A stretch of DNA of 64,000 bases, from NCBI GenBank assembly GCA_003971905.1, contig RSEE01000035.1, positions 434,001 through 498,000 of the forward strand, in the 5' to 3' direction. A model generated the notes under the pieces. It saw only the letters and a program-made list of their open reading frames with translations, was not told the DNA's origin and did not search any database. The position numbers were made by a program, and so were the translations under genes. Positions 1 through 64,000 of this stretch are shown here, in pieces (positions within the stretch are counted from its first letter, which is position 1; each line of letters begins with the position of its first letter). Source of the stretch: Moniliella sp. 'wahieum' (lineage: Eukaryota).

Positions 1-1877
1 CAGGCTGGTCTTCTGCGCTTGAGCTTGGGCCAATTCCTGAGCCAATCGACTAAGGCGCTCTTGCTGGGCACGAATGACGCTTTGGGCATGTTGGGCTGCA
101 TCCTTGGCAGCAATGCCTTGGAGAGCGCCTCCACCATCACCTGAGCTCGACCGGAAGAAGAGCCTCGGACTGCAAGCTCTTTCCGAAGTTTGGTCACTTG
201 GCCTTGTAGATAAGTCAAGTCATCCCACCCTACTTCGTGTTCCGTAATCTCGGCCTTGTTCTTAATGTTACGTGCCCGATTGGCATATTGGAGAGTGTTG
301 ACCGTCTCAGAGACGTTGTATTCGGTTGGGGAGACACACGCAATCATCAGTGTATGCGCGTTGCCACCCAGACTGTCTTGCAACAGGCGAGTCAATTTGC
401 TGTCACGATACGGGATATGGGTCGTTCGCCGCGCCTTGGCCGGATCGCCGAGGGCACTGATCACATTGCCCAATGCATGGAGGCCCGAATTGATCGAGAT
501 GCCTTCCTTGGCCCGATCACCTGTAGCGTTGGTCCGCTTGAGCTGGAAGAGGATTAGGTTAGTTCTGATCGAAACAATCGTTTGGCCAACATACCCGTTC
601 TGAACCAGCTAGATCGACGAAGTGGAACTTGCTGACAATAGTTGTGCTTTCCCCTTCGTCTGCCATGTCCATGGAACTACCAGGACGCAATGCCTGGCGC
701 TGCTGGCGGGAAGGGGTGACACGGCCACCCAAGGAAGAGCCGGGGCGAGGAATGCCGAGGGACTTGCGCGGTGTGCTGGGCGTTGCGCGCCCGTTGGTGG
801 AGCGCCGATGGGTGAGAGTAAGGGAAAAGATAGCGTGGGAGCGAGATGATTGCTCATTCATGTCAGTTTCAGATGTGCGTCGGGCAGCGGTACCAATGGC
901 CAGGTAGGACATGACATCAGCCACTGACGAAACAGAAACCTCGCGGAGTCCAGACCAAATTATGTGGCCTTTGTCCTCGCGAATTTGGACCAAGGGTTGG
1001 GAGCTGCCTCCATCAGCAAGGAGGTCAAGCAAGTCCTCATTGTACAACTCAATGAACGAGACCTTGACCGTATAAGTCGACCGTCCCGCCGACGCTTGAC
1101 GCCGACGCTCAATGTCGCTAAAAATGTCGGACACAGCGCGGGGGATAATGCCCGTAGACGGGCCAGGGCAGCACCGATATAGTTCAGTTCCGCCGCAGCG
1201 GTTCCCATGGTATAAGACTTACCACTGCTCGTCTGGCCATAGGCCAGGATGGTAGTGTTGTAGCCGTCCACAAAAGAGGGAATGAGAGATCGAACTGCCC
1301 GTTCGTACACATCCTCCTGATTGGCCTCTGGACCAAGAACGTAGTCGTATGCGAAGATCTGCTTCTTATCGCGTGACAGGCCGGGTGTCGCAGCATTCGG
1401 GCCGCCAGTGGGACCAGAGGAGGGGTCAACACTAACGCTGGAGGCACCTGAGCGAAGATGACAGAGCGTTGCCATCGGGTGGGCATGGACGAAGCGTCCT
1501 GCGGGGTGATGGGGGGATACGGAGCGCAACCTGGACCGAGGTGGGCATGGGGCTGGGCGGGCTAATAGAGAAGGGGGGGGTCATGGGCGGCGGAGAGAGC
1601 TGGTCGCGCGCGGCAGAGCGGGGGGAATCGGCAGCGGTCGCGATAGGCGGAAGCGGTGAGCGGGTGCGCATGCCAGGCTTGGGTGTGGTGGGTAAGCCGC
1701 CGAAAGACGAGCGTGGGAGAGAAGAGGCGGGGGTAGAGCGGCCGGAGCTGGAGAGGGGTGGGGGGGACTGGGCACCGAGGCGGCCGAGATGGAGTGGCGC
1801 GGACGCGAAGAGGCGCCAGAGCCGGGGCCGCCACCAACGCCAAAGCCAAAGGCGGACGACCGCCGAGGCGTCGTCAT
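1..1877 (-). CDS. Kinesin motor protein (kinesin-4/KIF21-like), N-terminal part; continues beyond the left edge
   Basis: Motor motifs across frames: VQVALRIx[27 protein letters not shown] (P-loop), [20 protein letters not shown] (switch I), [11 protein letters not shown] (switch II). Intron 543-594 (GTATG...CTAAC...CAG), then [21 protein letters not shown]. Several frameshifts; ATG at 1877 (MTTPRRSS) inferred. Confidence 0.92.
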
Positions 1878-3214
1878 GGATGGATGGAGGGTGGATGGGA
1901 TGGGACGGAGGCGGGACGGTGGAGGCGGTGATGTGGTGGAGCAGAGCCAAACACACTGTGGACCCTGCACGGCCAGGTGGCCAGCTGCGCGAGCTGCGCC
2001 ATCGCATCACGTGATGCTGCTTCCAGCCCAGTCTCCCATGCAGGCGATGACCGGTGACCTCGCTGAGCGCTGACCGGGATCGATGAGCTCCCCGCGAGTC
2101 TCAGTCACCCTTTCGGACAGACAAACAAGGGAGACTTGAAACTAGAAGAGGTCACATGTGCTACAGCGGAACACAGGTGTTGCACCGATTTGCATCATCC
2201 CCAAATGACACGTGGAAGGGGCGCCGCAAGTAAAGTACTTTTGTCTTCCGCTCGTCAACAGGTCGCCACTGTCAGCACCAGCGCCCCCCCCCTCCCCCTC
2301 GCTCCCCGCAACACCACCATCAATATCGCCCTGCGCCATGGCCAAACCCGCTCGCTCCTCTAAGCCAAAAAAATACCCATCCATGGCTGCTTGGACTCCT
2401 CCGGGCGCCGATCTCAACACGGCAACTCGCGCTTGCGCACGCTCCTCATCATCCTGGCCGTATGCACCGCCTTGCTTCTTGGTCTTCATGCACGACGAGC
2501 CTGGGTACGCCGCTCTGCCACTGCATCTTCGGTTGGCGCTCCATTGATGGATTCTTCCTCTTTTGCCTCGCTGCTTGGCATGACCCCAAAACCCAAGCAA
2601 GACGAATGGGACCCGGACGACCCCTACCGCCCTGACAACAGAGGAGATCAAGTCCTTCTCCATGAGTGACATCCAAAGCATGTTTGATTTTATCCAGTCG
2701 GGTCGACTTTGATCAAGTCCCTGCCACCACTCCTGAGTCCGAGGAGGAAAGCACCAAGGAACGGGCGACTCGGTTCGGTCGTTTGCGCGCAGCAATGGGC
2801 GGAGCCGATGGTGCATGTGATGTTTCCTCAGAGGATCTGTAATATGCATCCCACGCAGGAGATGGTGCTGTCGTCCTACACCTAAACACGACGCATCCCC
2901 AAGTTCGACTGCATTGAATACGTCGAGTGTCGCTATATCCCTCTTGGGTTTTCTGGCTTTTTATACTACTATGTCATTGAAGGGCCGCATGCGCGGTGAA
3001 GGTCATCTTCTGAAACCTATTTGAGCCGCTCAAATGGCCACGGCGAAGGTGCTGTCTACAGCCTCCAACTATGAGAAACGAAGGGCATCGTAACAATTTA
3101 TTCATATATCACTCAGTCCGTGGAGAGAGATGACGTTTGGAGGGCGGGAAGACAATTAGTATTCCCCCTCCAAGTGCTGCGCCTGCGTCTACCTCCCCGT
3201 ACCATATCATTAAG

Positions 3215-5930
3215 CTCACCCTCGGCTATTTTTCACTCTATGTATATCTCCACCACGTCGACCATCATTCTTTGACCCCTGCTACCACTTCTGCCGTCTG
3301 TTGAAGCCGCCGTCAAACCACATATCGACATTCTCTCCTCCTTTTAGCCACATTCTACGGTGCTGCCGTCAGAGCACACAAATCCGCAAGTTGCCTATTG
3401 TCGTCGGTGCACCAACAGTGCTAGTCGAGAGCATTGCTGGTAGATTGGATGTGCGCTTATGTGGAGGAGAGGTACGTCTTGTACTGTCCATTTGGCTCAT
3501 AATCTCTTCGAGGACGCTTAACGTGCTGACGACATATCTCTATCGACCACAGTCAAACCATATTCAGAGTCGCGAATGATCTTCTAAATGCCAAATCATG
3601 CCACAGCCAAAAGGTTCCAAGATGGACGATGCGGGAAAAAAAGCACCCAAACCACATGCGTTCAGGACGAGGGATATCTTCGTCACCACGACGGCAGTGC
3701 ACCATTGCGTGCACGGCAGCACACGCCAAGGTAGGCATGCCCGTGGCTCGGTTTTCTTCAAAAGGGGTTTTTTGTGTTTTTGTTGGAGACGGTCGAGAAA
3801 GGGGTCATGCACCACAACAAGTGAGGGCGAACTAGTTGAAACGAAAAATACAGACTTCACAATGGTTCGGGAGCCCAGCGGGAAGCCTTGTGCCCTGTAC
3901 GAAGCTGGAGCTGGATCCCATCCTGAACTCTTCGTTGGTCCGGGCGAAACGTTGGGGAGGGAGGATGACCCTCGGAATATCTGAGTCTGAGTCTGATTCG
4001 CTTGGCTCCGTCAGAACCTCTCGCGTTTGTTGTGGCTCAACCAGCAGAGCAAGCTTCTTCTTCAGATTGTTACTGCGGTGAATGCCGCGGCTGCGGGTTT
4101 TGCTCCGGGGGCCCCGTCGAGGACGTTGGGTCGGAGTCAAACTTTCTTCTGGATGGTCGGCTTGGTCATCGTCGGCCCGGACGGGCGCTTGGGGATGTTA
4201 ACAACAATCTCAGAGGTTGGCTCGAACAGTTCCAGAATCTCTGGCGTTTCCTGGTAGGCCTCCAGAGACAGCATCGGCTTCAGATGGCTGCTGGGGTGAA
4301 TGTCGGGCTGCGGCTTTTGCCGCGGCAGCCCCGCCGAGTATGCGTTTTGGGAGTGGAATGCTCTTCTGAGTGATCGGCTTCGGCCTCAGTGCCATCAGTA
4401 CAGGGTACTAATAGCGCAAGAAACCCCATCTTCGGTTTCCGTGCCATCGGTTTCTTGGGAGTCGGTCTCGGTACCTTGGTCTTCCTCCACCTCTCCTTCG
4501 ACACTGTGGTCTTCATCCACCACAGCCTTTTCACTCTCTTTGCCAGGAATAAGCTCCTGATGAGGGGGGGTACTTGGGGTGGGAACGAGAATCAGTTCGT
4601 CTTCTCCAGTGTGGGAAGGGTTAACCGTTGCAACGATAACGTTTTCCATCGCCTCATCTTCATCTGCAGATTCAACAGGCGTGGGCATCACGGGGATAGG
4701 AGAAGGTGGGCGATCAACCGGAACGAATGGCGTGGCACCGCTCTGCTGTGGGGTTGGTGGCTGTTAGGTCGGACTTTCCGACTCAGTTTGACGGGCACAG
4801 GGCTGAGCCCACCCAATCGAACGCAGCAAGGCAACTTCATCGGCCACATGCGGGTTCTTGTGTTTCTTGGGGGAAAGGGGGGTGGCAGTGACCATCTTGG
4901 GGAGTGGGTGTGTTGGGGTTTGGAGCCAACGGGGCTGATGGCTTCAACAGACATGGAAGCAGACGAGTCCTCATCGGTCGGACAGATGCCGTTTGGTTCG
5001 CCAACCCGGCTCGTTTCTCAGCCATCTCTTCCCGCTCCATCCGCTGCCGTGGCTCTCGATCATGAGTTCTCCTTGTGGGCTTGACGCCGCTGAGCACGAA
5101 GCACCGTTCGCTCCGCCGGCTGGGGCTGGCCCGTGCGGCTAGGCAAGGGGGCAGGTGCCGGCACGTCCAAATGAACCCGTCCCATTTTTCGCAGTATGAA
5201 CTGCTTCGCTGGCTTGGTGTGGTGCTTGTCAAACTTACCCCGAACGGGTGTTGTGCGAACAGATGAAATCGGGGAACGAGGACTGGGCAGGGTCGCAACT
5301 ACCTCTTCAGCAGTGGGGCAGGCTCGGGTTGAGCAGGGTCCATCGTGGCAGGCTCCTCAAGAATGGAAACATCTTCCTCAAGATGAAGGACATGCTCGTC
5401 CACATGGGCAGGCTCCTCAACAATGGGAGCATCCTCAAGAAGGAACGACTCTTCATGAATGGAAGAGGTTTCCGGGGTCTCAAGAATGGTAGAGACCTCA
5501 AGATGGGACGCTGCTCCAGCAGGATGGAGCTACGCTCCGCAGCGAAACGGCTAGTCCTACCACCGACCCTGCAAACTTGGCTACCGAGACGGCGAGCTCA
5601 AGCATCGGGAAGGCGAGCGCATCAGCCGTTAATGGGACGGCGAGCACATCAGCCAAGCGAAAGCGAGCTCAGCCAGAATGGTGCGAAGCGAAGCTGATAG
5701 TGGAGAGTGAGTGAACGAAGAAAGACGAGGAACTTTGCCGTATCGGGAGTTTCGGTTTGTTGGAGCAGGTTTGACCGGGGGCTGTAGGAGCGCTGTCATT
5801 CAGGGAAACCTGGGCAACGTGGGACTCGACGTGGGCGAGGCCTGGGGCGCGCGGGGAAGGATGGTCGATGGGGGGCTTGGGCGATGGGTGGAAGAAACCA
5901 TGTGGCACATTCCCCACATTGGCCTCCTAG
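3215..5930 (-). repeat. Copy A of an inverted diverged duplication (partner 14521-15653)
   Basis: Reverse complement of 5930-4958 aligns by eye to 14521-15481, and of 3390-3215 to about 15477-15653. Confidence 0.88.
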
Positions 5931-6472
5931 CCCGACGCCAGGCAGAATGACCAAAAACAAGAAAGGTCAAAAACGGGGTGAACGTTTGGGGAAGCTCCGT
6001 GTCGCTCCAGTGCGACCGAAGACAGTCGCTGGTAAGGATGACGGTGAACAAGTGCAAAACACGATTGATATCGGTGGCTTGTCCATTCACCCAGGCTGCC
6101 ACCTCCGTGGGTGTGACGGGCAGGGCTGACTTGAATAAGCCAACCACGGTCCAGACCATGTCCAGCGTGTCATTCATCATCAGACGTAGCTCCGCCCCGC
6201 CGCTGTCCATGCAGAACGAAAGACAGAGCCAGGAATACCAGTAGGCCGGTCCGACGCGGGCCGACCCGAGCCAGAAGGACTTCGATAACCGTCGCCACCC
6301 ACACGATGGCGAACAGGGCGAAAATGAGTGGCCAGTCGAGTGCGGCGAGATAGAAGGCGATCTTGTGTTTGCTCACCAGAAGCAGGTGCAGCCAGCAAAT
6401 CGCGACGGTCTGTGCGGTCCGTTCAAGTTGGGCTGCGAGCATGATGGAGACAGGAAGCGTCCAGGTGCTCAT
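3300..6472 (-). CDS. Uncharacterised orphan protein: hydrophobic N-terminus, then a Pro/Glu-rich low-complexity region; frameshifted
   Basis: Chain of overlapping minus-strand ORFs (6170-6520, 5800-6210, 4395-4691, 3832-4140) with TM-like LIFALFAIVWVATVIEVLL and acidic repeats; TATATAAG at about 6533-6540 upstream of ATG 6472. 3' end uncertain. Confidence 0.45.
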
Positions 6473-7333
6473 GCTTGGGCGTGACGGCGGGCGAGAGTGG
6501 TGGGAGGGGAGGAAGGGCACATGGGCTCCGTACTTATATATTCCCTAGAGGCGCACGAGCGCAAGTCATTAATGGCCATACATGTTGGCCACTATGCTGG
6601 ATTATTGTTGGGCCTGTATTAATTCCCCAAATATCCAACGCAGTGGTGTGAGACATGGCACTGACACTGTCTCACCGGAAAGGGATAGGCATCTGTTTCG
6701 TGTACAGCGTCTTTTAATTTTGGCAGAGGCACTGCGTCTGCTCCCAGGCCAAGGACACGCGGGGGGCTAGCTGGTCCGCGTCGAGCCCCCACTCGCGAGC
6801 GTAAATAAAGCGTACCGGGAGAACATTTTGATCCAGTGGTGCTACGACAACCTCCTCTGCACTCATCTGCGTCGTGTAGTGATCGTCCTCTCAAAAGTGC
6901 AGCAACGGTGTGAGGTTGCCTGATTCATCTCCATTGGCATTGGGCCGATGTATAGCCTTTTTGTGTTCAGTGGCCAGGGCTGATAAATGTGTGCGAACCC
7001 TGTGCCCTCCCTTTGCTCGCCTGGAAGGGAAAGGGGGCGGCAATTGGACAGAGAAGGGAGCGGCAAAAGAGACGACTGCGCCCGTCGCCACCCATCGCAT
7101 CGCATCGTGTGGTGTGGGGTATAATGCCCTCTTTGCTTTTGTGCGGCGGCCATCAGAGAGGGAGGATGTCATGTACACTGGGCTGCAGCGCACCCTCCCA
7201 CTGTTGCCTCTTACGCTAGAGGACTAGATGACTCGTGGTTATTCTATACCCTTTGCGGTCGTGCGGGATGACGAAGAGTTTTTACCAATGGGGTCTGGCT
7301 GCGGAGGGATCGTTGTATACATGTGGCGACTTC

Positions 7334-7631
7334 TGAAGCTCTGAGATCTGACGCGTGAAGCTTGAAGCTAGACGCTTGAAGCACTGGGGCTATATGCGGC
7401 TCTACTGCCTGTGCACCAGGCGCACAACTACTGACGCATGATCTCTCCTCTCGAGTTCGGATTGGTGCATATTTTGATGGTGATGCTGATGGCTGAGGCA
7501 GCGCTAACCGATGATCTCGATTACCCCGCACTCGGCTCCGTCCGGCTCCGTCCACAGCCTCATCTTCGAGCATCGAGCTTCGAACATCGAACATCATGCA
7601 TCATGCATCCTTGGTCACCGGTCACCGGTCC
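7334..7631. repeat. Phased mixed heptamer arrays (TGA/TCA + 4-bp palindrome)
   Basis: 7342-7383 TGAGATC TGACGCG TGAAGCT TGAAGCT AGACGCT TGAAGCA; 7566-7628 TCGAGCA TCGAGCT TCGAACA TCGAACA TCATGCA TCATGCA TCCTTGG TCACCGG TCACCGG. Confidence 0.8.
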
Positions 7632-7946
7632 ACGCGGTCACGGTCACATGGTCGCACGCCACATGTCATGCATGTCACTAATCACCAATTGCGGGACGAT
7701 ACAACACGCATTGGACCAGTGTGCGGAGTTCAACGTTCATCCGTTGTGCAACATGTCGTACGGCTGACGACAAGCGTTTTTGCCTTTATATCGATCTCAC
7801 TAGTAACTACCTGCGTCCTGAAGGCCTGACTAGCCGTAGGCCTTATCGATTGATCTTATCATTGAGATCACTACCCTTTTCAAACTTCGAGCTAGTCGCT
7901 CCATTAACCATTCAGTATTCAGTGTCTGTCACTAGCTCCACTAGCT

Positions 7947-8103
7947 TCACCGGTCACTAGGTCACTAGTCACTAGTCACTATTAGTAACTAGTACCTAGT
8001 ACCTAGTACCTAGTACCTAGTACCTAGTACCTTGTACCTAGTACCTAGTACTAAGAACTGCTCACTAGCGCGCTCACTACTGTGACTAGTCACTAGTCAC
8101 TAG
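7947..8103. repeat. Heptamer tandem repeat (TACCTAG)x8 flanked by TCACTAG units
   Basis: 7993-8048: seven TACCTAG plus one TACCTTG; TCACTAG/TCACCGG units on both sides. Confidence 0.95.
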
Positions 8104-8883
8104 CCAGTCCCCCTAGTCGACCACACCGCCACAGCACGCGCTGGTGTCAGGGGCGTCCGAGGGAGGCTGAGCTGAGCGCCCGGAGGACGCAATGGATCCC
8201 GAGTGCCACAGGGGATACACTAGGCGTGTTCGGGGAGGCAAGGGGCCCAGCCTGAATTCGAAGCAGCTGGAGGTCAGACATGCACAGACGTCCTCCTTGG
8301 GCATAACATGTAACACGTAACAGTGCTTGACATATGTGCCGATGGCGGCGGCGGCTCTGGGTGCGCATCTCCCATCGCACCTACCGTGGCTTAAAGTCGA
8401 CCCTATTTAAGTCCTTTTCAACTGAAGCGCTGAAGACAGACGGGCTAAAGCACCCCCGCCAGGCCTCGAGCGTCCGAAATGGGAAGCATGTGCAGACGCC
8501 CGGCATCGACGCTAGCAACGAGTTCCCTCTATATCTGCCGCGCATGATATCCTTGCTTCCACGATCGGCACCAGGGAGTAGGTCCAAGCGGTTAAAACAG
8601 GGAGATGAGGTGATGAAAGAGATGGTATCGAGTGCATGTTAGCAGGACAGACAGTCCCCAGTCTGCCGCCGTGCCGTGCCGAAGGCCACAAGACGACAGC
8701 GTCTGAGCCATAAAATTGAGGTGGGTGCGAGAGAAAAGACGGGAACCGAGGTCATCCATCCAAGGGGGAAAGGAAAAGAACGGATGCAAACAGGACCAAA
8801 GCAACAAAACCATGAGAGGACAGCACTGCTAGTATAGCGAGCAGCTTTTACCCCCCCACCTTTCCACCTCGCGCCCATATATC

Positions 8884-10804
<1,921 letters not shown>

Positions 10805-13050
10805 GGCCGGTCGGGGCAGAGGCGGGGGCAGAGAGGCAACAGGGGCGGGCAAGGCGGCGGGAGCGCAGCAGACACCTGACGGGAGCAGAGTTGCGTCCTG
10901 AGGCGCTGGCGGTCCCCTCGGCGGGGGTTGCAGGCAGCGGCGAGATGCTGGGTGCCAGGCGAGCATGAGCATCTCCCGCATGATCCCAGCGCCCGAAGAC
11001 GGCTGTGGCGCAGCCAGCCGAGGCCAGCCGCGGCATCCGCCTCGCCCAGCCACACTGGCCCCCGGCCACCCGCCCCCCCCCCACCGCCACAAGCGGGGTG
11101 GCACACTGGGGCCACCCGCCAGCTAGCCCCCTGCCCCCGGCTTTGCAACATTGCATTGGACCACACATGCTCGTAGATGCGCTCCTGAGATCGCAGTCTG
11201 AGTCGCAGACGCCTCCGCTGTAGCTCGCGTCCGTGCGTTCTTGCGTCTCAATATCCCCTCTTCTCGTCGCATTGCCTCCCTGCCTGGCGCTTTTGCCTCC
11301 AGCCTCAAGCTTCAAAACGCTCCTCGATGCGTCGGCCGGGCGCACGTTTGCATGATACCTAGCGCTTGTAGTGCTGCATGGTGGTTCCCCCTCTGCCCAG
11401 CAGGGCCCCTGCTCCACACGAAAAAAAACTGCTGCTGAACCACCCACTCGAATTGCCATCACGCGTGAAAGAGGCCGCCCACTCACCTGGCGAAACAAAA
11501 GGGGGCTATGGCGAGCAAGCTGATCGATCAGCAGGTGAACGTATGTGAACGTGTGGGCAGTACCCACGCGTCGTCATGACCAGGGCGGTGTCATAGTCGG
11601 GGGCTAAGGTGAGGGATACCAAAGTCGGACTAGGCCAAGTGATGTAGCACACCTTCGTGGGGAAGAAGCAAGAACAGAGGACATGGTGCGGAGCGGAAGA
11701 ATACAGAGAAGGAGCGAAACGCTCGAGACGAAGAAATTGGAAAGTGAGCGATATCACAGCCAAACTATATAGGACAGAGGTGAGAACGGTTCTTGAGTGC
11801 GTCCCTTGCATATATTTGTGGCAGTCTCGGCGCATTTCACAGGCTCCAACAGTCGAAGCAGCAACTCCATCTCCCCCCGGCGTTCGATACAGGCATTGGG
11901 GTTGTCCCATGTCCCACCTTCCGGGGTGCACCTCCTCCTCTGATTGGACCGATCCATCGCGAGCCGTGTGGCCTACCTCTTCCTAATCCTCCCCGTATGC
12001 GCGTGCGTGGCCCCTATCCTCTCTTCTACTATATCATTTTTTGCAATCCTACTATTATGTCTCTCCTTTTCCTCATCTCTTCCACCACCCACACAGTCGA
12101 TCGCTTTTTCGCTAGAACAGCTGCCCTCCATTTCCCTATCGTATACGCGCGTCTTGCGGTCCTACACGCTGGCTTGATACTCCAAAACTTTGGTCTCTCT
12201 CTCTGGCCACCAGAGGAAAGAATGCCGCTACAACCGTCGGTAACAATAACGCGAGAGTACAAAACCGGGTAACCCGCTATGTTGAGCTAGGTGGCTCGTG
12301 CTTTGGCCAATGTCCCTTCAGCTCCTCCTCAGGCCTAGGAGTTCCGCTGTTTCCCTTCTCCTACTGTCCTCCTTGTCCCGCAGCTTATAGCCCCCTGATG
12401 GCGTCTCGCTGATTGATGTTCCTCTGTGTGGACTGATTGTTGGTTGCCATACCACCACCACCAGTGCGATTGCATCACCCTCGAGGACCATCAGGACTCC
12501 AGGTCTCATCACGCTAACCCCGCCACCTCCCGTAAAATCCCGGAGTGCCTTGAAGAGTGGTGCACATGATGCATGATGCACGATTCATGCCCCCGAAAGG
12601 TCCGTGCAGGCTGGCATGTACGGCTATTGTTGGGGCACTATAGTGCAGTGTGCCAAGGGCATAGCCAGACTCTGGCGCTCCCAGCCACTTCTATAGGACC
12701 TCAGCGCCCTCAGCAGTCGTAGCTTAGTCTTCCCACTCTTCCCCTCCCTCCTCCCTCTCCGCTACTCTCTACTATCGCTCACCAGCCACCAATTCCTATC
12801 GTCTATTGGCCTCTCCAGTTCATGAATGCCATCTCGCTTGGCATCGGGATCCGGAGGTCCCATCACTATGTAACATCCACTATTCAAGCTCCTTTCGGAA
12901 TTCTGGGGGTGCGGAGCTCCTCAACTGCTCGCGCTCAGGCCCAGTCCCTCGTGGCGTTTAAGATACGAGGCGCGCCGGGATCGAGAGCGCGGACTTCGGA
13001 CTTGCGGCGACGAGGAGCTATCAGCATCAGTGCAGCAGCGCATCGGCCCC

Positions 13051-13090
13051 TCAGCGCATCATGCATCATGCATCATGCATCATGCATCAG
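13051..13090. repeat. Heptamer repeat (TCATGCA)x4 preceded by TCAGCGC
   Basis: 13059-13086 four perfect TCATGCA units, upstream of the secreted-protein gene. Confidence 0.9.
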
Positions 13091-13335
13091 CCCTCTCACA
13101 TCTCACTCTGTGGCTTGCTGTCTGCCCAGCCAGCCCGCCAGTGTCCGCCGCCCAACCCCGTGCGCTGTGCCGAGGAGAGTGCAAGACGCCGAGGCAGGGG
13201 GCCAGCACTATATGCAGGCTATTGTCTATGGCTGCTCCACCCCCCCCCACCCGCCCACCACCGCTTTACTGAGCACACCTTTTTGCTGTTGATCGATACA
13301 ACACGACCACCCACCCAACCCCCATAATATCCGCC

Positions 13336-14224
13336 ATGCATCTTCCTCTCACGAGCTCTGCTTTGTTCGCCGCTGCCTTCGCACTGGGCGTGGCCAATGC
13401 TCGGCCCACGCCTCCGGCCCACCAGCTGAACACACGGGACAACAGCTTCTTCACCCCCATTGGCCCCTTCCCAATCGGACTCAATGACAAGTGGATCAAG
13501 GTGGAACAAGGAGTGTTGGACGTGACAGACGACTCGCACTCCCGCACCCACTTCCTCTTTACCCCGGTCGATTCCGACATGTACGATGTGCACGGCACGA
13601 TCGACGGGTGGGAGGGATTCTGGGTCGAAACCTTTGGCTTCTTCTCGCCGGAACATGACACGAGCCAGTGCGTGGCGGGAGTGAGCAACACAACGCATGC
13701 CACCCACTTTACCGTTGGCCCATGCAACCAGGACAACACGTCGGCTGAATTTGGCCTGCAACTCTTCACCTCCTCAGCGGCTCTCAAGATGCGACCCCCG
13801 TCAGCCAAGCCCAGAACTTCACTACCGATTGGATTCCTTTTGGTGAGAAGGGAGAGACGCACCCGGATCAGGAGGACGCATACGACGAGGACAAGCCTTT
13901 GAATGGCTGGCGCTTCTACCCCCGGTCTTCGGATGGTGGCGGCTGCAGGCCCAGCCCTTGGCCAATGGCGTTGGCTCGACGCTGCAATTCCTCAACCAAC
14001 GCTCTACAACGTTTAAAGTTGAACCTGGTATTGGATACCCACTCTTTTTTCGCTTCTTCAAAACGCAACATTTTCTTGAGTTCTCTGCCAGCCGCGTCGA
14101 CCTGGTCGGCGTCGAGCCTTCAATAACTGTCCCTTCTCACAAAAACGTCGAGTTTAGCGTGCCGTGCTTCACATGGCACTTTGTTTTTGATGGTCCCAAT
14201 TCTATTAACGTGTGGCATGTGTGA
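13336..14224 (+). CDS. Putative secreted protein of unknown function
   Basis: CCGCCATG start context; signal peptide MHLPLTSSALFAAAFALGVANA; short propeptide ending LNTR; aromatic-rich mature region with Cys; continuation in other frames after about 13790 (frameshifts), 3' end uncertain. Confidence 0.7.
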
Positions 14225-14520
14225 CGTGTGGCCGAGGAAGAGTTGATATAGTTTCATCGAGTAGTTTGAGCCCCCCTCTCTCCACCGCGTCTGTCAGATT
14301 CACCATGCTACTATTAGCCTGGGGCTCTTGTGGCTTGTCGTACTACATCGGCATGATTTTCATTTATGCAGGGCTGTATCAGTCCTCTCTTCCCTTCGGA
14401 GGGGCAAGGAACTCCAACAGTCCGTCCATAGATATGTATCAGATCATCCACCGATCCCACTCCCGCCTCCCTTTCTTCCATCTCACGTTTCCTGATAGCC
14501 TCTCCATACGGTATCTGCCG

Positions 14521-15653
14521 GCTAGGAGGGCCACTCCGGGGACTGTGCCACATGTGGTTTCTTCCCACCCATCGCCCAAGTCTCCCACCAGCCATCCTTC
14601 CCACGCGCGCCCCAGCCCTCGCCCACGTCGAGGCCCACGTTGCTCAGGTTTCCCTGAATGACAGCGCTCCTGCAGCTATGGTCAAACCTCCTCCAACAAA
14701 CCTGAGACTCACGATACGGCAAAAGTTCCTCGCCTTTCTTTTGCTCACTCACCCTCCACCGTCAAGCTTCGCACCATTTTGGCTGAGCTCTCGCTTTCGC
14801 GTTGGCTGATGTGCTCGCCGTCCCATTGACGGCTGATGCGCTCGCCTTCCCGATGCTTGAGCTCGCCGTCTCGGTAGCCAAGTTTGCAGGGTCGGTGGTA
14901 GGACTAACCGTTTCGGTGGCGGAGCGTAGCTCTATCCTGCTGAAGCAGCATCCCAGCATTCTTGAGGTCTCTACCATTCTTGAGACCCAGGAAACCTCTT
15001 CCATTGTTGAAGAGCCGTTCCTTCTCGAGGATGCTCCCATTGTTGAGGAGCATGCCCTTCATCTTGATGAAAAGGTTTCCATTCTTGAAGAGCCTGCCAT
15101 TACGATGGAACCTGCTCAACCGGAGCCGGTTGATGTAGTTGTGACCCAGTCCAGTCCTTGCTCCCCGATTTCGCCCATTCGCACAACTCGCGTTCGAGGT
15201 AAGTTTGACAAGCACCCCACCAAGCTAGCGGCGCAGTTCATACTGCGAAAAATGAGACGGGTTCATTTGGACGTACCGGCACCTGCCCCCTTGTCTAGCC
15301 GCACGGGCCAGCCTCAGCCGGCGGAGCGAACGGTGCTTTGTGTCCAGCGGCGTCAAGCCCGCAAGGAAGCACTGATAATCGAGAGCCAACGGCAGCGGAT
15401 GGAGCGGGCAGAGATGGCCCAGAAACGAGCCGTGTGGGAGAACCAAACGGAATCTGTCCAGGCCGATGAGGCCTCGTTTGCGGTGTGTGCTCTGGTACGA
15501 CAGCAGCATGTGGCCAGAAGGAGGAGAGAGAATGCCGATATGTGGTTTGGCTGCGTTTCCAGCACTGGATGTGTCGTGGCTGGGTCAACGGGATGATGGA
15601 GGATGTGGGGGAGATGTGTGTGGAGTGGGAACAATAGGCACGAGCCGATGAGC
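14521..15653 (+). pseudogene. Copy B: truncated, internally deleted paralogue of the orphan gene at 3.3-6.5 kb
   Basis: ORF 14802-15596 (LELAVSVAKFAGSVVGL...ILEE repeats...ESQRQRMERAEMA) matches the minus strand of copy A; lacks copy A segment about 3391-4957. Confidence 0.7.
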
Positions 15654-16066
15654 ACCCTGGCAGGGCCTCGCTTCTATTACTAGCGCTGTGAGTAACAATT
15701 GGATCTCATATTCCGCGGGCGCGGGCTGTAGGCTGCAATGGGCACAAGCGAGGTTCTGGCGCGCGTGACGCCCACGTGACGGACAACCAACACGGGGGCG
15801 CCAATATACGGGTGGGGCGAAGAGGGTCAAGGAGAAGCGCAGGCCGAGTTACTCTTCTCGGTGGTGAAGACGGCCAGCTACCTGCTTGCCCTCCTTGGGC
15901 ATTGCCAAGGGTGGGGTGTGGCCGAAGTTTCCTCTTGAAGTTGGACGTTGCACGTTCCACATTCAACAGCGAAGCGGACGGAGACAGGAAGAGGCGCCGC
16001 CGGAGTTCCAGCAGCGCACGTGACGCCGCGCAGAAGCTTGGGTGTGGTGCGGGCGGTGCTGGGCCA

Positions 16067-16107
16067 GTGCGGTGCGGTGCGGTGCTGTGCTGTGCTGTGC
16101 TGTGCTG
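16067..16107. repeat. Pentamer microsatellite (GTGCG)/(GTGCT)n
   Basis: gtgcggtgcggtgcggtgctgtgctgtgctgtgctgtgctg. Confidence 0.85.
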
Positions 16108-16284
16108 CGCCCGCCACCGGCCCCACTCATTCGCATCACGTGATGCACACAATGCCCCCTCCCGATCGGCGTGGAGAACACTGCGCTCCTGCCACGTGGC
16201 CCAGCGGGGCTGGGCGGCAGAGTTTGATGGCCGCTGGGCGGCTCTGCCCGCCCCCACCACCACCCCTGCTGGCGGCGAGGCTCC

Positions 16285-19200
16285 ATGCGCCTGACCAAGC
16301 GCATCAATGCGCGCCTCCAGCTCGCCGCTGCCCTCATCGAGGCCGACAACGAGTGGGTCGAGGCTCTGCACGCCGCCGAGAGCGAGCGCGAGGCCGCTCA
16401 TGCCGCCGAACACGCCGCCCTGCCCGTCGGCCTCCGGGCCGAAGTAGCGCTGCGCGAACCATTTGTGCCTCACCCCCTCCCTCCGCTCAAGCTCGCCTCC
16501 GACTCGGCCATTTTCCTTCCCTTCCGCGACGATGACGCCCCCGCGAGGCCCTGGCCCGCGCCCAGGCCCGCGCCGCCGACATGGCCGCCGCTCATGCCGC
16601 TGCGCTCGCCCACCTGACCGCTCCTCCCCCGACACCACCCCTCGCTCCTCCCCCTGACTTGGCCCACGACACTCCTCATTCCGCTCACCCCGACTTGGAT
16701 GCTGTGTCGCCCAACCTGCTTGGTGTCGATCTCCCCTCGGAGCAGGACGCTCGCCGTCGCAGCTTTCTCAGTGGACTGTCGGACCATGGCAATGTGCACC
16801 TCGAGTCTGCGTCCCCGGATGGTGCTGCCATGGAGGGCAATGGAGAGGGAGCGCCACGTGCAGACGATGACGCCCTCTCCGCATGGGGGGTGGACAAGTT
16901 TCTCTCGGCCGATGAGCGGGACAAGGTGCTGAAAGCCCGCCAACGCCAGCGGTCCTCTTCCTTGGGTTCGCCCATCCGCTCAGACGAACCCAGGATGCGA
17001 AGCGCTCGCTCCTCAGCCAGACCACCGAGACGCGTGACGGGGCTGTCCGATAGCGAGGCCATTGGCTCAGTTGCCATGGCCCGTGGGGCTTCGGATTCCC
17101 ACTCTCGCACCCGTTCTCGCTCCATCGCCAGCAGCCGGCACGTCCACACGCCCGATCCGGCATTGATGGCTCGGATTGCTGCCTATCGGCAGAATACAGA
17201 GCCGCTTGGCTCGGCTTCTCGCCCTGGCTCGCCAGAAGTGCGCGACCTCGACGCGCGTCACCAGACCGAGGAAGGACAGAACCACCGCCAAAGTGTTGCG
17301 GCCATCACTGGTAGTGTCTGGCACGAATCCCAGGATGGCGGTGCAGACCTTGCCTCGGTTCAGACCACCTCGACCCATCCTGACGAGCAATCGCTGTTTT
17401 ATCCTCGCTCTCGCCCCGTGTCTACAGGTGGGGACTCCTTTTTTGGCCTCCAGTTACCCGGTCAGACGAATCCTACCGAGAATGGGGGGAATTACAGATG
17501 GACCTCGGTCCCGCCCCGGCTCTTGATCAAGAGGCGGTAGAGACCGGTCACGATTGGGCTGGTGTGGGTGCTTTGGAGGCGGCTCATGCTGCCTTGAGCC
17601 GTCCTGGATCGGCCTTCCTTGCCACCATGTCAGCGCCTCGTGCCCCCTCGCCTGGACCTCACCACGTCCCTCTCGCCCGGGAGGGTGCGGTGCCCGGTGA
17701 CCCCTTTGCTGAGTTTTCCACCGGCGATGCTGGACGCTTTCCTACCCATTTGAACGCCAACGGAATGGCTACCGATGATGAAGATGATGCTCCCTTGGGG
17801 ATGCTGCGCCCTCGCCGCTCCGACAGAGGAACCACTTCGATGCCCATGGATGGCCTCACCACCCGTCAGTTACAGATCCTTGCCGCTGGTGGTACCTTGC
17901 CCGAGTACAATGACGACACGCGCTTTGACTCGTCTGAGAATGTGGGGCGGTCCAACCTGCTTGACCCCGAGCCCGAGTTGGACAAGGGGACGGATCGTGG
18001 CAGGGGCTTGTTTAAGCGGAAAAAACGTACTGTCGAGCCGGCGTTTGAGTCTGAAGCCAACCATGATACGCAGCGCAGGAAAGCCGACCAGCGCAAGAGC
18101 ATGTTCCGCCTCGGTCTCGGCCGGTCGGATGACGGGCCGCAAGAGCTGGGTGACTTGCTGGATGACGAAGAGGACGAATTGATTACGATGAACGCACCGG
18201 CCAATGGCACCGCCGTCAAAACGTGGGCTGGCTCGCGCGTCGCGGCGTCGATGCCCGTTTGCCCACTAACTTGGTCATGCCTGAACCGCTGGTTAACAAT
18301 ACTCAACTTCTCCAGCTTCTGCCACCGGGAATGAGGCAGGTCCAGCTCCAGCGTCAACTGATTGCTCAGGAACGCGCTCAAATCGCCGACTTGGACGACG
18401 ACCAACCTTCCGGCCGTGCCGCCGCCGCAAAAGGGATGCACGTCCCGCCCGGATTTGTACTGCATGACGGCCGCAGTTTGCCTCCCGTACGATTTCTCAC
18501 CGTGGAAGCGGCGGCGGCTCGGACGAATCGACGAGACCTGCGTACGCGGGACCCAGAGCAACGTGCCAAGGACCGGGAGGCTGCGCGGGCCAAGGCGATG
18601 GCACGCAAGAAGGAAGCGGATGAAGCGGTGGACGCCTTCCTGCGCTCTGATCGAGCGGCTGCGCTGGTGGTGCCCGTTCCGACGGACGCGCCGCCAGCGC
18701 TGCGCGAACGAGCGGCGACGGCCACCACGGCCCTGTTCCGGAACCCCCTGGTACACGATCCTGCCGACCAAGATGGGTGGGGGTGGGATACCCAAGCGTT
18801 AGCCGAGACGACCATCCTGGATGCAACGGATGAGGCAGAGCGACGCAAGGCGCGGTTCAAGCTTTCAGCTCGCCAGAAGCGCAAGCTGGCCAAGGCGAAG
18901 CGTGCACGACGCAAAGAGCGTCGCCGGAAGCGCCGTGCCCGTGATGAGATTGTTGCTTCGGGCGGCATTTGGGAAGGCGGAGCTATCTCTGACGATTCGT
19001 CTCCGGATGAATGGGGGATGCGTCCGAGGGCGACACGTCGGCCTCGTCAGACAGTTCGGAAGAGAGCGAGTCTGACCGTGGGTTGATGAAGGACCCGCTG
19101 CTGGGACCCTGTATGGAAAGAGTCTGCTCGACTTGGCCGAGCAGAGGGCCAAGACGCGGAAAAAGCAAACTCGGTACGTTTCCCTTCAGTGGGATTCCTG

Positions 19201-20631
19201 GTTCCTTGTGTGAATTCTTCTGACGTCTTGTTAGCTTTTATGGCGAAGCCGACTTGTTGGCAGTGGATGTGGGCGATGGCTCCTCCATCGCTCCCTCGGC
19301 CCAGACGGCAGGCACGTTCAAGGACAACCCTCTCGGTACTAACGATACTCGGGAGCGTATGGCCGCTGTCTTTGGTTCCTCGCACAGCGAACTGTACCAA
19401 GCCGAGATGCGCCGCCGCAAGAGGCGGATGCGATCGAGGCAGAAGAGGAAAAACAACGGCTCATTCGGGAGGGTAAGTGGGTCGAGCCAGAGCCCGAGCT
19501 TGAGTTCCTTCCCTCTACATCTACGTCCGACTTGCGCTCCATTGGCACGGCCCGGCCGGCGGATGTGGCTACTCTGTCTACCACTCGGGAAGAGGCTAGT
19601 GAGGAGGAGGTGACGCTGGAAGTGGACACGCACCTACGTTGGACGTGGATGTGCTCGCTGCGCACGCCGAGGGTGAAGGAGAGTGGTTTCCGGCGCAAGA
19701 GGAGGAGGAGATGAAGATGGTGACAATGCCCGCAAGGCCAAGAAAGCTGCCAGCACGACCAATCTGTCTCTGTGGTCTGAGGGGCGTCCGGAAGCTGCGA
19801 AGCAAACTGCTGCTGCTGCTAACGATACCCAAACCCTCGATTTGGGAGCCAACTTTGGCGGTGGTTTGGGAATTCCTGGTGTCGACGACTCGGATTCGGA
19901 GGGATCGGAGGATTTGCCTCTGGACCAACTGATGGGCCGCAAGGCGGAGGATTCGGAAGATGAGATGCCCCTGTCGCAACTCGCTAATCGCAAGCACCAG
20001 ACCCTTATGGATGAGATGGGTCTTGCGGAAGATGAATCGGATCAGGACGAGGAGGACGATGCCCCCCTAGGCGTGGTGCATCCTGACCACAAAGAGCAGC
20101 TGGCCAAGATCCAAGCTCTGGCCAAGAAACAGCGCCAACAATCGCGCAAGCTGCGTGCCGAAATCGAGGCGATCAAGGAAGACAACTCCCCTCCCCAGGC
20201 CGACGGGGAGAAGGACATGTTCCAGCTTGGCTCTGACGATGAATCGGAGAGCGACGAGGAGTTGCTGGGTGTCGCCCATCCACAAGCAGCCATCATTGCT
20301 CAGCAGGCTGCTCTGATCAAGGAACTCCAAAAGGAGAAGGCGCAAGCTGAAAAGGAACGTGTGGAGCGCCAGCGCGCTTCCAACTGGATGGGCATGCCGC
20401 CCATGGGCATGGGCATGATGCCGTTCCCCCCCATGGGTGCACCCATGCCAATGGGCATGCCGCCCGGCTTGCCCCCGGTATGCCCCTCCCCCGCCCGGGG
20501 CACGTAGCATGGTTTCCGCTTCGGTGCCTTCGATGGGCCCTGTCGTGCCCCCCCTTCCCGGCATGGGCTTGATGCCCAACGCGTCGCACGACGCTATTGA
20601 CCGATGGCGTCAGTCGTCGGCGGCAGTCTAG
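16285..20631 (+). CDS. Large uncharacterised, largely disordered fungal protein (about 1400 aa); frameshifted
   Basis: Contiguous long ORFs 16285-16617, 16581-17540, 17498-18334, 18223-19086, 19683-20507 with consistent codon bias; intron 19174-19234 (GTACGT...CTGAC...TAG) joins LYGKSLLDLAEQRAKTRKKQT to RFYG; repeated DDDAPLG/EDLPL/DEMPL motifs; ends DAIDRWRQSSAAV-stop. Confidence 0.75.
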
Positions 20632-21367
20632 CTATCGTCTCTCATTCTGGCGCATCCCCTTCCTTGTTCCATCCAATCTACACTCTGCTCTCCCTGCACC
20701 TGACACCCCCCCTCCCCTCCCTTCCCCTCCCCGGGCTTCCTGAACGGGTCATTTGCATGATCGTATCGCATGACGGATCAGTGTCTTGTTTGCCCTCTGG
20801 TCTGGTGGGCTCGCTGTCATCTTCTGCCCTTTCCTTTAGTGGGCTATATCATGCCGAGCCCAGAGGGCCCTATCAATCGATGCATCCCTGGTACACGTTC
20901 TGGGGACTGGACTTTCCCGACCATACCATAAATTCCGATCCATACACCCGCTCACCGGATAGTCTGTGACCAGGTCCGTGTTGTCTGCAACGGGTGGTAG
21001 CCACGAGACACCCGTGTTCCTTTTACTCATCCGCTCCCTCGACTGCACCGTTCACTCGCGACGGCTTGTCAGTTGAGCTCAACGTTCAACCCTCTGTTCT
21101 GCGCCTTGCACCTCTTCCCTCTTGTGATCTTGTTGTGCCACCCACGGTCGCTCCACGGATCGTTGTCTTGTGGCTTTGCTCTGTAGGATGGCTGCAGCCA
21201 CCTGACCTCTGGTCTACATGGCTACTAATGCACATGTTTCAAGCACACGACGAACGAATTGATCCAGTGGCCATATATAGCAGGGCGCCGGCGGGGCCGA
21301 ATCGGATCTTGGCAACCCGTTCGCGGTGAAATGGACAGTACGTCGCGCGACAGCCAAGGGACGACCT

Positions 21368-21668
21368 TCAGTAGGCAAACTCATCTTCAATATCCGCCAT
21401 GTCACCTTCGCCCTCATTGACGGAAAAGGACAAGAAATTTCGAGGGCGGTGGATCTCGTCCCAGAACGCGGCGGGGCGATCGAGGGTGAGGGCATACTTT
21501 AGCGTCGCAGTCCACTGTGCCGACAGCGACAGCCCGTAGTTCCATGCGCCGGACGTGGGCGTCAAGGTAGCGCCAAGTATACTAAGTATTACGGGGGCGC
21601 GAATTGTAGAGATGAGGGAAGGCGACCTTGTACTCGGTGCGGATTTGGGTGCGCATGATGGCCTTGCG
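21368..21668 (-). pseudogene. PRP8: Internally deleted relic of pre-mRNA splicing factor PRP8
   Basis: 21668-21591 encodes RKAIMRTQIRTEYKVAFPHLYNSRPR (Prp8 N-terminal-domain motif IR[TS]EYK[VI]AFP[HY]LYN); 21580-21368 encodes ILGATLTPTSGAWNYGLSLSAQWTATLKYALTLDRPAAFWDEIHRPRNFLSFSVNEGEGDMADIEDEFAY-stop (Prp8 C-terminal WNY...HRPxxFLxF tail). The two are out of frame and joined by 10 nt. Confidence 0.85.
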
Positions 21669-22035
21669 AGGCGGAGGCGGAAGCGGAGGCGGAGAGCACG
21701 GGCGGCGGCACACGCAAGCCCCCGATGGCCAGCCGAGCGTCGCAGACGCTGGCCACGCTCTTCTTCGCGTTTGGGCCACACGCCAGACGCCCGTCAGCCG
21801 CTGGCGCCTCCCTCCGGCCGGTTGACTGCAACCCACCTGCGGCGCACCTGGCCCGGCACGTGCTCCCACGGGGTAGCCAGCGGAAACGGCTACCTCACGT
21901 GACACAGCCGAGCGGAATGGAACAATCACCGGTCGACGTCATCCATTCTGTTCGATCCGCTCGGGCCGCTCTGTGCTGCTCGCCTGCGCCGCCCCCCCAC
22001 CTCCCCTCCCCTGCCGCTGCCCCCGCGTGTCCGCC

Positions 22036-22876
22036 ATGTCTGCGACGGAGCCCAAGAACGACCCGCTTGCCTCCACTGGCAACGATCCCGGCGAGGAGAA
22101 TGACCCCCACTACGAGCCGGTGATCAAGCTTGAGAAGCAGGTGGAGACCAAGACGTTCGAAGAGGATGAGAATGTCGTTTTCAAGATGTGAGCATTGCTG
22201 TTCCTTTGACTTGGGCGCAGGTTCTGGCATGGTGGCTGACCACTGACACTGACCTCTCCCTCTTTGGCCCTCTCGTGCTCGTGCCTCGCAGCCGTGCCAA
22301 GCTTTTCCGCTTCGACCCGAGAGAGGCAAACAGTGGAAAGAGCGTGGGACGGGAGATGTGCGCCTGCTCCAACACAAAGAGTCCAACAAGGTGCGTGTTG
22401 TGATGCGCCGGGACAAGACGCTCAAGGTGTGCGCGAACCACTACAGTACGTTTTTCCCCTTTCCCTCCCACATGCCGTTTGGGTTCTGACGTGCCTGTAC
22501 CTACCCCTCCTCGCCAGTCACGTCCGACATCGAGCTCAAGCCCAATGTGTCTTCGGACCGGTCGTGGGTGTACAATGTGGCTGCCGATGTGTCGGACGGC
22601 GAGCCGCAAGCCGAGACGCTGGCTATCCGCTTTGCCAATGCCGAGAGTACGTGCTTGCTGTTGTTGGTGACCTGTACTGTACTGACTCTGCTCCCCCCAG
22701 ACGCCCAAGCGTTCAAAGCTGCTTTCGAGAAAGCTCAGAAGGGCGAGACACTGGAGCCGATCGAGAAGGAGAGCAAGGAGGCGCCCAAGGAACAACCCAA
22801 GGAGGAGACCAAGGAGGAAGCTACCGAACCAGCTAAGGAAGAGCCCAAGGTGGAACCGACGACAAGCAAAGAGTAA
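22036..22876 (+). CDS. YRB1: Ran-specific GTPase-activating protein / RanBP1
   Basis: [10 protein letters not shown]...[75 protein letters not shown]; introns about 22188-22291, 22446-22517, 22647-22700. Confidence 0.95.
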
Positions 22877-23609
22877 CCCCTCCCCCTCTCTTTCCATTTC
22901 GTTCGCCCCATGCTTGCCTTCAAGCATCGGTCCCACTTCAGGGGATGAGTTGTGTTAAGCCCCAGTTTGAATCCTGGTTGTTTTTTGTTGGTGTAGAACT
23001 CGTTTGTTGGACGCAGTAGGCGCAAGACTGACTGCCAGTTGTGTGTGATAGTGCTTGCTAATGGTGAAGGGGGAATATGGGGTTGGAGGGAAAGACCCGA
23101 CCCCTTCTTCTGCGTGACGGGGTTAATAGATACATCTTGTGTCTCCCGTTCAACGTACAGTTGCTCGATCAATCGTGTTCGCCCCGCGGTCAAATGCGGG
23201 TAAGGTGTTTCGTGGAAGTGGACGGAATGACAGAAGGATAGAGGAGCTGCAGTTATACTGCCGATTCACTCTCTATATCTGGCATCTCTGCGCCTATTGC
23301 AGCTACCTAGCTGAGTAGAGTGAACAGAGAGACACATCTGACGCCTCACGCGCTTGGTTCTATCTGCAAAAGCTCTTCTCATTACATGAACGCTCCGGGA
23401 GATAACATATACCATGTACGAATTGAAGGATGAAAATAAAAGGCGCACAGCCTCGGGTGGGCACAACCATGGATCTTAGCGTTGGTGGCTATTCGACGGA
23501 AAGTAAGAACCACGGGGGGTATGCAAATGGAGGGAGAAGAAAGGAAGCAGAGGGGAGGATAGAGAGAGGGACAAAGAGGGAAGACCACATTCAGGAAAGA
23601 CATGGAACG

Positions 23610-25792
<2,183 letters not shown>

Positions 25793-26581
25793 GGGGGTGG
25801 TGTTGGGGGGGATGGGATGGGAGGAGATGGGATGGGGCAGGAAGAGGCGCCGATAAGCCTGCTTTTAAGCTGCGCAATCGACTGGGACAGGTGTTGTGTT
25901 GCTGTCGGCGCAGCAGTTCCAGCGTCACGCGTCACGCACACCGCAGACACTGCCCCCGTACCCGATGCCGCTTGAGCCCTGCAACGTTTCATCTTATCGC
26001 CTGTCGTATATCCATCGCCAGGCCCAGCCCAGCGCCACCCCCAACCGCGGGACTCCGACGTGCCTCACGTGCCCTCCCGCTCCAACACGCATCCCCCACG
26101 CATCGCCAACCAAACGCGCACACAATCAGCACCGACACAGCCACCCGCACATGTGCCGATCGATCAACATTCCCTTCCCGTTGGCTTGCTGTGGCTTCTA
26201 CACGGTCTCTGCGGCTGTCGTCCGACTCCGCTGCCTCCCCTCTCCGTCCTCGTCTTCACCACATCATCCTTCGACGACAGAGCGTTTCATTTCAGTTTTG
26301 GGGCGACCTGATCCGGTCGTTGGCCAGATCGATCAGTGCCACTCGTCCGCCGCCATCGAACGAGCAAGACAGGGAGCAAACAGGAAGCAAACAGGGTGCA
26401 AGACAGAGAGCAAGACAGGAAGAAAGGCCAATAAGGGAACATGCGGTATACATAACATAAAGGTGCAAAGCTAGAGTATAGACTCAGTGCAGCCGTCACG
26501 GCTAACAAAAATGCGATCCCGTGCGCCCACTAGCCCAGAGGAGGCAAAGCAAGCAGCAGTCACGGCCATGGTTCCATCGTC

Positions 26582-28783
26582 TCACGAGCTCTTTTCCCGC
26601 AACGACTCGTGCACGATAAACTCATTCAACGCCTTGCCCGCCGCGACCATGGGGAAGACGTGCTCGTTGCGCGCCACGCGCGCCTCCATAAAGATGGGCT
26701 TGTCGTTGGGTAGTTGAGGAACTCGTCCATCTTGGCTGGCAAGTCCGCCGCATTGTCCACCCGCAGCGCCTTGATGCCCATCGCCTCGGCGAGCTTGACA
26801 AAGTCGGGGTTGGTCATCTTGGTGTGCGCATACTCGGCATTGTAGAACAAATCTTGCCATTGCAACACCATTCCTTGAAACTCATTGTTCAGCACCAGCA
26901 CCTTGACTCCAATCCCAAACTCGGCCGCTGTGGCGAGCTCCATGGCCGTCATGGAGAAGGAGGCATCGCCATCAATGTCCACCACCGTCTTTTCGGGCGA
27001 CGCCACCTTGGCACCAATCGACGAGGGCACACCAAAGCCCATCGTGCCCAGCCCGCCCGAGGAAACCCACGTGTGCGGGTCGGTCCATCGGTAAAACTGG
27101 CACGCCCACATTTGATGTTGCCCGACCCCCGTGGCAATGATCGTGTCCGCCTTACGGCCCGCCTTGGTCACCGCCGCATCGAGCGCAGTAATCACCTCTT
27201 GCGGCTTGAGCATCTCCCCCTTGGCCGGGTCCGAAGGCGTAAACGTAAACGGATACCTCTCCTTCCACGACTGAATTGCCTCCAGCCACTGGTGGCGATC
27301 GGATTTGGGCACGGCCTTCACCTGGGGCAACATGGCTCCCAAATTCTTCACCACATCTCCCTCAATCGCACACGTAGCCTGCACCACCTTGTTGATGTTT
27401 TTCGGCATAATCTCAAAGTGAATAATGCCGCCACGACCCTCGAGCGCCGCCTTGCGCGCCACGGGCGCAAACTCATCCACCCGCCCCGTCACACGGTCAT
27501 CAAACCGAGCGCCCAGCGCAATAATCACATCCGCCTCTTGCATGGCCAAATTGGCATACGCTGAACCGTGCATGCCAAGCATATGAAGCGACAGCTCGTT
27601 CGTCTCGGGGAACGCACCCAAGCCCTGGAGGGTGGTGGTGACGGGGATGCTCGCCGTCTCGGCAAGCGAGCAGCTTGGGTCCCTCGGGCGAGGAGAGGAT
27701 GCCCGCGCCAGCGTAAATGACAGGCCGCTTGGCCTGGTTAATCAGACGCGCCGCCTCGGAAATGGGCGAGGACAAGACAGGGGCCGAGGCGGTGGCGGCG
27801 GGACGGGGGCGGAACGGCACGGCGCACAGCCGTGGCGCGAAGGAAGCGCCGCCTCGTTAGGGCGGGTGCTGGAAAAGGGCAGCGGGTGCTGCAGCACACC
27901 CGCGGTAATGTCCTTGGGCAAGTCGACCAGCACCGGACCAGGGCGACCCGAGGTGGCAATCTTGAACGCTTCGTTGATCCGACGCGGCAACTCGTCCACA
28001 CTCTTGACCATCACGTTCCACTTGGTGCAGGAGCGCGAGATGCCAACCATGTCGGCTTCTTGGAACGCGTCCGAGCCAATCGCACTCGTCGCCACCTGGC
28101 CACAGAACACAACCAGCGGAAGCCCATCCGACAGCGCATCTTGCATCGGCGTCACCACATTCGTCGCGCCCGGGCCTGAGGTAACCAAAACCACACCGGG
28201 CTTGCCCGACACACGAGCGTAGCCCTCGGCCATGTGGCCCGCACCGTCCTCGCGACGGGGCAGGATAAAGTCAAAGTGCGGCGACTTGTGGATCGCACTA
28301 AACACAGGCAAGGCCGCCCCACCGGGGTAGCCAAACATGTGCTTGACACCGTGGCGCATCATCATCTCGTGAAAGATCTGGCCACCCGTCATGCCGACAA
28401 AGGAGTGGTCCAGCTGCTCCTCCTCGGCTCGTGATGGCTCCGGAGTAGGCTCGGGGGTTGGAACGAGGGGGCAGGGGTGGGCCGCGTGTACTCACTGCAC
28501 CAGAGCGCAGCAACACAGAGGCAAGGTCAGTCAGTACCAGAGCGCAAAAGAGAAGGAAGAAGGCAGTGGTGCAGCGCACACGTACTTGATGTTGGAGGCA
28601 GCAGCAGCCACGGCACTGGCTTTTGGGAGGGCTCGAGTAAGCGCGACGGACCGAGGTGTGGCGGAGCGCAGCGAGGACCGGGGCAGGACAAGGCCGGGGG
28701 GCGGCCAGCGCAAGGGCAGCGGGCGGGGCGGCAAGGGCGTGGGCCTGGGCGGCGGCTCGCCTGCGGAGCATGAAGGCAGACAT
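26582..28783 (-). CDS. ILV2: Acetolactate synthase catalytic subunit, mitochondrial
   Basis: Arg/Ala-rich presequence, [74 protein letters not shown]...[13 protein letters not shown]; intron near 28491-28584. Confidence 0.97.
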
Positions 28784-29416
28784 GGCGGGGGGAGGCGAGA
28801 CGGAGGAGGTGGCGGAGGCGGGGGAAGACGCTGTGAGCGCGCGTTAAAAGGACCGCCTGGGGGGGGTCTTCTCTTCTTTTCCGCACCGGACATTTCTTCT
28901 CCGTCGGTGGCGTGCAGCGCGACAGGGGGGCGCAGGTGCGGGCACTTCCCCGTGCGGGCGCTGGGCCGTGCCCGCCTGACTCGCCCCGTGCGGGGCGGAC
29001 ATGACGCACTAACCCAGGCGGCCCGCGCCGCAGCCCGCATGACGGCAGTGTCCGCGATCGAATCTGGGTGTGCTGCGGCCCAGCGCTGCCGGCTGCCCCG
29101 CTGCCCCCCCGCGCCAGCAGCGCATCTCCGCGATTGTGCAACCCTACTGCGCGCTGGCTGTGACATGTCCGCGCTCACGCATCACACGTCACGCGTGGGT
29201 TGGTCAGCTACTAAGCGTGGGTGGCAACATGCATGCGCCACGCTGGAGCGCGCCCAGCCACGCTGTTGCTGTGATGTGATGTCGCAAGTTATCTGCATGT
29301 GATCTGCAACTCCTCTGCATTCAGCATTGGCTATCTTGATGACAGCATAGCATGTCGCTGAGCGCCTTCCACATGCTGCCGAGCGTGTTCCCGATGGGCT
29401 CCTCAAGCGCAGCGCA

Positions 29417-32400
29417 CTAGAGGTGGTCCTGCACAAACGCGTCGCTCTTCCAGGCCGCCGCGGTGCGCATCGCGTCGCGCGCCTCGCGGCTGGACGCGCG
29501 ACGGCGGCCGTCTGCCCCATCCACTGCAGCACGAGCACCAGCAGCTGGCGGTGGAGCGGCTTGGACAGCGCGTAGAACTGCTCGGGCGCCCGCTGCACCA
29601 GCCCGCCACCACATTCGCCGCCAACGCCGCGTCCGTGTCGGCCATCACGTCCTGCTCCCACGATCGCCTGCACGCGCTGCGCCACCTCCCCTCCTTCTGC
29701 CCGCCGCCGTCGACCGGCCACGAGTCCCACCAGGTCGCCCACAACGGCTTCAGCGGCTCCCGCTCGTCCCCAAAACGCGCTCTGGCACAGCTCCGCCACC
29801 TGCGCCCAGTCTTGGCCGACACGTCTGGCCGGCGCCTTCTCCAGCACCAAGATGAGTGCCGTAGCCGACGACTCGGCGATCAACTGTAGATCCGTAGCCG
29901 CCGTGCCGAGGCCTTGGCCGATCGTCTGGACCTCGGCCACGACCGGATCACACGCGGCTGGTACAGCATGAGCGTGCCCAGTCCGTGGGCGGCGCGCGTG
30001 CGGACAGTGGAGGAGCTGGGGTCGTGAGCGCCTTTTGGAAGCTGCGCTGCAGCTGGGGATAGAACGGCCGGCAGAGCGCCGGGACACGGTCCAAGATCAC
30101 TGTCAGCGCCTGCAAGATGGCCTGTTTGACCGCGGGCGTGTGCCGGTCGCCGCAGGCACGATCAAAGGTCCGACCATCTGGATAATGTAGGGCTTGACGT
30201 GCGTGGCCTCTGTCCGTTGCACCAGATCCGCCAAGCCCGTACGCGCCCTGTTCCCGCTGCTCGGCCGTACCGTTGAGCAGACCGGCGAGGAAGACTGGCA
30301 CCAAGGGAGCAATGCCCTTGGGCCGCGAAAAGCCTGGAACCGACTCGCCCAAGCTGTCGACAATGTGCCGCACCGGCACCACGATCGTCTCGATTTCCGC
30401 CTTGGGCACCGTCTTGAGAACGGCCTCGAGCGCTTCCCGCGCCGACGCCACCACCGATTCCTCCGGGTCCTCGAACAGAGCCAGCAGCTTGCGAAGCCAC
30501 AGCACCCGGTAATCCTCCAGCGACAGCTGCGACTGCATCACGCCGGCAAACGTACCCATGAAGGCACACCCGTCGCGCGGCGCTCGGGCGCCAAGTTGCC
30601 CGCCCAGCCAAGGAGGAGCATCATGAGTTGGTGCAAGCCTTCTCCGTCCGCGACAGAAGCCAAGTTGGCCCGTACCGCTTCTTGCACACTCTCCTTTTCC
30701 TCGGCGGCATGGTGGCAGCATGGCGCTCGAGCGTCAGCGCCAAGGCGGTGAGAATGTTGGACAGCACCTGGTTCAACGCACGGCCCGATACACTGACCAG
30801 CGCCGTCAACGCGCGCGCATTGAAGCCCGTAATGGGCTGCTGGGTCAGCGTCGGCACCAGCACCGGGAACACCACTTCTGCCCGCGCGCGCATGACTTCG
30901 CGCAGCGCCGCCAGCGCGGTACCCGACCCAGGGTTTTCCGGGTCGGCCATCGCCTCCAGCAACGTGGGGATCGTGTCGTCGATCGCTTTCGCACCCAGAA
31001 TCTCTTGCGCCGTGTCGAACGCCTGCGCGGCCGCGTGCCGCACCACCTCGGATGAATCCACAAGCCCTGACGGATAATGGCAATGATCGTGTCCTCGTGG
31101 TCCTCCAGTTGGTCTGCAACGAGGCGGTCAGTATCAAAAGCCCAAGCGTAAAATAAAAGATGGCAAACGTACTCTTGGTAGCGTGGGTGAGAATATCGTT
31201 GACCGCCACACACACCGGCACGGACTGGTACCTGGTCCGACGTGACCCCGCGGTTGCGCAAAATGGGGATCGTGTCCCGCAAGATGCGTTCGCCCAGCTT
31301 GCGCACCAGTTCGCCGAGGGTGCGGCCGGCAATCTCACGTTGCTCCACCCCGGGAGCCGAGAGGAGGCCAATAATCATGTCGATCATCTTGGGCAGAATT
31401 TCACGAGCAGTGCGAGGCGTGTTGATGATGAGCGCCTTCCATGTGTGCACGGCTTGCTGGCGCACGGCATGTACGGGTCCTGACGAATGAGGTAAATCGC
31501 CGCCAGGACCTTGTCGCGCCGCTCGGCGCCGAGCGCCTCCAGGCGCCTTGTTGACACTGTTGCCACCCGCCGCTGCGGCCGCCTCTTCGTTCGCGTCGGC
31601 ATCCTCAAACTCGTCCGTCTGTTCATCGGCCAGCTCGGCCTTGCCCGAGATGCCCGACAGACGGAAGAGAAGGTCACCCACCAGCTGGATCGAGGAGAGA
31701 CGAATGCGCCACTCTTCCGCAAACATGCCGCGCTCGAGTTCGGGAAGGCAGTTCCATAGCACGCTGCGAGTAGTTGGCAATAATCATCCGTCCTGCCCGC
31801 ATCGAAGCATCACGCACACTCTCGGTACTGTCCGCAATACCGCCAGGATGGGCGGGATGATCTTGCCGAGGTGGGGCGCAAAGCGCGAGCCAAACGTAAC
31901 GGGCAGGTAGATCAGAAGCGAAATGTACCCGGCACGCACGTACGCGCGGCCACTCGCCGCACTCTGGATAATCTCCGGCAACAAGTTCTCCATCCGTTCT
32001 GTGCCGAGCCCAGCCAGGATCTCGGCCAAGCCCTGCGCCGCGCCTTGCCGGTCCACGCCCGAGGCGTCGGAACGCAGCACCATCAGCAACGACGGCACCA
32101 AATCGATAAAGTTGGCCTCACCCAGGCGCTCGACCAGCGTGCCCAACGAGCGAGCCGCTACCGCACGCGTCTCGGGCACAGGACTGACCAAGACGGTGCG
32201 CAGCAGCGGCATCAACTGGCGCGTGTACGGAATGAAGTCGCGCGAGTCGGTCAAACCAGCCAGGTTGCCCACAATGCGCGTCGCATCCCCCTGCATACTC
32301 GCCGCTCGTTCCTTCAGGCCCCGCTCGACAATCGGCATCAGCAGCGCCAACGAGGCCGAGTCAATGTAGTGAACAAAGCTTGTGCTAAGCACAGCCTTGA

Positions 32401-35400
32401 GCGCCTTGGCCGTATTGTCGTTCGGGTTGATCAGCGCTTGCAGGAGACGGGAGGAGAGTTTGCGGATTTCGGGGTTGGTAATCACTTCGCCAAACTGCTT
32501 GAGCGAGCGGTTGGCAGACGCCTTGACTTGCGTGTGCGAGTCACTCAGCACACCACTGAGCGGTGGAATGATCTTGGGAAGAGATGTGGACAATTGCCGG
32601 GGAGCACAGTAGGCCATCGCTCCCAACAACTCCACCGCGCCCTTCTTGGACCTCCACTGCTTGTCATCCAGCCCACTCAGCAGGTCAGGCAGAATGAGCT
32701 TGACACAGTGGCCCGAAATGTTTTGCATGATCGCCCGCGCGGCGTCTTGGGTGGCCTCCCGAACATCATTGTTGTGATCGCCAAAGCACGACAGGAGCTG
32801 AGGCAAAATGTCGAGCAGATAGGGCTCAAACAGCACCTTCAAGCTTACCGTGAGCGTTTCGTACGCCATCATGGCGCCTTGACGGTACTGGTTTTTGCTA
32901 CTGCTTGCCGCTTCGGACAGACGGTCCATCACCTTGAATTCGGGGATGGAACTGATCCCGCGTCCCTTGACCACCCCGCAATCCCATACGCAGCCCCACG
33001 GCGCATGCATAGGTGGAGCCAGTCAGAAGCTCATCAAACAACTTGTCCACCAGCTTGGCCGCCCGCTGGGGGGCCACACGAATGAGAGCAGGCAAACAGT
33101 CGGCCACAGCGCTTTGCACAACTTCCGACGGCGTGTGAAGTGCTACCAACAGTTTGTCCACCGTTTCGTTCAGCCGCTTGTCGCTTGGCTTCAGGTGGCT
33201 GGCCAGACGGCCCAGCAGGACCACCACAGCTTCCGTTACACGCCATCGGCAGCCTTGTTGGCCACAGCGTCCAAATGCGTCTGGAGCAGTTTCATCAGGG
33301 TATCCAGCTGCTGGGCACCGTGATCATCGATCACCGCTGTCGCGGCATCCAGCATGGCCACCCGCACCACCTCGCTCCGGTCTCCCAAAGCCTGGTCGCG
33401 GATCATAAAGTCAATCAACGGCACCACTTCCTCCGACCCGAGCAGGGGAGCGAGTTGGGCCAAGCTGACGGCAATCGCTTGACGGATCCGCCAGGGATCT
33501 TCCCGGTTCTCCGTGCCAGGGATCAGCATACCATAGTGGTCATACTCTGCCTCGAGCACCTTGGCGCGCTGCGGTAGAGCTCCATCAGCATTGCACCACG
33601 TCATGGATGGACTCGGGGTGGACCTCGGCCGCGCCTGCCAAAGCAAAGGGCCCCCGAGTACGGGGGAATTCGTTCGGGTGCTCCAGCAAGGCGAGAAGGC
33701 TAGGTGCGTACTCAGCTGGCACCTCAAGATCGTTCTCGTCCAGCGCCTGCTCCGCCAAGCGCGCATTTTCCTCGTCCGTGTCATGCACTCCCAGCCACAG
33801 GGGGTAAGGGAAGCCTACCTCGGGCATGGTCAGGTCGAGGAACTGCAGCGCCTGCAGCGCTCCCGTCCGCACGTACACCTCGTCGCCAACGCGTGCGTCA
33901 GCAGAGTCTTGACCTCCGAAGGGAGAGAGAGGAAGCCATTGCCTCGCCCATGCTCCGGAGCGCACTGACAGCGTCCTTGGCCAGCTGAGTGTGCTTGGCC
34001 ACCACGTGCAGCAAGGCAGCGATAAAGTCGGCACGGGGCCAGCGAGGGTCCTCGCACTGTCCCGTATGGTAGGAGATAATGTCCAAGGCTAGCTGGACTT
34101 GTTCCAGCACTGCATTCTCCCGCTCATCCGCCTTCAGCGGCTCCCCGTCCTCGTCGGTCGTAGGAACAGCCAACCCACCACGGAGGATGATGGCCGACAA
34201 GAGAGGCGTGAGAAGGGAGACCGTGCCCAAGTCGAGTGGAATCTGCTCAGCCAACACACGCACACGGTAAAGAATGCGGAGCACCATCTCGTTGTACGAC
34301 TCGATCTGGAAGGATTCGGGCACGGTCGCGTCGCTGACGGTACGAAGGAGTGCAGCGGGTAGCACAGCGGCCGTGGAGCCCAGCCGGGGCGAGGCGGCCT
34401 GGTTGAGAGCGCGAGCATGTCAAAGCACACGAAGGGAGCGAGCGTGTGAACCGTCTCGGTCTGGGCCAGGGCGAGGACCTGTTTGGCCAAGCCCAGGACG
34501 TACGACTCGGTCTCCTCGCTCTCTCCCGCCATCAGGGCTTGCACAATCCGCAACCCGCGAACAAGGGACATTCGGCCACCTCGACCTGGCTTCGAATATC
34601 AGCTCCTTGGCCAGCTGCTGATCGATCAACTTCTGCTCCTCGCGAGTAAACTTCTTGGCCGCCGCTTCTTTCGGGCCAACTCAGAGCGGAGCTCCTGTTC
34701 CCACTTGTCCACCCCCTTACCGCCCTTGGCGGGTGCACCCGATCCCTGGGAGGCCAGCACGTCGTGGTACATCTCGCCAGCGGGCGTGGCCCAAATCGCC
34801 AGATCATCGGCACTGATCAAAGCAAAGCGAGACGCATCCATCTCTTTCTCCAGCTCCGACACAATCTCAGCCAATGTCGTTTCGGGCGCGACAGAGACCA
34901 TGGTGGTAAGCGCTGCGAACGCGGCGTTGGTGAGCGAAGGCTCTTGTTCCGCAGCGTGCACGGCACACCAGAGCGATTCAAAGTGGTCGTTAATCAGGTC
35001 GGCGAGGTCAATGTGAAGGCCCGCAGCCAGGCCGCGCGCCTCGTTCCGCGTCCCGCTCGAATAGACATGGGCCAGGACAAAGAGTTGCTCCAAGACCTGC
35101 TGCCTCTGCTCGAGCGGGATCGCGTCGACCTGCGGAAGGGAAGTAAAAATGCGAAGCAAAGGACGGAAGTGTGCTGAGCATCCTTACTCGATTCCTCCTC
35201 GAGCGAGAGGAGAACCGGTTTGGGACTTGAGGGCTCCCACAGCGGCCGTGTTAAACACCGTGGCGGCCAAGCTCACTTTGGTATTGGCCAGAGCCTTGAG
35301 CCAGTCCGAAGCATACGCCCGCGACCGATGCGATTCACTTTTGACAGCCAAGGAAAGAGCGAGGGAAAAGATGGCGATAATCTCATCCGTAGCCTCCACA

Positions 35401-37412
35401 GTCTGGGCAAGGACAAGCAGGGTGCGAAGTTGCCAGTTCCGCTCTGCGTCGGTGGATACCTTACGGATAATCTTCTCGTTCAGAAGGAACGATGGTTTGG
35501 CAGCATCGGCCCAGGAGGTGACTACCTCGTTGTCCAGCAGAGCCGTGACTCCGGGCGTGTCCCAAGAACCCAAGGCCCTTGAGCAGAGCAACGGCAACAT
35601 ATCCCTCGAGCGGGCCAGCAGGCGCCTTCAAACCCAAACCAGCAGCGGACAGATTGGCCTTCCAGGCCGGAACAAGCAACTCCACAAACGCCTTCCAAGC
35701 TCCACTGGGGACGAGCGGCGCCTTGTCCCAAATCAATTCTCCAACATACTCACATGTTGCATGGCGCAACGGGGGTTTGGCACTTTGCAGGTGCTTGGCC
35801 ATAGACTTGGCTGCAGCTGACGCCTCGGCAGCCAGAGTGTCTCCGTCTAGCAGGAGAGGAAGATGCGAAGATAGTGTGGCCCACGCCATACGGCAAACGC
35901 TGTCGTTCGTTTCTTTTTCGAGCAGGAGCGTGGCCGCTTGGGTAGCAGCAGGACTGGTCGCCGCATCGGAAGGGGCCCGCGCCAAGGTTTCCAGCGCAGC
36001 TGCACGAGCCTCGGGAGAAGTAAACTTGTTGGCCTTGAGCTGAGAGGCAACGTCCTTGACATAGCCCGCTACCGAAGGTGCGTCGACCTTCCCCAGCAGC
36101 ACCACGGCAAATGCAACGGCGCGCTCCCGCGTCGCCGCCGTCGTAGAACGAAGCGCCGAAGTCAAGGGACCGCGGAGGCCATCCAGTTGAGTGCCCAACG
36201 TTTTGGCGTCCTCCGGGGACGAAACTGCCAGAGCAGCATACACAGCGCCAGCCACAGGGCTCGCAATCTCAGGCGAACGCAGCATCATCTTATCCAACGT
36301 GGGCTTGAACCCTCCGGGGACGACCAAGTCAGAGGGCTTGACGGCCTCAGCAAAGAAATCATGCAAAGCAGAAAGCGCTTGGGGCGGAACGACGGTCTTG
36401 CTGCTGACAATGTGGCTTGTGAAAAAGCTCAGGATGCGGTCTTTGGAAGAGACAACAAAGGTGTGGCCCTTGCCATCAGGCAGTCCTTTAGCTTTCTCCG
36501 ACCCGCGCGCAAGCGAAGAGCCACATCGATCAGCACGCCCAAGAGTGGAAGAGCCGTAACCGCAGCAGCCCCCGTCTGTTGAAGCAGCGTGTCAAGGATG
36601 AGATCAAAATGCTCATGGGACTGGGGAAAATAAGTTAGTTACCAACGAAAGGACGAAGGGGAAACCGAAGCGAGATACGATACATACAGCGCGGAAGGCA
36701 CGACGAATCCAAGTCAAGACGCCCGCCTTGATGCGAGGCTTGGCAGCATGGTCGCCCAAGGGCGTCCAATGCACGGGCAAGGAGCATAACGTCTCCTTTG
36801 CCTCGTGGGTGCGGGGTTTGGCTCCATCAGGAGCAGGGATCGGGCTTGAAAAGCCAGGCACACGCGCAGGTCCCGCGCCCACCAACGTTTGGAGAACAAC
36901 GGAGAGCCACGGGATCAGGGCTGAACGAGCGCGCGGGGCGGAACCCTTGGGGTGACCAAGATGGTGCAGCAGGGCCTTGAGCGCTTGGGCTGCCACTGCA
37001 TCCTCGTTCTGGGCTGCGCGGAAGAGCGTATCGAGGAGGGGCGAGGCAGCGGCCAAAGCCAGCTTGAGCGAGTGCTGATCGTCGTACCGCAAGCCGGCAT
37101 CGGCGAGAAGGAGCACAAGTTGACGCGCTGCTTGCTGCTCTCGACGCGGGCAGAGTCGAGCGGGACGAGCTGCTGGAGCGCGCGCGCACGGGCGCAGTCT
37201 TGGGGCTGCGAACGAGCGCGGCGAGGGCGTCGAGCTCGGTGGGCCAGTCGTCGGAGCGGGAGGCGGGGGGAAGCGGGCGGCGGGCGAGGGAGCCGCGGTG
37301 GGTCGGCGGCGCGGTGCGGGTTCATGTCGTCATCCTCGTCGTAAGGGTCGTGGCCATCGGCAGCGGAGGTGCTGCTGGCCCACTGCGCAATCTCCTTCTT
37401 GTTGCGCACCAT
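29417..37412 (-). CDS. GCN1: eIF2-alpha kinase activator GCN1 (HEAT-repeat protein); frameshifted
   Basis: About 8 kb HEAT-rich CDS with LFEPYLLDILPQLLSCFGD, ISGHCVKLILP, QWRSKKGAVELLGAMAYCAPRQLS, FVHYIDSASLAL, VDRQGAAQGLAE, WRIRLSSIQLVGDLLF, NTPRTAREILP, LAGLLNGTAEQREQGA, RPFYPQLQRSFQKAL; introns near 36.6, 35.15 and 31.15 kb. Confidence 0.95.
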
Positions 37413-38012
37413 CCCGGACGCGAGGCGAGGGCACAAGACGGGGACAGCGCAGACGAGGTGGTGTCGGATGGGATTGCTAAGCTCCTCGAAAAATTCCCTG
37501 TCTGTGCGGCCCAGGTGCTTATGTCAGCTGGCGCACATCACGCGTCAGCGTCAGCCGTCCGAGTCAGCGTTCACTTGAACTTGAACGTTCAGCGTGCCTG
37601 CTGAGGCTCACTGGCTGCACTAGTCACTCTAGTCACTCGAGTCATTCCGGCCACGCCTATCGCCTCCAATAGCTTCATTGCGCTGGCAGCTGGCCAATCG
37701 GTTCTCGATCCGCACCTGCTGTATCTGCTACACGCTGGCCCCAGACCCCCCGGGGAAAGGATCCGACCGTGGATGGGTTTTGCACGCGTACAAGAAATGA
37801 TTCGTAGCAACAGGCGCGCAAGTTGCGTGCGTGCCCACACGCACCAGCCTCCTTGGCGTCCACGCACACACACACTTCTCCTACTTGGTCAGGGATCCCG
37901 GAACAACCAACCATACACACTCAACTGCGACGAATGAAGAATATACACAGAAATGAAGCGCTCGAGCGGGATCGGTAGCGCATGAGCAAGGGGCGGGCGG
38001 ACCAGGGTCGTT

Positions 38013-38904
38013 CTAGTTATCGTCCGAGCCGCCGACGATACGGAGGATGTTGATGAAGAGGTTGATAATGTCGAGATAGAGGGAGACCGTGGCCACGACC
38101 CACTCGTCGGGGAAAGACGGTTGACAAGGGTACGTGTCGAACATGATGTACCCGGCAAAGACCAGGGCACCGATCACGGCAAAGACCAGTCGGCCGTCTG
38201 GCTATAGGGGAGGAAAATTTGTACAAACGACACGCCAATCAGCAGCCAGAGGAAGCCCCACAGCCAAGGGCCCAGCTGGCTAAAGTCCCAGCCCGACTTG
38301 AGGGTGAAGATGGTGAGACCAGCAAAGATAAAGGTAGTAGGATAACCGCCTTGAGCACCACCGTAGAACTGTAGAATGACACGAGCGTGCCGACATGGCA
38401 GCCTCAAAGACAGTGAAGAGGGCGAGGAAACCAATGTTGGCCTGGGACAACAACAGCTGGTCAGAACACGGCAAGGCATGCATGTCAGCATGGGGAAAAC
38501 AACGTACGGGTGCGAATGGCGCTTCCAGAACACACCCGCCATAGCAACAAAGGTGCCAAGGGCGGGACAAGCATGGTCCAAGGGTGCAGCTGGAAGTACT
38601 GGGTGGTACCCGAGTAAATGAAGATGGAGCTTGAGATGGTGGTGAACAGCAGCTGGGCAAAGAGGGCAGCATACACTTTGCGGACAAACATCGAGCGGAT
38701 CGCAGGGTCGGCGTCAGAGGCCACGCCGCTGAACAGAGGCTCGCCGGCCTCTTCGTCCCACGGCCCGTTGCGGACGCTGGTGGATGCATCGGCAAGCGAC
38801 TCGTACGTGCCGCTGCCCTCGCCCGCACCGTGCGAGGGCTTCTTGGCAGCGGGCGGGGCAGCACGCGCCTGGTCGTAGGACGGAGGTGCTTGGGAGTACG
38901 ACAT
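38013..38904 (-). CDS. BXI1: Bax inhibitor-1 (TMBIM/lifeguard) family membrane protein
   Basis: N-terminal PPSY motif, IRSMFVRKVYAALFAQLLFT, FAGLTIFTLKSGWDFS, YIMFDTYL, SLYLDIINLFINILRI; several introns and frameshifts. Confidence 0.9.
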
Positions 38905-39191
38905 GGGGGACGCAGAGCAGGGGGGGGCGGGCGTGGTGGTAGCAGCGAGAGACGCTCCGCAGCCGCAGACGGCCCAACCGATGGCGGGGCTCTGCCGATC
39001 TGCTTTGCCCAGCCTGGTCGCCACCCAAACACGCAGGCCGCCCGGTGACGTCACCGGCACGTGCGCCCACCCTTCGCCCACTTTCCGCAGCCCAGTGGTG
39101 GCCAGTGGCCGCTGGCAGTGGTTAGATCACGTGGGCACCGGGCCTTCGACCTGGCACCGCCCATCCACTCTCATTGATGTCAGCGCTCCTC

Positions 39192-39204
39192 AAAAAGAAA
39201 AAAA
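39192..39204 (-). terminator. RNA polymerase III oligo-T terminator
   Basis: TTTTTTTCTTTTT directly 3' of the tRNA on the minus strand. Confidence 0.85.
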
Positions 39205-39276
39205 TGGACGAACAGGGAATTGAACCCCGGACCTCATGCATGCTAAGCAAGCGCTCTACCCCTGAGCTATCCGCCC
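39205..39276 (-). tRNA. tRNA-Ala (anticodon AGC)
   Basis: GGGCGGATAGCTCAGGGGTAGAGCGCTTGCTTAGCATGCATGAGGTCCGGGGTTCAATTCCCTGTTCGTCCA: 72-nt cloverleaf, G3:U70 Ala identity pair, A and B boxes, immediately followed by a T-tract. Confidence 0.96.
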
Positions 39277-40083
39277 CTTGTTAACCAACAACGGCAGTAA
39301 GCTGATAGGGTACACGCGCACGCCATTACCCGAAGAGGGCAAGGGTATCAGAGATGGATGTGGCGCCTCAATCTACTTGTGATTCTTCGTCACCCCCCCC
39401 CCCTTCCCCGTTGTGGACCTGCATTTGTTTCGGATGGGGTCTGGTCCAACACCATATAACACAACGACCTCTACCTCGGCACCTGTGCCTGTTTGGCCGC
39501 TCGTTTGGACCGGACACGGGGTTCCTTCTGTCGAAAGGAAAAGGAACGTTTGGGAACCTGGTGAAAGAGGGGGGCTATTATAATACCTGGGGCGGGGAGC
39601 AGCGCAAACGATGGACCAAGAAAGAACATGCAATGGATTCATATAGGAAGTTTAAGCGGTATCAGCACCAATGTACCGATATACTATTACTGTACCAAAT
39701 GTATACCAATGTACCAATGTATCTTGCGCCTCGACCTTCCCGAATTGAATGAGAGGCATAACGCATGAGGAGACACATCATGAGGGGCCAAAAAAGTTGC
39801 TGCCCCAATCACGGTGCTTGGAAGGGAAGGCAGAGGCTCATTCGGATGCGATGGAGGATGGGGAGGCAGGGTGGGAAAAAAGAAGAAAGAAAACGAAGGG
39901 AGTCAGATGCACATAAAGCCGGGATGGCTAGATCCAACAAGATCCCTGTCCAATGTCCATATGGGTAACCAATGTGAGAGAACTTGATGAGCGTATAGTA
40001 CATGGGCATGAGCAGGGGCACCAAAGGCCAGTCAGGGCAGAGCAAGGGATAGTTCACCCTACTGCAGACACGACAGCAAGAAA

Positions 40084-41562
40084 TCATAACAGCGAAAAAA
40101 GAGCTTCAAGCGAAATGGCAAGGTGGGTAGAGGAGTGGAAGACATGGGAAGAAAAGATACGCAGCAAAACACCGTATCGGGTCAGGCAAGCCAAAGCCCC
40201 CGAGACCCAACCTCGGCAACAAATGGGTTCGTAGAAAAAGGTCGTCGGGATGGGCATACCAGCCAAGCCACTAGTGTGGCGTAGGAGAGAAGCAGGGTCA
40301 GGTGGGACCCAAGAAGGGTACCCCCCAAAACGTAAAAGTCTCATGAGCGCGTCAAGTTGCCCCCCGCGGCTGGGTCGGCTGAGCAAGCGCATGTTTCATT
40401 CAGTGCCGTATTCGTCTCTGCCGTGGTCCACCAGCCTGGCGCACAAACGGGAACGAGGCGACGTGTCGTCGTTCGCACTTGAATTCTGGCTCTGTCCGAC
40501 GCCCGTTCCGATGGAAGCGGTGGACGAAGAAAAGGTGCTTCCCTGGGATGTCGAGTCACCAGAAATCATAGGAGCAGCTTGTCGAGTAGATTGAGGGGGG
40601 TTGCGAGCATCTCCTGCGGGGGGGAAGGGAACGTGAACCAAGGCGACTCCGTATCAAGCGGATGGGGCAATAATAGGGCGGGACTAATAGATGGGCCGGT
40701 GCTCAAGGCGCTACCACTTGCACGAGCAAACAACTTACCGGGAAGATAAACCAAAGCTACTAATCCACTGCCCATCTCTTCTTGGTGGCGGACCGCCACG
40801 CAGCACGCCTACGCTGGCCGTGGGGCGAGGAGAACTCTCCAATCGCACCGGCTCGATGTTGTTGTGGATGGGCTAGACCAGACAGAAGAACAGGATGAAT
40901 CAAGTCGGACTGTGGATCGTATCCCAACCCTTGCCCGCCGGCCGTGTGCATCATTTCGGCCGAATCCGCAACCGACAGGTTGCCCATCCCAGCACTTATT
41001 AGGTGTGTCAGACTATCAGCACCTTGTGAATCATCGAAGCCGGGCTTGGGGGGAACTCAAACGCCGAGGGAAACTTAGCAAGGGAGGAGGGCACATCGGG
41101 GTCATCGTAGGGATAATCACGCCCACCAAAAGTCATGGCTGGGGCTGACTTCCTGGTGCGCAGAAAGCGGGTGTCGGATGACGAGTACCCCCCAGGTGTC
41201 AAAAGACCGGAAGAAGTGTCCCTGTAGGTCGCATGCGTGTTGGCTGGGAGTAGGTCAAGAGAAGCTTGAGGGCACAATCGGTACGATGCATGGTTTGGGA
41301 CCCCCCAGGGGACTCGTCAGTCATACCGCGACGTAGCTCATGCGTGGAGGATATGGGGTGTCCGCATGGGGGTTGGGCCACGCAGCGGGTTGTGCGAAAC
41401 GATCACGTATGGCTCGGGATCCTGTATGGTGAGATGGTGCAGGGCCAACCGCTCAGAGAGTTGGTGCACTTTGGCCCGGTCCGTTGCGCTCATGCCAGGG
41501 GAAAGGCCGTTGGTGTGAATTGTGGCACAAGGGTGAACAGCAGCTGCACAATGGTACAACAA
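40084..41562 (-). CDS. Hypothetical Ser/Pro-rich protein or degenerate gene
   Basis: Series of overlapping minus-strand ORFs (41338-41562, 41008-41277, 40760-40987, 40396-40641, 40084-40392); no recognisable domain. Confidence 0.3.
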
Positions 41563-42344
41563 AAGGTGGCAGCCGAGGCAAGACGCCTCATCACAAGAAC
41601 ATCACTCGCACCGCTGGCATCGCTATAGCCAGTACGCAGTAACTACTACCACTGCTCTTCTCTTCCAGCAACGTCCAAGCTAGCTTGAAGCTTCAAGCTT
41701 CGTGCTTTATGCTCATACGTTCTCTGGCAGTTCCTCTCGCCGCTTTCACCTGCCCCAGTACCATGTAACCGGGTAACCCCAATTCTTCCCAAGCACACGC
41801 TAAGCACACCATCGCATCGGCAGACCAGGCGTATCCTTGTTGTGCAAGCCGCCTTCCGCAAAGCGTACCAAAAATGAGGTCTTAGGCCTCATTAATCATT
41901 GCGCCTCCTCTCACTTGTCTCGTACAGACGTCGCTTACACGCCCATATGCGCTCCAACATCCACACGGTACGCGATTACGAGGCTACCCCACACTCTATT
42001 CCCGTCGTGTCCCCGTCATGTGCAGAGCCAAACAGACCCCGGCAGACGGTTTCCGAACACCCAGTAACGCAGGGCGGCGATGCGCACCCCCCACCCAAAG
42101 AACAACCAACTAGCCCAGCAGAAACAGAAGAATGGGATCAGACGATCATTTTTGATCGACCCAGGGTCGATAGTAGGCGAAACGAGAGGACGGCCGAATG
42201 GATGGCAGGCCAAACGACACAACGTGCACCATCTTTAAACCAGGAGAAGCAAAAATGGGAAAGAGTGCCCGGAACGTGGCAAAGCACGTAGCATCTTTCC
42301 TGAATCGGAATCACAGGTTCTCCTTGACCGGTACCCCCCCCCGC

Positions 42345-43016
42345 TTAGGCCGTCGCCTCCATGATGGCGTTGATCTGGAAATACGACCGAGTTAGCAACA
42401 CACAGAGGCAAAGACAACGGGCAAAAGGAAACAGAAACAGAAAAAGGACAAGAAAACATACCAGGTCACCGTTGGTAGACTTGAGCGCCTTGATGGCACG
42501 GTTGCGCGACGCCTTGGACTGGACCATAACCAGCTCAATGTCCGACTCGTTGAGGCCCTCAGCGTCCAGCGGCTCCTCGTCCTCCTCCGCCACCTCGGGC
42601 TTCTTGGACTCGGACAGAAGCGCCTCGGCCTGGGCGGAGAAGTCACCGCCGGCGCCCTCGGCGGCAGCAGCCTGCTGCAGCTGGAGGAGCTGCTGCTGCT
42701 GCTGCTGGGCGGCCTGGAGAGCGAGCTGCTGCTGGTTGGGGTCCTCGACCTTGCCCTCACCAAAGATGACGTACGAGTCGGCGGTGGCCGACTTGTACAC
42801 TTCCGGGTTGCTGATCACGTACAGGTGACCGCGGGCACGGCGCATGGCGATGCGCGAGATGCCGGGCACGCGCTCCAAGCCGAGACCCTGGAGGGCCTTG
42901 CGGCTCTTGCGCTCCGCACGGTTGGCAATCTGCTCCGAAACAACCACGTCCGAACCAGCCTGAGCCAGCTGGGCGTTCTGCAGGCCGTCGGTAACTTCCT
43001 CAATCGTGGCGGACAT
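42345..43016 (-). CDS. EGD2: Nascent polypeptide-associated complex subunit alpha
   Basis: NRAERKSRKAL, VISNPEVYKS, SYVIFGEGKVED (NAC domain); DIELVMVQSKASRNRAIKALKSTNGDL/INAIM (UBA); intron 42375-42461. Confidence 0.96.
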   Translation of the reverse strand: MSATIEEVTDGLQNAQLAQAGSDVVVSEQIANRAERKSRKALQGLGLERVPGISRIAMRRARGHLYVISNPEVYKSATADSYVIFGEGKVEDPNQQQLALQAAQQQQQQLLQLQQAAAAEGAGGDFSAQAEALLSESKKPEVAEEDEEPLDAEGLNESDIELVMVQSKASRNRAIKALKSTNGDLVCFLVLFLFLFPFARCLCLCVLLTRSYFQINAIMEATA

Positions 43017-43550
43017 GGCGAGAAGAGAAGGAGGGGGGGAGGTGGTGGTGGGGCGATGCGACTGGAAGACGGCGCGGCCAGACTGCTTCCGAACCCACCG
43101 AATTGTTCTGCTAGGGTTGCCGCTGCCCCCGCACGGGGGCGCTGCTCGCAGACCTTCTGCCGGGAGGAAGATCCGCTCGGGCGGGGGGGCAGTGAGGATT
43201 GCACGGCCTCATTTGGCGTGCGTGCGTGATCACCCTGCCTCATGCATCATGCATCCCACCGCCTGCCACCTGTTCAAGGCACGGAGATCCACTCCAGTGG
43301 GGTTGGTCGGCTGCCAGGTGGCGGTGGGGCATCTTACGTTTCAATTGCCCATACTGGGGGCGGCCTGCCTGCTCCTCCTGCCTTCTACCGGCCACAACAT
43401 CGCCCTCGTCTGCCGCCTATGATGGCCTAAGCAGCTGCCAGAGTGCTCCAACCCACACAGAACAACAGTCGGGATGACGCCAACCGCATTGGTTACCATC
43501 GCAATGTGCATTGTCTCCCAACCAACGGAGGCGAACGACTGTACAGTTAG

Positions 43551-44607
43551 TTACTTGGACTCTGCTTGGTCGAAGCATATCGGATGGCTTGTCCTTGGCG
43601 TCCTTGGACTCCTCTTTGCCCGTCTCCTCTTCCCCCGCGGGCGCCTGCACATCGGCATCGTCATCATCCCCACGAGCATTGTCCATGCGGTTGTCCACCA
43701 AGCCATGGAGGGCAATGACAGAACGAATCAGGGACGAGAGGTAGACGACCAACAGTTGGTCATTGTTCGCTGCGGTCAGGGCGCGTTGGAGCGGGGGCAT
43801 ATCGAGGTTGGGTAGCAAGTTGAAAATATCTTGCAGGTTGTAAATGATTTGGTGGTTGACTGGCATCCGACCCGCCACGACATCTTGCAGGTAATCCCGG
43901 ATCTCCACCAAGCGGCCTTGCAGGCCTCGCAGTCCCACCAACCGGTCCTCTACCCGCGTCGACAGGGTCCCCACCGATGTGGTGTCCCGCACGTCCCGAA
44001 GCAGATGTTCGACCCCAATCTCCTCCGCCTCCTCGGCCTGGATCTCGGATGGGACATGCATAAAGGTAGCCTCGGTCGTCGTGCCATCATCCTTAATCTC
44101 CTCCACGGCAAAGTAGGCGTTGGTGGGCAAGCCGGCTTCCCGCTGCCGTGGGTCAATGATGACCATGACAGGGCGTTGGATGATGCGTTTCATAAGCTCA
44201 TTAATCTCCAGGTCCGACGAACGCAGTCGTGGGCCCGTGTGGTACCACCCGATCATCTTCTCCTTGGCTATCGTGCGGGCCCAATTGTCAGTGCCTTGTT
44301 TGCGCCGGGACAGCAGAAAAGGTACACACCATTGACCTTTTTGAACATGTCGTTCATGCCAAGGATGTAATTGTGGTCCAAAAACCAAGTTTTGGGGTCG
44401 TGGTCGTCGTCCTCCTCAAACGGCACCGCAAACGAGTTGGCAACGTTTACCACGTGGCCATCATCTTGGCCGAGCAACACGCCAACGCAGCGCTTGCGCG
44501 CACCCGTTGCACTGCGTGCCGCATGATCCGCCACACTGAGCAGAACCAGCGGTGGACAATGACGGTGGTGTTGGACAGTGCAACCGTCTCGGCTGTGTGG
44601 TAGGCAT
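43551..44607 (-). CDS. RPN8: 26S proteasome regulatory subunit Rpn8 (MPN domain)
   Basis: [99 protein letters not shown]; intron 44268-44329; 3' end approximate. Confidence 0.96.
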
Positions 44608-44729
44608 GGTGGACCGGTGGTTGACTGGGCGACAGCAATCACGGCCTGGCGCGCCGTTGGACATGCTTAGCTCCCGCTTTGGGCCACGCAATGCCTGCCA
44701 ATTCCGCGAGGGCTTCCGCCCCCACAGAT

Positions 44730-44870
44730 TCACATTTCACATTTCACATTTCACATTTCACATTTCACATTTCACATTTACATTTTACATTTCACAGGGT
44801 ACATGTCACATGTCACTAGTCACACTGATCACTCTGGTCACCTGACCGGTCACCGGTCACCTCACGGTCA
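44730..44870. repeat. Heptamer repeat (TCACATT)x7 followed by TCACATG/TCACTAG/TCACCGG units
   Basis: 44730-44778 seven perfect TCACATT; 44806-44819 TCACATG TCACTAG; in the RPN8 upstream region. Confidence 0.92.
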
Positions 44871-47006
44871 TCCGCCGACGTAAGTATAGTCGAGGAACAT
44901 ATGAAGCTCTCCGCGTCTATGAGCATGTGCGGCAAAAAGACGCACGAAGGACGATGACAAGGAGACGTGGTTAGAGGAAGAGAATAGTGATCTGACAGAC
45001 TCTGACGGGTTCCGACAGCTTCAAGGACGACAATTGTGGCCTCTGGTCTCGCCTCTCCCTCATGCAGTGTTTCCTGCTGTGGTGCGGTTCTGGTTCTTCT
45101 CGTCCCAACCGTGCCGAGCTGAAGGATGAGGTGTGTTTCTTCTTCACAGAGGTTCCTGTCAACTGGGACGATGTTGCAGGATGAACGACCGAAGGCCCTG
45201 GACGGGAAAGACAGGCGACGGATCGATTGTCCGCACGGCCTGCCCGGTGCCGTTGGCGCCGTCGTCGTTCGTCAACTGTACGCAGCTGCAACCGAATGTT
45301 GGCTCGACACCACCCCGGCCGACTGGACCCTCCATCTTTTCCGAATCCGACCCGCACCCTCCTCTTGACCTCCCGCCTTCCGCTCCCGCGGCCGACGACC
45401 GGGCTGCCATCATCAGTGACGATGGGGACGCCAAAGAGCACGACGACCCCCCACAACCAGCTCTCGTTCGCTGGGACCTGCACGGCTCCTCAACCGGGTG
45501 GGCCCAACAGGAGGCTCAGCGCCACGCCGACATCGTCGCTGTGGCACAGGCATTCCAACGGCAGGTAGCCATCTCCAGTGGCTTGCCCCACTTTTCCGCC
45601 CGCAAATCATCCGTTTGCCCGCTGGCCCTTCGATGAGCGCCAATGCCGCCTTTCCCACGGTGGCCAAACCGGCCCAGACCGACGGATCGTACGCCGTCGC
45701 GGCTCCACTTGTGGAGGTACGTTTTCCTCCGTTCGGCTTGGCCTTTGTTGATGAATGCCATAGGACCAACCGCAGGGTAGGGCGTGCCGTTAAAGCCAAA
45801 GAATATACTCCCCCAATAGCCCGGGCCAAGCGACGGTCACACTTGACAATCAAGAGGAGAAGGCCACGGTTCAATGGAAGGGTTAGCTCGGTGGAAATAA
45901 GGAGAAGAGAGATGAACATACCTTGACCGCAACGTAAGGAAAGCGTGGGTTGGCCGTTGAAGAGCGCCCATGATCTGCGACGAACATGTATGCGCCCCAG
46001 TACCAACGCTTTTTTTCCATGCCCCCGCCGTCACCGAGACTGAATGGCCTGCTCGCACCGACTAGGTCCGGTCACTCCTCTTCCGGCGGTCGCCAGCATT
46101 GAAACGGTTCGCATTGGCACCTTGCCTCGTCCCCAACAGATCGTCCGCACAGAAGTGGTTCGTGCCACCTCACCCCCTCTGCCATCCCCAAATGCGATCG
46201 ACCATGGGTCGGTCGGGTCCTGTCGTGCCGTGCTCGTCCCACATGGGTTCCCATCCCAAGAAACGCCGGGGGCGGGCCTCCCATCGGGCACCCACCCTGA
46301 TGACCAGAGGCCGGGCATTCTCTTTTCAGGCTTCGCTGGGGGACAATGCCTCCCCTTGATGATTGATTGATGAATGACGGCTTTTGCATGTGTGGGCTGC
46401 TCGCCACCATCACAAGTACCCTGATCCTCTCCCCGTTTCTCCGACGAAGGAGGCACAATCTCCATTCTCCTCCGTTTCCGGCAGCGATCGACCTTCTTCC
46501 GGTCCGCGCTTACAGAATCAAACACGTTTTCTCGATCAGACACACATAGCCTTGATCTAGCACGTTACAATCGCCAACCAGAAAGGTTTGGCCTGTGGGA
46601 TTCGACGTACCTTTTGGAAGTCTGGGTTGGGCATGTGGACAGATGGCCCGGTGGTCCTTTTTGACTTGGGTCTGTGGTACCATGAACGGGGGCTTGGTCA
46701 CTCGGCGGCAACTGGGATGGGGCTTTCATCCGCCGTTGCCCCTGACCCAGGAGAATCGGCGAGGCAGATGGAGGCGGTCATGCAGGGGCCGCCAAAAAGC
46801 GTCGCATGACTTCCCATCCGCACCGATCGCACATTCCATCCCCAAGTCGATCCGCGTGGTGGCGATGGTGGTGGGCAATGGCGCGAGTGTTGGGCATGAC
46901 GGCATAAGCGAGCCAGTCTCCAGCCGCACTGTTTTGTCGGCGTACCGACGACCGCGCTGCGGGCTCGCATTGCACATTTCAACTCCGCTTCCCCCATGGG
47001 GATGCG

Positions 47007-47070
47007 TCACATGTCACATGTCACACCCCATGTCACATGTCACATGCCATGTCACAGCCCGTGTCACAGC
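47007..47070. repeat. Heptamer repeat TCACATG units
   Basis: 47007-47020 and 47033-47046 each (TCACATG)x2. Confidence 0.8.
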
Positions 47071-47443
47071 TCATCACTTGCCTGGCCGCCGACTGCAATC
47101 TGTCACCGAATGACTAAGCTCGCTCCAATTTCCAATTCCGCATCCTGTGTCTCTCGCTCTTCCCTTCTCTTTTGCTTCTGTTCTCTGCCTGATGCCTTCT
47201 GTTTCCTCCCACGAACGATCTTGCCTTTCCCCCCGCCTCTGACAGGACCTTGGTCTCCCTCGTTTAGCCCCGACTGTTACACAATCCAGTTAAAGATACT
47301 GCTGCCCCCTCCACTTCCAGCCCTCCTCCTCACCACCACCAGCCACCCATCCATCCCCTCGCCTCCCCGCTACCCTATCACATTGCGATCTAACCGCTCT
47401 CCCGTCTCCTCACGACCATTATGCTTGCATCAAGCAACGCGGC

Positions 47444-49189
47444 ATGTCGGCGACAGTACGCCGCTCCATTCCAGCGCCAATTAAGCGCACCGGGAGACCG
47501 ATATGGAGAGGTCGATGACATCTTCCAATCTGACGTCTTTGACCGGCCGGCAAAGCGAGTATGTATCCTTCTTCCTTTCGCTCACACTGGGAGACGCAAC
47601 CATCCAACACGAAAGAACAGCTTCCGACGGTCCGTTCACCCAGCGTTACCAGCTCCCCCGCCGCGGCTGCTTCACCCAGCCCAACAAGGGCCAAGCGCCC
47701 GTTGTTTTCGTTCCTGCGGGACGAGGATGAGGGAGAGGGAGAGGACAGGGTGACTCGTTCCCCCCGTCCTACCAAGGAGCTGCGCTCAAACCCTCCCGAC
47801 AAACCGGAGCCCAAGTGGAAGCCAAAGCTCAAGGCTACCTTGAGGCCCGAGCGGGGGGACGTACCCGCGGCGAACGGTTTCTATTTCCGCCACGTACCCA
47901 ACAGGATCATGATCAGAGGGCGCGGGCACAACGGACGCATACCGCCATGTTCAATGCCGACCTTGAGGCGATCCTAGATCGGTTTGAACAAAATCTCCAA
48001 CACTTTGGTGCCAAAGCGTATGGGACGACAACACAACCTCCTCCTCGTGAGAATCTTCAGAAGATGAGTGGGACGGGGAGGTGAGTGAGGAATACTCTGA
48101 GCCCGATGAGACCCGGGTGCAGGACCTGATCAACGTGTGGGGGCGCCACTTCTGTTTGAAAGACGATTTCTTCCGTCCCACCGAGTCCGAGGAAGAGGAC
48201 GAGGCGGACACAATCAATAGTGGACCACCAAGGCCACACCTTGAGTCCCCTTTCTTCATCCCGTCCTCCTCCACTTTGGAGAAGCAGGTGAACGACGCTA
48301 CTTCGGCAAGCAATGGCGACCCTCTGAGCTCTGCACTTCCGTTTATGGCCCTCAACGACCGGGAGGGGAGTGGGGAGCCTGAGCCGTATGACGAAGATCA
48401 AAGTGATGGGCGCCTCTTCCCGCATCCTGATCTCCTACGCCCCTTGGCCCCAGGTTGTGCACATACGAACGGATACAGGTCCCGTCCCTTCTGGCACGGC
48501 ACCGTTCTTTCTTCCCAATACATACTGCAGGAGTTTCCAGCACAGCGAGTGGGAGGCCCATCACTCCACCATCTGTCCAAGAAGCAGCAAAGCAAGTTTT
48601 TCAATGGCCCGAAATGGGGCCGCCGCCAAGGGTTGAAAACGAAGATTGAAGCGGCCTTTTGGAGTAGGACCAGCGAAGCGTGCTCGTGTGGCTCGTGGAG
48701 GCGAGGTCGCTCAACGAGCCATGAAAGCCAGCTCACATTGTCGAGGCCAAGATGCTGACTGAGTTTGGCTGCGGTGTTTCGTGGCCAAGGCCCCATAACA
48801 CGCAAACTGGGGTGCTGGGCATCGAGTTGATCCCGTTGGATAACACCCGGCGGTACTGGCCCCCTTGGCTGACCAAGGTGATGGGGGTGGGTGCACACTA
48901 CTTGGCAAACCTGGAGCCTGGCCTCCACCTCTTTGTCGTGGCCCTGATCGACGTGCCTACCTTCTTCCCAACTGATAAGCCGAAACGGCATTGGAAGAGC
49001 ACAAGTCTGCGGTGTAATAGTGCAAGTACCTTGTTCGACTGTTCTCTTTTTGTGACCTACTCTCGGTGGCTCCGATATTCCTTCTCCCACCTAATATCCT
49101 CCGTCCAATTGTGGTTGAGACCCTCCCCCCTCCCTCCCCCCGCCTTTCGCCTCGTGCATCGTACGGGAGTGTACACCACCCTTCCGTAG
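47444..49189 (+). CDS. Hypothetical protein (frameshifted, no recognised domain)
   Basis: Pyrimidine-rich leader 47140-47420, intron-like GTATGT at about 47559, then overlapping ORFs 47561-47977, 47815-48084, 48081-48758, 48752-49189. Confidence 0.4.
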
Positions 49190-50266
49190 GCCGTTCCCGA
49201 CTGGTATGACGGTTTGCCTTGTCCAATTGGTCCACGACTCTAAATATGTAACAGAGTAGATATAGGAAAGAGACCGAAGAACTCACCGTCAGTAGAAAAA
49301 GGTTGCTCGGCTCCATCCCCATCTCCATGGTTCGACGTGTTTCGTCAGCGATGCATCCAACTAAGGACACCCCCATTAACATATCCTTTGGGGTATATGG
49401 CCAACACGTTTTCTCTCACTTTTTGCTCCTCGACCAATGGCATGTGGCTAAACAATATACTCACTAACACAGCTCATCACTTTTGTCTGCAGTATGGAAG
49501 GGGAAGTACACGTCGGACCACACCTTTCGTCTCTCGCCACCTCCGCCTCTTCTTCTTCTCCTTCTACTGACCCAGTGAGGCCAAGTGGCCCCTGCTTGTC
49601 CCGCCCCGCCTCCCACCACCCATCCTACCACCGTGCTGCAATGTGGGGCAGACTGTGGCGGTGGCGCGTCCGGTTCGCGACGCGCGCGACGCAAAGCGGG
49701 CCGCAGTGGCCTGGAAGAGCGACGTGTTTGTGCAGGACAGCCTTTAATCAGCATGGGGGTGGGGAGTCGATGGGCATAGCCCGCGGGAGCAAGTGGATGT
49801 GGCTCAGCGACATGGCTCATCTGGTGCTGGTCAGCACAAGCCAAGTGTGGAGGAACATGGAGATCACACGCGCGGCATGACATCACCGCACTCGGCGTGG
49901 CTTGGAGCGCTCCAGCGTGGCGCTTACTTGTGTTGCCTACCACAGACGCTTGCTAGCTGGAGCTAGCCACTGCGCCCGCCCCCACATCTACTTGTTACCC
50001 TGTCCTCCCAACACCCCAATGCCTTGTGCGTGCCCAACCCTCAGTTATGGCGACAGCCTCGCGTTCAAGAGAGTTGTACGCCAGTTGTGATATGAACTGT
50101 TGATTCCTTCCCCCACCTCCTTAAGTCTCTCTCTATATCGACAGGAAAACATACATGGCTAGTCCAACATATTTGCTTGGTGCTGAGCCTCGCTCGACCA
50201 CCAACAGATGAACAGGACCGATTAACTCAAAAACGACTAGAGCCGAACCAAACAGGGCAGGGCAGC

Positions 50267-52277
50267 TTAAAGCAGCTCCTTGACCTTCTTTGGATCGAGT
50301 CCGAGTCGAGACCCTGGTGAGGGATCTGCTCCCAAAGACCACCCGACCCCTCAACGGTGGTGCCCAGGTGGGCAAACTTGCCCGGGCGAATGTTGCGCTC
50401 CAAGAGCCAAGAGCCGACGCGCGAGCCGAGGCCAGTAGCCTTGTTGAACGACTCAACCACCAGGGTGAACTTGCCGGCACCCCACACCTTGATCGCCTCC
50501 TCGTCCACCACGTTGAGCGTCGCCTTGTTGATCACACCCACCTTGATCCCTCGGCCTTGAGCTTGTCAACGGCATCGACGACACGGTACAGCATCTCACC
50601 GAACGTGACGATCCAGCCTTCGACCTCACCGGGGGCACCACGGATAATGTCATCCTTACCTGGAACAAAGGTGTAGCCCTCGCCATAGAAGCGCTCCGAG
50701 TCCGAACCCTCCTTCAGCACCCAAGGCACCTTCGACCGGGTCGAAAACACGAACCGAAGGCCAGGCGCGTACAGCACCTTCTCAATCACCGCCGTCATCT
50801 GGGTCGGGTCGGCAGGGAAGTAGAGGTTGGTGGGCACACCCGCATCCGACAGACCATTGTCGGCAAAGAAGTTGTTGATACCAAAGTGGCACGTGTTGTC
50901 CGCCATCTCATCAACACCGGCGTGAGAGAAGTGAGAAAGGACGTTGGACTTGTTGAGGCGCGCCATGGTAAGCTCCGAGATGACCATCTCGAGGAAAGCC
51001 GAGAAGGTGGAGAAAATACCGGTGCGGTATTCGCCTTCGGGGACAAACGAGCCAAAGCCAGCGGCAGCGCTGAAGTTGCCGCGCTCGCAAATACCCGAGG
51101 ACCAGAAGACCTCGGGATGCTTCTGGTGAATGACCTTGAGACCAGTCGAACCCTCCAGGTCCGAGTCAATGCAGAGCACCTTCTTGGCGTTCTCCTCCTT
51201 CGACGTCTTGTCCAACACAGCGGCAACAGCGTCGCCAAAGACGACACGGTTCGCGCCGCGCTCCTTGGTGGAGCCAATGTACGTGTACGGGTCCTTGCGG
51301 GGCTTGATGCTCTCGAGGATGGCGACGGCATCCTTGTTGCCAGCGTCGGTGAGGAACTCAATCGCCTTGGGAAGGGGAATCACATCGTGGCCGTGGGGGT
51401 TGCCCTCGATACCCTTGATACCGGGTGCCATGGGACGCTTGGTGATCACAGCAACAGGGCCCTTGGTGTTGACTGCCTCGATGATGGCGCCAAAGAGACT
51501 GTCGAGGTCTTCACCCTCGGCGCGGACGATCTTGAGGCCGTGGCCCTCAAGGGTCTTCCCAACGTCGTAACCCTTGAAGTAGTCCGAAGGGTGGCCAGCA
51601 ATGGTAACGTTGTTGTCGTCAATGAAAAGCTTGACGTTGAGGTCCTTGGCAACCGCAAGGCGAGCAGCCTCAGCATCGTCACCTCTTGCTCCGACCCGTC
51701 AGAGCCAAGCATGATGGTGATCTTGTCAGCATGAGCAGCAGCCACACCGTTGACCATCGGCCACATGTGGCCCAGGCGGCCCGAGGAGAACTTGACGCCC
51801 GGGGTCAAACCAAGCTCGGGATGGCCGGGGAGCTTGCTGTCAGCCTCGCGGTAGTACAGGAGGTGGTCCGCAGGGAACGCGCCGTCGAGAGCGGCCAAAA
51901 GGTACTGCGTCGCGACACGGTGGCCAGCCTCGTCAAAGAAGGTCTGGTAGAACTTGTCGCCGTCAGGACCGGCAAAGAGCGAGAGGAGTAGAACAACCTC
52001 GGGGACAGTGTCGTAAGGCCCACCGGTGTGGCCCGAGACTGTGCCGGGGGAGGGGTCAGAGATGTGCCACGAGGGAAAGCAGGCAGAAGGGGTATAACCG
52101 CCACGGGCAGCGCCAGAGGCGGTGAAGAAGATGATGGCCTCGCGGAGGGCTTGATGTTGGCGGACAGCTGCCCTTCTGCTCGGCAGTAAGCTGCTTGTCG
52201 GCAAGCGACAGGGGCACAGGCTTGTACTGGTCCAGCGGGACGGGGAACTTGGTAATGTCAAAGGCCTGGAGGGGCAT
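50267..52277 (-). CDS. Atypical transketolase-like thiamine diphosphate-dependent enzyme
   Basis: VSGHTGG, DEAGHRVATQY, YREADSKLPGHPE, SSGRLGH, GSDGSEQEG...IDDNN (ThDP-binding variant), IDSDLEGSTG, GICERGN, STFSAF, C-terminal TK domain; intron about 52039-52098. Confidence 0.9.
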
Positions 52278-53515
52278 TGTGAGGGGAGTGGAAGGGGCGA
52301 GGTGGTGGGGCAGAGCAGAGCCGAGAAGGGACGAACACAGCTGAGCTGAGCGAACGGCGGCGCAACTGCGGCAGGGGCTGCTGCTGTTGGCGCCGGCGGT
52401 TTAAGTTGAACTCGCCGTAGAAGCCGCCGCCATGTCCGCCACACTGCCCCTGTGCCCGCGTCGTTCCGCTGCAAGCGGGCACTGAGCGTCACACTCCCCG
52501 CCCAGCGACCGTTCGCCGCCAGGCACGGGGGGAGTGTGTGCACAGGCCATAGCCCAACACAAGAAGATCCGCCGACAGCGTGCTCAGCCAGCCGCTTCAA
52601 ATCATTGGGCTTCACCTCAAGCTTCAACCAACACACAAGCACAGTCTGGCCCAGCCGCTGCCAGGGCTGTCCCCGACAGCGCGGCTGACGTGCTGACGAT
52701 TGACGATTTGCCGGCGATCCACCTTAGGTACTCAGACTCACCCAGCGTCCAACAAGTTGAACAACGTTGTTGATTGAGGGTGGAGGCCAACAAAGCATTG
52801 GCCAACCCTGGCTAACCCTGGCCAACCTGAGATTGAAGCACCGAGGTACTGAGGCGTGAGGCCAGGTTGCCTCTGTGTACTGAGCTATTGGTGAGCTACT
52901 GAGCAATCAAATGATTACTGAGTACCGAGTCTCGGCGCTCAGGAGGCGCTGAGGCCGCGTGTGTGTAACCTGCTACTTGTCGACGAAATCGACGCGTCAG
53001 CGCGTCCGCTTCAAGCTTCAAGCTTCACGCGTCACGCCTTGGGCCTTGGGTCTTAGGCCTTGGCCTTATTGCCGAGGAAGGCCCAAATCAACAAACCCAC
53101 AGCATCATATCCTGTTGCGCCGTCGCGCGTCACGCGTCACGTTCGCCTCTGTGCCAAACTCGTGTGCCCCATGCTCGCCGTCGAACGGCTAGCTATAACC
53201 CGGTCTGCAAGTCAATAGAACCAACATCCAGGCCCCCGCGCGCATCACACCGATGCATGTATCATTTTGTGCCACTCAGGGCATTGGTCATTTTTGGGAC
53301 GCTGGACGGATCCTGCTCGGACGGTGTTTCCGGTCCGGCCAATGCCTTATCCCCGAGTTATAGGACCGGTCGGTGGTGTGCGGGCTTATAACTCCCCAGG
53401 ATCAAAGTCATTCAGCCTCGGCCCACGCTTGCACCACGAGGTGAGGCACTGAGTACTACTGACGAGGCACAGGTGAGGCCGGCAAGGCCGGTGACGACCT
53501 GATCGGGGTGGCTGG

Positions 53516-53578
53516 TGAAGCTTGAAGCTTGAAGCTTGAAGCTTGAAGCTTGAAGCTTGAAGCTTGAAGTTTAACGCG
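53516..53578. repeat. Heptamer repeat (TGAAGCT)x7
   Basis: 53516-53564 seven perfect TGAAGCT, then TGAAGTT and TAACGCG in phase. Confidence 0.97.
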
Positions 53579-55463
53579 TTAACGCCTGAGTCCAGGGGGA
53601 GGAGGGCCAGGGAGGGCCTTGTTTCTTCACCGCCTGGCCGGAGTTTTCCGGGCTTAAGCCCGGGAGATGCTGAAAGAAGCGGGCGGTGTTCAATTAGTTA
53701 ATTAACCCTGCTGACCGGCCCTAAGGCCTAACCTGACCGGGCTGGGCGCTGACGCGCTGACCGGTCACGGTGACCTCCAACCGGCCATGATGGCATGATA
53801 GGGCAAGACAGAGAGGACATGATGGGTGGTGCCTGGTTGCTGAAGGAGGAGTGGAATGGAGGATGTGGTTCTGAGGAGAGGTACAGGAGGCTATGAGAAG
53901 GGTAGGGCCTTATATAGACGAGGTACCGCGGAGCTGAGGAAGCTTCCGGGCGGATAAGAGGGGTGATGACTATCACGCAGGATGGCGTGATTGGGGCATC
54001 GCCCCAACACTGGTGCATGATGCACATGATGGCGCTGCTACTGTTGCGCTATGACCAACTAGCCGCAATCAGATGGCCGCTACTGATTGAAATTGCTAGG
54101 GAGAGCATGGAGAGCGAACGAAATATCGAGTGGAAGCGGTGTTGGCCGTGAAGCTTGAAGAGAAGACACATGAGATCTGAGAGGGGACGCGAACACATGA
54201 GCGCAAAGAAAGGCGCAAGTGGCGCTCCATTTTGGCAGCGTCTAAAGGAGGCTGGCTATCCCAGCACAGCGAGATACCACACCTTTTGTCTTGAAGCTTG
54301 ATATTTTTGGTCCTACCGTCGCATCCATCTCATTTACGGAGCTCATTAAAACGCGTTTAACGTTGTGGGGCAAAGAAACGCTCTGTTGCGTCTAAACCAG
54401 CCTGTGTCCGCCTGCCGTCCATCAGGCGTGTGCTCCTTTTGTTAGCGGCACGCCTCCGATTAGGAAGCCAGGAGAGTCGCCAGCACGTCAGGATCCTCTC
54501 TGGCTCCCTCCATTCGCTTCTAAACTAGATGTAGCGCGCGTGCATATGATTGAGCGCACGGTAGACATCCGAGCGGTGAACGGTGAATAGCGGTGAGCTA
54601 TCTCCAACAAGGCCCATCTGATCCGTTAATTCTTTCGACATAGTATCCTCGCTTCGGCTAAACCAAGGGGAAGCAAGGCTCTGCATAAAGCCACTGTGGT
54701 ACTTGGCGTCCTTGCCGCATTCCGTTCTCTCCCTCCGGCGTACCAAACGTGTATTTGCAGTTTTCTCACGTTCCACTTTCCGGTACGCAGCCATAGCCTC
54801 CATCGTGTTCGAGTCCCATACACATAGAGTGTGGTCCACCCCCATTCCTGATCATGGCAATGCGCCAGACCCCATCACTCAGTATTGGTGTGCATTCTCG
54901 TCGCCGTCCTCGCACACCTCTCGCCTTTTCATCCTCATCCTCTCAGCTTTTGAAACAGGCGGACACGCGCAGCAGAGGCTTGCCTTTGTGGAGTTGGTGG
55001 GGCCAACTGGGACGGCCTGGGACGGTCCTTCTCAAGTTGGCCACGTTGCGGCGTGGATAAACTCGATAAACGTAGCTACCTCAGCCATACGGTGGGAATG
55101 GGAGACAAGAGTGGGTGGGCTTGGGTGGCTGCGTAGACTATGTGCATCTCTTGAAGCTTGAGCTTGAACATCGATCAGGGCGGGCGTGCTAGGGTTGGGT
55201 CGGCTGTTCTGTGTCCGCAGGGTGTGGGCACGGGGGCGCACGGTGGGGCATGCGCGCGGAGTTCCGCAGCCGAGGGGGCTGCGGGCACACCAGCAGTGTG
55301 CGCGTGGGCTGGCGCGGCGCTCTGTTAGGTAAGGCATGGCGTCTCCCCGAGCGCGAGCGACCATATCAGGACTGCGGGGCTTGCCGGTGGCCTCGCTCTG
55401 CTCCTGCCCTCCTATTTCTGCTCCAACCACCCACCACCACCACCTGCCCTCCACCCCTCCACC

Positions 55464-57491
55464 ATGGCCTCGCCCCCCACCTCCCAGTTCGCCAACCTCT
55501 CTTTCGGCCCGGGCGCGCCCTCGACACCGCCTGTGCCCAGCACCGCCTACTTTTCCGGCCCGCCTCCCCCGCCTGTGCCCGGCGGCTCGCCCTCGCTTTC
55601 TTTGTCGTCCCCCCCCCGGCTTCCCTGGGGTCTGCCTTCGCCCCCGCCCCCGCTGTCGCACCCCCGACCAACGAGATGCTGGCCAACCCATTTCCCGAGG
55701 AGGAAGATCAAGAGGCCATGGCGCCAGTGCCCACGGTTGAAAAAGAAGCAACTCACAACCAACTGACCGCGCCCCTCCCTGATCTTCCCGCGCTAGACCA
55801 AGAGCGCGAGAAGGCGCTAGCACTGGGCGAGCCAGCTCGGATTCTTAACTGGATCCGCGATGTGATTCGTTACCTCGAGCGCGACCCGGATGGCAGCCGT
55901 CGCGCAAATCCGCAGATGGATGTGCTGATTCAGGAGGCTGCTCAATGGGTACGTGATACCTTGTCTTTTCTGATTTTACATGCCCTTCTGAGATGAAAGG
56001 TAGGAAAGTGCTACGAGTACTAATCATTTTTGCTTGCTGTCGACAGGTAACTCGCCTGGCAGAGAACCAAAACATTCCGCCTACCGTGCAAGCAGAGGCC
56101 CTGCTGGTGCGGGGCGACCTGCGTGGCTCGGGAAGCATGTTCCCCCGCCAGTTCCGCAAGAGTCTGCGGGGGGCATTTGCGGACTATGACCGTGCCCGGC
56201 GCGGATGCCCAATGGCCTGGATGCGGATCGGGAGGGAGTACGAGTCGATTAAGGATATTGCTCAGGCGCGCAAGGCGTACCAACATGGCGTGGCCTTAGG
56301 CGATTTAGGGTGCCAGTATCGCATTGCCATGGCCTATCTAATGGGCCAGCTGGAGTTGGCTCCGAATCACGCTGAGGCACTCTCCCTCCTCCGTCAGGCG
56401 GCCGACCAGGTAACCCTGGATACCCCCCAACCGGCTTTCATCTACGGCATGGTCCTGATGCAAGAGTTTGAGGCATTGACCATCGATCCTCAGCTGCTTC
56501 ACGCTTCGGTATCTCGAGGTGGGAGCGGTCGGTCGATCGAGGCGGAGGCTGAATATTACATTGCAAAGGCAGCCTATTTGCACTTCTATCAAGCTCAACT
56601 CAAAATGGGCTGGGCGTACGAGAATGCTCAACTCGACCTTCCGTTTGACCCACTTTTGTCGGTGCAGTGGTACAGCCTGGCATCCCAAGGTGGGCAGGTG
56701 GAGGCGGACATGGCATTGAGCAAGTGGTTCCTCTGTGGCGCAGAAAATTGTTTCGAGGTGAACGAATCGTTGGCCTTCCAGTTTGCCGAAAGGGCGGCCA
56801 GCAGCAACCTGCCCACTGCGCTCTTTGCCATGGGGTACTACCGCGAGACAGGTGTCGGGTGCGACAAAGACCTCGAAGCAGCCAAGGTGTGGTACAACAA
56901 AGCGGCGCAGGCGGGGAACCAAGATGCCAAGGACCGCCTCACCGCCCTAGTGGGGACCCAAGCTACTGCTGATGGCTTCTCGAGGCAGCAGCACCAGCAG
57001 AACCTAAACAAGACCATCCAGCGCTCCCGTACGCTCGCTGCCCAGCGAACCATTGCCCGGCGGCAAAAGCAAAACTCGGGTGCGGTCCCCACCGCCCAGC
57101 AAGCCAACACCCATGTTCCAGCGACACCGGCACTGCCTCACTCGCCCCCTACAGTTCAGGGAAGGAACGAGGCGAACGTCCCCCGATGCCTTCTGCTGCC
57201 CCGCGGAAAAGCTCGCAGGGTCGCATCGCGTCTAACCCGGGAAGCCAGATGCAGCAGGAACCGTTGCGGCGGAAACAGACGTTGTCGATGGCACAAGCTG
57301 CAGCCGGAGGTGGGCGCTACGGTCGCGGTGGTCGAACTGGAAGGGGGGCCGACCGTGCTTCTCCGGCAGCTTATGGGTCGGTGCAGAACGATCCGCCACG
57401 TCAAGCTGCGACGGGGCCCAAGTACAGCACATTTTCTGACATGGGCTTCCACCCCAAGAAGAACGATGACCGTGACTGTATTGTGATGTGA
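55464..57491 (+). CDS. SEL1-repeat chitin synthase III activator (Chs4/Skt5-like)
   Basis: Pro-rich N-terminus; SEL1-like repeats (YRIAMAYLMGQL, AQLKMGWAYE, FDPLLSVQWYSLASQGGQVEADMALSKWFLCG, ALFAMGYYRETGVG, WYNKAAQAGNQDA); C-terminal GPKYSTFSDMGF...DCIVM-stop CAAX box; intron 55949-56046. Confidence 0.9.
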
Positions 57492-58453
57492 GGACAGTCA
57501 CTCCTTTTCCCCTACAGCCTACCACCCTGCGCCGCAATCGCCCAATCTTTTTTTCCAATGGACAGTCACCCCCTTCCTTCTCCTTTCCCTTGGAGAGATT
57601 GGTTCCGACAGCATACCCCGCACTGTTATCACTCTATGATACTCTTCCCTTGACGGTGACTGATTTACCCCTTTTTTCCGCGCTGAGCGCTCAGGCTGAG
57701 CGCTGTGACCGATGCAAAAGCCTCGGGATATAGTGCTGATACACCTCCTATAGCGTTGGCCGGCTTTCCCCTTTATAGAATCTCTCTCTCTCGCTGTCTC
57801 AGGCCTCGTCGGCCTCCTCCGACGGTGAACTTGATACCCTTCTGTCCGAGTTAAACGTTAAAGGGGCTTACCACAGTGCTGAGTCGGTCGGCAGTTACGC
57901 GTTACGATAGCACCTCCGGAAAAGGATAGACGGCGGGTGATATATTGATGTGACGTGTGACGTGTGGAGGAGACGATCGCATATACCACCTAGCCGACGC
58001 CGTAAAGCCGCAACAGTATGGAGGGGCCACTCAGCGCCCAGTTCTGTCTGGCGGGTGCAGCCCCCCCTTTCCTTCTCCCTTTCTCCCTGTGAACGAGTGG
58101 CTTGTGTCTCATGGATATCACCACGCTCTTCGCTCAACTCTTCGTAACCTCGTTCCCGCTCCTCTTGCGACCATCCGATTACCTCGACTAGCCCTCTATA
58201 GCTTGAGAACTGAGCGTCGAATACAGTCATTAGCACCCGCGACGCACCAATACTGTGGTGGCTGTGGGTTGGGGCGGAGACATTATGATGCAGGAGCTCT
58301 GATAGCGTTCCTGCAGCTCGCTCTGTCCTTCTCCTTCTCTCCTACCTCGGTCCGTTAAGACATACTTGAACGGCATGTCCTGCGTTCTTTTTGCCCGTGG
58401 GAACGTCGATCGGTGTGCTGTTATACGTCCATCGGCGACTTTGTCGGACGTGC

Positions 58454-58460
58454 TCTCTCT

Positions 58461-58500
<40 letters not shown>

Positions 58501-58503
58501 CTC
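58454..58503. repeat. (CT)n microsatellite
   Basis: Interrupted CT dinucleotide run of about 50 bp. Confidence 0.95.
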
Positions 58504-60123
58504 GCTGCCACAATGCCACTCACCGAAATGTCTTGCGTAACCTGCGACAAGGCTACGCTGAGCCTTCAAGCTTTAAGTTTCACTAGCTTCGGAGCTGATC
58601 ATCAGCTCCAACCGTACCTGTGGATCGCGCCGTCTCTCAGCTCTCCCGTGTCTATGAGGATACGATATCTGTACCTAGTATTTATATAGTACCCACCCCA
58701 TTAATTCCACCAGGGGCTTGTGACCTTTGCATCTGTTTTCCTTCTCCCTCCCATATTCCTCAGTTTGTGGGTGCACGAGACCTGCAAAAGAAAGACCAGG
58801 AAGCCCCATGATTGATAAGATGCGATGACAGTACATCCCCCGTTTGCAAGAAAAATATATATAGGGGAAATGGAGCGTGCCAGGCATTTATACATTACCA
58901 CACCGCAGTAATGTTTCCTTAGCCTAATGATAACAGACACGTCATATGTGTTGCTCGTACTTCTAGTAGAATGACTTTGTTGATGGGAAGGTAGGATCAT
59001 TGTAAGGGTCTGGGGAGGGGGGGCGATGGAGCCGCCAACAGAGCCGGCAGGCGTGGATGTCTGGGTGCCACTAGAGCCGGCACGCGCGGTGTGGACGCGC
59101 GCTCCACACTTCATCCCCGGGCGCAAGAGAGCGCATCGGGTATTGCAACCCGCGCCGCCCGGGCCGGCTGCGATCGCAGGGGCGGAAATTTTGACGGCCG
59201 GGATTACGACGGTGGTACGGCAAGCCACTACCGCCGGCTTGCTCGTTCGCACCCATCAACGTGTGCGGGGAAGCGCAGACGGGTCTGAGTCGGTGCCGGG
59301 ATTGCTGGGTGTGTTCGGAGGCAGTGTTACGCCTGCAGTACGTTTGCCGTAAGCGCAGCACAGCAGCCGTGCGGACCCCTGCGAACCCTTCGCTTCGCAT
59401 CCGCACTCGGCCGCCCTGACCCCAGGTAGGGTCCAGCCAAGCCACAGTATTCGAGAGCATTGGCAATTGATTTGACGCGGCCTGCCGCAGTCTTGCCGCA
59501 CCACAGTGTTATGTAGATGTGCCCCCAGGCACCGTCCCTGTCCCGTGGAGCAACGCGCAAGTAACGCGAGTGCCATCCTGTAGCGTGCGTGCAACGCCCC
59601 CCTTTCGGTATCTCCACGGTCCCTGCAGACGTCCTTTTCCAGGCCAGCAACCGTATGGACAAACCCGGAAGAGGGATCATCCGTGCGTAAGCAGTGCCGG
59701 TGGGCTTTGGTGCCTGTCCTCCTACTTTCCCGCAATAAACACTCCATCTCATCATGCATTATATTACGCATTAGATCGGGTATACCCTTGGCGCGACTGA
59801 GATGCCCTGGCCGTGTGGTGCATCGCTGACGATGCCGGAGCGTAGTATGTGGCAATGCTACTTCCAGGTGGGATGGATGAGATCGATGAGATATACCTAT
59901 ACGGTGCGGCTCTGTAACGAGCCTTCCGCTCATCAGGCGGTGAGTAATGAAAAGGTAAGGTGAGATCACTAGTCACTCCGGACGGTGGGGCGGTTCCATG
60001 AGCCGCCCTCTGCGGGATACACGCGTATATATATATATTTCTGCCCGATAAAGGCCCTCGTCCACCCTTCCAATTTTGCTCTCTTCGCCTCTTCCACCAT
60101 CCAACACTCTCACTGCTTTGTCC

Positions 60124-61430
60124 ATGACCTCCGCACACACAGTAGCGGATCCGAATTCCCTGGACGGAAAGTCTTCCGTTTTGCATCCCGCCTGGCCAAC
60201 AACTGCAGTAAGTGGGCATTGTCTCCAGATTGGAGTAGTGTGCGAGAACCTGACACTCCATGTCCAGCAGTACGATGGTGGAGGAGATCTTAATGTCGGG
60301 GTTGGGCGCGGGTCAGTGAGCAGCGCTAGTTCTGACAAGACATTGGTCTCCCATGCATCGTCCAGCAAACAATTGGACAATGGCAACAAGACAGGGCCTA
60401 CGCTCACCAAAAAGTCCCATGCTAAGAAACGAGAGCCAGGGCACATCAAGCGGCCTCCCAACGCATTTATGCTTTTCCGTTCCTGGTTCCTTAAGTCAGA
60501 TGAGCTGCCCAAGGTCACCCAAATGAGCGAAGCATCGCAGATCCTCGGTGCGGTTTGGCACAATCTACCAGCCCCCGAGCGACGCGAGTGGCATGCTCGG
60601 TCGGACGAAAAGACGAGGGAACACGCGCGCATGTACCCAAATCGACGGAAGTCTAAGCTGCCCCAAACCTCGTGCGCTTCGGGCAGCATGTCATCACCAA
60701 GGAAGCCGGATGGGGCGGAGAACGGCCCACCAGGTGTTCCCCCAACGCATCGCTAGAGACGCGAACTCTGGCTTACGTCATCTTGGTTCTTCGCGAACTA
60801 GAGCACGATGGGGCCGCCTTGGAGAAGGTCAGGCAAGCACGGGGAGAAACTCGACGAATGCGCCGTGCACGTTTGGAAGGGTCAGTCGAGGACATCGCCC
60901 GGCTCGAGGCGCGGCAGCGCAACCGTATTGCTCGACGCCAAAAGAAGCAACTGGAGAATGAAAAGGAGAAGGCTACGCCTTCATCCCTGCCTCTGGCGCA
61001 ACCCATTGCGGCCTCTGTCGATCCACATCTAACCCCCCAGGGTCATCATGGGCAGATTCCCCCGCCTTGCATTTACCCATTGTCACTTCCATTCTCTTCG
61101 GAGCTCACTCCTATTACGGGAAATTCCCCTATACCTTCCTTGCCACCGCCAATGGTCTTTCCCAACACTCTGCCGCCCATCCCAGAGCCCGCGCCCACTT
61201 CCATCATGGATCCTTTTTACCCTCTCCTTCCGTCGGATCTCACTGCACTGGCTCCGAACTCCATGCCGTCCCTGTCATCCACGCAGGTGATAGGCAACGA
61301 AACAGGACCTGGATTCAGCCCAGGCCACCCCATACCCATCACCCCATCATTCCCTCCCGATCTCACTTGTCACGGGCCAAGGCGGGATGGCAAGCCCGGC
61401 GGCGCCGGTGTGCGCCCTTCGCCATCCTAA
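60124..61430 (+). CDS. HMG-box (SOX/MATA-type) transcription factor
   Basis: HIKRPPNAFMLFRS...SQILGAVWHNLPAPERREWHARS...EHARMYP; (TA)n TATA-like tract at about 60026-60038; frameshift near 60740; Pro-rich C-terminus. Confidence 0.88.
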
Positions 61431-62029
61431 CCCGTCCCAGTTGGTCAATGGTTCGGATCCGACCTGATCCGATCTGCAAGCTGAGGCCTGTCTGCTCGAT
61501 CTGATCAAAGTGCCCGCTCCCAAGTCTTATTCCAAGTCCACCTCGTGGTTGGCGCAAACGCCAGCGCGATTATCAAGTCTACGTACTCAGCGACAATAGT
61601 CGCCTTCCGCCTCAGTGAATTGGGAACCTCTCAGTTTCGTCGCTCCCCGCTCCCCCGTTGTGTTTCTTGCGACGCTAGTCGCCCCGTGCTTGTTGATCTT
61701 ACTCTCTGTGTCTGATAGCGACGCTAGTCGCCCCATGTTTCTCTTACCTTTCTAGGCTGTCCGTGCGGCAGCCGTCTCCCTTGTTCTCCCCTGTTCCCCG
61801 TTCCCCCTCTGTTGCTTTGTTTCCCTTTTAGTTCCCCTGCCTGTTAGCAATGGTTCGTGGCTTTCCCCCACGGTCCATCTTCGTCAACCTTCGTCCCCTT
61901 GCCTTCTCGCCTGTTCACCCCTTCACCCCCTGCCCGCTCCTCGTCAATTGATTCAGTACAGGCACAACCCCTCCCGCTCTTAGTCGCCTCTCGACTCGCG
62001 GCGTAGATCGCCAGCCCTCGTCCTCGTCC

Positions 62030-62057
62030 TCAGCACTCAGTACTCAGTACTCAGTTC
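62030..62057. repeat. Heptamer array TCAGCAC (TCAGTAC)x2 TCAGTTC
   Basis: Four in-phase units seen directly. Confidence 0.8.
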
Positions 62058-62300
62058 CCCTAGTCCGCGTGAGCCCTCCTTGTGCCGCGCCTCGGTCCCG
62101 CCCAGTTTAGCCGCGTGTGATACTGTCCTTCGCCACGCCGCTCCCGTCTCAGCCCAGCCTCAGTTCAGCAGCGTGGGTCCTCCGCTGCCTTCCCCTTCCC
62201 CGAGCCCGAAGGCTTCAGACACGCTACTGCCGCCCAAGCCGGTGCTACGCAGCCTTGCCACACTTGCAGCCGCCTCTGCTATACGCCGAGAGGCCTCTCC

Positions 62301-62720
62301 TTGTCCCTAGCTCCGCAGCGGACCCACCAACCAGCCCAAGCGCGTAACTACCGTGAGTCGTCCTTAGGACCCCAAGGGATTGTACCCCTTAAACCCCCGG
62401 GGCGGGCCCCCAGGTGGCGCCCGCCCCATGACATCACTGTCGGAGATACTGCATTTGCAGATATGCTACGTGACTGTGGGGCGAATCTTGTCTTTACGCC
62501 GGATTTGCAGACCGTGCAGAACCCCAACCCACTCCCCGGCTTCACGTCTTCAACCGTGTTGAATACCAACACCCTTGACCCACCGACACAGGAGGTCAAT
62601 GTCATCAACAACCCCCTCTTCTCGTTTGACTGGTCCTTTTATGGTGACAATCCCACCGTCGCGCCGGAGCTGGAAGACAATGACCCGCTCCGAGAAATCA
62701 TGTCTCTGACACCGTATTAG
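62301..62720 (+). CDS. Hypothetical protein fragment
   Basis: 139-codon open frame with protein-like composition; no ATG start or recognised domain. Confidence 0.25.
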   Translation: MSLAPQRTHQPAQARNYRESSLGPQGIVPLKPPGRAPRWRPPHDITVGDTAFADMLRDCGANLVFTPDLQTVQNPNPLPGFTSSTVLNTNTLDPPTQEVNVINNPLFSFDWSFYGDNPTVAPELEDNDPLREIMSLTPY

Positions 62721-64000
62721 GTTCCTGTCCCTCTTTCGTCCTGCTCCCTCCCCCTTTTATCATCCGAGAGAAGGGGGTTGGGCTTAAAGCCTAGGCGGAC
62801 TCATCCTATTCTTCCTTGGCCAATTCTCCATCATATCGCCTAGTCATCCCTGGCAGCGTATCTACCGTTCTTTCCTCTAACTTCCTGCGTGGTTTATATG
62901 CTTGCCTGTGTGGTGCTTTTTGCATTGATTCTTGTTTGAAGATAAGTTTCCTCTTTTCTTACGCGCTTCCTTTATGCTCTCTGCATCTTCAACGATTGTA
63001 CGAGCTCCAATTCTCACTCCTTGAAGCTCGTCATAATACCAACGCTCACCATCTATACGATGAATTCAACGTCCCCCTCCCCCATATGGCCACGCATTCT
63101 CTTTCCCAACAGAAGCCTTTGTTGATACTGATATCTCACTCATATTGTTGCTTTTTTCATATAAAAGCAGAAGGGACGGTTCTTGCTGTATGGTAGAGCA
63201 ACAGAGATCCCTATACTGTGAGCGTTCCAAACGAAACGAAGGACAAGGCGGCGGCGGGGGATGTGTAGAATGTCAGGCCTGTCAGGCTTGAATTGTGAGA
63301 AACTTCGAGCTCTCGCAACGTGCTGAACGCGTTCAGATCTACATATGTATCCGTGCGGGGCCTGTGGCGCCCTTCCTCGACGGCGTAACAACCGCCTCTT
63401 AGCTGTTCCCAAGACCGGTTGGTGAGAACCGCGCACAGAAAAAGCGCCATCCTCAAATCGTCTCTGATGCTCTCTTCGGTGTGGGCGGCACAGGGCGGTA
63501 CCTGCGGCACCCGTCGCCTCTCCAAAACCACTTGTCCCCATGGTCATCGGTCACATGGCACCTGTAAGATCTAGGACCGACGTTGGCCCGAGCGCCCAAC
63601 GCACTCAGCCACATGTCATAAATGTCACATGTCACAGATCTTAATGAGAGCTTACGCGCTTACATGCTTAATGCTTGCGTGTGTTGGTACCATACACTAA
63701 CATAAATCATTTCTTCGTTTGATCTCGATTCACGTTTCGATTACCACGGCTCTTACAGATCCCGGCGTTGCGTGCCTCTCTGACCAGATAACACAATCCA
63801 CTGCCAGCCCTGTTAAGCGCTGGTGCCCGCGGCGTGGGTCCTAGCGATCTGGATTAGAGTTCCTACTTCGGATTTTTCGGCACAGCTATAATATAAGGAT
63901 CACTCATCGACATCAGTCTCTCTCTCGATATTCAGTTCCTAAGTTAAAGTACTTGCACTGCATATCCATACAGGGACGGACCGGAAACGGTTCGCCCACA

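Follow-up and report, generated by a model that had tools for sequence, protein, structure and literature searches.

Introduction

Prp8, also known as Spp42 or PRPF8, belongs to the core of the U5 snRNP in the spliceosome, and its gene is normally present in a single copy and is essential. The C-terminal tail of full-length Prp8 regulates the Brr2 helicase. Two types of gene remains have been described that resemble the locus reported here. In post-duplication yeasts, fractionation relics are short, collinear gene fragments flanked by intact genes; gene callers overlook them, and their presence implies that a living copy is located elsewhere. Processed or template-switch pseudogene fragments at repaired breaks are biased toward the 3' end, internally deleted, and collinear, and carry filler at the junction. 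Regarding PRP8 itself, none of the papers listed for Prp8 pseudogenes in fungi mentions a PRP8 relic in its title or the opening lines of its abstract, which is not proof of absence.

In the present study, we confirm a real, non-functional PRP8 remnant that adjoins YRB1, the gene for RanBP1, in Moniliella sp. 'wahieum', a smut-related fungus. It lies in a stretch of 64 kb, the whole of which was analysed and is hereafter called the window. An initial annotation had described this remnant as a collapsed PRP8 gene, and we herein consider its identity, the reliability of the assembly around it, and its possible origins.

Materials and Methods

Prp8 was searched for in the window by tBLASTn using 20 Prp8 proteins from Ustilaginomycotina and their relatives. 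The indel rate of the assembly was assessed by aligning the GCN1 reference (P0247) to positions 36629-31208 of the window on the minus strand. The synteny comparison used the contigs and locus tags under which the named proteins from the PRP8 and YRB1 searches are recorded in five basidiomycetes. A metagenome scan with an alignment of YRB1 yielded 80 loci with a total of 474 kb, among which the upstream sequence extended to at least 1.5 kb in 33, at least 3 kb in 24, and at least 8 kb in 10.

Results

The two minus-strand peptides described in the initial annotation were both present at the positions where it had placed them (Table 1), and their assignment to the N-terminal domain and the extreme C-terminus of Prp8 agreed with the results of PDB, Pfam, and tBLASTn searches. 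Read on the minus strand from 21668 to 21368, the DNA gives ..PPPLPPPPRKAIMRTQIRTEYKVAFPHLYNSRPRNT followed by a stop and, one base further on, ILGATLTPTSGAWNYG...GDMADIEDEFAY followed by a stop. The C piece, which comprises the acidic tail and the closing part of the Jab1/MPN-PROCT region, matched the Pfam family PROCT over positions 57-122 of the 123 in the profile (61 bits, where the cut-off is 23.6; E 1.4e-16) and aligned with residues 2268-2335 of the 2335 residues of human Prp8, i.e., the extreme end of the protein. All 24 of the PDB sequences that it matched at E<=1 were Prp8, with 4kit_C at the top (E 1.1e-8). Pfam assigned no family to the N piece. Among the 14 PDB sequences that its query matched at E<=1, 12 were Prp8, always at the same stretch of the human and yeast proteins (Table 1), and the best E-values were 8.2e-9 and 4.9e-6, with the matching part of the query being residues 92-116/117 of the translated frame. 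The remaining two were weak matches to evasins (E 0.31 and 0.58) and involved an unrelated upstream part of the query.

Table 1. Positions of the PRP8 remnant, its boundaries, and the neighbouring YRB1 gene in the window.
Feature	Positions	Strand	Description
N piece of PRP8 remnant	21591..21665	minus	25 codons (K..R), KAIMRTQIRTEYKVAFPHLYNSRPR; approximately residues 301-325 of human Prp8 and 372-397 of yeast Prp8
C piece of PRP8 remnant	21368..21580	minus	final 70 codons (21580-21371) and TGA stop (21370-21368)
Junction	21581..21590	minus	10 nt; no Prp8 homology
Microsatellite (GAGGCG)x4.5	21668..21694		hexanucleotide; abuts the N piece; reads PPPLPPPP in the minus-strand N-piece frame
Spacer between remnant and YRB1 start	21695..22036		not similar to Prp8 in any of its frames; lacks a Prp8-like N-terminus that starts with ATG
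YRB1 (RanBP1)	22037..22876	plus	exons 22037-22187, 22292-22445, 22518-22646, and 22701-22876; three GT..AG introns

The tBLASTn search, which had been proposed in the initial annotation, returned these two pieces of Prp8 and no others in the window at E<1e-3. Approximately 96 of approximately 2370 Prp8 codons (approximately 4%) are left, corresponding to approximately 290 bp of a gene of approximately 7 kb. The estimate that more than 90% of the gene has gone holds, with approximately 96% being absent from both the locus and the whole window. Identity to the Prp8 proteins of Ustilaginomycotina was 81-88% in the N piece and up to 91% in the C piece.

The remnant does not carry the single open frame of approximately 2300-2400 codons with PRO8NT, PROCN, RRM_4, U5/U6 snRNA-binding, domain IV, JAB, and PROCT; its domain content is confined to the PROCT positions given above and the stretch of 25 residues from the N-terminal domain. 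Neither piece is interrupted internally by a stop or a frame break. Read from stop to stop (21368-21793), the C-piece frame contains no Met before that in ..GDM, which is within the final 11 residues, and, thus, the C piece cannot be translated alone. The sole ATG in the frame of the N piece is at 21656-21654, encoding the Met within KAIMRTQ, and a TAG in the junction (21584-21582) closes this frame three codons past the end of the homology. As judged from its frames, the remnant appears to have no function as a protein because a start codon is lacking in the frame of the C piece and the N-piece frame is closed by the TAG.

When the remnant was aligned with the nearest intact proteins and frameshifts were allowed, Prp8 homology ended sharply at ..NSRPR (21591) and resumed at ILGATL (21580), and the two pieces retained their original order and orientation. 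The junction and the initial 9 nt of the C piece make up an imperfect tandem copy (ATACTT, 3 nt, ATACTT). Since R precedes ILG in intact relatives (..LSDRILG..) and is also the final residue of the N piece, the join may have been made at a codon common to both, with the addition of a short templated filler. The junction places the N and C pieces +1 out of phase, and this offset is the only frame disruption in the remnant. The possibility that the 11 nt GTAATACTTAG represent a micro-intron was rejected because they are too short and do not restore the frame.

Upstream of the N piece, the letters of the "in-frame PPPLPPPP tract" noted in the initial annotation are present and in the frame of this piece, but are those of the hexanucleotide microsatellite (Table 1). 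The proline tract and the frames upstream of it were considered as an N-terminus of Prp8, but this was not supported, as they consist of low-complexity sequence alone and contain no ATG. No A-run was found in the 600 nt downstream of the remnant's stop, and a repeat scan of 20500-22100 revealed no convincing flanking direct repeats or target-site duplication, with short, imperfect families only.

The window also contains a recurrent heptamer pattern, in which five bases with T-N-A are followed by two mirrored bases and the same five bases; it occurred 34 times versus 0.14 times in block shuffles. Examples are located at 13057-13089, 53009-53027, 53521-53567, and 62035-62053. Almost all of the centres are TCA or TGA, and several occurrences form tandem arrays. 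No occurrence was detected in the relic region (20500-22040). An interpretation of the junction as one of these heptamer scars was rejected based on this absence and on the spacing of the junction repeat, which is 9 nt and not 7.

Regarding the lineage of the remnant, five of 88 candidates among longer proteins matched the C piece at E<=1e-3. The best was P0003, a 316-residue JAB+PROCT fragment with 91% identity (63/69); Prp8 of Violaceomyces palustris was 64% identical. Identity to P0023, a 2249-residue protein, was 61/69. The tail ..VNEGEGDMADIEDEFA is common to the relic and to P0003 and P0023, its closest intact relatives, which indicates that the relic derives from the PRP8 of its own lineage. 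P0003 and P0023 were identical to each other at 290/316 positions. Therefore, the decay of the remnant seems slight, with the C piece being no further from an intact relative than one intact relative is from another. In the N piece, the relic alone has A, M, and T in K-A-I-M-R-T-Q, the corresponding sequence in the relatives being K[VI]II-R-[QH]-[QP]. In the C piece, HRPR replaces the HRPQ of HRPQNFL, with Q being present in 10/10 of the relatives listed and S in human Prp8, and the piece ends in ..EFAY rather than ..EFA, i.e., with one extra codon before the stop. Further changes are few and at variable positions, and most of the relic-specific changes are located where functional Prp8s vary. 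This mild decay suggests that constraint was lost recently or that the pieces are close or equal to the living gene.

Along the 1797 aligned codons of GCN1, 1472 were identical (82%), and neither an in-frame stop nor an intron-sized gap was observed; nevertheless, the frame was broken 18 times, by one missing base in 13 cases, by two missing bases or one extra base in four, and by two extra bases in one. The coexistence of 18 indels with zero nonsense codons points to consensus errors and not to a decaying gene. This places the assembly at approximately one indel of 1-2 nt for every 300 coding bases, in most cases a loss of bases, and at this rate the +1 offset in Prp8 and the frame break in YRB1 cannot be counted as real mutations. 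The initial annotation had called the two pieces out of frame with each other. They are indeed offset by +1 across 10 nt, but the offset is unreliable in an assembly with this indel rate. The absence of PRP8 on a kilobase scale is of another nature, and small consensus indels do not explain it.

As previously noted in the initial annotation, the remnant is head-to-head with YRB1, the ATG of which is located at 22037 on the plus strand, divergent from the remnant. The use of GT-AG introns in this genome was also borne out, as YRB1 carries three. Since these canonical introns make splicing necessary, a working PRP8 would have to exist in this organism. YRB1 is well conserved apart from one frame break in exon 2, at approximately 22317-22330 in a GA/A-rich run. 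If real, this break would mean that an essential gene is also broken; however, a consensus error like those in GCN1 is the most likely explanation. On the other side of the relic, a series of long open frames with a high content of Ala, Arg, Glu, and Pro occupies 16536-20504 on the plus strand, tail-to-tail with the relic; no Pfam family was assigned to them, and they would serve as a second synteny anchor. Elsewhere in the window, an open frame at 60052-60753 on the plus strand encodes an HMG box (E 4.9e-11), with a weaker, sub-threshold match to the MATalpha HMG box.

PRP8 and YRB1 were near neighbours in one of the five named basidiomycetes: in Wallemia hederae, E3P99_02619 and E3P99_02621 are two tags apart on one 104,673-nt contig. 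They were not adjacent in the four Ustilaginomycotina. In Tilletia maclaganii, the two genes (V8E36_001554 and V8E36_001493) are 61 tags apart on one contig, while PRP8 and YRB1 are on different contigs in Malassezia furfur (1,622,862 and 3,076,535 nt, respectively), Ustilago loliicola (1,670,772 and 830,901 nt), and Testicularia cyperi (1,379,322 and 2,003,166 nt). Prp8 was present in none of the 80 metagenomic YRB1 loci (E<1e-8). None of these loci shares another gene of the window, which suggests that they do not come from close relatives and are too distant to be of help. Accessions of Tilletia horrida carried nothing that bears on whether the two genes are adjacent.

Two further observations were made during these searches. 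One metagenomic contig of 1387 nt (L077) carries two tandem YRB1-like copies at 344-1355. In Wallemia mellicola, a 366-residue NAD(P)-binding protein was placed within a 90% cluster of Prp8 (P0032), apparently through a fused gene model of 2655 residues; its tag adjoins that of PRP8 (E3Q24_01361/01362), and it is the immediate neighbour of PRP8 in that species.

Discussion

We consider it somewhat probable that the locus is a dead remnant at the former site of PRP8, divergent from YRB1, from which internal and 5' sequences were lost once a different copy of the gene had assumed its role. This would involve a minimum of two DNA events. The first may have been an internal loss of approximately 5.9 kb of coding sequence, which joined codon approximately 329 to codon approximately 2300 and left the 10-nt filler, which partly copies the adjoining bases, as in end-joining repair. 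The second would have been a loss or truncation of codons 1 to approximately 303, the boundary of which is now the microsatellite. The replacing copy, the existence of which is suggested by the working introns next door, may reside at another site in the genome or on a chromosome that is homeologous or allelic. The neighbouring gene argues for a deletion in place: it would be a coincidence for fragments to land by chance beside a gene that neighbours PRP8 in Wallemia, so that an old linkage followed by deletion in place is plausible. The two genes also share a contig in T. maclaganii, and two independent proximities of PRP8 and YRB1 by chance appear unlikely. An in-place origin has to be weighed against the location of the two genes on different contigs in three of the five genomes, the 80 metagenomic loci in which Prp8 was not found, the slight decay, and the poor consensus quality of the assembly.

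These same observations bear on the next explanation, an ectopic capture, in which PRP8 was never at this site and two stretches of the gene or its cDNA were copied upstream of YRB1 during break repair or template switching. PRP8 is not beside YRB1 in four of the five named genomes or in the metagenomic loci, there is little decay, and the pieces are short, biased toward the 3' end with the natural stop included, collinear, and joined by filler, which fits template jumping. We nevertheless regard this as a doubtful, though not negligible, explanation, since a captured copy is at odds with the lack of a poly(A) run downstream of the stop and of flanking direct repeats in the region scanned, and would have landed beside the near neighbour of PRP8 in W. 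hederae by coincidence.

An improbable explanation is that a full PRP8 is present at this position and that the contig represents an artefact or an unrepresentative molecule, whether through a mis-join or chimeric read or through a deletion that is rare or heterozygous. The frame breaks in GCN1, which are unaccompanied by stops, and that in YRB1 show that the assembly is prone to error, and the almost undecayed state of the pieces is consistent with such an artefact. However, the errors observed are indels of 1-2 nt and not kilobase losses, and an island of 75 nt between two losses, together with a filler junction, would be an unusual assembler error. Furthermore, three substitutions, which are conservative and unique, fall within seven residues of the N piece, and KAIMRTQ, HRPR, and the extra final codon distinguish the remnant from every intact relative listed.

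It is very improbable that the locus is a retained mini-gene, in which the ATG at 21656-21654 opens a fusion of approximately 95 codons between the N piece and the Prp8 tail and the +1 offset is an extra-base assembly error. In support of this reading, removing one base from the 10-nt junction would bring the pieces in frame, with the filler then repeating, in three codons, how the C piece begins, the change from Ile to Met provides the start, the pieces are uninterrupted, and the indel error rate is high, but the error would have to hit approximately 12 of approximately 290 nt, a junk relic would be out of frame two thirds of the time anyway, the Jab1/MPN core that presents the tail is missing, with PROCT positions 57-122 only, and no orthologous mini-gene is known from a search that covered longer proteins only. 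If the locus did encode such a fusion, its product, a 22-residue N stretch followed by the three-codon repeat and the last 70 residues of Prp8 with the C-terminal tail, would be an independent decoy for, or regulator of, the activation of the spliceosome that arose from a gene remnant.

Returning to a deletion in place, a remnant that marks the old locus would date the relocation, or the loss of a homeologue, of a core spliceosome gene, and may serve as a possible marker of past duplication or hybridization of the genome. Considering that PRP8 is normally single-copy and essential, the remnant indicates that, in the fairly recent past, this lineage either had a second copy or relocated the gene. 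The more useful lesson of the relic is that frame-based "broken gene" calls in this genome need read support.

In comparisons with known systems, the remnant resembles Prp8 in its alignment to residues approximately 301-325 and 2268-2335 of the human protein; in contrast to full Prp8, it lacks the PROCN, RT-like, linker, endonuclease-like, and RNase H-like domains and nearly all of Jab1/MPN, and it has no usable frame. Neither the poly(A) remnant nor the target-site duplication of processed pseudogenes was seen in the regions examined, and the remnant shares with template-switch fragments a bias toward the 3' end, internal deletion, collinearity, and junction filler. As in fractionation relics, the fragments are short and collinear, whereas the remnant has barely decayed, and the neighbouring genes look whole apart from indels of the assembly type. 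Taken together, the remnant is an ordinary pseudogene relic of a known family, small and missed by annotation.
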